DNA of 58,774 nucleotides, counting the filler, from Asterionella formosa (lineage: Eukaryota), in NCBI GenBank assembly GCA_002256025.1. It is 4 parts of 4 records of this genome, joined end to end, with 100 filler letters (N's around TTAATTAATTAA, not from the genome) between each part and the next. Parts side by side here need not be neighbours in the genome. Positions count along the whole stretch, not along the records: positions 44,174 to 58,774 come from NKIB01005894.1; 3 more parts are not named here. The stretch is one strand, 5' to 3'. The position numbers and the translations under genes are program-made. A model generated the notes under the pieces. It worked only from the letters and a program-made list of their open reading frames with translations. It made no database searches and had not been told where the DNA came from. Within the stretch, counting starts at the first letter, position 1; the number at the start of each line of letters is the position of its first letter. This document shows positions 1 through 58,774 of the stretch, piece by piece.

Positions 1-557
1 TTCATCATGTCAAGAACATGATAGATGAGGGTGAGTTGCATATTGTTTTTCTAAGATCAGAAAACAATCCAGCAGACATTTTGACGAAGAATGTCAAAGA
101 GCAGATTTTTACAAGGTTATCTGGACCCGTGCTGAGTGGTACAATTTTAGAACTTCTTGAACATGGTAACGAGGAGGATGTCAAGAATATAGCATCAATG
201 GCTATAATGAGTCACAAGGACTGTGGACTCGACTATAGTCCAATGAGTCAAATGGTGCGTTCCCATGTCAAGAAGCTTGCTAACGAGATTGATGTCTTAG
301 ATCAATCAGAAGAAGGTTTACATCAACGAAAAGGGAACACGAAGAACAGGTTCTCGAAGTGTGATGAATGGGATTGAAACTTAGTTTTAGTTTAATCTTA
401 TAATTAAGAAACAGTGAGAATTGACAGAGTAAGGTCAATAGCGAAAACTAGCACGAAGGCTAGCAGCAGAAAGAAGATAACAATACTAGTGGTATAGCAG
501 GTAAGTTCTACGTAAGAGGAACCCGTCAGACGGGAAGGAGTACGAGACCTTTCAACA
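1..557 (+). mobile_element. Ty1/Copia LTR retrotransposon family A, 3' end (RNase H C-terminus, PPT and 3' LTR), cut by the contig start
   Basis: ORF 18-377 contains the Copia RNase H tail SENNPADILTKN. The purine tract GAGGAGGA is followed by TGTCAAGA at 179, and the LTR ends TTTCAACA at 557. A near-identical copy lies at 57897-58774 on the minus strand. Confidence 0.92.
179..557 (+). repeat. 379-bp LTR of Copia family A
   Basis: TG...CA ends, directly after the PPT. Identity with the second copy stops exactly at the terminal CA. Confidence 0.9.
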
Positions 558-1138
558 AATATTATGGGCTCCCTATTTCCTGATAGACCACCGGTATACC
601 CGGTACATTCGGTGTGTCCTTGGTCCACCAGGTACCAGGTACCTGGTACGTAATTTAGTCCTATGCGCTATCATACCGGTATTTTTACGTTCCCGCTATA
701 TACTGGTACTTAGTAACTGTACATACGTATATTCCTTGATGTTGATGGATATACGATGCTCGCCTGGTGGCTTGGCCACATCTCGTCCGTCCTTGCCCGT
801 CACAAAATTACCGATTGCTTAGCTATACCATAGAATGTACCGGGTACGGGTAACTTGTACCTGGTACTCCGATAAGTTTTATTATGATTATTATATGACA
901 TACCGGTAGTCTACATAGTATTTTGTAATCATAAGCTAAATCAAAAGATTACCGGGTATGGCCCCTCGACCACCGAGAATCGTCGTCGAACTGTTCTCGT
1001 CGTGCAAAATACTGTACTGTCATTACAACATTTGCTATTAAAACCAAAAGTTCAATTCTTGGTTATTGTTCGTACAGAGAAGCGACATTTCCGAATCGAG
1101 ACAAACGTACCGCTGCGAGTCTAAACTAACATAGAGGA

Positions 1139-2575
1139 ATGAATTCTTATTCCTGGTCAGCGTTGCTCCCCACGCTATACACCGTGTTGTTGTTCAGCAC
1201 CTCGCAGGCATTTCAAACACCACTGAAAGCCACGCATGGTGAAAGGAGTTCGCCAAGGTTACAAATTGGATACAGTACAGCGTCGGTGCCGTTCAGAATA
1301 CAGTCTAGAACGACGCGATTGTTCCAATCCTCCGATCCATTGGGTCCACAAATTGTTGCAGTCGCCGCCAAGCCACGAAAGAAGAATCTCAAAACATTCA
1401 ATCGATACCTAGAAGTGGAATGCTGGAAGAGAAGTGAACTTCGCGATCTGGAACGAGTTCTGCAAGCTGTCAGCGATGCTTGCAAGCAAATAAATCGAAT
1501 TGTGCAACGAGCTCAGACGGACGACTTGTATGGCGTTGCTCTCGGTGTGGATGGAAAGCCAATGGAAGAAACGAATGTACAGGGAGAAGTGCAACAGCAA
1601 CTTGATGTACTTTGCAACACAATCATGCTCCGTGCCTTTTGTGGATGTAGCAACGCAATTTGTGCTGTTGCATCGGAGGAGGAAGACGAACCCCGGTCCT
1701 GTGCTGATGTCATGGTAAGTTCAGCTAGGAAACTGGTGTAGCATCGCGCCCTTTCGTTACTCATCGCCTACCACCAGAATGACTCTGCGTTTGCTGTTGG
1801 TGACTATGTTGCAGTCTTTGACCCTCTAGATGGATCGAAAAATATTGACGCATCTCTTCCTGTTGGAAGTATCTTTGGGATCTACAAGAAACAACCTGGA
1901 AAGGATGGCAGCACTTTTCTCCAGAATGGCTCTGGCCTAGTCGCTGCTGGATATTGTCTTTTCTCGTAAGTTGCGAAATTTCAATGGCACGAATTATATG
2001 CTTCTGGCTTGCTCAAACTTCCTCTCGTGTCCAGTGCGACAACAGTGCTAGTATTGACCCTTGGATCAGGAGTGGACGGTTTTACTTTAGACCCGGACAA
2101 AGGTGTTTTTCTCCATACTCATCCCGATCTTCGTATTCCACCTTCTGGTCCCATTTACAGCTTCAACGAAGCCAACTTTCACGATTTCTCAGAACCAGTC
2201 AAGCGTTACTTGAATGCTCTGAAAGACGGATCTAGCTCTGTAGGAGTACGATCGAATGCACGATACATTGGTGCGCTAGTCGCTGATGTGCACAATATCC
2301 TCATCAATGGAGGAATATATGGCTATCCAGCAACCAGAAAGAATCAGGATGGAAAACTTCGATTGCTCTATGAATCGGCTCCCATGTCAATGATCATGGA
2401 GCAAGCAGGAGGTGCCGGATCCACCGGAAAAGGACGAATCTTGAATGTCCTTCCCACCAAGATACACGAACGAGTACCAACTTTCCTTGGAAGTATTGAA
2501 AATGTCTTCGAATTGGATCAGTTTCACAAATACTATGGAGAAGTGGATGAAAGTGATATCGATTATGATGCATAG
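1139..2575 (+). CDS. FBP: Plastid-targeted class I fructose-1,6-bisphosphatase; exons 1139-1714, 1778-1965, 2035-2575
   Basis: Motifs [27 protein letters not shown] (exon 2, read manually), [19 protein letters not shown]. Two GTAAG...CAG introns restore the frame. Signal peptide ends SQA-F (ASAFAP-like). Confidence 0.93.
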
Positions 2576-2711
2576 ATATGGAAGATATTAGTGGCCACTT
2601 AATTTTATAGAGGGGTCATTGATGGCATGTTCTTAACTTTCTTTACTATTTTCAAATTTTCACATATTAAAATACAGACAGGCAACAGGGATTCCAAAGC
2701 ATCCTATGTAT

Positions 2712-4136
2712 TCAACTCTTTGGCGAATGATTTCCTAACAAAAATCCAATGGATCTGGTAACTCGAGCAACCGGAACGGCTTTTGGTGGAGTTGTATATT
2801 CTTGTTTTGTCGATGTTGCCTCCAATGTTATCCCTTTCGTTTCTTCGCCAACAGTCTTATGCCTACGCCGAGTTGGTGGACCCATTGAAGCGAAAATTCC
2901 TGCCTGTGGGGGAAGAGGTTCTTCCTTTGTTGCTATGGCTTTAATGACTGTTGGAACCTTTTCATTTCCATCAATGATGTCTTGAAGCGTGGCCTTGACC
3001 AGCTTTAAGGAAGGTCGATTGACAGGATGAGATGACCAGCACTTCTTGAGGAGCCATTGGAGATTCAGAGGAAACCAACATGTGTTGGGATCGTCCAATC
3101 GAGGTCGTTCGCCACCCATGACAACTTGCTGCATATGTTTTCCACTGCTGTAGCCAAAAAAGGGCTTTGCCATTGCACAAATCTCCCAAAGGAGAATACC
3201 AAAGGAGTAAACGTCAACAGAAATATCATATGCAATTTCCTTTGCTACCTCTGGTGCCATGTATCGTCGACTTCCTGTGTTTCCAGTCATAGTGTACATG
3301 CCGTCTGGACACTTGTTGATAGGTTTCAGTTCCTTGGCTAAACCAAAATCAAAGAGCTTGAGATTTCCGTCCTTGTCGAAACCAACGTTATCGGGCTTCA
3401 GGTCTCGGAAAATAATGTTTTTACTCTTTAGGTACAGCATGGCGTCGACAACGTCCATTGCAGACTTCAAACGCTCATTGAGTGCCGCCTTGCGCTTCTC
3501 GCGAAAATCATGTGATCGTCGGTAGATAATGCCTCTTGATGTAAGCTTCTCTGACTCCAACTTCCACTTCTCAATTCTTTGCTCGAGCGTGTCATAGAGC
3601 CTATCAATAACAATAAAAAACCCACATTCTTTGCCAGTAGCGACATTGGTTTCCACAGAACCGGCAGTGACACCATGCAGTTTGACAATGTTCGGATGAT
3701 CCAATTTCGCTAAAAAATAAGCTTCGACGGCCAAGTCTGCTGCTCCAAGTTCAAAGTTATGCTGATTGACCATAACCTTCCTCTTCAAGTACTTGACTGC
3801 AAAGGTCTGACCTTGCTCCTCTCCTGACTTCAAGACAACTTCGTGAACAACAGCAAAGCCACCTTCGCCTAGTTTCTTCCCGATCACCAAATCATTACAA
3901 TCCAATTTACAAAAGTCAGGACTGCCTTGGAAGATCTGAGAGTTCTCGGATAGTTTCGTGATGGCATTGCAAGCTGCTCGTCCAGCTGCTCTAGCCGCAC
4001 ACGGGCAGACTCGGCCATACGCGGCGCAAGCATTGGCGCACCGTTCACTGAGATCACAAGTATTCTTTGTGTCACTGGCGGCTTCTCCAACATCACATGC
4101 TGGATTTGTGCACAAACGAGTAGCGGATGAAACCAT
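2712..4136 (-). CDS. Protein kinase (TKL-like)
   Basis: LGEGGF, AVK, FRDLKPDN, DFG, YMAPE and DVYSFG motifs in a single 474-aa ORF. Confidence 0.95.
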   Translation of the reverse strand: MVSSATRLCTNPACDVGEAASDTKNTCDLSERCANACAAYGRVCPCAARAAGRAACNAITKLSENSQIFQGSPDFCKLDCNDLVIGKKLGEGGFAVVHEVVLKSGEEQGQTFAVKYLKRKVMVNQHNFELGAADLAVEAYFLAKLDHPNIVKLHGVTAGSVETNVATGKECGFFIVIDRLYDTLEQRIEKWKLESEKLTSRGIIYRRSHDFREKRKAALNERLKSAMDVVDAMLYLKSKNIIFRDLKPDNVGFDKDGNLKLFDFGLAKELKPINKCPDGMYTMTGNTGSRRYMAPEVAKEIAYDISVDVYSFGILLWEICAMAKPFFGYSSGKHMQQVVMGGERPRLDDPNTCWFPLNLQWLLKKCWSSHPVNRPSLKLVKATLQDIIDGNEKVPTVIKAIATKEEPLPPQAGIFASMGPPTRRRHKTVGEETKGITLEATSTKQEYTTPPKAVPVARVTRSIGFLLGNHSPKS

Positions 4137-7100
4137 GATTGACTTGAGCGTTCTTGATTTGTGAGCGATCTATTGCTGAAGTGATGCCCTGATATAATTC
4201 CTGGATTGAATACAGTTCGAACACTTGATGAATGCAATTACCGGTAAGAGGAGTCTACTTCTTCGTTCTTTATGTACCTGGTACTACGGCTGTGGTAGTG
4301 GTGAACATCAGGTTGGTGTCAAGTTAAAACAGTCGGGAGGCCAAGAATCTCATTAGCTCGCAGCGGTTGCCCCGTGTTGCTGTGCGAGATGGGTACAGTA
4401 CCAGGTACAGTACAGAACTTTTGTCCCTTTGGTGCGTAGTACACAACAGTACGTAGACGTTCACGGCTGTTTTTAGAGTTCGCTTATGATTTCTTTCATG
4501 TCATATCTTCCAAGAATGTTGCGGTAAATGAGATATTTAGCTTTGTTTTCCTTGTAGTAAAAACGTGTTACTGCAACTCCCAGTAAGTACCAGGTACCCT
4601 GTTGTTACTTGTTAAAATCAAACCAAGTTGTATTTTTCCGTGCATATGTACGAAAAGTCACGTATAAAACCTGTGTTTCATCTAAAATCGACCTCGTATC
4701 ACGTTTTCCGCCTCTCATTCAACTCTCTCAGTGTGATACTACCAGGAACCAGGTTTACGATTTCTTGCTGTGTATTGGAGCCTTCATGTTTAATGCCTTC
4801 TCTGAGCTCAAATTTGTTTTGAAGAACTAAAAGTTGCGCATACTTTTCAAGAAGTACATGAACTTCGTAAAAGAATGTGCGACTACAATTTTGCATGATA
4901 TTTGGACAATAGACAGTGAGGTCTGTGCACAATTCACATAAGGAATTTTCCACATAAAGAGGAAGAACGAAGTTTCCCATACCTCCCTGAGAATTTAAAA
5001 AACATAGACCGTATTTTTCAGTAATTGATCATGGTACTACCTTACAGTACTGTACTACTGGGTGTTCAACAAAGAAAAAAATTAAGCAACCCTGTTGGAT
5101 TGACAGTTGATTTGTCACATGCAACCTTTTGTGCTTCAAACGTTTGTTGATAAAATGGGCAATTGAAAGTCATTTTAAAAAGAATCAAAATCAGTCTTTT
5201 GTTTTCTTAGCTAAATAGATATTGTTTTCATGATGCCAATCGAGTGAAGCAAAATGAGGGGTTGATCACTGCATTTCGATTTTCAACTTCTTCATCACTC
5301 AGCAAATCTTGGCAGGAGCATTCAAGACTTATGCATTCAAAATGCTGCCAAGATTTACCAAGAAATGAAGAAGTCAAAAATCGCAAAGCACATCGATTTC
5401 TTAATTTCGGAGATTCATCACTCATATTTATGTTCATAGAAACCTTCATAGGCTAATTTTTCCCTGTGATCACAAGACGGTAAAGCTGGCACAGTGAATA
5501 ATACAACTTCACCATTAATATCACAATGTCACACACCTCTGGAATCGCGATAAGTGTCCACCATTTGTCTTGATTACTTCGTCTTTTGTCTTGCAGCACC
5601 TCACAGGTTGATTGTAGTGTTTAGGCAGTTGCCTGGAGCTGAGGGAATTATGCACAGTGTCAACAATGTGAAAATCAAACAGGAGAGTAAATTTCCAACA
5701 GAAAGTGACGAGCAACCGATCGGAAATTGTTGCACAGCTTTATCCACCAGAATCTCAATCAGTTGTCATTTTCATTCCTCTTCTTTCCTGTGAAAGCCGC
5801 GATAACAATGATATGGTGAGGATTGGGTTGTTTTGAAAGAAAACTGGCATATTGAAGTCTAAGAAGCATCCTGCAAGGCGGACATCGGCGATCAGAAAAG
5901 GAACCAATCGGCGATAATTTCAAGCAAAGGGGAAGCAACAAACTGGTAGTTCAATGGACAGTCGCAGTGATGGAGGTGTGGAAAATTGCGATTCGCAGAT
6001 GGATTGTTCAGAGATCAATTTTTGAAAATGCCATTGCATGCAAATCGCCTAGCAAATGGCCTAAAGATCTGACAGATCATCAAAAAGACTCAATACATAT
6101 GATTGTATCTAATCATCAATTCCTATAGTTTGTTATCATTATACTTTTTCATTATTTCACCAACGCAACAGAAATCACCACGATTGTAGATCAGCTGGTT
6201 GATGTAACATTGCTAGTCGTTTTCTCGTGTTCTGTTGTGCTCAAGGGGTATCTTAATGGCCGAATTTTCCCAAAATAAAGACAGGAGTAACATGAAGTGC
6301 TTTAGGTATTTGTTGAGAGGCTCCACTAAAACTTTGGTGAAACTCGAAAAAGAAGTTTTACCTATAGGATAAACAGGCTATAACAACACAGAAAATACAA
6401 ACGTTTGACTACGGTAAAGGTTGCATGTGCTACTCCCTTTTTGATTGAAAAGTCAATTCTTATTCTTTGTCGGAGAAAGACCAATATGAAATAAATATAT
6501 GCACCTGCGGTCATTTTGCTGAAATAGACAACGTGACGACGGACAGGCGCTCAAAACGACTAAATAGAGAACGTCATCAGCTCTCTCTTTGAGTCGACAG
6601 TATCACAATTTGTTAGTGTACGTAAAAAATTTTCGTCTGCGCACGGAAACGTCAAAACGAGGCAAATGGCTCAAAAAGGAAATAGAAAATGACAATGACT
6701 GAGGCAACAGAAGGGCAACCCAAACCAAAGTAAGCCAATCTTGCTTATGTTGCTTTGTTCTCTCCAAACTCAAAATCGTTTTGAAACAACTTCCAATAAT
6801 GAACGGTTCTATATCATTTAGTAGCTCGAAGAAGAATTGTTTCCAATAGGTAAAATAGGCTAAAACAACCCGGCTTTTACAATCGCTTTACTACATTTGG
6901 TAAATCCGGTCACATGGAGCACTTCTTGTGGTGCGCAGATATGACTGGTGCAACTTGAAGATAAATATAGTAGGAGACTTAGGCCTTAGTATTTATTTAT
7001 TTGAATTTAATAATTAAGAGTTCCTTTCATGATGAAATTTCCTGAATTGATCGATTGGCAACCAACATCATGAATGGCAACAAGCCTATCAATTAAACTT

Positions 7101-8327
7101 GATTGAGCAAATGCGTTCAGTTTGCATGCCCAATCAACAAATTTCGAGGGACCAAGCTTATTAAAATAAAAATGGGAAATTTTTTGAAAATTGAAGGGGA
7201 AGAAAATAAATGTTCCAACTGAAGAACAAAACACACAATTGTCTTACTTAAAATTGATTTAAACTGATTCTTTAGTTTATTTTTGCCATTCTTGTATCAT
7301 TTTATAAATGCACATTCCTCCAAATGTAGAGTTGATATATTCTATACGTGCTTTGCTTTTCGTTGTATTGAAGAACAAATACACATTATAGAATGTCATA
7401 AAGCTAATTGATGATGGAGTTGTAAATACAATTAGTTTTAATGATGACGAGAAGAGCAATTGAAATTCAATTAGAAATGAAGATTTCGACGTGAATTGTT
7501 GTTACTCAATTGCTGTATATTACAATTATGAGTCTATACCGATTATTATTATGACTATTATTAAAATGTTTTAGTTGATTGATGATTCATTATAGAACTT
7601 CTTGATCAAAGATTATTGACAGCGTAGACTTTATAAGCATAATAAAATACTCATATGTATGACATGTACCTATCATACATAAGCAAAGTGATGTGATCAT
7701 CATGCAGCGAAAAATTCTGTGCCACATATCATACAATACCCGTGACCTTGTAAATATGATATTTTTTATTTGGAGACACAGCCAGTCTTATCTTTATGCA
7801 ACAGAGACTTGAAGCAATCCACACGCGTGCTTCCAGTCATATAAGAAGTATTCCTATGAATATTGAATTTGATAGCTAGTATGAAAACAATAGCTAGACC
7901 TAAGGAGAGCAGATTAGCAATTTCAAAATTCTGTTGGCATCTCATTAAAAGAAATGTAAACACAAATTTACATTGATATTGTTTGATGTAGCATTGGTCC
8001 TTCCATGCAATGATCACAATTGCATCAGCAAGAATTTCTTCTTGTGGATACATTTGATATTAGATGCAACAATTCTAAAGATCTGTTTTTTCATGCCCCA
8101 AAATAAGTACTCTTTTTACCACGAAGGCAATTTGAGTGTAAAATTGATTTACATGTCATTTGTATCAGCAAAAATTGAGTCTAGTGCAATATCCTACTGT
8201 ATATTTACTTTGTTTGTACTGTTACTCCTTCCAAAGTTGCAGCACCATTTTGTGGAAAGAGCTGGTTCATTCTGAGAATTTTTTCAAAAAAATCACAATT
8301 TGATATAGTTTTTCAAATGGAAAGATT

Positions 8328-9887
8328 TCACCCAATGATTGACTTTGAATCTTTCACTAGCACCATCTTAGAAATGACACTATTTTCTTCAAACCATAAA
8401 TCTCCCAACCCAGGAGTACGAATCACCACACTTCCACTTCCTTGCTCATCTGCCTCGTCAAAGTCCACATGACCCTTTAGTAGGGGGTGATTGGATATCA
8501 GCCACTTGGCTTCTAACAAATGCACTGCTGTACTGCTTCGCCTTACTTGATATACACCTTGAAAGGGGTTATTGAGATCTTGGGCGAAATTGTAAAACAA
8601 AACATAAGTGGAGAACAAACAGGCAAAAAGTACTGAGCTTTCATTTGGGGGATTCCCAGGTGTATCAACTGATGGCAAAATGTTGATGGAGTATCCCACA
8701 AGAATGAGCATTGTAAGTACCGACAAGATAAAAAAGTGAGTTGGTGGTAGTGCCAGCGATTCTTTACTCAGACGTGCAGCTCGGAGAATGTGAAGCTCCT
8801 TGATAGTATCACGGCAAGAGCCAATCAATGCCTGTTCCTTAGTGTGAGGGCACAGTATTAATTCACTGGTATAGATCATTCTCTCAATAAGACTTACCCC
8901 TTTGCCATCTAAGTATGAGTTTCCTTCAGCAAGAAACATTTCCTCTTTTTGATCAATCAAATCTCTAATTCGAGCAAATGGATCTGAGTACATCATCATC
9001 ATGAGTTCACCACCTCTACTTCCACGTACCAATGTTCGAATATGAATGGCTGCACATTGGGCTGCTTCAATAGCGAGATCTTGGTCCCTCCGAAACAGGC
9101 ACAACAAGTCCCGAACTATCAAAGTGACCATGGCACTTTCCTTTGACACATCTTCTTGAATGCTTTGCAGTCGGTTGTATAATATTGACAATGTCAATGA
9201 GACAAAAGTTCCATAAAGGATAGAGATACCAGGGCCAAATTTTCCCACAATCTCCTCTAGTTGTGCAGGTGGCATGGTCACAAAGGTATCAAGGAACCGG
9301 ACAATAAAGGGAAAGGAGTAGTAAGGTACAACCAAGCTAATAATTCTGGCGGGGGTTCCGATCCAAAAGGTATCTACTGTAGATGATCTTGGTGGTGAGA
9401 GGTCCTCTAGAGTGGGAGGTTTTGCTAGGTTTTCTGGATTGAATGCCTCCGGCTTTGCATAGGCTCTATCATTTAATAACCGGGTCCTCTTCTGGGAAGT
9501 TGAAACCTGAAACATGCTCCAATCTTGGGAAGTCAAGGAGGACAAGAATGCGGCCAATATTTTTCTCGGTTCAAATGCTTTTTGGGGTAGTAAATCTGGA
9601 TCCATTCCTTGCTGTGTCTTGTACTTGGTTGACACAAATGAATCATTTCCTGTGTACCCGGTTTGGTCTCTATAAGCAAAGGACGGAAAATCCACAAACC
9701 GAGGCGACCTTTCTTTGATCTTCTGTTGGAATGTCTCCTCAGGAGAATTTTTCTTTTGTTCGCCGTCTTGCATCTTCGAGGAAAAGATCCGAAAGGTAGG
9801 GCACCTGCTGTGACTGGGGACATTCCTGCATTTTGGAAGGTGAAATCCTGAACTCAAACTGACAAAACACAAGTAGAGAATCACCAT
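8328..9887 (-). CDS. Multi-pass membrane protein, DUF4239/bestrophin-like, probably plastid-targeted
   Basis: Long ORF with about four hydrophobic segments and a C-terminal DLNNPFQGVYQV motif. Probable start MVILYLCFVSLSSG-F. An in-frame 66-nt GTAAGT...CAG intron is likely at 8897-8832. The family call is by motif recall only. Confidence 0.7.
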   Translation of the reverse strand: MVILYLCFVSLSSGFHLPKCRNVPSHSRCPTFRIFSSKMQDGEQKKNSPEETFQQKIKERSPRFVDFPSFAYRDQTGYTGNDSFVSTKYKTQQGMDPDLLPQKAFEPRKILAAFLSSLTSQDWSMFQVSTSQKRTRLLNDRAYAKPEAFNPENLAKPPTLEDLSPPRSSTVDTFWIGTPARIISLVVPYYSFPFIVRFLDTFVTMPPAQLEEIVGKFGPGISILYGTFVSLTLSILYNRLQSIQEDVSKESAMVTLIVRDLLCLFRRDQDLAIEAAQCAAIHIRTLVRGSRGGELMMMMYSDPFARIRDLIDQKEEMFLAEGNSYLDGKGVSLIERMIYTSELILCPHTKEQALIGSCRDTIKELHILRAARLSKESLALPPTHFFILSVLTMLILVGYSINILPSVDTPGNPPNESSVLFACLFSTYVLFYNFAQDLNNPFQGVYQVRRSSTAVHLLEAKWLISNHPLLKGHVDFDEADEQGSGSVVIRTPGLGDLWFEENSVISKMVLVKDSKSIIG

Positions 9888-10487
9888 TGAACTCTGATTG
9901 TGGCCGTGCTTGGCGTTTTGCATCTCCTCACAACCGGTACCAGGTGCGTGTTTGTCAAATGTAACAACTCGTTCGGTTTGATTTGGTAGGAATTTTTTGT
10001 TTTGTTTTATTGCACCTGGCTGATGATGTACGTGACGGAAGGCCAAATGTTTTAAACATTTGCAGGTGGTACCTGGTACCCTGGTACTATGATGTATCAG
10101 TATTATGTTGCAGACCAATACTTTGTACATAAAATACCGGTATGCAAATGTGATATTCCCATACCGGTATGCTGGAACAGCAACTGCCTTTCACCGGAAC
10201 CTGATACTGGTAAAACCGGTTACATACATAGAATCAAAATCAAAAATCCCAATTATCGTTACTGGTACCGTGTGCGTCTAAAAGATCAGTTGGAAGAGAG
10301 GAAAATTCAATTCAACAAACTTTCGAGGAGACAAGGGAGCGAGCGAAGTATTTGCAGGAAAAGGCAGTCGAACAAGTCGGTAATTGAGTCGCAGTAGCTT
10401 CAACAAAATCAATACAGGGCTCAGCCCATAGATACAGAGACCTTGTTCCAGACAGAATCATATTCCGGTAGTTCGAAAATCAGAGAG

Positions 10488-11486
10488 ATGGGAGCGTCTA
10501 CAGAATGGACAATTGGCGTGAGTGAAAGCTGCAGCCATATGCACCTGTCGATAACCAAAACAGCGCTCTATTGTGTTGCTTTGTCGACTTGCTTCGTTGG
10601 ATCCCTTTACGCTTTGGTACCTTCAAGGATTAGACGTTTGGATCGAGATAATATTCAGCAAATTCGAGGACGCATGTTTGCTGTATCAATGGTCAGTCTT
10701 GTGTCAACTTTGACCTATCCGTTGGTGTTTTGCAACATCGCTATGGAAGGCATTGAAGGTAGCCCATCAGCTTTGGAATTCATGGGTTGGAAATGGCACC
10801 TTCGAACTGTTTTGGGGGTTCTAGCTCACACCGCTTCTCTCTACTTTGGATCAATTGCTACTATGCTGGTTCAAGTGATTGATCGTCATGCACGAAGCCC
10901 AGCTGATACGAGCTTCTCCGCAATTTTCTTTTCTGCCTTTATCAAGCCAGTAGTTTCTCCTTATTTCGATCCTTTTGACGAATCTGAACGATGGAGTCAG
11001 ATCCGAAACATCATTATGGCTCCACTTACCGAAGAAATTGTCTTTCGTGGATGCATGATGTCACCACTATTGGCCAGTGGCCTTGGGCCAATCGGAGCAA
11101 CATTTATTGCTCCTCTCTTCTTTGGGGTGGCCCACGCCCATCATGCTATATTAAAGCTCCAAGGAGGCGCGAAACCAGCGCATGTCATTGTTTTAACTGC
11201 CTTCCAGTTCACTTACACGTCTCTATTTGGGAGTTATGCTGCTCATGTATTTATTCGAACTGGCTCAATTCCTGCTGTATTCCTTTCGCATTCATTTTGT
11301 AATTCAATGGGACTTCCTGACTTGTCGTTTTTGTACAAAACAGGGGGCCGTTATTCTAGCCTCTACCAATTTCGATTTTTCCTCTTGATTTCCTATCTCA
11401 TCGGCGTAATTACCTTCGTTTGGGGCATCAGGAGTGACATGCTATTACCCCTTCCAAGCCGGCTACCAGAATTGATAAGCGTTTGA
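10488..11486 (+). CDS. RCE1: CAAX prenyl protease 2 (Rce1/Abi family)
   Basis: APLTEEIVFRG, FFGVAHAHH and HSFCNSMGLP motifs, plus multiple transmembrane segments. Confidence 0.9.
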   Translation: MGASTEWTIGVSESCSHMHLSITKTALYCVALSTCFVGSLYALVPSRIRRLDRDNIQQIRGRMFAVSMVSLVSTLTYPLVFCNIAMEGIEGSPSALEFMGWKWHLRTVLGVLAHTASLYFGSIATMLVQVIDRHARSPADTSFSAIFFSAFIKPVVSPYFDPFDESERWSQIRNIIMAPLTEEIVFRGCMMSPLLASGLGPIGATFIAPLFFGVAHAHHAILKLQGGAKPAHVIVLTAFQFTYTSLFGSYAAHVFIRTGSIPAVFLSHSFCNSMGLPDLSFLYKTGGRYSSLYQFRFFLLISYLIGVITFVWGIRSDMLLPLPSRLPELISV

Positions 11487-11862
11487 CATCAACTAAAAAT
11501 AGATCGCTGTCTACTATTGCACTCTCAGATTCCAATAAAGGCAACAGCATGTGATAACAATTGGCCCAAAATACTTCAAACAGTGGCGTTCTTCACGATC
11601 CAGGCAGCGTTGCGTTTCACTTGAATTTCCTACCGAATGAATGGACTTATAGATGTTCTGGCCTTGCAGTGAACGCGTCAACCACAAATCAATTGGGATG
11701 ATCCTGTGCAATCATACTTGATGCAACTGACTATGACGGCCAGGTTCATATTGAGTTTGCAGCATAAAGGAGAAAATAAAGGCAATCCTATCAATGTTGA
11801 TAAATAACAGACTAACGGTCTACAGGAGGGACACTAAATCATCAGGGCAGCGTACGCACGAA

Positions 11863-14511
11863 CTATGTACATCGCATGTTGTCAAGATAGGGCTCGATCA
11901 TCTTGGCAATGTCGACCAGCTTACCATCTTGCCTTGGTTGCTCCGTCGTCAAGCTCGAGAAGGCCATACCATAGGCTAAGTTTTCTCGTGTTACAGCGAC
12001 AGAGGCATATACAGCTTCGCCTAATATCAGTCGCAAGCGCAAAGCTTCATTGTATGCACGAGTAGCGTCATCGAACTTCCTCCTTTTAACCAAAACAAAT
12101 CCGAAATTGCATAGCACTGTCGCAAGAGCAGCTTGAAGTGGCGCCCCGCCAGTGAACGATGAGTTGCGCAGAATTTCAATTGATTCTTCCAAGGCTTTGG
12201 ATGCCGGCAATAATCCGCCGCATTCATAGTGAAAACAGGCCAAGTTGCTGAGAGTTTTGGCAACTTCAGGATGGTTGTATCCCAAAGTCTTCCTTCTTGC
12301 ACGCAAAACTTGTGAAAATATCATGATTGCGTTGTCAAAGTCTTTTCTTGCTGCTTGAATTAATCCCATCTTCGTCAAGGATATCTGTAAATGGTAAAAT
12401 GTGAGTCACTTAAAAAAGATACGAACTAGATTTTGCACAGTTCTGCTTACAGCGACATCCGGGTGTTCGAAACCAAGCGTGGCAGAACGAATGCTAACAG
12501 CGTGCTGGAAGTAAGCGAATGCAGCAGTGTACTTCTCTATGAAGAGCATCACCATCCCTAGATTGTGAAGAGTTGCCGCTACTAAAGGGTGAAGTGTTCC
12601 ATACTTCTTTCTATGAGACCGAAGCGTTCCTTTCAAGAGTTCGAGTACGTCGTCGATCTCGTTGCGCTTTTGGTTGGAAATTGAGGAAAAACTTAGGATC
12701 GCAAAATTTAAAAAAATTCAAAGGCTGGCATAACTTACCTCCAAGTATTCTTTTGCTTGCGTGTATATGTGAGGCAGATGCAAATCAGCATCGATTACTT
12801 CAGTGCCGTCTACATCGATTGGAATTGAGAAACGTGTTGCATGCGTTGCAGGAACAAAAGTGAGTTCGCTTTTGGTCAAACAACTAAAGCTTTCCATGAT
12901 CGTGTCTCGAACAAGTTGGTATGGACCTATTTGATGAACAAGTGATCCAAGATCGACATAGTCACACAAAATGTCTTGTCCGTTTGTTGCTCTCGGCAGT
13001 GGAAGGCCCTCGTCAAAGATCCTTTGTGCACGCCATGCTGGAAATTCAGGAGCCTCTGATACCAAATCCGCCTCGATGGATGAATCTATTCTTTTTGTTC
13101 TAGAAACTCGTTCTTCCGCATTAGCGAGTGATTCGAGGTGCTCAAGTGTTTCCAATATTGCTTCATTCCCATCTTCCAGAACCGATTCTTGCAACAGTAG
13201 GCACTCGTCCAAATGCGATATCGCCTCACTGTAACGCTGTTCCCGTGCTTCGAGAATGGCCAAATTGCTCAAAGTTGTTGCCGTATTAAGAAGTTCCTTT
13301 CGAAATTGACTCGGAACACCCTGAATTTGCTTTCTAAGAGCAATCGACTCATTGAGTGCCCTTTCGGCGGAAACAGCATCTCCTAAATAAATTTGCAAAC
13401 AAGCTATGTTGTTCCACAACAGTGACGCGACAGCTAAGTTCGTTCCAACCTTGTATGCAGCTTCTCTCCATGAAATTAAAGCATTGGCAAAGTCGCTCAA
13501 GCCAAAGTAGGTCAGACCTAGTTGTATTCGAGCAACCAATGCTGATTGCGTGTCGAATGCTGATCGCTGCAAAATTTCCTCGCTGTAATTCAAAGCTTTC
13601 TGCTGCTCGCCTGCCAATAGACTGACCGATGATAGCCGACAAAGAAGTGGAGTTATAAATGAAGGGTTGGACTTTCGTCGACGCAGATCACGTAGCAAAC
13701 TTTCGTAAGTTTCCAGTGCTTTCGCAAAATCTTGTTGATACAGATGTAGTTGAACCACCCCATCAACTACATGTAGGACATTTTCGTCATGACTCACCAA
13801 GAGTGATTCGTCGTCAACTCGAACAGGCAAACTACGTTTTGAATCTCCTATGTTGACATCGTTCTTTGCTGGCTGGACAATGAGTTGGAGGTGCCAATGG
13901 ATAGACCTCTCGAGAACGTCGGTTGGAAGCGGTAGATTCTGTTCAATAAACAGTTTCTGCCCTTGCGAGGCCAAGGTTTCGTTGGATTGAACACTAGGCT
14001 CGTCATCTCTATATATTGCAGCAGTCGGCATCAGCAGTGCTATATATACAAATGACAATAGGGGGCTGCTTCCGTTTCGCTTAAAATTACCAGATGGTAT
14101 TGTCGTTGCGTTCGTCTGCACGTCGGAGTGCGACGCCAAGGCGGAATCCAAAGTATTCGCCGGCGACACACACTGTCTGCCCCACTGCTTCAAAACTGAA
14201 TCCATTTTGACGCTTTCTCCCATCATGCTTTCTTCGTCGTCCTCCGGTATCAAGAGTAGTCGATCAAGTTCCAATGTGCTTGCAGCCAGTTTATCCGCTC
14301 CTTGTGGTTGCTCCACAACGCTCTCATGTAAAGAACTCAAATCGTCACCGTCCATAACGTATTCCCCATTTAAGCAAAGAAACGTGGGGGGTTCCGCAGG
14401 AATCGACGAGAAATCACTATGGTCTACAGACGAGCCGTCGCCTCCCGGTAAAAGAATACTCGACTTTCCGTCGGGCTTTTTGGGACTTCGACGTTTCAGT
14501 AGTCTTCTCAT
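11863..14511 (-). CDS. Multi-exon TPR-repeat protein (kinesin-light-chain-like TPRs)
   Basis: ORFs 12718-14511, 12406-12636 and 11863-12378 carry repeats such as HPLVAATLHNLG and HPEVAKTLSNLA. GTAAG donors lie near 12738 and 12450. Confidence 0.82.
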
Positions 14512-14626
14512 CTTCGATCCTTTGGAAAATTAACGACGTATACTGTCACTTAGTAGGTTCTTTGGATCTAACAGGACCACATTATGAGGCACTTAATGCA
14601 GACTAATGTACTCGTCGGCCTCTCTT

Positions 14627-14726
14627 NNNNNNNNNNNNNNNNNNNNNNNNNNNNNNNNNNNNNNNNNNNNTTAATTAATTAANNNNNNNNNNNNNNNNNN
14701 NNNNNNNNNNNNNNNNNNNNNNNNNN
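14627..14726. other. Artificial contig-joining spacer
   Basis: 44 N + TTAATTAATTAA (stops in all six frames) + 44 N. Confidence 0.97.
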
Positions 14727-15093
14727 TATTATGACTATTCTATTGCTGTTCCAAGTACATCGTTGTCAGCACTCACGCATGTACCTAATCTGGTGGCTGC
14801 GCCGGTATGGTTCGTACGGCGCATGTATGGAGCATCATATGCAGATATTAACAAAGGGTACCAGGTACCTGGTACCAGGGTATCTTTCACAACTCCACTT
14901 GAAAATAATTTTTACTCGTTCTGCTCCGCCTTTTTCAATTTGCTTTCGTCCTTGATCATGCCGCCATCCTTTACAATCGAGACATTGCGACGCGTTATTT
15001 TAGTACATGATACGGATTAGTGTAACTCCTAGTTTGTGACAACTGCTCCTCTTCTTGAGTACCGAGTATAGTTCTGCCTCATTGCAAAGCACC

Positions 15094-16943
15094 ATGAAGC
15101 TGAATTCCCGAGTACAGATGCGCCTCCCCCTCGTCCTTCTCATTTGCCTTCTTGTGCATGATGGCTCTCATGCCTTTTCAATATCAGGTGACTCTAAAAA
15201 CGCCATTATTGTCGGAGGAGGCCCTGTTGGCCTGGCAACGGCATTGACGCTCTCCAACGCCCCCCATTTCTACAATGTCACCCTCCTGGAGCAGACAGGT
15301 GGAACTGGTGCCTATGATCCAACCAAAGCATACATGTACAATATCAATTCAAGGGGCCAAGAGTGGACACGGGAGTTCCCTGCCGTTCAGGCATTATTGA
15401 CAGAGCGGGGGTCTTCCTCGGGCATGTCTGGCATTGTTATCGTACCCGCAGATCCCAACGAGCCGATCCCACCGGAGAAGAGCATGATTGTCTCGCAAGA
15501 GTCAAACAAGGACACGAGCTATTGGATTCCTAGACACACAATGACGGTGCTATTGGAGGAGGTGATTGCGGAACAAGAAACAAAAAGAAAGCAAGGAAGC
15601 CTCAGGGTGGGCAAGGTGGACCTTCTAGTTTCCAAGCGCTTTGAATTGATGCAAACACGAGACGGTCTCGTCGAAGTGACAGTGCAGGATACCAGAGATA
15701 CGAATGTTCGCTTTCAAGAAAAATATGTTGGACATTTTGTCATTGGAGCGGACGGGATAAACTCTGCAGTCCGCAATTGTCTCGCCGACGAGACCGCAAC
15801 GAGTACGACTTGGTTGAATACAACTCCCAAAAGGTTCCGTGTCAAGGCATGGAAGTCTCCAGCCACGGACCTTCGCATTCGAGTGTTGCAGTTTCCTCCA
15901 GGTTTTGAGATTCCTGACGTGGATGGTAAGACATTAAGGACCAACTCGGAAAGATTCTACGCTATTCGATCTGCCTTTAAGGGCCCTCGCAATTTTCTCA
16001 GCTTGGGACTGCTGCCTGTAAAGGATCCGAATTCGGTTCGTCCAACCAATGTCATTACGAGGCCAAATCACGAAATTTGGAGTCTCTCTACAGGAGCAGA
16101 AATGAAGATGTGGTTCACGCGAGCATTTCCTAGGCTACAGTTAGACTCGTTGATTTCTGATCAAGAATGGGCCCGCTTTACAGCAACCAAAGGAACAGCG
16201 TTTCCTCATTGTCAATACTGTCCAAAGCTTCAAGTTTCTCACCCCTCTGGGCAAGTTGGTGTTGCACTAGTCGGTGACAGTGCCCATGCGTTCCCTCCCG
16301 ATATAGGTAAGTGGTTGTGTTGTCGTTTGCCTTTTGTCTTGTTACCTACTTGTGCTGATTCATTCAATTACCACTTCCCCCCGCAGGTCAAGGAATCAAT
16401 GCTGTAAGTACTGTGTGCTTGAATTTTTCGACTGATATTCTTGCATGTGCATTAGCATCATATGGATCAAGTCTAACAAGTCATATTCCTCTTCGTAATT
16501 CGTTCCAGGGCCTGGGCGATGTTTTAGCACTTGATCGAGCCTTGCAAGGCAAAGATGTGTTGACAGGCGAAGACAAAGGTACAAAGCCAGCAAGTTTGGG
16601 TGAGGCTTTGCAAGAATACGAAAACTACCGGGGACCCGAAATTAGAGCATTGATTCGTTTGGCCCGATTCGGATCTCCATATCAATACCGGCAGCCCCTT
16701 CGCAAGGATAGAATTGGAAGATTTTTCTGGACCACCAATGTTGCGCTTCGGTTGATGCTGAATAAATTATCTAGAGGTTTTGTTCCGAAACCTGCCATTA
16801 TGTTGGCTGGGGGAGACAAGTTGACATTCCGACAGGTAATGCGGCGCGCTGATTTGACAACATTCGGTTTGCTTGTTATTGCAGTCGGGCTTTGTTGGAA
16901 TTTATTTCTTGGTGGGCTAGTAGGAAAATTGGTGTTATCATAA
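15094..16943 (+). CDS. FAD-dependent monooxygenase (kynurenine 3-monooxygenase/UbiH-like family); exons 15094-16306, 16387-16403, 16509-16943
   Basis: IVGGGPVG, IGADG and, after splicing, GDSAHAFPPDIGQGINAGLGD motifs. Signal peptide ends SHA-F. Confidence 0.88.
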
Positions 16944-17333
16944 TGCTAACATTGGTTTGCTATACCGGTATCTCAATTCGTCCTGGACGTACGTTGATTG
17001 GAAAACGTTGGAGAAGACAAGCCTATTGCGTACGATAGTCGTAGGATGTGATCTTGAAAAGTAATCCTACTAATTTGTCGGAAGACAGACTGGTATAAGG
17101 TATGTCCTCCGTATAGTATCGACCATCAGCTTTACCAGTACATACATACTATTATCCATCGTCGTCAAAGCCTAGCGTCTGTAGTGCGTACGTTCCAAAT
17201 AATAAATACTGATATCCCGGTATATAAAAAAAAATTACACTTCTACACTATCATCATTATGCATGCATACCAGTACAGTATCCTGCGTAGTTTCAAATCG
17301 ACGAGGACAAATCCAGGAGCAAATACTGCGACC

Positions 17334-20300
17334 ATGGAAATCAACTTTGGAGCACCCTCTGCACCTGCTGCTGGCTCTTCTGCTCTTTCAGGGAACAGCT
17401 TTTCCTTTGGAGGCATTAATCCATCTCCCGCAGCTGGTGTTACAGTGGCAGCGTCGACAGGAGGAGGATTCAGCTTTGGGAACGCGTCGACAACCGCGGC
17501 TCCCTCGGCCTTTGGTGGGTCGACTCCGATTCAAGCAGCTGGTTCTCCCAGTGGTTTCGGCTTTAGCAAAGCAACTCCTGGAGATTCTTATCAGTCTTCA
17601 GGAGAATCCTCTGCTGGTGCTGCTCACATGATATCAGCCGATATTCCCAAATTCGAAACCTGTTTTCCATATCTCAAAGTCAAATCCGTCGTCTCTGAAA
17701 TTCTCCCTGCCATCACACCAGACACGAGCGAAGGCTGCTTGAAAGGAGAAGAGCTCATATATCGAATGCAGATTGGTTCAGAAAATGGTGTCTTTGGCGC
17801 CCTTTTGGCCAATCCTAAACCCCTCAAATTTACACCCGCAGACCTCACTCTGAGACAAAAACTTCAGCAGAACCCACATATCAAGTTGCATGGCCAATCT
17901 GCCACTCTTACACCTGCAATGATGGAAGAAATTGAAAAGCTGTGTAGCCAATTAAGGATATCTGAGCTTGAGGCCATAGCGTTGTATGCTGAAGCTAGCA
18001 ATCCAGTGACTCGTCAAGTGCTGGAAGGTTCCCTCGAAACAAGCTTTGTTGAGAATGCTCTTGTCGACCAACGGAAAATCATACCCCTTGTGATTGGAGG
18101 AAATGTCGTCAAGGCTGCCAAGGAATTATACTTTTGGGAACGCTCTGCATTGTTGAAAGCTCTTCTTCTCTTGATTCAGTCACGTTTAGATGCTACACCC
18201 AAATCTGCTATTTTACTTGCTACCGATCCGCTTCTGAATAGCGATTTGATTGCTAACTTGATTACCTTTGTTCGTGATTCCACAACAATGATTTTCAATT
18301 TGAAAGAAGAAATGAACTCGTCATCATCGAAAGTATCCCTACAGTTTGGTCCTGTCACGAAGGCGAAGCCTGTTTTCGGTAAGGTCCTCTTGGAATTCTT
18401 GGTTCAAGAACGACAGCAAGCGACCGAGTGTCTTTTCTACTTAGGTTATCATACCCAGTGTACTGCTATAGAAGTGGCATTGTTGATTGATGTCGTCAGG
18501 GACTTGACAAATGGACTCGCCAAAGGAGATATTGGTCTTCCAATCCTAGATCCAACTCAGGATGTTCCTGATGTTTACATTAATCAAGATTTGCAGGAAC
18601 GACCTTACGGACACGGATTTACATCGGCGCTACCACCATTAAAAGAAAAGGATCCTATTGTGTGGAGAAAGGATCTCATCGAAAAAACTTGGAACAGTGG
18701 TGTACCCCAGCTTCAACAATGTGTCAGTGTATTGCTCACAACCATCTTGTGCACATTGGATGGACGCACCCAATTGTGGGACCGAAATACTCATAGCCCA
18801 AATAATGTTGGGAATGCACTCTATCTTCAGGGGGAATCATATTCTTCTTGTGACGTCTACAACATTGGGCAGATACACCGACGACTAGACCCCCAAAACG
18901 ACGCCGGAAGGGCATGGAAGCGTCAAGATATCTGGGGCCTTCTGGCTGGCGCTTACGGTGTGTTACTTGTTCCGCTCCACTCAGTTCTGGCTTCGCCAAG
19001 GGTTAGTGGACAAATATCTGTGTCCGGGGAAGCATCACTTCAGTCCTCTGATGTCAGGCGAACGGGGAAGGCATGTTTATCGGCTGCATATGAGAAGAAA
19101 TCGCTTACTTTTGCCAGATTGACTCTGATCCCGTCTTTTCAACGCCATCGCGATGGACCTGACTCTAAGTGTGACTTATACGAGTTTCTTATGTCTGTCA
19201 CTGCGGGCTTCGTGTCACACTACATCGATATCTTAGCGGCCTCTCCTGAATTGCCGGCATCACGAACGATGTGGGAGGAAAACGAAAATGAAAACTTAAA
19301 AGTGCAAAGGGACCAACAAGAGCAGCAACGCCAATTCAACCTTCAATACGGAGCTATCTATGATCCCCCACCCGCGATTCCTCTGCAAATAGACGTATTG
19401 CAGCGCCCAGACTGTATTGATGACATCGTTTTTTTGGCCTGTGTCATTTGCTCAGCAGGACCCCACTTTGCAAGTCGATTTTGGTCGACGGATGACGGTC
19501 GATTTGTTCCCAGTCGCTTGCTTTCAAAACTAGAATTCATGAAAAATCTTGATGATACTCTTGTTCCGGCCTACTTGTCCTTCCTGGCATCATTAACAAC
19601 TGCCGACACGCCCAATACTGGCTTGAACGGAGCCAATGTTGTTCATCAAATTCTATCCGAGCAACCAGCCGCTGATTCAAAACACCCAGTGACTTGGATG
19701 TCTATTCTGACGAACATACGTTGGTACGCCCGCCGATTGGACACAAGATATCAAGCAACGGCGAAGTCGATGTCGAGTTCGTCACCGCCGACGGCAGGCA
19801 GCTATGGGGAGGCATCAACGGCTTACTACTACGGTGCCGAGAACACTAGTTTCTCCGGCAATGGTGGCTATGTAGGCTCGTCGACGACTGCGATCTCAGT
19901 GAAGGATACAGATACAAAGACAACGGAATTAGGGGACGGCAACACTGCCATTCTAATGTCGCATCTCGCGGTCATTTCGCGTGTTGCTGCCGATTCACCT
20001 TCAGCCAGAGTCGCTCTTCTGTCAATGGCACTGCCTATAGACACATCAGGTGTAGCCTCACTTGATGAGGACCCAATTTTACTCGTTCTTTTCTCGCTTG
20101 CCATGGTGGGTCTGACACCGAATGTCCGCGGTGCTGTATTTGCTACTATTGCAAGCCTCCTGCGCATTGAAGGTGCCAATGCAGACGAAAAAAGAATCGT
20201 CAGGGAAATGGCACACAAAGCATGGGAACTTCTCGAGCTCAGCAACATTGTTCCAATAAGTGTCCTTGCACAGTTTCAAGCACCTGGAAGTGTCGCATCC

Positions 20301-23300
20301 ATCCAGGGAATGGCGTTTCCCCCTTCTTCCCTGGCTTTGGCGTCAACGGGAGAACGGAAGTCTATTTTACAACAAGATACAAAATTTGGAATTCTCTTCG
20401 AGATGGAGCACGTTGAAAGTCGAATGGGCTATTATCCATCAACAGAAGGCTTGCTGCAGTTAATTAATGCGCTTATTTCGTCAGTTGGCTGCCCGCAGGA
20501 CTTAGGGAAGTCCGTGCAAGGGGTTACAAGCGGAAGGACTCAGCTAGGCTGCAGTCCATATGTCGAGTACGTGATTCATTTCGTGCTACCAAGGGCTGTT
20601 GGTAGCGATTCTTCAGCTGGTCTTCTCCCCTTTCGCAGCTGCTGTGACCAGGACCGTCTCATTGCGATGGCAATGGAGATTGTTGAGAGTATCATTACAC
20701 ACTATTCAGTTCCTTCCATACGACCTGGATCTCCCATCCCTTTACTTGAAGATGATATCAAGAATCAGAAGGACGCCATCAGCACTGCTTCACAGCAATT
20801 CCGACTTCCATCTTTTGCAAACTCACTGGTGATCGAATCAGAAGAAAGTGAGGTGCAAGGCTATCGTTTAGATTTCATGCCTAGTGCGGAACATAAAAGG
20901 ACTGGTGAAGAATTATCTTCATTTCCTCGCCCCAAATCCCCCGGATATATGATCATTTCTGAAATTTTATCGATCTACTGTGGCGACCTCTTCACTTCTC
21001 TTATTCTTTCCATCGCTAGAGATGGTGCTGATATTGGGGTCCGATCCATTTGCGGCTGGGATGGATACAAAGCCGGAGTTTCCCTTGGCCTGTTTCGTGA
21101 CTTTTGTCCTTCCACTCTGAGCGCCAGGAGCAAATCGGCAGAAGGCGCCCCCGCATCACTTTCGTCCTTTCTTCAGCCGCTTTTCATTAACCTTGACGTG
21201 AAATCAAACAGAAAAATGCTCACGAATGACTCTGTCGTTTGGCGAGAATTGTCGATGTTGCGCTCGCTATTGATTCTATGCGCGGCTGCTGCCCGTGAAG
21301 ATGCATTCATTGCTGCGTCGTCAGGGTGCACGACAATTGTTCCTGTCCTGAGGTTCAAGGCAAAGATGTCATCCATTTCCACCATATCAACGCCATTGTC
21401 AAAGCTAAAGAATTTATTTATAAATTCTCAGGGCTGTAGTACGCTAAAATTCTTGCAAATTTTGACAAGACTCATTGGGTATTCATCCTGCTCGGCTGAT
21501 CAATACATTTTCACTTCAAGCTCAGCTCTCGCCTTAACGGTTTACGCTTGCAATGCCATGTCGCTGGAGGACAGTGTGAGGGTTCTTGGTGGTGCACACC
21601 TTTTTGCGTCATCTGTGTCGTATAGACTGCGCGCTTCAATTGCCCTCCACGCCGAGTCGACTGATCATGCTGAAATTGTCGACCTTATTTTTTCTTTAAT
21701 TGATCAGAGAGGAATTTCTGATGTCCTGCTTGGCTTTTACAGTCCACAGAAAGCCCCGATGCCGCGGATCCCATTGTTGGAGTCAAATGATTGTTTTGAC
21801 ACTGTGCTATCTCTCATACAAGACGAGGCTTTCGTCACAAATCCAGCGACATCACAATTCGCTGCAAAGTGCTACGAGATTATTTATCGCCAAATTTCCA
21901 GAGACGATGCTGTATCAGCAATTGTTGCGAAGAAGCTAAATGATTCTAAATTTTGGATGTCAAATTTGTGGAGATTCTTCGCTTGTCGTGAAGCTGAAGA
22001 TCGATCACTCCTAGGCGCCCTATCTGAGGAATCAGCACACATTTTGCAGTCCACGGCGTGGTTCTTAAAATCTCTTACTTCTTACATTTCGTCCACGCAA
22101 GAATTCGATTTGCTAGAGCTCGTTTCTTCGCCACACTACTTCCTTCTTCAGGCGTTTGACAACATTCCATTGACAACGACTGCTTCGGTAGCAACATATC
22201 CAAATTACTTGTTGCCGATGGTCGATGCAGCAATGATCCCACTCAAGGGACCTGTGGATGTCGTCAGCGGCTACAATGTTGTATCTCAGGCAACACTCGA
22301 GACTAAGCTACTTGATTATAATCCAGGAATGTCTGAGGCAACAATTAATAATATGTTGTCATGGGCTAAAGATTGGAATAGATCTGCTGAATGGGAATGT
22401 GCGACGTCGCATGTATCACATGCCTGCACTTTATTGCTTGAATGTTGCCTTGCTTGTATTTATGACACTCTCGCGGAACCCAGTCTACGGGAAAACACTG
22501 CCGAAGGACAAATTCAACTGCTCACTCTTGTGCTGCAAAGATTGTGCACTGTTTCTGATGCCATTGTTTTGAAATCAACAGCTAGTCATATGTGTACTTC
22601 TGTCTTGTTTCTGGTGGAAAGGTTAGTCTTGGCAAACGACCCTACTTTGGCGGGAGCAGTAGCATATTTCTTTACTTTGATGCTGAGAGCTACCTCTGGA
22701 GCTTTTAGAGAGGATACAAAATCCACAGAAAGTGCTGCCTTATTGGGTGGTGCAATGATCATTCTCTTGTCGATGCATTCCAATTTTGAAATTTCGGAGG
22801 ATCAAAATGACGAAATTGGTAAAGTTATATACTCCTTTGCAACGCTTGGAAGCGAATTAGTAAATGGAATGTGTGTTTCAAACGTTTCTGGAGAGCGAGC
22901 TGCTCTGTCTCTTATCTCGAGAACGTTTCTATCATCCCTTCTGACGCATTTCAACATTCATGAGAATCATATTTCACTGCAGCCCCTCGTGGGGAAGACA
23001 GTCATAGCTCCACTTGTTCGGGCCCTTTCTATGCTGGACGATGATGTCCCATATCTCCTTGCTCAACTTGCCACAATTGACGAAGGTGCTCTTAACTTGA
23101 TCAGATTTGGAATAATGCAGGCACTAGAGAGTGCTTGCCAGGTTTACAAGAAGAAAGAAGCTGAAATTTTGCAGGAGCTCAGCATTGGAGCCATGTCCAC
23201 TTCAGATTTGGTAGGAGTGCCCAGCTTCCTTGGTCGGCATTTTGAATTGCTTGTGACTCTTCTTGCTACCAAGGCTATCAAACCAAGTCTGCGACATGAA

Positions 23301-24281
23301 ATCGCGTCTCAGGCGCTGGTGATCTTTTCTCGTTACATGTTTCTCCTAGAGCGGGCACGACAAACATTCCCACGATATGGCGATATGTGGACAGCATTGG
23401 TCAAATGTTTGTTGCTTAGTGCATCTATTTTGTACCAGCAGGAGCCTTGCTTTGTCCGTCCAAAACATATTGTTTCGCCTGACGAGCTGTTTATCGCTTT
23501 AAAGCAGTTTGTTGCGCCTGTTGCTCTCGATATCCTGCAGCATCCGTTTCCGCAACAATTCCTTATCCCACTCCCACTCAAGCTTCGCAGTGATGATATT
23601 ATACCGCAACGCTCTCAGGATACCGTGCAATGGAACAGCAGGAGGACTTGGTGGCAAGGAATCGAGGAAGAAATGTCAGCGAAAGTACCAGATATGATTA
23701 TCATGCCGCCACCTCTATCATTTCATCGCATTGATGGGACTCAGAAAGGAAAAGGTGATTCGTGGTCGAATTACAAATACGACGTTTGTTTCGACGGAAT
23801 GCGTCTCCTTGATAAATCCTTATCGCTTCTTGCTGGAAAGCATGGGGAATCGTTTTTTCGATTGGACTGTATGGCCCTTGCCCGAGGCCTTTGCTGTCTA
23901 GTTGACTCGTTCAAAGCAATTGAAGGCCGATTGTTGCCTTTTGACTTTTTACATGTTGCTTCAACTACCTCCTCGAATTTGGATGGGATGGAAATCGACG
24001 ACGACAAAGACGGTCAGTTTCGAATCAAAATGGAAAGAGCCTATCTTGTACGGCTACTTCCACTTTTTGAGCGATGCATTGAAAAGCTTCTCCTACTCAT
24101 TAACAACCAATTCAAAGGTATTAAAAGCTCAATGGGTTCAAGTGAGTGGCGGCGCTTTGCAGAGGCAATTCATGTTGTTCTGGACAGGTTTGATTGGGCA
24201 AGCCTGAATATTGGAAAAGATGATTATCTTGCTAAATCGATCACCAATCTTAGAGCATTTGCAAACGAAACCGAAAAATAA
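17334..24281 (+). CDS. NUP205: Nucleoporin Nup205/Nup192-like scaffold protein with an FG-rich N-terminal extension
   Basis: About 2315-aa helical, Leu-rich ORF. GILFEMEHVESRMGYYPSTEGLLQLI and SPYVEYV resemble conserved Nup205 blocks. Five FG motifs occur in the first ~80 aa. Confidence 0.78.
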   Translation: MEINFGAPSAPAAGSSALSGNSFSFGGINPSPAAGVTVAASTGGGFSFGNASTTAAPSAFGGSTPIQAAGSPSGFGFSKATPGDSYQSSGESSAGAAHMISADIPKFETCFPYLKVKSVVSEILPAITPDTSEGCLKGEELIYRMQIGSENGVFGALLANPKPLKFTPADLTLRQKLQQNPHIKLHGQSATLTPAMMEEIEKLCSQLRISELEAIALYAEASNPVTRQVLEGSLETSFVENALVDQRKIIPLVIGGNVVKAAKELYFWERSALLKALLLLIQSRLDATPKSAILLATDPLLNSDLIANLITFVRDSTTMIFNLKEEMNSSSSKVSLQFGPVTKAKPVFGKVLLEFLVQERQQATECLFYLGYHTQCTAIEVALLIDVVRDLTNGLAKGDIGLPILDPTQDVPDVYINQDLQERPYGHGFTSALPPLKEKDPIVWRKDLIEKTWNSGVPQLQQCVSVLLTTILCTLDGRTQLWDRNTHSPNNVGNALYLQGESYSSCDVYNIGQIHRRLDPQNDAGRAWKRQDIWGLLAGAYGVLLVPLHSVLASPRVSGQISVSGEASLQSSDVRRTGKACLSAAYEKKSLTFARLTLIPSFQRHRDGPDSKCDLYEFLMSVTAGFVSHYIDILAASPELPASRTMWEENENENLKVQRDQQEQQRQFNLQYGAIYDPPPAIPLQIDVLQRPDCIDDIVFLACVICSAGPHFASRFWSTDDGRFVPSRLLSKLEFMKNLDDTLVPAYLSFLASLTTADTPNTGLNGANVVHQILSEQPAADSKHPVTWMSILTNIRWYARRLDTRYQATAKSMSSSSPPTAGSYGEASTAYYYGAENTSFSGNGGYVGSSTTAISVKDTDTKTTELGDGNTAILMSHLAVISRVAADSPSARVALLSMALPIDTSGVASLDEDPILLVLFSLAMVGLTPNVRGAVFATIASLLRIEGANADEKRIVREMAHKAWELLELSNIVPISVLAQFQAPGSVASIQGMAFPPSSLALASTGERKSILQQDTKFGILFEMEHVESRMGYYPSTEGLLQLINALISSVGCPQDLGKSVQGVTSGRTQLGCSPYVEYVIHFVLPRAVGSDSSAGLLPFRSCCDQDRLIAMAMEIVESIITHYSVPSIRPGSPIPLLEDDIKNQKDAISTASQQFRLPSFANSLVIESEESEVQGYRLDFMPSAEHKRTGEELSSFPRPKSPGYMIISEILSIYCGDLFTSLILSIARDGADIGVRSICGWDGYKAGVSLGLFRDFCPSTLSARSKSAEGAPASLSSFLQPLFINLDVKSNRKMLTNDSVVWRELSMLRSLLILCAAAAREDAFIAASSGCTTIVPVLRFKAKMSSISTISTPLSKLKNLFINSQGCSTLKFLQILTRLIGYSSCSADQYIFTSSSALALTVYACNAMSLEDSVRVLGGAHLFASSVSYRLRASIALHAESTDHAEIVDLIFSLIDQRGISDVLLGFYSPQKAPMPRIPLLESNDCFDTVLSLIQDEAFVTNPATSQFAAKCYEIIYRQISRDDAVSAIVAKKLNDSKFWMSNLWRFFACREAEDRSLLGALSEESAHILQSTAWFLKSLTSYISSTQEFDLLELVSSPHYFLLQAFDNIPLTTTASVATYPNYLLPMVDAAMIPLKGPVDVVSGYNVVSQATLETKLLDYNPGMSEATINNMLSWAKDWNRSAEWECATSHVSHACTLLLECCLACIYDTLAEPSLRENTAEGQIQLLTLVLQRLCTVSDAIVLKSTASHMCTSVLFLVERLVLANDPTLAGAVAYFFTLMLRATSGAFREDTKSTESAALLGGAMIILLSMHSNFEISEDQNDEIGKVIYSFATLGSELVNGMCVSNVSGERAALSLISRTFLSSLLTHFNIHENHISLQPLVGKTVIAPLVRALSMLDDDVPYLLAQLATIDEGALNLIRFGIMQALESACQVYKKKEAEILQELSIGAMSTSDLVGVPSFLGRHFELLVTLLATKAIKPSLRHEIASQALVIFSRYMFLLERARQTFPRYGDMWTALVKCLLLSASILYQQEPCFVRPKHIVSPDELFIALKQFVAPVALDILQHPFPQQFLIPLPLKLRSDDIIPQRSQDTVQWNSRRTWWQGIEEEMSAKVPDMIIMPPPLSFHRIDGTQKGKGDSWSNYKYDVCFDGMRLLDKSLSLLAGKHGESFFRLDCMALARGLCCLVDSFKAIEGRLLPFDFLHVASTTSSNLDGMEIDDDKDGQFRIKMERAYLVRLLPLFERCIEKLLLLINNQFKGIKSSMGSSEWRRFAEAIHVVLDRFDWASLNIGKDDYLAKSITNLRAFANETEK

Positions 24282-24371
24282 TTTTGATTGCAAGGCGACG
24301 AAGCTAAGTACCGGTAGTAAGGTCGTGATTTCACGGGGTAGATTAATTAAGAATTGGTAATAGATTTGCTT

Positions 24372-26057
24372 TCAGGAGTTCTTCCCACAAAGACGAAAGT
24401 CGACGCAAACTCTCAGTTGTCGTCGGGCTACGCTGCCCGCATTAGCAACATGAATGACTTGATGTGACAGCTTCTGCCGTTTGCACGCATCCTCAATAGT
24501 TCGTTTCGTTCGTTCGCAAGCTGGAAACTCAATGTCGGAAGCAAAGTCATACCAATGACATTCAGAACCACTTTCTTTCATTATAGGCAACAAAAAATCC
24601 AGGAAACTTGCTCCGAAGTCACCATTACCCAAGTCTCCGTCCAGCTTGCCTTCCTTAGGCCTCGGTGCCAGCACTCTATCATAATGATTTCGAGTCAAAG
24701 TCGGTAGAATATCTAGTACATCGCCCTCCAAAAATTGCAATCGGGCTGCAGCACCAAAAGTCTTGACCGCTTTATTACGCTCCAGCATACGATGAGCAAG
24801 TTGAGAACACTTGATCCCGACTGGATTCAGTTCAATGGCCAAGACGGAACTTGCTTCTGTGCGCCCGGCTAATTGTACTGCTTCCATACCAACTCCTGAA
24901 AAAAGCACCAGCACATTCTCACCACGAGCCACTTGCTGACAAATGCGAAGCCGTTCTTGGGCCATGCGAGGGCTGAAAAAGCAATGATTGAGGTCGACGA
25001 CGCATTTGATCCCAAATTCTGTGTGAGTCGTAATCAAGGGGTAACGTTGAGCCCCAGCAATAATTTCTAAATTTCCCGGAGAGCGTTCGGTCCCATTCAA
25101 CGAGTTTGATCTCAAGGCCACCACTTTGAGTGATTTGTTCTTCTTCATAATTGCTTCGCCCATCCTTAATTTGTCTTCATAAGTGGAAGTATTGCATGGT
25201 AGACTGTGAATGACAGCTATGTCACCAACAACGTCGAAACTGGTCGGGCGATCCCTAGATTCAGTGATTTTATCATTGATGTCTTCGTCATCGTTGCTGT
25301 CGTCCATTTGATCCACCACGTCTACAGCTATGGCTCTAACACCTTGTACAAATCTTTGAATCTTCGCCCAGTTTCGCTCATGTCGTTCATTGACCATTTG
25401 TTGTAGCCATTCCACGTGATTTGCAAAGAGTGCTGTGCCATCAGGTGTGCAAAGCGGCATATCCAATCCCTCGTCCCCCCAAATAGCAACAATGTACTTA
25501 CCACCATCCTCTTTCCATGTCGTGAGTCCGACATTCTTAAAGGAAGGGCGAGCAGCCGCCATTAACGCCGAAGCGGCCGTGAGAGACCGACAGCACACAT
25601 GTAGAATAAATGGTTCGAACCTGAGCCAAATGGCCTCGTCGCCGTGCGGTGTCGCGTTATCCGTATGATCTACCCAAGTTGGATCTTGCTTGAGCAGTTG
25701 TTCGGCATGGTCAAATTGTCCAATGGTCCGAATCGGATCTCCTCCCCCCGTTGGATCTTGCGAGAGTGTTGACAAATCAAAGTACCTGCCGGCTTCCTTC
25801 AAAAGGTCATGCGATATTCTCCATCTTCGAAACGAATTTTCTTGTCCTTCTAGAAACGTGCTGCTCTTGATGCCATGGCCTTGGTACAAAAAACAACGTC
25901 CAGAACAACTGGACAGCGTGTAGAACTCTTCTCGTTCATTAATCACGGAGCATATTTCTACGGCTTTGACGTCGATCCGACCAGCAAAGGATTTGTCCCG
26001 TTTCCCCAGGCATTGCGCCTTCCCATTGTCAAACGTCTTGCGCCGCGTCGTCGACAT
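24372..26057 (-). CDS. TYW3: tRNA wybutosine-pathway fusion: TYW3 methyltransferase plus Met-10-like (TYW2/Trm5) SAM-dependent domain
   Basis: N-terminal FYTLSSCSGR and RFEPFILHV (TYW3). C-terminal FDVVGDIAV, HTEFG..VDL..FFSPR..ER and GENVLVLFSGVG (Met-10 family). Confidence 0.85.
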   Translation of the reverse strand: MSTTRRKTFDNGKAQCLGKRDKSFAGRIDVKAVEICSVINEREEFYTLSSCSGRCFLYQGHGIKSSTFLEGQENSFRRWRISHDLLKEAGRYFDLSTLSQDPTGGGDPIRTIGQFDHAEQLLKQDPTWVDHTDNATPHGDEAIWLRFEPFILHVCCRSLTAASALMAAARPSFKNVGLTTWKEDGGKYIVAIWGDEGLDMPLCTPDGTALFANHVEWLQQMVNERHERNWAKIQRFVQGVRAIAVDVVDQMDDSNDDEDINDKITESRDRPTSFDVVGDIAVIHSLPCNTSTYEDKLRMGEAIMKKNKSLKVVALRSNSLNGTERSPGNLEIIAGAQRYPLITTHTEFGIKCVVDLNHCFFSPRMAQERLRICQQVARGENVLVLFSGVGMEAVQLAGRTEASSVLAIELNPVGIKCSQLAHRMLERNKAVKTFGAAARLQFLEGDVLDILPTLTRNHYDRVLAPRPKEGKLDGDLGNGDFGASFLDFLLPIMKESGSECHWYDFASDIEFPACERTKRTIEDACKRQKLSHQVIHVANAGSVARRQLRVCVDFRLCGKNS

Positions 26058-26515
26058 GGTCCAAAGAGTGTGACAGAGTTGAGTCCTTTCGTTAGTACGT
26101 TTGCCGTGGCTGCGTCGTCCGAAAAAATGTGAACAAATTGAAAATTGAAAATTTGTGGATTTATCAGCAGGTAATGAGTATGAAGTTACCGTTATATAAA
26201 AACGCTTACGACCGCGCGCGAACAGGAGCTCGTCATCGACGTTTTGTCAACAAACGGTGAGCGAGAACTCGTCGCACAATTCTCAGATACGCTATTACTA
26301 GCTAACAAGTTTTGTGCGTTACTTACTACCGTATATATCTTGGTGTGGGATTACAATGGCGTGTCAATCACAATCATCAGTGTTAGTGAATGTACATTGC
26401 ATCTGTATTCCTGTAATGCTGTAATATAATCGAGTGAATGGATGCGCGATTGCCTAGTCTCGTCACGTCTCGGACATCAAAATAGGAAGATTCGTTGCAC
26501 CGACAAGCGAATCGA

Positions 26516-27685
26516 ATGCTTGACGCGGTCGTCATTGGCTGTGGCGGCGTTGGAAGCTTTGCCTTGCGCGCAGCAAGTCAACGAGTTACCGCAGTACTTG
26601 GTGTGGAGCAATATGCACACACTCACAATCGAGGGTCGTCTCACGGCGGATCGCGCATCTATCGCAAGGCATACTTTGAACATTCCAATTACGTCCCGTG
26701 GATACAATATTCAGAACGTGTCTTTAAGGAACTGGGGGGAGCAGACAACGACTTGTTGGACAACTGCGGAACGCTCATCATGGAAGAGCGAAATGGCCCA
26801 GTCATTCGTTCATGTCTCAAGTCGGCACGAGACCATGGAATTGACGTAGAGGTATTGCCGAACGAAACGTTGCGCGAGCGATATCCGCAATTCAAATTGT
26901 ATTCCAATGATACCATGGGACTGTTGGAGCCCGGCGGTGGGTTCGTCAGGCCAGAACGAGCCATGCGAGCTGCCCTGGAGGAAGCCAAAAGGAATGGCGC
27001 CACAATTTGGGAAAACACCACTGTCAAGGCATTGAACGAATGTGATTCTCACGTAGAGTTAGTGCTTGATAGACAGGGTGACGAGGAACTTGTACAATCA
27101 AAGTCAGTCATTGTAACGGCAGGTGCTTGGACCTCCACATTAATACCGAGCTGGAAGCCTCATTTGAAAGTTACGCGACAATTGCAAGGCTGGATAAGCG
27201 TTTCTTCGACACCAAATCCGTCGCTCTATCAACCTGTAAATATGCCCACATGGTATATGTCGACTCCAGCGAGCAGCTTGCCCTTGTACGGTATCCCGGC
27301 AGATCCGAAAAGCGACAATCCGCATTGGATGAAACTTGGACTTCACTTGAGACCAGAAATTCTGTTGGATCCCAGGCAAAATCCATCCACCTTGACGGGC
27401 GAAGAATTGGTCGAATTAGACCATGCATCTTCAACAGCACTTCATTCGACTCTTACCTTTGCCTCCGTCGTGCCATGTCTTTACACCATGACTCCAGATC
27501 ATCATTTTTTGCTGGGACGTGCAAGTCAACGCATAATTTGTGCTGCGGGATTGTCTGGCCATGGATTCAAAATGACACCAGCTCTGGGGCAAATGTTGGT
27601 GGATATGGTATTTTTGGGTAATGAGGCGGAGCAAAAATGGAAGGTTGATTTTTGTTCTCCTGGTCGCTTCTTGGTGAAAGGGTGA
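26516..27685 (+). CDS. Monomeric sarcosine oxidase / N-methyltryptophan oxidase-like flavoprotein
   Basis: VIGCGGVG, GSSHGGSRIYR, CLYTMTPD (covalent-FAD Cys) and GLSGHGFK motifs; intronless. Confidence 0.92.
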   Translation: MLDAVVIGCGGVGSFALRAASQRVTAVLGVEQYAHTHNRGSSHGGSRIYRKAYFEHSNYVPWIQYSERVFKELGGADNDLLDNCGTLIMEERNGPVIRSCLKSARDHGIDVEVLPNETLRERYPQFKLYSNDTMGLLEPGGGFVRPERAMRAALEEAKRNGATIWENTTVKALNECDSHVELVLDRQGDEELVQSKSVIVTAGAWTSTLIPSWKPHLKVTRQLQGWISVSSTPNPSLYQPVNMPTWYMSTPASSLPLYGIPADPKSDNPHWMKLGLHLRPEILLDPRQNPSTLTGEELVELDHASSTALHSTLTFASVVPCLYTMTPDHHFLLGRASQRIICAAGLSGHGFKMTPALGQMLVDMVFLGNEAEQKWKVDFCSPGRFLVKG

Positions 27686-27922
27686 TAGACTAGAAATACA
27701 TGTGGTTGCCATAAAATTGATGGCTACTACTGCACAGTTGAAAACTGGTGCGCTCAAATCGTTGACGAGAGCCACTTTTTGATTGTGCGAATGTTCCGAT
27801 TATACAGCATTACAGGAATGTCTATTATTCAAGGTTTCGATAATTATGAGGGCATACGCAGTAGCATTGGCTTACTTTAAGCGTCAGTGGTATTGGTACC
27901 AAAAACACCCATTCCTACACCG

Positions 27923-28582
27923 CTAAGCCAACAAAATATCCAACTCCTTCTTGACAGCGTCATAGGGCTCATTGCTGGAGCGGATGTATTTGAAGGGTTC
28001 GCCTTTTTGATTGATCAAGAACAAATCAAAGTTCCAGCTCACATTTGCAACGCCAAGTTGACTCTTGACAAACTTGTATACGTCTCTGGCATTGTCGCCA
28101 TTCACATTTGCTTTTTCGAAGAACTGAAATCGTTCGTTGACACCGTTGTATGTTTTGCCAACATACTCACAAATATCTTCATGTGTCCCCTGAATATAAA
28201 TGTGACAAAAAGCATATATAAACAAATAAATTTTTTGCTGTGAGTTGAAATTCAAAAATGGAGTACTGGTAACAGTTTTGTGACAACCAAATAAATAATA
28301 TACCGGTAATCACATGACAAGCAAAAGAGTGTTGGGAACAAACATACGGTAGTTATAATACTCAACTGGTTCTTGACCACCAAATTGGTTTCAAGGGAAG
28401 GCCAAAACTTTGAGCATTGGGTACTCATCCATAAGTTTCGGAATTTGAGTGTAATTAGACTTGGTTCGACCACATTCAGAAGCAACGTTGACTAGCAGCA
28501 CAATCTTTCCTTCGAATGATGACATGGGGACGGACTTGCCGTCCATATCCTTGTCGGAAAGCTCATAAAAGGTTGAAGTCAT
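27923..28582 (-). CDS. GPX: Glutathione peroxidase family protein with an in-frame TGA; exons 28582-28367 and 28189-27923
   Basis: NVASECG, LAFP*NQFGGQEP|G, VNG and WNF motifs. A phase-0 GT...CAG intron at 28366-28190 gives a 160-codon product if TGA 28393-28391 is read through. May be a pseudogene. Confidence 0.85.
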
Positions 28583-29351
28583 GTTTGCGAGTGACTATTG
28601 ATGGCTATATAGTGTATCCTTGTAACGGTATACAATATATATATATTCGAGAGGAAACTATGATTTGACAATGCATCTGTCAAGGAGAGATTATCTTTGT
28701 TCACACGACAGCATCAGCAACATTTTTGCTTATATTAGACTACTTGGTACTTACAGTACAAGAGGATCCACGATCACAGTTGTCCTCGTCGCATCGTCAA
28801 GGCATGGCTCACAAGATATCGGTTCATATTTGTTCTGTGTACATCTACCGGTAGGTATACCGGTATACCGGTGTTTATCTACTGGTATCTATCTTCATCG
28901 TCTGACTGCCTACCGGTAGGTGGATCGACACTGCACGTGTCAAAATCAGAAGGGTATGCTTGGAAAAAAGAAGAGTGACTATAAGTACCTGGTAGGATAT
29001 ATGAAAAAGCGAAACTACGGCATAAAATTGACTAGAAATTTTTATTGCAACCGATCATCTGTAGCTGCCATTATTCATATCTACCTGTATGTGTATTTTG
29101 TCTATTTATCCACCATGCAAACTTTAGTAAGTACCGGTATGTAAGTACACGTATACGAATATGTGTCGACATGAAAACTTGAACAAAATACCGGTAATTG
29201 GATAAAATATTCTACGTAAAGCTTTATAATTCCGGTGGTTGACCATGGCCCCAGAAGCGGAAAGCAAGATCCGCCACCGCCGCGGCGAGCATCCGGCTTC
29301 CAGCAAGCCGAAAATTTCGGAAGAGCGAGTGATTTCAAGCGTCGAAGGCCT

Positions 29352-29451
29352 NNNNNNNNNNNNNNNNNNNNNNNNNNNNNNNNNNNNNNNNNNNNTTAAT
29401 TAATTAANNNNNNNNNNNNNNNNNNNNNNNNNNNNNNNNNNNNNNNNNNNN
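29352..29451. other. Artificial contig-joining spacer
   Basis: 44 N + TTAATTAATTAA + 44 N. Confidence 0.97.
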
Positions 29452-29566
29452 AGAGCAAGCCATTTTGAGTATGAGCAAGCAAGTCTTGAAATATTCCGGG
29501 AAATTCTTTATAGTCATTCATGTCTAAACATCTTTTTATATAATGCACTGTTATTTATAACTGTAA

Positions 29567-29658
29567 AAAATTTGTGTTTGTGTTGACCAAATTTGGTAAT
29601 CCTGGTAAGCAGCCCCTTACCAGGATTACCAAATTTGGTCAACACAAACACAAATTTT
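29567..29658. repeat. Perfect 43-bp inverted repeat with a 6-nt loop
   Basis: 29567-29609 is the exact reverse complement of 29616-29658. Confidence 0.95.
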
Positions 29659-29757
29659 GGGGTTATGGGTACAACGATTTGTGTTATAATACAAATGATA
29701 TAATAATTTTTTATTATCAGAGCGCGCCCACTATATACCGGTATTCATTCCATCATC

Positions 29758-30803
29758 ATGGCGGCCACTGCCTCGTCGCGCCTTGCCACGCTGAAACACA
29801 TGGCAGTTGCCATTGTTGTGCCTACTGTTCCGGTAATGGCTTGGTGGAAATGGGCGTCAGATGATCGGCATCAACGCCTAGAAAGTGTTCGCACCAAGGT
29901 TCGTGTCCCAAACGTCCAGACTGTGGACGACTTGTTGATTGAGACCTGCAAGGCCGGCGATGTTATTCTCTTTGATCGGCGACCGCACAAGTGCGCGACG
30001 GGGCCTGGAGCAGCACTAGCATGCATTTTGTCAAAACTTATCTTGTGTCCGGACGATCCGAACCGAGTGGTGGAAATTGGAACATTTGACCATGTTGGTG
30101 AGTGTTGTAAATATTCAGTGAAGTTTTGTAGCATTATTCTAACTTCGAGAAATGTTCTGCTACAAGTGTCTATTGAATAGACTGGGCCACTTTATATCTT
30201 TATTGATGGATTCTTTCTCTCACAAATGTAATCATCGTAGGCTTGATTGTTCCTGGCTTTGTCAAAAACGCAAGTGATGCCCTTGATCCAGGCAATCTTT
30301 TGATACTTGAAGCAACCCCTGGAGAAGGCATTGTCGCTCGACCTCTCTTGACTAGATTGGAAATGACAGCTTCTAGAACCGTTATTTTGCTTCCCCTTCA
30401 CGTTCCTGGTGATCACCGAAACGATCAAGACTACGAGCCTTCCGTGAATACAAGAAGGATGAAGGCCTATCTCGACAACCAACTTGCCACCTACCGAGAC
30501 AATTGGTTGGAAATTTCGGACGCCCAAAATTATCGACGATCTCATTCGATTATTTCCATCTTCGGTGCCTTAGGGTTCATGTTGGGTCTCCACAAGACTT
30601 CCAAGCTTCCCGTCTCGCCAGCTGCATGGATTGTCTTGCAAGGGTTGCAAGCAGGGGGAGCGGCAGAACACCATAGTGAACGAACGGCCATGGAAACTAA
30701 ACCGGAGGATTTTCTGCGAGATCATCGGTTCCGGGATGATGATTGCGTTCGACTAAGGCCAGGGTGGAAGTTTTTGCCACCAGTGACGATGAGATCGAAC
30801 TGA
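29758..30803 (+). CDS. Two-exon protein resembling the permuted papain-like (NlpC/P60, YaeF/YiiX-type) fold; exons 29758-30097, 30241-30803
   Basis: A GTGAGT...TAG intron joins FDHV-G-LIV. GDVILF, HVG, LEAT and a late PEDF segment follow the permuted papain-like order. N-terminal hydrophobic helix. The gene is solid; the family call is tentative. Confidence 0.65.
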
Positions 30804-30923
30804 AGGTGATCCTTTTGCTACAACTCCCATAAATTCCCCTTGCTAACATAGTATTTTAAAGATAGAGATGCTTAGTTGCTGCAGTCCTACTGGCCAGGAT
30901 GGACTTCCTAATAAGTGCAACAC

Positions 30924-31781
30924 TCATACAGTAGCAGCGAATCGGTGTTTTCGAAGTTGTCTCTTCAGCTCGTCAAGATCCTCCTTTTTGCCAGTGCCAA
31001 ACTTTTCTGCTCGAGCGATTCGCCGTTCAATCTCACCCTTGGGCAAGAGCTTTTCTTCGACCACAGTTTTGGAAGCAGTCTTTTGTTTCTTATCAACCCC
31101 TTTTGGCTCGCTGTCGGTTCCTCCATCAGACTTGCGCTTCTTGTTGTCGGCCTGTCCGTTGGGTTCTAGAATTGAACTGGGCTTCTTCTTGAGCGTTGTA
31201 TTCTTATTTGGTACTTCCTTTTTGTCCATGTTAGTATTCTTTTTATCTGGAACGACGACGTCAATGCCAAATCGTGCCGCACGATTTTTCTTTTTGTCCA
31301 TAAAGGATTCGGGAGCCTTGGCAGCAGTAGGCGCGTCCTTCTTGACACCCTTGCTGACAATCTCGGTCTGAGAATCTGGTTTGATTTCTTTCGTAAAAAC
31401 AACTGGCTTCACTTCCTCCTCGGAGTCTTCACCTTGGATGTGTTCAGTCCTAGTCTCCTCCTTCTTGTCCTCCTGGACTGGAAGAGGAACGATGTCAACT
31501 GGAGCATCCACCATTCCAAATTCTTCCTCGTCCAACCGAGCCTGCAAACGATTCACCAAATCAGCCTTTAGTCCTTCAACTGAAAGCCCACGCTTCGTTA
31601 GCGCATCCCGAAGTTCCGAGACTAATGGAAACAGACGTAGATTCGCAACATGTTAGTATGGCATCAATTCAGTGATCGTTTACGACAGCTCGTGGGCTCG
31701 AACGGGACCACATGCAAAGTAAGTGTACATTCACAGCAATAACACACCCTTCATTTTCTTTACGTTCGTTTCTTCTGCCAT
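30924..31781 (-). CDS. SAP-domain ribonucleoprotein (Tho1/SARNP/MOS11-like); exons 31781-31748, 31621-30924
   Basis: The spliced N-terminus VKKMKVSELRDALTKRGLSVEGLKADLVNRLQ is a SAP domain. C-terminal RAARFG and RAEKFG motifs. Confidence 0.88.
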
Positions 31782-32294
31782 ATTGAGCGATTGAGGTGCT
31801 GTATGCAATGCGACGCTACAGTACACTTGGGATATGCAATGTAACAACAAATCATGTACGGTAAGAGCTTGCGACCAAGATACCTGTTACCGGCATGCAA
31901 CAGAGGCATATATTATGCAAAGTATCTGCCTAATGTACATACCGGTACCTGTTCGGTAAATCCCAGGAACCTGGTACCAGGTACCGCGAAACACGCAGCA
32001 GCCATCATTTGGCTTGCTTTTACTGCGGCGATATATTGTATGTCAAGTGCCAGGTACCAGGGTACCTGGTACCTGGTACCAGCAAGTGGCGGTAGTTTTG
32101 CTTGAACTAACAATTTAATATGGGATAAAGATAGCTAAACTTTTAGTTTCAGCAAAATTACCGCAACTTGCAGTACAATGCAATCAGCATCGATCATCAT
32201 GGTGCGCACAAAAAGTGCTACCTGTGGTACCAGGGAGGTATGTAAATTTGCACACACCGTACAGTGAGTACCTGGTACCGGTAGACTCAATGTA

Positions 32295-32652
32295 TGTCAA
32301 GAATATACCCGGACATACCGGTAGCACCTAGTTTAAATGAACCTTGTATACCGGTACTACCTGGCAGCTATAACGAGTCACGAGGACTGTGGACTCCACA
32401 ATCCAATGAATCAAATAGTGCGTTTCCGTGTCAAGTAGCTTGCTAGCAAGATTGATGTTTCAGATCAATCAGAAGAAGGTCTGTATCAACGAAAAGGAAC
32501 GCAGAGAACAGGCTCTCAAAGTGTGATGAATGCTTTTGAAATTAGGTTATAGTTTAAGCTTACAATTAAGAAACAGTCATGAGAATTGACAGAGTAAGAT
32601 TAATAGCGAAAAACTAGCATGAAGGCTATCAGCAAAAGATAGCAGTACTAGT
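32295..32652 (+). mobile_element. Old, 3'-truncated LTR of Copia family A (solo-LTR-like relic)
   Basis: Begins TGTCAAGAATATA and aligns by eye to LTR 179-490 (e.g. AGATCAATCAGAAGAAGGT, GAGAATTGACAGAGTAAG), with many substitutions and a ~50-bp insertion. Confidence 0.88.
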
Positions 32653-33308
32653 ACAAACTAATAGTCTAAAATCTAAATATCATCCTCTTTGTTGCTACTT
32701 GCTAGCTTCTTCTACCAATGCTGACCTTCATCACTCACTTATTCTTCTCCTGTTTAAAGATTGCCATAATACTTGCTGCTTTTGCATTTGGGTTATTTAT
32801 TTTGTCAACAAAAACCATAACCTGTTCTTCTTTGGTAACTTGGCCATAAAAGTGAGCTAGCTAATTCAGACATTGAGTTGAGCTTATACCAGATTTGAGC
32901 CAGTTTTTTCATATATATAGATTAGTATTGAATGAAAAATAAATGGCGGAAGTAGCTACATGGAAGCTACAGATTCATTTGCTGAATAAGTCATGGTCCT
33001 GAACTAGATGTTCAGATTTTTTCTAGTCTTGAGAATTTTTATTAATTGATGATATTGTAGTGTTGACACATCCTTTGCATTGCTAGAATTTGGTAAAAAT
33101 TGAGACATTACAATATCTGATTGGGTACACCAAAGTAATTCCGGCCAAGTGGATCATCAGTGACATAGGAGTACCAGGTTTTGATAATGGTAATCAAATT
33201 TTGTTTTACCAGCCCTGTACAAGTTAAGGAGTCCGAGACGAGGTACTGTACCAGTTCTCTCCAAGCAAGTCAGATACTAGATAGAAAATGATTTGATTTC
33301 GTCGCTAT

Positions 33309-33701
33309 TTAGAACAAGGTTCTTACACCACCATTCATGAAAGGAACGTAGGCGTCTCCATGAAGTTGCATTCGTAGTAGTTCCTGACTAATAATTACCA
33401 ACACAACAAAGAAGCTTCCAGCAAACAGGGTCTCTGCTGTCTCGTAGTCATTCTCAACTAAATTGGCAAACCTACTGAGCGGACTGTCTTCGCCTATTTC
33501 TGAAGGATCGAAAAATGGAGTGTCCAGAAACTTGTCAAGTCGGCTTTCGTCGTCGTCATTCTGGTTGACACCACGAGGTCGGACAAGTGATGGTGGTCTC
33601 AAACGACTTCGCCTTTCTAAAAAGGCGTCATTAACGTTGTTGGCTATCGAACAAATGATAATCAGGAATGTCAACATAACATTTGCTTTGCATAGCTTCA
33701 T
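33309..33701 (-). CDS. Small hypothetical protein, probably plastid-targeted, with one transmembrane helix
   Basis: 130-aa ORF with a signal peptide ending NDA-F, an Arg/Ser-rich transit-like segment and a C-terminal hydrophobic helix. Confidence 0.7.
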   Translation of the reverse strand: MKLCKANVMLTFLIIICSIANNVNDAFLERRSRLRPPSLVRPRGVNQNDDDESRLDKFLDTPFFDPSEIGEDSPLSRFANLVENDYETAETLFAGSFFVVLVIISQELLRMQLHGDAYVPFMNGGVRTLF

Positions 33702-34184
33702 TGCAAGGAACCGGGGAGAGTACGTGACTTTTGAGAAGGAACAAAAAGAAATTCCCGGTACATGAATTCATTCGTTTAAGTAAATTATCATTTTGTCGCG
33801 AGAAAAAACTTAGCTGGTAACTATGTATACAATATATACTGTATTCGGATGGAATATTTCCTTACTCAGAGCTCGTATCCAGTGAATATGGAATGCTTTT
33901 ATCCATACATGATATAAAGAAACCGGGGGTACATACACTATCGCATGTGCACAGGCATGTTGTCGACATTAGCCTTTTGTTGAGATATCTCCATAAAAGT
34001 AGCGTCAAAAGTGAAAAAAAGCCATAATAGCATGCAAACAAAACTAAAATTCAAATTCAACAGCTATGTTGTCGAGCTTCATGACTTAACGCGTTCCTTC
34101 AAATCTTGCATGACAGTAACATGATGGAATCTCTAGCACACAGAATATAGGCCTGGTACCGTCGTATAGATCTTGCTGTCGCTG

Positions 34185-35426
34185 CTAGTATAATTCCATC
34201 GCTGGCATTCTTTTCTTGGTTTCTTGCTCCACCAGGAAAGGATCCACGTCCGTTCCTCCCGTTTTAGTCAGTGTTTGCTGACAGTTTCGATACAGATCAA
34301 CAATAGCTAGACTCTCCAGCTTATATCTCCAGTCAGTATCTTGTAGCAAAAAAGGAATTACTTCTTCCTCGGATAGTTTCTGTCTCCTGCCAGAAGAATT
34401 CTCTGGGGTGACCAGAAAATATGAATTCTTGTGCCTCTTGCGTCCCCATCCTAAGGCTTGTAGTCGCTTCCAAACAATGTGTTCAAAGAGCGGATCAGAT
34501 TCATATTTGCCTTCCATTGTCGATGGCTGATCTCTCGTCGCCCTATATTGTTGCATTAGATTGACGCTCACTTCATCCGCCTGATTTTCCAAATGGAGAA
34601 TGACTGCTCCTTGACTCTGAAAGTTTTCATTCTTCGTATTTCTGTAATACCATGTGGTATCAAAACCTGACGTCCAACCGAGCTCTGTCAAGGCTGGCCA
34701 CACCACTTCCCTGAAGGCAATAGTATTTATCTTTTTCGGTGTCGTTGGATTCCGCTCATTATTGCTTCCAATTGCATTGGCGTTGTCAAAAGCAGGTGGA
34801 TCCCTAGTTGGTGAACGACACATGTTCTCTGTATGACACACAGCTGTCCTTTTGAAATGCTGCTCGTCCACTCGACTCGCTTCCTTGTTGCCAAAGACGT
34901 GCTGGCCGACGGCCAAAAGTAGCTCTGTCGCAGTTCCCAATCCAGGTGCGGTCCACACGAAATCTCCTTCCCTGACCACAACTGTGCAATTGCGAGGAGG
35001 ATAGCAGCTGGGTCCCAATGGATCAACGAGTCCCAAGGCTGGCAAGAGTTTCGTGGCGCTGGCTCCCATTGCGGCCAGTAGTGTCGATGCGTCAGGTTGT
35101 TTGGACTGCACCATGAGGGTGACAAAGGACGCATCCTCTAGCATGTGAGCAACGCCTTGGTTCCCACCCGGCAAGACAATAACGTTCCATGCTTGAGACT
35201 CCGCCTGTGAAAATGATATCTCCGATGTAATCGAAAAGGAATCCTTGAGGTGTATCAGTTTCTTCGGTTGCGTGGATGCCATTGTTGTCGTTGTCTGGGG
35301 AAACCTACTAAAAACGTCAACGGCGTGCAATACGTCCAGAGGTTCTGATCCGTCTGCCATGCATATTAGGACTTTCTTCATCGGAGATGCGATCTCTGAA
35401 GTGCATCGTTTTCGGGAATTCCACAT
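34185..35426 (-). CDS. Divergent DJ-1/PfpI-like domain fused to a C-terminal region with two W-x2-L-x2-LGW repeats
   Basis: KKVLICMADGSE, VIVLPGG..G and TAPGLGTATE follow the DJ-1 pattern. VWPALTELGW and VWKRLQALGW occur downstream. Start codon uncertain. Confidence 0.7.
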   Translation of the reverse strand: MWNSRKRCTSEIASPMKKVLICMADGSEPLDVLHAVDVFSRFPQTTTTMASTQPKKLIHLKDSFSITSEISFSQAESQAWNVIVLPGGNQGVAHMLEDASFVTLMVQSKQPDASTLLAAMGASATKLLPALGLVDPLGPSCYPPRNCTVVVREGDFVWTAPGLGTATELLLAVGQHVFGNKEASRVDEQHFKRTAVCHTENMCRSPTRDPPAFDNANAIGSNNERNPTTPKKINTIAFREVVWPALTELGWTSGFDTTWYYRNTKNENFQSQGAVILHLENQADEVSVNLMQQYRATRDQPSTMEGKYESDPLFEHIVWKRLQALGWGRKRHKNSYFLVTPENSSGRRQKLSEEEVIPFLLQDTDWRYKLESLAIVDLYRNCQQTLTKTGGTDVDPFLVEQETKKRMPAMELY

Positions 35427-35768
35427 GGGGGTTGCTTTTGTGTTCAAGTTGTTGTTCCCTATTTTGTGTTTGTAAAGTACAATGGAAGCAATTACCAGGG
35501 AGTAACAGGTACTATTATAACTGAACACCTCGTTTATTACCTGGAGCACCTGGTACCAGGTACCAGGTACAGCCAGGTGCTAGGTACAAGGTACCTGGTA
35601 CTAAGTACCAGGTACTACGAGTACGGTACTGGTACACCTTGTCACGAAACGACATAAATAGCCAGTTCCGATAATACTTACCGTGTACTCCTCTTTTGAT
35701 GGGTTTGTCAACAATTTGACATACCGGTACTGTAGTGGGAGGATGAGCACGTCCGTACATACCGGTAT

Positions 35769-36405
35769 CCGTATAATTCATTGTCCTGGACCCCCCAAAT
35801 GTACACTGCCGTGACTGAATTTGACTGATTTTACTTTAGGGGGGGGGGGCCAGGACAATGAAGACATTTCTCTAATACTGGACCTAAATAAATTTCATTA
35901 GTTCTACCGGATAGCGCACATTTTTCTACATAAGATGTATTAACATGACAATTATTTCCGTGACGTGAAAAATGAGAGAGTTCTTCACCTCGCAAGAAAA
36001 ACGCGACTTCATGTTGTTATCGGCGATCTCAATTTTCGTTGTCATTATTAGTATTATTACTTTACTTCTTTATACGATGTATTTTCCATGTCGTTCTTAA
36101 TACAGGTAGCAAGTAGCAAAGCGTTGTTCTCTATTTTCGTGGAGATAATTCGTATTTTCGTCATGGTCAAGGTTGCGACAACGTGATAAAGGATTCTACA
36201 GCTGCTCACATCCACTACCTGTCTTCTCTTGTGTTTTGTATGTTCAAAAGCATCGCAAAATCGTAGCAAAATAATTTATATGCTAGTGCCTACGAGGACA
36301 AAAAGAATTATAGCACGTTACTTTTGTGAATGACAAGAAAATTATTGGGTTTTTGGCTCCACCTCGAGAAAAATGGACAGGGGTCTAGGACAATGAAGTA
36401 TACGG
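35769..36405. mobile_element. Non-autonomous Tc1/mariner (pogo-like) MITE with CCGTA termini
   Basis: Left end CCGTATAATTCATTGTCCTGGACCCC versus reverse complement of right end CCGTATACTTCATTGTCCTAGACCCC (24/26). The right flank is TA. An extra inverted subterminal copy of the TIR core ends at 35862. No coding capacity. Confidence 0.75.
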
Positions 36406-37036
36406 TACCTGGTACCAGGTTGTCTGTACTGCCCTTGTTCTGCCTTGTTCTTGCCCCGATTCGCTCTTGGTACCAGGTACACACAGGTATGTAGAGGTAC
36501 CTGGTACCAGGTACCAGGTACCAGGTAATCAAAAGGAAGCTTACAAGTTTAGTCGAACAGTTCGGCAAAAAATTTGGCGCGCCATATGTGGAAGTCCTTG
36601 TGTTGTATACATATATGTATGCATACATAAAAGACACAAATACATATTTGTATATATGGAGTATGCACGATGGATGATAAACACTCTTCTTAATAGTCTT
36701 GACTCGGTAGAAATGTACTGATTCTATTACCGGTAAGCAATTGCCACTACCGGTAGTTTTGGCATTTCATAGTCTGTAAACGTGAACATTGTGCCCGGTT
36801 TATATATTCGGATACCAGCACCGGGTACCTGGTACCATACCGGTACTCGATCATCAAACATACGACAAAACCTATCCATCTCACTCGTATCGTAGTCTAC
36901 CAGTTGTTTTGCTCCTGTTCATACAACCAACTTCATTTTCAATTGCTTGAATCACATTGACAACAAAGCGTCTTCGGTAATCCTCCAGTATTCCCCTAAG
37001 TTTATCCATCTATTTGGTGTTAACGCCTGCTAAACC

Positions 37037-40000
37037 ATGCCCTCTCTTGTCCTCGATCCGATTCCAATGGAAGACCACGCGGACTACAGCGCTGAGCCAC
37101 TGTTGCCAAGCAGTTCCACACCGTCCAAAGCTACTGACTGCACTTCTGTTTGTGATGATGCTGACGAAGACTGCAAGTCTCGCCCTTCCATTACTCCCCC
37201 TACTGACAAGAAGGCGTCATCAGAACAATCGGCCAAGAAGTCAAAGAAGCAGAGTCTATTAAAGAATCAAAAGTCAATTGCTTCCTTTTTCGGTGCTACC
37301 AAGGCTGCGATTTTGAACCCGACGCCACCTCACACCAAGAGGGACCTTCAGCAAGCTTGTTTTCCAGAAAAACCTGCGTTCGAGCCACCGACTGAACCTT
37401 CTCATCCTGTTGACATGGCCAAGGAAGCCCTTCGCGACATTGTTGTAGGTGTCTGCGCTCCCCTTGCCGTCGGAAAGAAGTCGTCTACGCCTGTTCCAAA
37501 GTCACTTCCCCTCCCAAGAGACATTTGGTCTCCACTTCGGCCCGTGTCACGGTTCAACGATGAAGTCAGTGTCAGTGAAGTGGCCGCGACCGCAGAAAAC
37601 GCTTCACATTTTAAGGAAGGCGTTGAGCCCGTGATTGGCGTGGCTCGGCCAACTCAATCTGATGCTGACGACGACACCACCGTTATCATGAATGACGTTG
37701 ATGACGAAGCAACGACAGACAAAGATGCTATCGATTGCTTTGACGAGATGCAGGTTGAAGATGCTTTTGTCGACATTGAGATGCTGTCTGCCGCACACAC
37801 CACGCATGTGGAGGCATTGAGTGTTAACATTCCACCTACTACCATATTGGACAAGGTTCATCCAGAGCAGAAAAAAACCTGCTTATTTTTAGCCTCTGTT
37901 TCCGAACCTCCAAATGCTAACCAGAAACACGAGGTTGTCAAGGCGGAGACGAGCAAGTCATTTACGTCTCATGAAACTCCGGTGATCTCCCCTGATCGTG
38001 CAGCCTTCATGGCCACGAATGAGCTACTTCGTCAGAAATACTTGGAGAAGTCCGCAAAACTCATGAAAAAGGGAAAAGAAGGCGTCTCCGAAGAAAATTT
38101 TCAGATTCCAAAGCCAGATGAACCGCCGGTGATGGAGTTGAGTGATGGGAGCTTCCCTGAAGTCGGTGTTGCAATGTTGGCTAGTCTTCTTCAGGAAAGG
38201 TATGTGATTCACCGTGCTTCATGAATCTGTTTAATGGATCATAATTAACCACTTTTCATTTTTGGAATATGCTAGTCGCCTCCCTCTGTCCGCCCTGGCT
38301 AATGAGGCCATCGGACAACTACAAAAGTCATTTCCGAAACTAGCGATCGAATGTGTCACGGAAAAAATAAAGGTTCTCGCCACTCGCGAATCATACATAA
38401 AGGGACTTCCTGGTCAAATGACACAGAATAAGACGAATATCTTCGAGGATACCGATGCTACTCGTATGTGGCGGTGGGAAGTGATTATTCTCGAATTGCT
38501 CCCTGATGTTGTGATTCCTAATATTCGAAGGGCACGAATGGCCAGACGTAAGCTTCGGAGCCACTCCACTGCCATTGGAAAGCTCCTCGCGTCCTTAGAT
38601 GTAGCGGACAAGCTACTTGTGGACGACAATAGTACAAAGGAAAAATGTGATGCAATAATCACTAGGATTAGCAATGACGAAGAAAAAGTGCTCAAATTCG
38701 AGCGAGAAGCAGAAAAGGCTAGATTGCTCGAGGTGACAAAAACTAGACGAAGTATTGTCAAAATGGTTAAGGAGGGCTCCACTCACACAGCTGGAGTAGC
38801 AAATAAGCATGTGGAACGAGAGACTAAGCTCGAGCAGAAGAAAAAGGAGAAGGAGCAACAAGAAAATGACAGGATAAAGAAGAAGGAAGAGACTCGTAAG
38901 TTGAAGGACGAAGCCAAGGTGAAGAAACAACTAGAGCGCGAAGAAAAAGGTACAAAGGCCACACTCGAGAAGCAGCAATCCCGCGAGAAGAACAAGGCTA
39001 GAATGATGTCATTCTTCTCGTCCAGTGTTGCCGAACCAAATAAGCCTCTAATGGACAAAGTGGCTGTTGTCCCGGTAGGAGCAAATTCCACCTCAACATA
39101 TGAAGATATGTCCAAGTTTTGGTCACTTATAGACTCGTCCTCCGAGCCATTCAAAATCAATCCTTTGTTTGCGACCCTCTCCGCCACCGCCAAACGATCC
39201 CGACGACGTCATACACGCAAGGTCACGGTTGATGTTTACGTAACTGTCATGCCGGACGACCCTTTCTCGGCTCAACCATTTGCCGATCTCCAGTCAATTC
39301 AAGTACCCAATAAATACAAGTTTTTGAGCTTCGAAGAAGACTACAGACCTGCATATCACGGAACATGGAGCAAGGAGAGCAAGATTATAAATGGTCGTAA
39401 TCCATTTGGCAAGGACACCACCTTCTTGAACTATGATCTCGATAGCGAAGAAGAATGGGAGGAAGGAGACGATGAGATCGGTGAAGACTTGGAAGCCAAC
39501 GACAATGATGACGAGGAAGACAACGTCGATCCAGATGAGGGTGACACCCGTGCATACAACTTCGAAGATGGTTGGATGGCTGACGACGACGATGTCATCT
39601 ACGAAGACGGTATAGTCGACGAGGAGGCAAAGCTTCTTCGAAAGTCTGTTTTGAAAGAAATCGAAAACAAGGTTGAACAATCATCTCTTTGCTTAATGAG
39701 TCCTGTTGAAGGTGGTCTGCCGTTGGCTGACCATAGGAATGAGTCTGAGGGCGTGGAGGGCGTTTTTGACGCACAAACCGCTTTTGACTTGGAAATGCTC
39801 AATACAGTTGAAGAAATAGAGCTCGATGACGAGATCTCCTTTTTAGATGTTGAATTTCCTCCTGAGTTGGTTGAGGAGATCTCTGCAACGGTTGACGATA
39901 CAAGTGCCCTGACCTCACCGAAGGCCATAAGCACGCAACCGGAAATGTCAAGAGAACAAATCAGAGATTTCGCATGTTTTGTTCATCACTGCAAACTTTC

Positions 40001-40601
40001 ATCGAAGGATCAACTCGTGGAGCAGCTGCGAATTGCTCATCCGACTGTCACTTCCAGTCGGGCACAGGCGACGCGGAAATTGGACTCCATCGCTGTCAAG
40101 CAACGTAACCCTCGCGGTGGAACGGTTTGGGTAGTTAACGAAGAAATTTTGAAAGAGCTCGCACTCGACGACTTATTGCAAATGGAACTGGAAGAACCAG
40201 TGATCAAGGAGATTAAAGCCAGTAAGAAGCCCACTATGTTAGAGTCCACGGAAGGATGTAACCAAAATGCCACAACTGCCATCATAACTGCTGCCAAGGA
40301 AGAAAGTGCCAAGGAGGAGCCGACGATTGAGTCCTGGACTGCTATTGAAGGATTAGGTGAGAGAACGAAGGCAGAAAAGTCAGCAGAAATGAATCCCACG
40401 AAAGAAGCCGGAATCTACCCACCGAAAGTTGCATTTAAAATGGCGACGGTCCCTGTGACATCGCGATTGGTGGGCAACAAAATATCTGAAGGTGCATTGA
40501 ACGATGAGAAAAATAGAAAGAGGACCCTTAGTTTTGGATCTGCTCAGCTTTTTGCTGCCTTCTTGGCAGGCAAGAAGGTCAAGACGGCGAGTGAATCGTG
40601 A
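37037..40601 (+). CDS. CHAF1A: Chromatin assembly factor 1 subunit A (p150/FAS1); exons 37037-38199, 38276-40601
   Basis: PIP-box-like QKSIASFF, KER coiled coil, KFLSFEEDYRPAYHGTWSK..GRNPF.KD..LNYDLDSEEEWEE and an acidic ED region. GTATGT...TAG intron. Confidence 0.93.
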
Positions 40602-41174
40602 CCATGCTCGTCCAACCGGCGTGGGAGATGTGAGCATGTCTAAATTTGAGTGAATCTTAGTGTACTTGTCAGCCATTGAAAACTCGAAGCCATGCTATAG
40701 ACAAAAACTAATTATGGTGTAGCAGTTCTTAATTTTTTGGATAGAATTGATCTGTGTTTCCTACATCTTCACTTGTCAAATACATTCTGGATGCATTCAA
40801 CTAATGTGTCTAACGGCCGCATGTGCTACACCGAAGTTGATGACGGAAAGCTAAAGTTCGCATGGGATCCTTGGCACCTTTCTTGTCAGAATCTTCGCGC
40901 ATCAACTGAACCTTCTCAATGGTGACTCGCTGGGATATTATTTTGAAATGTCGTCACGAGTTCCATGACCGCAACCATCTCAGAAAAGTTGATACATTTC
41001 CATCTACACACATATTAGCTGTTGAAGTCACTGCATGATCTCAAACATCAGAAACCCTCCAAGATCGTCACAACTGCCTCGTGAAGCAATTTCCATTTTT
41101 CTGCAAAGGATTCAGGAACTTGAAAGTCTTATCAAGACTGAAGTTGGTTGAAGAAGGTAAATAAAATGAAGGCT

Positions 41175-42200
41175 TGTTGACTCTATGTTTTGGAATAAAG
41201 TGAGCTAAATGTTAAATGATAAAAGTAGAAGCTAGGAGTTGTCACCAGTTGACAACAGTTAATTTGGAGAGACAGGAAATTATTAATTGTGGAGTAACCA
41301 TGATGGACAGGACTGTTGTGAGACAGGAAATTAGTAATGATGGAGTAACAACAGTCCTGGCAGGACTGTTGAGAGACAGGAAGTTAGCAATGGTGGAGTA
41401 GCAATGGGACATTTGACCAGTGACTAAAAAGGTAATGTGAGAATCGAATTTCTGGAGAGATATAAATTGATATTTAACTTTCCCTCTCAGCCAAGCAAGG
41501 GAGGCAAATCTCACCAACCACAGATGAGTTTTCAAATAGCTGTAAATTTCTCAACAACAAGACCTTTGGTAAAAATGTCAGCAGGGTTGACTGCAGTGTC
41601 AATTTTTAGGATGTTTGTCTTCATTAATTGTAGATTAAGACATAACAGCAAAGGGGCCAGCCACATGAAGAGCAGTAGAAGCTTCAGTAATGATGAGGCA
41701 ACGAGGAATGAGGTGACAGCAGCTGGTGGAGAGTGCATAGTATCCAGTCTGCATGGTAGAAAGGGCAATAGTGGTTTGTAGTTTAGAAACCCATAAAAGG
41801 GCACATCCAGCAAGACTGATGACAAAGTTCTCAGTGCGGGATTTGGCGCAAATGGCGGGCCATTCGAGTTTCCGGTACCAAAAAGACCAGCAAAGTCACT
41901 ATCAACAAAACAGTCGATTTCAAACTCCGATGTAGGTGTAAAAATTAAACACTACTGTAGAGTATCACACAAATAATGGCAATTTTTCTTTAGGGCCACT
42001 TCATGTGAGGCACAAAGACAGCGAGAAAATCGAGCACACCGTTGAACACATTGTTGCACAGTGAAGGCAATGTCTGGGCAAGAGTTTGTCGATAAGTAGA
42101 GGAGCATGCCCACAACAGAGAAGTAATTCCATGATTCAGTACCTAAAGGCTCTCGTGTCACAGGAGTAGGGAAGGAAGACCCGTGAACGAGACTAGTAGT
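41175..42200 (-). mobile_element. Decayed Copia family B fragment: RT C-terminus, RNase H tail, PPT and 3' LTR (~41479-41175)
   Basis: YFSVVGMLLYLSTNSCPDIAF and IDTAVNPADIFTKGL motifs; purine tract GAGAGGGAA; LTR ends TCAACA at 41175. Three ~52-bp-period GAGACAGGAA..TGGAGTA repeats lie inside the LTR. Related sequence may continue to ~43020. Confidence 0.8.
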
Positions 42201-44073
42201 TCCTAAGATCTGAGTGAAATGGATTGTAATTTTGCTGTCATATCTAGAAATGATCTTTATTTTTTTATGTTCTGTGCGGTTAAAAAGCCAATTTTCCCCT
42301 TTTCTAATTTCTCAATGCTCTTGACGATGCATGCCTCCCACCTCCTTTTCAATCTGATTCTGAAACTTGTTTGGCTTCTTGCTGCAACTCCCCTTTCCTT
42401 TTGATCTGATTCTGAATTGGCATGTGCTGTTCTGTTGTCTGATCCATTTTGATTTCCTAATCAAACTAACAATGACAAGCAATTCCTTGTTAGCCATGTT
42501 TTGTTTAAACCTCAATATTGCAGATCCATTTTATCATGTTTCACTTACCAGAAATCAATATATATACCGGTATATGATACGTGATATATGTATGATATTG
42601 CAATAGTATAGCGTTACCCCGGTAGGTTGTTGCATCTGGCGTGATAATGACTGTGACCATGTATATAGGTATGATGTCATTAGTACACATGCTTATATTT
42701 AGTAGTATTGGCAAGGCAATCAGGGGGTAGATCTAAAAAATTATGACTTGACAGTGATAGATAGGAACCAGCCACTGTCAACAGGGACATCTCCATGGAA
42801 TTGGTCATGTCATAATGTCCATTGAGGATGGGAAGAAGAAGCTATAGGGATTAGAGATTGAATGGTTTGACAAGTGTGAAGATGAATCTGGCCTTTGACA
42901 TCATGATCTGCTGGGAGAGTCTGAACACGACAGAGAAGAGAAGAAAAGTTGTTGAAGCGTATAAATGGTTGAAGCAAGGTGACTGATAGGGCAGTCTTGG
43001 GGGATCTGCTTGTTAGGTTTTCAAGTGACAGATAGTACAAGGTATGCCTCGATTTGAAATCGAAAACCGGTTGAAAACATACCAAAAATTGGGGTTACCC
43101 TATTACTGTACTTTCTTTTCCCGTGATACTCCTGAAGGTAATACACGACAGAGGGTGGCGACTGCCTGCGAGTATTCTTGTATTCAAGGCTTGGGAGGCG
43201 CGAGTAGGCTGACCGAACGAGTGGCGCCCCTGGAGCTGCGAGAAGGTCAACCTGCAAGGACTTCCCAAGCCGAGTACACAAGATTAACAGTAGGCAAACT
43301 CCTTCCGAGTAGGTTATTACCTAGGCAATTCACAAACTAGCTATCGGCGCGCTTTTCGCCACTACATTGCCCTTTCAGTTAACATTAAAAACCTATTTTA
43401 GATAGTTTGTATGTTGGATGCGAACTAGCCAATTGCCCATCATTTAAAACATGTATTGTATATTTCATATGTACAGTTTTTGGATTACTCAATCATGCAA
43501 TTGCCCATCACATAAAACATATTTTGTACAATTCATATGCTCCGTTTTTCGACTGCCAAACTACCTTCAATATTTTCAATAGCCCCTAGATTTTAATGCC
43601 GAAATCGACTGCCGTTTATTTAAGGGAATTTGATTACTGATATCTATAGCCCCTCAATTGACTGCCGTTTACTTAAGGAAAATCGACTGCCGAAATTGGA
43701 CAAGAGTAGGAGGAGCTACATGAAGGCACGAAATGATGGTTTTCTTCAAAGTGTCGACGGCAATTCCACTACGTCTGTAAATAAAAAATATCATAAAAAT
43801 ATTATCAAGGGTATCGTACGCTAAGTGGCACAGGATTTTCAAATATATGATAGTTTTTCGATCAAAAATATGATCAATGTATCATATAATTATGATCATG
43901 CAGTAAACTTTTACCGAGCTTGAAGTATGATGAGACTATCATAGTTATAATACCATTGCATCATATAATTAGTTAAACATGGGCATATAATGTGTATACT
44001 TTTGTCATACATCTATCTTAGCATGATTGTAATTCTCATCGATATCACTGTCTAAAATAGGATGAAATTGATC

Positions 44074-44173
44074 NNNNNNNNNNNNNNNNNNNNNNNNNNN
44101 NNNNNNNNNNNNNNNNNTTAATTAATTAANNNNNNNNNNNNNNNNNNNNNNNNNNNNNNNNNNNNNNNNNNNN
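44074..44173. other. Artificial contig-joining spacer
   Basis: 44 N + TTAATTAATTAA + 44 N. Confidence 0.97.
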
Positions 44174-45231
44174 AGGGAAAGAATATTCTTGCTCCCCCCG
44201 CCGACGTGGGTGGTTGTGGCATTATGCCCAACTTTACGCGAGCAACCACCGACAACGATCGCGGCGGCATTGAACTCTTGCTTGGTTTTGTTTTGCCTGC
44301 GCAGTTCAGGGCCTTTAATCCGGCGATCTATAATCTCTATGGGCTTCTCAAAGGATTTGGCGATCTGTCCTACTCCTGGTGGTGGAAGAAATTTGGACTT
44401 CGTGCAGACGGGACACCTGTTGTAAACTGTAAAGATTTTCGACTTGATACTCTTGAGGATTGCGTTGCAGTTTGTGTTGATCTGGAAATCGAAAATTGCC
44501 ATTCTTTTATGGTGATACTCAAGCAACGAATTGTTTATTGCATCTACGAGAATGGGCATATATCTGTCGACATTAAGGTCATGCCTGATATCAAGTTGAA
44601 GGATATCCCTTCTCTCCCCCGCATTGGCATGATGGCAATACTGGACTCGTCAATGTACAACATGATGTATTATGGACGCGGTCCTGTTGAGAACTACCCT
44701 GATCGAAAGGCTGGGACTGAGGTCGGCGTTTACATGTCAACTGCAAAAGACAACGAATTTAATTATATTGTTCCAAGCGAAAATGGTAGCAAGAGCAACT
44801 GTCGATGGGTTTCTTTTTTTGATAGCACTGGGAGTGGTTTGTGTATCGTGTCTGATATGGAGTCAGATGATCTGAATATTGGGGCTAGTTTGAATAGTCA
44901 AATTGAGCTCCAAAATGCGTTGCACACATGTGATCTGGAGCCAAGAGGGAACGGCGAAGGGCCTATCTACGTCAGTATTGATCACAGAATCATGGGTGTT
45001 GCTGGCGACTTGAGGTATGTTTCATTGCAATTGCTGTTCTTTTTGTTCCTACGCTTTGCTTATGATATTGCATGAATTAGTTGGTTCCCTGCTGTTTATC
45101 CAGAGTTTTTGGTCAAGGCCGACCATGAGTTCAATTACAAGTTTTGGTTGGTCCCCTTCTCACAGGCAGATTCCCCCACCAAGGTAGCAAAGAGTGTTGG
45201 AACGTGCTACTCAAAAGTGCTTACAAGTTAA
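44174..45231 (+). CDS. Beta-galactosidase (GH2, LacZ-type) C-terminal part, 5' truncated by the contig edge; intron 45015-45080
   Basis: PNFTRATTDND, LPRIG, YYGRGPVENYPDRK, YIVPSENG and IDHRIMGVAGDLS|W motifs. Confidence 0.9.
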
Positions 45232-45831
45232 TGGAAGTGATCAGATTTGGACAATCCATTCATTGATCCATGAAGAATCATGTATGAGCAAGGTCATCTT
45301 TACACCATTTATACCATACATCTTGCCATTTGAGTACTGGTGATACAATTGTTGCCCTGTCTTGCAATGGCTACTCATAAAATATATCTTTTGAAAGTAG
45401 AAAGCAATAAAAGTGTCACAATCAATGGCATACAAACTTATTTGCATTGCGTTATTGTTTGCTCAATGTTCATGCATTTGAACCACTAGGGAAAATTAAA
45501 ATATTGCTTAGGGTTGCCAAAATTCCCTGGAACTAAGAATTTTTATGAGCTAATTTTGAATGATACTATGATTCTGTTTGAAATATCTAAATCAGTGGGA
45601 ATCTGTGCCTACCTACATAGATTGAATTCATTAAATATATATATAAATGTTCTACATCACTTGATGTATATATAAACCCTATAATATGATCAGCATATAT
45701 GTGTCATATGAGCTGGCAGCATGGCAAATATTGTTGATGACTAAGAAACAAAAAACACAACAATCAACCATGAGCAAAATTTTGCATTGCCAAGATGACA
45801 ACAGTTATGATGAACTCAACAGCAGTCATGA

Positions 45832-46044
45832 TGTTACAGTATTACCTTTTGATAGATCTATATTCTTAGACAAAGAAGACTATAGATAGAGACGTTCGTT
45901 TCTCTTTCCATTTTTATATTCTTATTGTGAGTTTACTAATCTAGTTTAGGTTTTTCTGATCATAGGTTTTTAACCATGATCATTCATTTTGTAACTATCG
46001 GTCTTCCGAAATAGCTTATATCGTCCGGCTCATTATAGGCGGAG
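45832..46044. repeat. Possible older LTR interrupted by the Copia C insertion (continues 51612-51621)
   Basis: Removing the Copia element rejoins a ~218-bp unit bounded by TGTTAC...GTAACA. No matching TSD was found. Confidence 0.3.
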
Positions 46045-46327
46045 CGTTGAATATGTGTAATGGACATGTTGGTAATGGTTACACCAATTACACCGATACT
46101 GACAATAACCGCACTGACCATGCCGGCTTGCAAACTAACGAACAAGGCTGGACTGCGGTTGAACCAAGAAAGATCAGAACTAGAAATAGAGTGTTTGGTA
46201 CCAGCGAAATTGGCTCACTTTAATTAATTATTCGGTTTTATAAACAATACCCTCCCAGTGAGCTCTCTCCATCGGATTCTTTGTTTCATGGACATGGAGA
46301 TGTATTGAGAACATTGTGGTTTCAACA
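46045..46327 (+). repeat. 5' LTR of Copia C (283 bp)
   Basis: About 15 substitutions and one indel versus the 3' LTR by manual comparison; the first base is C instead of T. Confidence 0.95.
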
Positions 46328-49212
46328 TAATTAAATTAAAGTAAACAAGATGGACAAGGTGAAAACAGAAGGTGGGGATGCCGCCACGAAGGTTGACAAG
46401 GACTCTGGCATTGATGCCAAGAAAAGAGGTCGCTTCAACTTCGGAAATAACACCAGGCATCCCGGACACCAGCCGCAACGAAATTCGAAGGCAAATGCAA
46501 TGAACTAAAAGGAAATGTGTATGACTGCTCGGATATGAAGCAAGTAGATCTATTTGCGAAGACGACAAAGGAGATCGCAGGCTTTGTAGGGCGCACCTAC
46601 AAATATGGTGGTGACATTTGATTGGTGGTTGATAACCTTGAGATGGTCAGCATCACTACACCAAAGGATCCACCAAAGCATTCTACCCGCACAGACAAAC
46701 GAATCTGGGAGAAAGAAGTGGATGAGTTCGTAAAGAGGTCAACATACCTCAAAGAAAACATTAAGACACTATACTCCCTTGTATGGGGGCAATGCACGGA
46801 CATAATGCGCCAGAAGGTTGAGGCCATGGACATATATGAGACAATGTCTAGGGAAGGTTATGGTCTGACTCTCCTTAAAGTTATCAAGGATGTCAACTAT
46901 AACTTCCAAAGCCAGAAATACCTGCCTCACTCCCTCTACAAATCCAAGTGCAGGTTCTATATGTGTATTCAGGGATGAAACATGACAACACAGGTCTACC
47001 TGGAACACTTTCAGAACATGTTGGATGTTATCAATCACAGCGGAGGGACCATTGCTGGTGACTCTGGAATCGAGACCACGATTCTGAATGGAAAGACAAT
47101 CAATAAGGCGAACATGAATGACCAACAGCTAACTGAACTCAAGTCAGAGGTACTCGAGCAATTCACAGCGGTAGCATTCCTAGTAGGAGCTGATCGTGTA
47201 CGCTACAGCCATCTGGTTGAAAATATGGAAAACGACTTTTTACAAGGATGGAACAACTACCCCAAGACTGTCAGTGGAGCCTACCACCTACTAACAACCT
47301 GGAAGCAGGATCCACGACATGCGCTCCGCAAAGTAGAGGCAGTTGGCGATGGTGTATCCTTTTACAATGTGGATGACGAAGACGGAACAACACTCAACAA
47401 TAACAGCAAGAATGGTGCGCGGAAAAGGCCAAAAGGCAAGGCAAACATCATGTGCCACCGCTGCCAAAAGAAGGGGCACTATGCCAAGGAATGTGAGGAG
47501 CCTGCACCTGTCCCTAGGAATTCGACTACTAGCAATCCTCCCACAGCTGAAACATCAACCCAGTCCGCCACGTGCATGAGCGGGAATTCGAGGAAAATGT
47601 CCACTTCCGATTTTTAAATCAAGGAGGAGTGAGTCTAAAGATTGGGCCCGATGGAAGGCTACCACGTACATGGATACTGTTAGACAACCAGTCAACAGTT
47701 GATTTGTTCCGGCATTAACTCTTACGCAACATCCGTATCCACACCAATAAGATGGATATCCACTGCAATGCTGGTATAATCAGCACCCAACTCATAGGAG
47801 ACCTTCATGGACACGGAACAGTATGGTACAACCCAAAGGGGATCGCGAACATCCTGTCCCTTGCAAGTGTCAAAGAGCAGGGATACAGGGTAAAATTTAA
47901 TAGCAGCCAGGGCAATGCATTCCATGTTCACAAACCCAATGGAACCTGTTGAGTGTTCAAAGAATCAATGAAAGGCCTATATTACATGGATACAAAGGAT
48001 AGCTCTGGAGTCACACTTATCAATACAGTCGACAATAACAGTACTAGCTACTCCCAACGTGACTACTCACAAGCTGTGCTAGCTCAAAAGATACAGAAGA
48101 TTATTGGACGTCCCAGTACCTGCACATTCATCAAGATTTTCGAGAACAACCTGTTCCCAAACTGCCCAATCACATGCGATGACATTATAGCGGCAGAACG
48201 AACCTTTGGACCAGAGGTGGGTTCGCTAAAAGGGAAGACAGTACATCGTAGTTCAGTGCCAGTCAGGACTAGCTCTACCAACATACCCGCCAGGGTTATC
48301 GATAAATACCATATGGTGACACTTGCAGGTGACATCATGTTTGTCAAGAGTATGCCCTTCCTCGCTACCATATCAAGACACATCAAATTTAGCACATATG
48401 AGCTCCTTGAAAACCAACGGCTACCAACAATAATCAAATCCATTGACAATGTGCGCAAGCTCTACAAAAAATGAGGATTCCACATCGAAACAATCATCAT
48501 GGATGGACAATTCGATGGACTGCGGGCCAACTTAGCCGAAATGGGAATAACACTCAACAGTTCCGCAAATGACGAGCATGTCCCTGAGGTTGAACGCCAC
48601 ATTCGCACACTTAAAGAAAGAGTGCGATCTGTCTACAACATGTTACCATTTGCCAAAATGCCAGCCCATATGATTATCGAGCTTGTCTATTATTGTGGGT
48701 TCTGGCTAAATAGTTTTCCAGCCCACGGTGGAATATCTCCAACTCTCAGCCCACAGACTATAATTGCAGGCATGACTATTGATTACAACCATCACTGCAA
48801 ACTTGAGTTTGGAACATATGCAAAAGTCCATGAGGAACACGATAACAGCATGACTGCATGCACGGTTGGAGCCATTGCCCTGCGCCCAACAGGAAATCAC
48901 CAGGGAGGGCACTTTTTTTTCAGTCTAAGCACAGGTCGCATCCTAAACCGCAACCACTGGACTGTGCTGCCAATGCCCACTGATGTCATCGATCGTGTTC
49001 ACAAGATGTCACGTCGGGATGAAGCTGAAATCACCCTATACTTTGCTACAAAACGCGGTCCAATTGGAGATGAGATACAAGACAATGTTGACGATGACAC
49101 CTTTGATCATCCAGCCAACAATGACAACACTGACGAGAATGACGACGATGATGCCGCCCCCGTTCACATCGTAGGAGTGAATGATGAACCAAAAGATGAC
49201 AATAGCGATGTA

Positions 49213-49470
49213 GAAGGTGGAGACGAATACAACCCCGATATCATCGAAAATGAACCACAAGGTGGTGACGAATACAACCCCGATATCATCGAAAATGAAC
49301 CACACGAAGGGCATGAAGGGAATGACAAAGACAATGAACCACACGAAGGACATGAAGGGAACGACGACGACAATCTCGAAGCCACCGATATCATCGAAAA
49401 TGAACCACATGAAGGGAATGACGAAGACAATGAACCACACTAAAGACAAGAAGGGAACGACAAAAAGGGA
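49213..49470 (+). repeat. Coding tandem repeats in the integrase-RT spacer
   Basis: GGDEYNPDIIENEP x2 (45-bp period) and several HEG(HEG)ND-DNEP units. Confidence 0.85.
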
Positions 49471-51327
49471 ACGACAAAGACAATCCCGAAGCCACCAAAC
49501 CAGGCAACAGACTAAACGAAAACACTGCCAAACCCAACAATGAAGAAGAAGTCGACGAGGAACCCACTAGTATCGAACAACGGATTCAACAAATGAACGC
49601 CGCATATGGCCATAGACAGCACCAATATGATCTACGGGCTCGGAAGCCTTGCGAATACAGCCACCTGCATGCCACATTGAAAGGCATTTTCATGACCCAA
49701 CACAACGTAAAGAAAGGGCTACAAGTATTCGGTGAGGCCGGTGTGGAGGCTGTGCTTAAGGAATTGAACCAATTACATGAACGTGGAGTACTCGAACCTA
49801 CAAAAACTTTGTCACACGAACAGCGCAGGGAGGCGCTGCAATACCTTATGTTTCTGAAACAAAAACGCAACGGAACAATGAAGGGTCATGGCTGTGCTGA
49901 TGGTCGGAAGCAACTTCAGCACACAATCAAGGAAGAAGCTAGCTCTCCAACTATTGCAATTGAATCAGTCATGTTGTCATGCGTGGTTGATGCACTAGAA
50001 GAGCGAGACGTAGCCACAGTTGATATTCCTGGTGCATTCATGCAAGCTGACATGGATGACCTAGTCCATATGAAGCTTGAAGCGGAGCTCCTGGTGCGCA
50101 TTGACCCTCAACTATATCGCCAACATATGCAAATCGAACGAGTAAAACAAGTACTATATGTTGAACTAAGGCAGGCGCTGTATGGCACCCTCAAGGCGGC
50201 ACTACTTTTCTGGAGACGACTCAGCTCCCAGCTTGGCAAGTGGGGATTTGATCTAAACCCATATGACTCATATGTGATGAACAAAGTCATTGACGGGAAG
50301 CAGTGCACAGTATTATGGCATGTTGATGATCTCAAAATATCGCACGTGGATGCAGCTGTGGTCAGCAAGGTAATTGACCTACTCAAGACTGAAATCAGGG
50401 CCGCAGCACCACTCACAAAAACGCGCGGAAAGATTCATGAATTTCTTGGAATGAATATCAACTTCAATGAAAAAGGGAACGTTCAATACACAATGATTGA
50501 CTACATTAAAGAGATGATGAATGACTTACCACCAGACATGTATGGAATTCCACCAAATCCGGCTGGAAAGCACCTATTCGATGTTAATGACAAAACTACT
50601 AAACTTGATGTAAAAACGGCCGAGCTATACCACCACAAGACTGCTAAGCTGCTGTTCCTATGCAAACGAGCACGTCCTGACATACAAACTGCAGTCGCAT
50701 TCCTATGCACTAGGGTTAAAAGTCCCGACAAAGATGACTACAAAAAGTTGACCCACACCATAAGGTACCTATGTGGATCAATAAACATGCCCCTCACCCT
50801 GGAGGCAAACAACACCCGAATTATCAAATGGTGGGGGGATGCGTCATTTGCGGTTCACCCAGACATGCGAAGTCATACAGAGGGTGCCATGTCAAGGGGC
50901 AAAGGCATCATTTATGGGACATCCACATGACAGAAGCTAAACACAAAAAGCTCAACTGAGGGGGAACTGGTTGGTGTCAATGATATCATGCCCCAGGTGT
51001 TATGGACCAGAGATTTTCTGGAGGCACAGGGATATGATGTACAGGAATCTGTTATATATCAAGATAACCAAAGTACTATGCTGCTAGCAATGAATGGAAC
51101 AGCTTCAAGCAGCCGTCGAACACGCCATGTTAATATTCGATATTTCTTTGTGGCAGACCGGGTCGCATCAGGGGAAGTCAAGATAGAACTCTGTCCAACT
51201 GCGCAAATGCTAGGCGATTATTTTGCAAAGCCCTTGCAAGGGAGTCTATTCCGCACGATGCAAAACATGATCATGAATGTTAATCCTACATCAGACCACA
51301 CTTATGTCATGCAGGATTATAGGATTG

Positions 51328-51611
51328 TGTTGAATATGTGTAACAGACATGTTGGTAACGGTTACACCAATTACACCGATACTGACAATAACCGCACCGA
51401 CCACGCCGGCGTGCAAACTAACGAACAAGGCTGAACTGCGGTTGAACCAAGAAAGATCAGGACTAGAAATACAGTGTTTGGTACCAGCGAAATTGGCTCA
51501 CTTTAATTTAATTATTCGGTTTTATAAACAATACCCTCCCAGTGTGCTCACTCCATCGGATTCGTTTTTTCATGGACACGGAGATGTATTGAGAACATTG
51601 TGGTTTCAACA
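51328..51611 (+). repeat. 3' LTR of Copia C (284 bp)
   Basis: TGTTGAA...TTCAACA, preceded by the PPT-position sequence CAGGATTATAGGATTG. Confidence 0.95.
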
Positions 51612-52059
51612 CGGAGTAACAAGGTATAATGTGTGGTTGATGAGAGCTTGGTACATCAAAGATGACTCATTCGAATCGTTTGACTCCGAGTCATAACTAC
51701 GTAGATGAGCTCACTTTAACATCATGATAGTTGTCCTACTTGCCAAGACCATTTGATTTTGGATCAGATGTGGAGGGATGTAAGGATAGCATCTTCTGTT
51801 AATAATAATAAACTTGAGAAAGCAAAAGGAGTCATCTATAATTTAGTTACGGAAATATTCTATCATTAATAGAAATTGTTATTGATTTGCTACATATTTA
51901 GTCAAAAAATGTTATCATCAATCCCCTGGACTTACTCATCATGCATTTTCGGACACTTTTATGCAAAAAGTGTCGGTGAACAACATTAATACAACCTTCT
52001 GGGCGAGGATATGCTGGGATCTTGGAAGAGCAGAGAAACCATGGATGTCATGTTCCTTT

Positions 52060-55000
52060 AAAAAGGTCATAACTTTCGTTCTAATGCAACAGTAATGATG
52101 GAATCTAGGAGTGTTTGAAAACAACAAAGGAAGTTGTTATGACAGGATCCTTGTAAAATCGGCAATGTTGTGTTCACAACTTCTGGTAGTACCCAAGGAG
52201 GCAATTTCAGCACACTCAGAAACGTTACGTTCAATGAGATGTTCCATCAAGATAGCCTATGGCATTTCAGACAACCACTACAAAGGAAGTAAGACAGAAC
52301 CATTGGCAGGTACAGGCCAAGGCAGCGGAGCATCACCAGCAGTATTGCTCTCGATTTGTAGAGTGCTCCTGAAATCATATGTGGGAAACAAGACCAAGAA
52401 TTGTATCAGATTCCAAGATCCAACTAGATCCATACACTCAAGGAGACGTGCAGACGCATTTTGGGAGGACACATCTATAGGTTTCAACTGGAGTACAAAT
52501 AGGCCTGCAATGAACATAACCTTCATAATGAAAACGCTGTCAGAATGTGCACAGCTGTGGGAGACAGACACTATTATTTGCATCCAGAGGAGTATTAGAA
52601 CTTTCAAAACGTTACTACCAACTGATTCATTGGAGGTGGGACAATCTAGGATAACCTAGGATCTTCCAACTACGTAGAGATTCCAAAAGCCCAGACAAAA
52701 CGTACGAGATTTCCTTGGGCAAATACGCACCATTGGAAGCACGAACAGTAAGGGAAACAAATAAACACAGTCCAACGGGCCAATGGACCGATGAAGCAGA
52801 AAGATTACAAATGAAAAGCAATGTTCATGTGGTGCTCGCTTCTCATAAACTTGGGAGGAACGATGCAATCATTCAGGCTCATCGAATCATTTGGGCAGCA
52901 CAGATGATATACTCTATGCCAATCAAAAGTCTGTCAACCAAGCAACTAGAAAATGTCCAAAAGAAGGCAAGACAGGCAAGTTTTGGCAAATGGCCGGGTT
53001 CACCAAAAAATACTTCAAAGCAATTGTACATAGTCCAACAGACAAAGGGTGTAATCCTGCAGAAACGATGAACATATTATGAGTCTTCACAAATCAAGGG
53101 GAAAGTGCATACAAGCTCTTTCACATCAATGCATGTAGGATGTACTTGCAAGAAGTCTCCACAATCTCAATTATAGCCATGGCAGATGGAACAGAATTCG
53201 TTCGGAAATTCTAGAATGCGGCCGACTCCCAGATAGACACTCCAGATGAGAGTGGCCGAGGCAACCAGTGCCAACATAAATGCAGCAACAAGACTGAAAA
53301 GACACCATAAATAAGCAGCTGATCACACAAGGATCAAAGAAGCTTAGGCAGTTGAAGCAAGATTTGGGCAGTTGGCACTCGGAATTTTCAATGGAATGGA
53401 CTACGAAATTAAACATCCTACTAACAAAGACACTTTGGAAATCTTCCCGGAGCAGAAAAAATGGTCATCCCACAGAAACATTTCTATACAGCCAAGTAGT
53501 TTTAAGTTCGACAGCGACAGGGGAAGACAGAACAAGAAACAGACGGCCCCTTCCCCCAACCAGAAATTCGCCTTTGCAATCTGCTGAGAATAGGGAGGGT
53601 CCAATATAGACAAACAACAAGCAAGGAAAGAGGCAAGATTAGAGGGAAATCCCCAGTTTCAAGATATAGAGAGAGGAGCTTCCCCATTATCATCTGAGGC
53701 TGTTGGAACACCTATACTACATGGCACCATTGAGTAGAGAGAGACTATTTCAGCATCTACGCACAACTGGGACTCAAAATCAATATGGCCACTGACAGCT
53801 CCATGACATCTGATGGTAGATGCTCCTTTGGATGGTGCTTAAACCTGTCAAAGACTCCATAAAACTACAAGAAGCACAGTGGCAGTCTGATCTGGTCCTG
53901 CGGATAAAGCGACAAATTCAAATAGCTCAATGAGAGCGGAACTGTTTGGCATAGCATCCAGCCTCCTCTTTCTCACCACATTTATAGCCTTCCATAAGAT
54001 TGAAACCAACTTGGTGGTACACATCTGGAGTGATAGCAATTTTCTGACATGAAAAAAGCACCCAGACAGGCCCCCAGCAAATGCAGAAATAGTCTCATCG
54101 ATTTCGGCTCTCATGAAGAAGCTGCCAATCACTATGAAAATTCTGTGGATCACAGCCCATCAGGATGACCTCCAACCAAAGCCTATTTCATATGAAGCAG
54201 AAATGAACGTGAAAACAGACCAATTAGCACCCACTTATCTGCAACACAAAACAGAGAAAGATGGAGGTCCCCTAAATAATTCGTGACATTTTTCTAGCAA
54301 TGCATGCAAGTCTCATAGCAAATGGTAAGAGGATTCACAGTTACGCAGAAATTAATATATGAAATGAAGAACAGAAAAGGAAATATGATCGATACTTCAA
54401 AAATAAATATGCTCTCGAAACAGATACACTGACTGCTGTTGACAGTGGCTTCGCCATCATTGGATGAAGAGGCAAAAACGTATGAGAATTCACTCACCAC
54501 ATACTCTTTGTCACTACTGTCTTCATTGTAATTCTTTTTCTTTGAAGAACTCATGTCGAATCAGAGGTGCTTTTCCGGTATACAAGAAGTACAAGGTAAA
54601 CAACTGCAAACAATCAATAGATTTGGTTGTGCATTTACTTCTCTTGAAGATTCGCTGCATGTAGTAGGTACACATGCGTGGTTGCAGGGAAGCATTTGAC
54701 AGAAAAGATTGCTATCACTTAATTATCCTGCTGCTATCTAAATGAATCCAAGTTTTGATAGAGAACACAAAAATACGACAGATGCTATTGTGTGGATTGA
54801 TGTACATCTTATATTTTGGGAAAATACAGACCAGGATGGCCTGAATTGATTGGGAAGGATTAGCAGGAGCATACAAGAAACAAGGAGATGGAGACAGGAA
54901 AACATTTCTTGCATGCTGGTTGGCTCCCATGTGGATAAAGACGCCAAATGCTGTCAGATGATCATAGAGATTCATGTCCACACTGGGTCTCCAATAAAAC

Positions 55001-55600
55001 AATTAACATATGTGATCTTGTAGAGATTCGAAAGTATCCTAATCTCAGAACCTTAGATTATCCGCCTAAAAGTCGGCTATCACGCACAAAGCTACAAATA
55101 GAACGAGAAGTCTCACAAATCTGGTTCAAATATCTGAAACACCTAGCTACTGCAAGGAAAAGAGGGAGAGTTCCGACCGAAACTCTTGGCCCAGCTACCG
55201 GAGGTAAAAAGAGAGGCAATTTTAGAGGCGGTGGAGTACCAGAATGATCTGGGCACCAAGTTACCCTTAAGAGGATACATGAGTATCAAGTGGAGAAGAT
55301 AAATATGTACCACTCACACTGCAGACAAGATACAACAGGACCAGGCCATCAGATGGACGAGTTTCATAAATGCGCATCTCTGAAAACCAACACATGGGGC
55401 ATGGTTGGAACGGAATGAGAAAGATCTATTCAAGATACAGACACTTGTTCAGTACTGAACTGGAAAATCTTCTGACCTCGAGAACTTCAAAAAAGAAAGG
55501 TTTTTGAAGAAGGCAGAAATCCTAATGAAAGCCTCAAGTGAGCAGGCGGCTACAGGTCAAACAAAAATGAATAATCTTTTCCCAGATGTTGTTAGGTAGC
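52060..55600 (+). mobile_element. Decayed, 5'-truncated non-LTR retrotransposon with RT and RNase H (Ambal-like)
   Basis: RT motifs CYDRI and GTGQGSGASP. RNase H fragments TDSS..GRCSFGW, NSSMRAELFG, WITAHQD and N..DQLA (~53780-54240). IDWEG and a CPH zinc-finger remnant near 54850-55010. Many frameshifts; boundaries approximate. Confidence 0.78.
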
Positions 55601-57081
55601 AGAGCATGAGACACTCCAGCACTAGTAAATCGGCAAAACAAACATTAAAGCAAACAACATTACAAATCCAGACCCTAGAACCCCATGTTGGAAATGTGCA
55701 ATTCAGGGAAAAAGAAAAGAAGACATATGAAACAAATATTAATCATTTACTGTCTCTGTTGTTGTTGTTACTTTTTTCAAATCACCTTGTATTTGTAATC
55801 CAATAAGATCATCAATTCCAATTTAAGGTATGCCTAGCTTGTTTTGGACATTCCCAGACAGCATAAAAGGTGGACCTTCATTTGGACCAAAAAACTCATT
55901 TGTTGCGAAACCCATTACAATATAAAGAGAATCCATTTAAGGTTAATAGCGACTATCTTTAATGCTATATTCTTTTACAACTGTTCAAATTAATTTAGCT
56001 ACTTTAACAAAAAATGAATACATTATAGAGTTCAATAGAAATATCGAATTTCTGAAGATGTTTGAATCATCTGCTGGTGGTTCTCGAGCCCCAGCTTTGA
56101 CTTCATCGCAATTCACCATTCCTTTACCAGTCAGAGTAAATTGGAGCACTAAGATCGAGTTTAAAGTGAAGCACTGCAACGACAGAAGCAAAAGCACGGT
56201 TGAGAAGAAATAGCATGCAAGCAAGAACATACAACAAAAACAAAGCCTTCAAAAACTCGGAGAACTAACATCATTTTGCATGTAAAAACCGTCGCTGGAT
56301 GTTTCCTTTTCAATCACTCAACAATTCGCAGATCCTTCAATTAAATAGAAGGATAACTGAGAGAGGAGAGAGAGATGGTGTTTCTAAAGCACTCCTGAAG
56401 TGGATAGAATCATGATGATGACAGTCAGGTGAGAAGTAATGCACAAACAATTTTTTAGCTCAGTCCAAGAAAGTGGAAGGACATAAATAATATGGCATGA
56501 ACTAATTTCAATTCCTCAAACATGGCACCTCGCCTATGATTGTGCGCGTTCCCTGTTCATCAGCTAGAGAGCGATGTGAACTAGAGCACTAAGATAAGCA
56601 AAGGTTGGGCTGATGCACATCATTGTAAAGGATATGAAATGACTTGCAGGTATTACTTTTGTGATGCTAATAAAGAGCATTGGCTCAGTAATGTCCCAGT
56701 ATGCATATATGCATGCTGTACACTTGTCTCAGTGCTGAATAATTTGAGCGGCATGATATGCCAGCCAGAAAAATTGCCAATACCTTTTTTTGAAATTTTT
56801 GAAAGTGTACAATACTGGATGATCATATGCTTCAAAAATGACGGTTCTATATAATCAATTTGCATTCCTGTGATGATGTCATAGGTACCCTTGACCGGAT
56901 TGGAATTGCAAAATATTGTCACCTTGTTTTCCACTGGGAAAGAAACAAAGCCCAAGAATACAGGGACAACCTCTTATTGGGTGAAATTTCCACGCCAAAT
57001 TAAGGAACAACTTGAATTTTTGGAGTGATATCCAGAGTTGTTACCACCTTGCATTGGACTTGATGCATTAGCCTTCTTTCC

Positions 57082-57275
57082 CCAATACAAGGTGAACCTT
57101 GTATTGGAATGACGTATTACCTTGTTGTATTGGACAAAAATACCTTGTATTGGGAAAATAAAACATCAAATGACCAATAACTACCTTGTACTGGAAAACT
57201 ATTTGTCTCCCAATACAAGGTATGCCTGGATTTGGAGGGCCACAAACCGGTTGAAAACAAACTACCAAAAATTGC
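57082..57275. repeat. Cluster of CAATACAAGGT motifs in both orientations, probably the subterminal region of a DNA transposon
   Basis: 12-bp hairpin 57082-57107, with further copies near 57141, 57182 and 57210. The adjacent TACAAGGTATGCCT...AAACCGGTTGAAAACA..TACCAAAAATTG also occurs at ~43036-43091. Confidence 0.6.
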
Positions 57276-57896
57276 CAATGGGGAATTTCGCGTCCTGTTT
57301 AAGGTTGCGGCCCCGCAATTAAACATGGCGAAGTCTATTTCTTCCAAAAAAAATATTCAGATATGATAAGGACCACATTTCTGGAGAGAAGTGGCAGTTA
57401 TCCCCCTAGGAATTTAACTATCCCAAAAAAGGGGCTACAAAGATTTTTCTTCATGAAACCCCATAGATGTAGAGCGATCTTCCTCCAAAAAGTTTACCCA
57501 ATCGGCTTTTTCAACAGTCGCAAAAATAATGGAATCGGAATTTGTACGTGCAAAAACGTTCTTGTAGACTTAGAGTCTTGCGTAGGTATTCTTGCTGAAT
57601 AATTCTATGTCCGAAAAGGATCCAGGGTAAGTTCCCGCGTCACTACACATATTCTGATTGGTTAAATTGAATTTACTCACCTGCTCCAGATTTGCTGAAA
57701 TATTCCGGTCTTGTAAAATCACACCAGCCACACTTGAACCACATACCATTTCATCATGATAGTAACTATGTGCTTATTGTCTATTGCATATTTCCGCAAA
57801 CGTGGAAAGTGAAAAGGCATACTAGGTTTCAACCAATTAAAGTGTACCAGGAGTCTACAGGTGAGTCTGCGTAGGGCTCTGGCCAAGGGGTACCTC

Positions 57897-58774
57897 TGTT
57901 GAAAGGTCTCGTACTCCTTCCCGTCTGACGGGTTCCTCTTACGTAGAACTTACCTGCTATACCACTAGTATTGTTATCTTCTTTCTGCTGCTAGCCTTCG
58001 TGCTAGTTTTCGTTATTGACCTTACTCTGTCAATTCTCACTGTTTCTTAATTATAAGATTAAACTAAAACTAAGTTTCAATCCCATTCATCACACTTCGA
58101 GAACCTGTTCTTCGTGTTCCCTTTTCGTTGATGTAAACCTTCTTCTGATTGATCTAAGACATCAATCTCGTAAGCAAGCTTCTTGACATGGGAACGCACC
58201 ATTTGACTCATTGGACTATAGTCGAGTCCACAGTCCTTGTGACTCATTATAGCCATTGATGCTATATTCTTGACATCCTCCTCGTTACCATGTTCAAGAA
58301 GTTCTAAAATTGTACCACTCAGCACGGGTCCAGATAACCTTGTAAAAATCTGCTCTTTGACATTCTTCGTCAAAATGTCTGCTGGATTGTTTTCTGATCT
58401 TAGAAAAACAATATGCAACTCACCCTCATCTATCATGTTCTTGACATGATGAAACTTAATATCAATGTGTTTTGTTCTTGTTCCAAGTTGTTGATTCTTC
58501 GCTGTGAATATTGCACCTGTATTATCCTCACGTAAAATGCTTGGTAGGATATTTTTGCCACCTGTCACTTCGTTGAGTAACATTGCAATAAATTTAATCT
58601 CTTGAGCACATTGCGACATCGCAACGTATTCTGCTTCTGTGCTTGACAGCGTAACGGATGACTGGCCCTTTGATTGCCAACTGATCAACGCACCACCAAT
58701 GGTAACCAGAAAACCCGTAGTACTTTTCCGGCTTACCTTATTAGCAGCCCAGTCACTATCAACATAAGCAATAA
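57897..58774 (-). mobile_element. Copia family A, 3' end (RNase H, PPT, LTR 58275-57897), cut by the window edge
   Basis: ISWQSKGQSSVTLSSTEAEY, EDN, RTKHIDIKFH and NPADILTK motifs. The LTR differs from 179-557 at only two positions that I could find. Confidence 0.95.

What the first reader, a model, noticed from the sequence alone, without database searches (positions are those of the whole stretch)
46217..46342. Copia element with no tRNA PBS but a 15-nt PBS complementary to its own predicted transcript 5' end: candidate self-priming retrotransposon
Seen: directly after the 5' LTR (46328-46342) the sequence is TAATTAAATTAAAGT, not the TGG... expected for a tRNA 3'-CCA primer, and the gag ATG follows at 46350. 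Its exact reverse complement, ACTTTAATTTAATTA, lies inside the 3' LTR at 51500-51514. The 5' LTR copy from 46217 has lost one T, the only indel between the LTRs. Complementarity stops exactly at the A of GCTC-A-CTT, an initiator-like TCA motif. The ~110 nt in between can fold (CAATAC 46245-50 with GTATTG 46302-07; TCTCCAT 46266-72 with ATGGAGA 46294-300), bringing the two segments together. Established: S. pombe Tf1 (Ty3/Gypsy) primes minus-strand synthesis with the first 11 nt of its own RNA annealed to the PBS and released by RNase H, and self-priming has been proposed for a few plant Copia lineages. Inference: this diatom Copia lineage is tRNA-independent and self-priming. I am not aware of this being described for diatom Copia elements, but I could not check the literature.
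Basis: partly seen in the sequence, partly recalled or inferred. Interest (0 to 1): 0.85.

Follow-up and report, generated by a model that had tools for sequence, protein, structure and literature searches.

The report
Self-priming Copia retrotransposon clade in diatoms
A dead copy of a diatom jumping gene has, right after its left repeat, a short stretch that pairs with the predicted start of its own RNA. Dozens of relatives keep the same pairing with different letters, so this lineage very likely starts copying itself without borrowing a host tRNA.

Summary
A decayed 5,567-bp Ty1/copia element lies at 46045-51611, with LTRs 94.7% alike and a 5-bp target duplication. The 16 nt at 46327-46342, starting at the last LTR base, are the exact reverse complement of 51500-51515 in the 3' LTR (2 matches in the window, 0.09 expected).

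I fetched 78 metagenome loci by polyprotein similarity alone. A scan for perfect inverted repeats of 13 nt or more found 39, in 37 sources. All 39 have the same layout: one arm at the LTR end (CAACA) and the other next to a conserved TCA. There are 26 different primer sequences, and shuffles gave 0-3 hits.

In an alignment of 24 leaders, 14 of 15 pairs show changes on both sides that keep the pair. None of the 39 has TGG after the LTR. In 24 of 39 the first paired base is the +1 of the published diatom initiator-like motif TCAH+1W.

Three further helices in R-U5 co-vary.

The best reading is Tf1-type self-priming across a deep diatom Copia clade. The transcription start and the RNase H cut are not shown. 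Self-priming is already predicted for plant TAR Copia elements, so this is a new member of a known kind.

The parts
46040..46044 (+). Target-site duplication CGGAG, left copy
   Evidence: Empty-site joints 46039->51612 with 5 shared letters in 20 contigs of DNA run X1.
46045..46327 (+). 5' LTR, 283 bp. Starts CG (mutated TG) and ends CAACA.
   Evidence: 94.7% identity to the 3' LTR.
46215..46219 (+). Initiator-like TCACT (TCAH+1W). The predicted +1 is C46218.
   Evidence: Motif taken from PMC4686930. In 24 of 39 related leaders the H(+1) of this motif is the first paired base. The start itself is not mapped.
46217..46231 (+). Self-primer segment in the 5' LTR. This copy has decayed: one T was lost after insertion.
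   Evidence: The same-family locus L001 keeps the intact 16-mer.
46234..46252 (+). Leader helix P2, a small hairpin (46234-46237 with 46249-46252)
   Evidence: RNAalifold consensus, mapped to the window. 93.8% of cells paired.
46253..46320 (+). Leader helix P3, U5-IR-like (46253-46260 with 46312-46320). It encloses the P4/P5 hairpin (46270-46272 with 46300-46302; 46277-46285 with 46291-46298).
   Evidence: P3: 7 of 8 pairs changed on both sides, 89.6% paired. P5: 7 of 8 pairs, 95.8% paired.
46327..46342 (+). Primer-binding site. It is 16 nt, begins at the last base of the LTR, and is exactly complementary to 51500-51515.
   Evidence: (I5). The same position and pairing occur in 39 of 39 inverted repeats found in relatives.
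46350..51327 (+). Decayed gag-pol region. The gag ATG is at 46350, a CCHC zinc knuckle lies in ORF 46982-47617, and the Copia-type RT (RVT_2) lies in ORF 49593-50930. The frame is broken into at least 7 ORFs.
51321..51327 (+). Polypurine-tract-like AGGATTG directly before the 3' LTR. Relatives have AGGAGTG.
   Evidence: 13 of 17 loci examined have AGGAGTG directly before TGTTG. It is read in frame as the conserved HRSVL at the polyprotein end (consensus).
51328..51611 (+). 3' LTR, 284 bp, TG...CA
51500..51515 (+). Intact copy of the self-primer segment in the 3' LTR. It follows TCA at 51498-51500, and the predicted +1 is C51501.
51612..51616 (+). Target-site duplication CGGAG, right copy

Best explanation
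The element is a fossil member of a deep clade of diatom Ty1/copia retrotransposons that prime minus-strand DNA synthesis with the 5' end of their own RNA, as Tf1 does.

Shown:
- The 15-16 nt that begin at or next to a conserved TCA in the LTR are complementary to the 15-16 nt that begin at the last base of the 5' LTR.
- This pairing is kept through many changes on both sides across the clade.
- The ~96-157 nt between the arms hold three further co-varying helices, so the leader closes into a multi-branched fold.

Inferred:
- Transcription starts at the base after TCA, the diatom Inr-like TCAH+1W.
- The RNA 5' end folds back onto the PBS.
- The element's RNase H cuts at the 3' end of the paired segment, just before the conserved CTGGTTT in the window's subgroup. 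This leaves a 3'-OH on the U that pairs with the terminal A of U5.
- Reverse transcriptase extends this primer through U5-R.
- Plus-strand strong-stop synthesis copies the primer, so the PBS is rewritten from the primer in every cycle. That would explain why the pairing is perfect in all intact copies and decays only in dead ones such as this one.
For: 1. Exact 16-nt complementarity in the window, far above chance.

2. Unbiased sample of relatives. The 78 loci were fetched by polyprotein patterns only. A scan of 323,815 nt for perfect inverted repeats of 13 nt or more with a 50-280 nt loop found 39, in 37 of 79 sources. Every one is at the LTR end: 35 begin at CAAC|A, and 4 begin one or two bases later. 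There are 26 distinct primer sequences. Block shuffles gave 0-3 hits in each of 20 replicates.

3. All 32 sources that hold the gag N-terminus have the pairing. It is perfect in 28. L038 has one G-U and L025 has two. L004 has decayed. The window has its 1-nt deletion.

4. All 13 loci with an ORF of 1,500 aa or more have perfect pairing.

5. Covariation on 24 leaders: 95.5% of cells paired against 64.8% in shuffles (0 of 500 reach it) and 38-52% when the partner is slid. 14 of 15 pairs change on both sides. RNAalifold finds this helix by itself.

6. 0 of 39 PBSs start with TGG, as a tRNA 3'-CCA primer would need.

7. In 24 of 39 the first paired base is the H(+1) of TCAH+1W, and in 34 of 39 it lies within -1 to +4 (motif from PMC4686930).

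8. A conserved leader fold with a helix next to the PBS: 32 of 38 pairs changed on both sides, 92.9% paired against 70.7%. Single-sequence folds of 4 leaders all close with the primer-PBS helix in both the MFE and the centroid structure.

9. The RT-RNase H tree puts the leader-bearing loci in two deep, well-supported clades (98/97) with long branches, and primers differ between nearly all terminal lineages.
Against: - No transcription start was mapped. The RNA runs are contigs, carry no 5'-end information, and may contain DNA.
- No host genome is held and no tRNA gene lies in the window or in 48 loci. Complementarity to a host tRNA, tRNA half or other small RNA could therefore not be tested directly.
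- In 15 of 39 leaders the pairing does not start exactly at the motif's +1. In 4 loci of one family it runs 4 nt further upstream, through CTCA.
- Tf1's second flanking duplex, which uses sequence downstream of the PBS, was not found by RNAalifold.
- Cleavage by RNase H and use of the fragment as primer are inferred by analogy only.
- The sequences are related, so cell counts overstate the number of independent events.
- The consensus fold was derived from the same alignment on which it was counted.
- The window's own leader folds no better than shuffles (z = -0.97), as expected for a decayed copy.
Confidence: 0.75

Rival explanations
1. The primer-PBS helix is a structural element of the leader, used for packaging, dimerisation, translation control or RNA stability. 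Reverse transcription would be primed by something else, such as a tRNA fragment that binds elsewhere.
For: Only the pairing and the fold are shown, not the priming. Retroelement leaders often carry conserved structure for other purposes.
Against: The helix begins exactly at the last base of U5 in 35 of 39 cases and within two bases in the other 4. That is where minus-strand synthesis must start to rebuild the LTR. No TGG-type PBS follows the LTR in any of the 39. No other inverted repeat or conserved candidate site was found in 323,815 nt.
Confidence: 0.1
2. A variant of self-priming. The LTR-internal arm that acts is not the RNA's 5' end. It is an internal or 3'-LTR copy, because transcription starts elsewhere, or the primer is taken in trans from a second RNA.
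For: The start is not mapped. In one family the pairing extends 4 nt upstream of the predicted +1 (L044, L046, L047, L049). The arm is present in both LTRs.
Against: The arm abuts the diatom Inr-like motif in 24 of 39 leaders, and the motif lies within -1 to +4 in 34 of 39. Arm spacing is tight: 27 of 39 loops are 95-109 nt. The stretch between the arms holds co-varying helices that would join the two arms within one leader.
Confidence: 0.1
3. The PBS is complementary to a host tRNA, a tRNA half or another small RNA. The match to the LTR would be secondary.
For: Half-tRNA priming is known in some Copia lineages (PMC6317226, passages). Host tRNAs could not be examined.
Against: There are 26 different PBS partners among 37 loci, mostly AT-rich, and none starts with TGG. 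A conserved host RNA cannot match such varied sequences, yet each PBS matches its own LTR perfectly.
Confidence: 0.04
4. A chance match between two AT-rich segments.
For: The motif is AT-rich.
Against:: 0.09 expected, and 0 of 100 shuffles reach the observed 2; the same layout in 37 sources, including GC-containing arms; covariation.
Confidence: 0.01

Closest known systems
Tf1/sushi group of Ty3/gypsy chromoviruses (S. pombe Tf1, Tf2; vertebrate sushi; plant Tcn1)
   Same: No tRNA-type PBS. A segment at the predicted RNA 5' end, inside the LTR, pairs with the PBS at the LTR border. Further duplexes between U5 and PBS-adjacent sequence give a closed multi-helix leader, called a 'pretzel' in PMC10085805 (passages read).
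   Different: - Different superfamily: Copia-type RT (RVT_2) lying late in the polyprotein.
- The paired segment is 15-16 nt (range 13-19), against the 11 nt I recall for Tf1.
- The PBS includes the last LTR base.
- Only one PBS-adjacent flanking helix (P3) was found, plus two hairpins.
- There are no experiments for this clade, whereas Tf1 is experimentally established (Levin 1995/1996 and Lin & Levin 1997/1998, seen only as reference-list titles).
Plant Ty1/copia TAR lineage (Houba, Osr-1)
   Same: Copia elements predicted, from sequence alone, to be self-priming across a whole lineage: 89% of 203 elements (PMC6317226, passages and supplement file 3).
   Different: The hosts are land plants, not diatoms. 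No sequences were available here, so neither the relatedness of the RTs nor the likeness of the leaders could be compared. Common descent versus convergence remains open.
Ordinary tRNA-primed Copia elements (tRNA-Met 3' end; half-tRNA-Met or half-tRNA-Ile in Osser, Bryco and Bianca)
   Same: LTR structure TG...CA, 5-bp target duplication, gag-pol polyprotein, PBS position next to the 5' LTR.
   Different: Their PBS matches a conserved host tRNA and so is conserved between families. Here it varies freely and follows the element's own LTR.
Fungal GalEa Copia elements with a 'Conserved Hairpin Site' in place of a PBS
   Same: Copia elements without a tRNA-type PBS and with a structured site at the PBS position (PMC5445492, passages).
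   Different: That site is a short conserved local palindrome. The authors state that they found no U5 sequence complementary to it. Here the site is variable and pairs with the LTR 71-157 nt upstream.

Membership tests
Ty1/copia LTR retrotransposons | Copia-type reverse transcriptase (Pfam RVT_2) | tested here: met
   window ORF 49593-50930, E = 5.2e-14, above the curated cut-off; relatives P0006 and P0019.
Ty1/copia LTR retrotransposons | Domain order gag-PR-INT-RT-RH, with integrase before RT | tested here: inconclusive
   RT sits at residues 1204-1430 of 1753, with ~800 residues between the zinc knuckle and RT and ~320 after it. This fits the Copia order, but Pfam did not detect protease or integrase.
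Ty1/copia LTR retrotransposons | LTRs with TG...CA ends and a 5-bp target-site duplication | tested here: met
   Empty-site joints.
Self-priming LTR retrotransposons (Tf1-type mechanism) | PBS at the 5' LTR border complementary to a segment inside the LTR, kept by covariation | tested here: met
Self-priming LTR retrotransposons (Tf1-type mechanism) | [quoted passage not shown] | tested here: inconclusive
   Motif evidence only: TCAH+1W with +1 as the first paired base in 24 of 39. RNA contigs gave no 5' ends.
Self-priming LTR retrotransposons (Tf1-type mechanism) | No PBS complementary to a tRNA | tested here: inconclusive
   0 of 39 begin with TGG and the PBSs vary widely. No host tRNA set could be searched.
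Self-priming LTR retrotransposons (Tf1-type mechanism) | Additional duplexes flanking the primer-PBS duplex (three-duplex 'pretzel', U5-IR-like stem) | tested here: inconclusive
   One co-varying helix ends 6 nt before the PBS (P3), and there are two hairpins. No duplex using sequence downstream of the PBS was found.
Self-priming LTR retrotransposons (Tf1-type mechanism) | RNase H cut of the RNA duplex that frees the primer; primer found on minus-strand cDNA | not testable with these tools
   Needs virus-like-particle cDNA or in vitro assays.
Tf1/sushi group (Ty3/gypsy chromoviruses) | Gypsy-type RT, integrase after RNase H, chromodomain | tested here: not met
   The RT is RVT_2 and lies near the C-terminus. 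No chromodomain hit.
Plant TAR lineage of Ty1/copia | Placement inside TAR in an RT/RH/INT phylogeny | not tested
CoDi-like Copia elements of diatoms | Placement with CoDi groups in an RT phylogeny | not tested
   The host is a diatom and the only named relatives are from Fragilaria crotonensis. No CoDi reference sequences were at hand.

The most novel reading that the evidence does not exclude
Self-priming is the ancestral and general way of starting reverse transcription in a deep, species-rich clade of diatom Copia elements. It arose independently of both Tf1/sushi and plant TAR, and it uses its own four-helix leader. Because the PBS is rewritten from the capped primer in each cycle, the outer edge of the pairing would record the transcription start in genomic DNA. 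Pipelines that demand a tRNA-type PBS would have been discarding this whole clade from diatom genome annotations.
Probability: 0.45. Interest if true: 0.65.

Novelty: new member of a known kind. Interest (0 to 1): 0.58.

Why it matters
It extends tRNA-independent self-priming to a large Copia clade in diatoms. That mechanism is proven only for Tf1-type Gypsy elements and predicted for one plant Copia lineage. The comparative evidence here is unusually clean.

Three things follow:
- It gives a testable model: a start site, a primer of 15-16 nt, a cut site and a leader fold.
- It bears on whether self-priming arose several times or is old.
- It has a practical side. Diatom repeat annotation that keeps only LTR candidates with a PBS found by LTRdigest would tend to lose these elements if that step uses tRNA matching. 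I know LTRdigest to work by tRNA matching; the passage read in PMC7466962 describes the filter but does not say so.

In my six full-text searches no paper describes this for diatom elements. The founding CoDi paper does not mention a primer-binding site or tRNA at all.

Tried and rejected
- Whole-genome search: no genome is held for this window. Family copies and host tRNAs could not be taken from the host. The window holds only this one copy.
- tRNA test: ARAGORN found 0 tRNA genes in the window and 0 in 48 loci. The direct test against host tRNAs was therefore not possible.
- RNA evidence: I laid three RNA runs (X20, X24, X23) and one DNA run (X1), all as contigs, on 45900-51800 at 85% likeness.
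  - X20 contigs cover the inner region with 5-10% differences.
  - X24 gave 4 pieces and X23 gave 7, the latter mostly on the flanks.
  - No starts or ends were reported (table 6 is empty).
  - This shows neither transcription nor a start site.
- Contig ends: no locus ends in poly(A), and only L021 starts near the primer arm, 15 nt upstream. No transcript ends could be read.
- My first scan covered only 450 nt upstream of gag. It found the repeat in 16 of 32 sources and suggested a negative clade. That was an artefact: those elements have an extra ORF between PBS and gag, and the wider scan found the repeat in them.
- Tree: 32 leader-bearing loci. L005, L016, L048, L071, L074, the window, L004 and L025 dropped out because the RT-RH match was under 300 aa or held stops.
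- Earlier notes of this scan: nothing relevant.
- Papers PMC1369541 and PMC1563812 (Lin & Levin 1997; Atwood-Moore 2006) are not held. Tf1 details come from PMC10085805 and from recall.
- Polyadenylation site and the R/U5 border: no consistent signal by eye, not pursued.
Full report
**What is in the window**

The finding sits in the 5' leader of an LTR retrotransposon.
- The 5' LTR is 46045-46327 and the 3' LTR is 51328-51611.
- The LTRs are 94.7% identical with a single 1-nt indel.
- They carry TGTTG...CAACA ends. The first T of the 5' LTR is mutated to C.
- They are flanked by the 5-bp duplication CGGAG at 46040-46044 and 51612-51616.
- Contigs of a DNA run join 46039 directly to 51612 with 5 shared letters (20 contigs). 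The insertion borders are therefore independently fixed.

The inner region is broken into at least seven ORFs. It holds a CCHC zinc knuckle and a Copia-type reverse transcriptase, RVT_2, at E = 5.2e-14. This copy is dead. The rest of the window encodes ordinary eukaryotic genes. A TYW3/TYW2 protein from the window has only diatoms among its named relatives: Seminavis, Nitzschia, Pseudo-nitzschia, Fistulifera, Amphora, Cylindrotheca and Attheya, at 55-60% identity. The host is a diatom.

**The observation**

The 15 nt after the 5' LTR (46328-46342) are the exact reverse complement of 51500-51514 in the 3' LTR. With the last LTR base included, the match is 16 nt (I5). The 16-mer, allowing up to 2 mismatches, occurs only at these two places in the window. 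Shuffles expect 0.09, and 0 of 100 shuffles reached 2. The 5' LTR copy has lost one T. L001, a metagenome locus of the same family, keeps the intact 16-mer in its leader, so the loss happened after insertion.

**Relatives**

The RT ORF has more than a thousand relatives. The best are 70% identical, and the only named ones are from the diatom Fragilaria crotonensis. I aligned 24 full-length polyproteins (A1) and fetched 78 metagenome loci using two peptide patterns in the polyprotein. The sample was therefore chosen without regard to the leader. Many contigs are circular-looking assemblies with one collapsed LTR, which gives RH-LTR-PBS-gag in one piece.

I scanned all 78 loci plus the window segment (323,815 nt) for perfect inverted repeats of 13 nt or more with a 50-280 nt loop. 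The scan gave 39 repeats in 37 of 79 sources.
- All 39 have the same layout. The downstream arm begins at the last A of the LTR end CAACA in 35 cases, and one or two bases later in 4.
- The upstream arm lies next to a conserved TCA: directly after it in 25 cases.
- No inverted repeat of this size occurs anywhere else in these sequences.
- Block shuffles give 0-3 per replicate over 20 replicates.
- Arms are 13-19 nt (23 of 39 are 15 nt). Loops are 71-157 nt (27 of 39 are 95-109 nt).
- There are 26 distinct upstream arms, several with G and C.

Of the 32 sources in which the gag N-terminus could be located, 28 have a perfect repeat.
- L038 has one G-U pair and L025 has two.
- L004 has decayed.
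- The window has its 1-nt deletion.

The other 38 loci lack the 5' part of the element. All 13 loci with an ORF of 1,500 aa or more have perfect pairing.

**Covariation**

On an alignment of 24 leaders (A2) the 15-pair helix is formed in 95.5% of cells. Shuffled partners give 64.8% (0 of 500 shuffles reach the observed value) and slid partners give 38-52%. 14 of 15 pairs change on both sides. Two rows, L021 and L035, are out of register in that alignment and count as broken. RNAalifold predicts this helix, and only this helix, on A2.

An RT-RNase H tree of 32 leader-bearing loci shows two deep clades (support 98/97) with terminal branches of 0.2-1.3 changes per site. Primers differ between nearly all terminal lineages. 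Five leader-bearing loci and the window were left out because their match was short or held stops.

**Not a tRNA site**

None of the 39 PBSs starts with TGG. They vary freely between families while each matches its own LTR. A conserved host tRNA or tRNA half cannot account for that. The direct test against host tRNAs could not be run.

**Where the RNA probably starts**

A paper on diatom promoters reports CAY+1A at mapped Phaeodactylum starts and proposes the Inr-like motif TCAH+1W (PMC4686930, passages read). In 24 of 39 leaders this motif sits so that its +1 is the first paired base. In 34 of 39 the +1 lies within -1 to +4 of that base.

In the window the motif is TCACT at 46215-46219 and 51498-51502. 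The extra A-T pair in this family is what one expects by chance one time in four. This is motif evidence only. The RNA runs I laid are contigs without end information.

**The rest of the leader**

RNAalifold on 12 leaders of the window's subgroup (A3) gives, inside the primer-PBS helix, the following helices in window numbering:
- a small hairpin, 46234-37 with 46249-52;
- a helix that ends 6 nt before the PBS, 46253-60 with 46312-20;
- a hairpin, 46270-72 with 46300-02 and 46277-85 with 46291-98.

Over all 38 pairs, 92.9% of cells pair against 70.7% in shuffles, and 32 pairs change on both sides. One caveat applies: the structure was derived from the same alignment on which it was counted.

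A second subgroup of seven loci, which share one primer sequence, folds similarly but with little variation. Single-sequence folds of four leaders all close with the primer-PBS helix in both the MFE and the centroid structure. Their z-scores are -6.5, -3.5, -3.2 and, for the decayed window copy, -0.97.

The helix next to the PBS recalls the U5-IR-like duplex of Tf1's three-duplex 'pretzel' (PMC10085805, passages). A duplex using sequence downstream of the PBS was not found.

**Other cis elements**

Directly before the LTR start TGTTG, 13 of 17 loci examined have AGGAGTG. Three of the other four had too little upstream sequence. The window has AGGATTG at 51321-51327. Read in frame, this polypurine-like site and the LTR start encode the nearly invariant HRSVL at the polyprotein end.

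**Mechanism**

Shown: the pairing, its position at the U5 border, its covariation, and the conserved fold.

Inferred from the established Tf1 and retroviral schemes:
- The capped 5' end pairs with the PBS.
- RNase H cuts after the paired segment.
- The 3'-OH is extended through U5-R.
- After the strand transfers, plus-strand strong-stop synthesis copies the primer, so the PBS is rewritten from the primer in each round.

That last step explains why intact copies are perfect whatever their sequence, and why only fossils such as this one, L038, L025 and L004 show defects.

**Comparison and novelty**

Self-priming is established for Tf1 and inferred for the Tf1/sushi group (PMC10085805, passages). 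It is predicted for the plant Copia lineage TAR (89% of 203 elements) and for Tcn1 (83% of 1,500 elements) (PMC6317226, passages and supplement file 3). Fungal GalEa Copia elements lack a PBS but have a different, local hairpin (PMC5445492, passages).

For diatom elements I found nothing.
- The CoDi paper (PMC2806351) has no occurrence of primer binding, tRNA, PPT or self-priming. Its one 'PBS' is a buffer.
- Two papers that treat CoDi elements do not discuss their priming.
- Searches pairing self-priming, primer binding site or PBS with diatom or CoDi gave no relevant paper. These searches cover open-access full text only.

I therefore file this as a new member of a known kind. It works like Tf1. 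It is not a member of the Tf1/sushi group, because its RT is Copia-type. Its relation to TAR and to the CoDi groups is untested.

**Verdict**

Confidence in self-priming is 0.75. Interest is 0.58.

Noticed in passing
window 45957-46039 and 51612-51721: The Copia element is inserted in a short repeat of about 190 bp with very high copy number. Summed contig depth is about 8e5 in DNA run X1, against about 1e4 over the element. Many contigs carry the uninterrupted form, and loose ends cluster at 45956-45958 and 51721. This may be a MITE- or SINE-like element. Its right end carries GAGCTCACTTTAAC, which resembles the LTR motif around the predicted start (D10).
   Followed up: partly
L013, L015, L016, L018, L019, L020, L022, L061, L062, L071 (between PBS and gag): One subgroup shares the primer CTCTTTTTACGAAAT. 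It has 350-500 nt of coding-looking sequence between the PBS and the gag ATG, ending in a conserved ...NGTKIVRAPKNLIL-like peptide and a stop. This is a possible extra upstream ORF.
   Followed up: no
window 49214-49496: Tandem 39-57-nt repeats encode an acidic, Asp/Glu/Asn-rich stretch between the integrase region and RT (D3-D7). The same region is a variable poly-D stretch in the consensus of relatives.
   Followed up: no
P0006, P0019 and the window ORFs 47953-49443: Pfam finds neither protease nor integrase in these polyproteins, although about 800 residues lie between the zinc knuckle and RT. Both domains appear too divergent for the current models.
   Followed up: no
window 17259-24281 (+): A 2,340-aa uninterrupted ORF without any Pfam match at E <= 1e-4.
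   Followed up: no
L049 7848-8034 and L054 7317-7436: In two loci the primer-PBS pair also follows the second LTR. The direct repeat runs past the LTR end into the PBS, which suggests tandem elements sharing an LTR.
   Followed up: no
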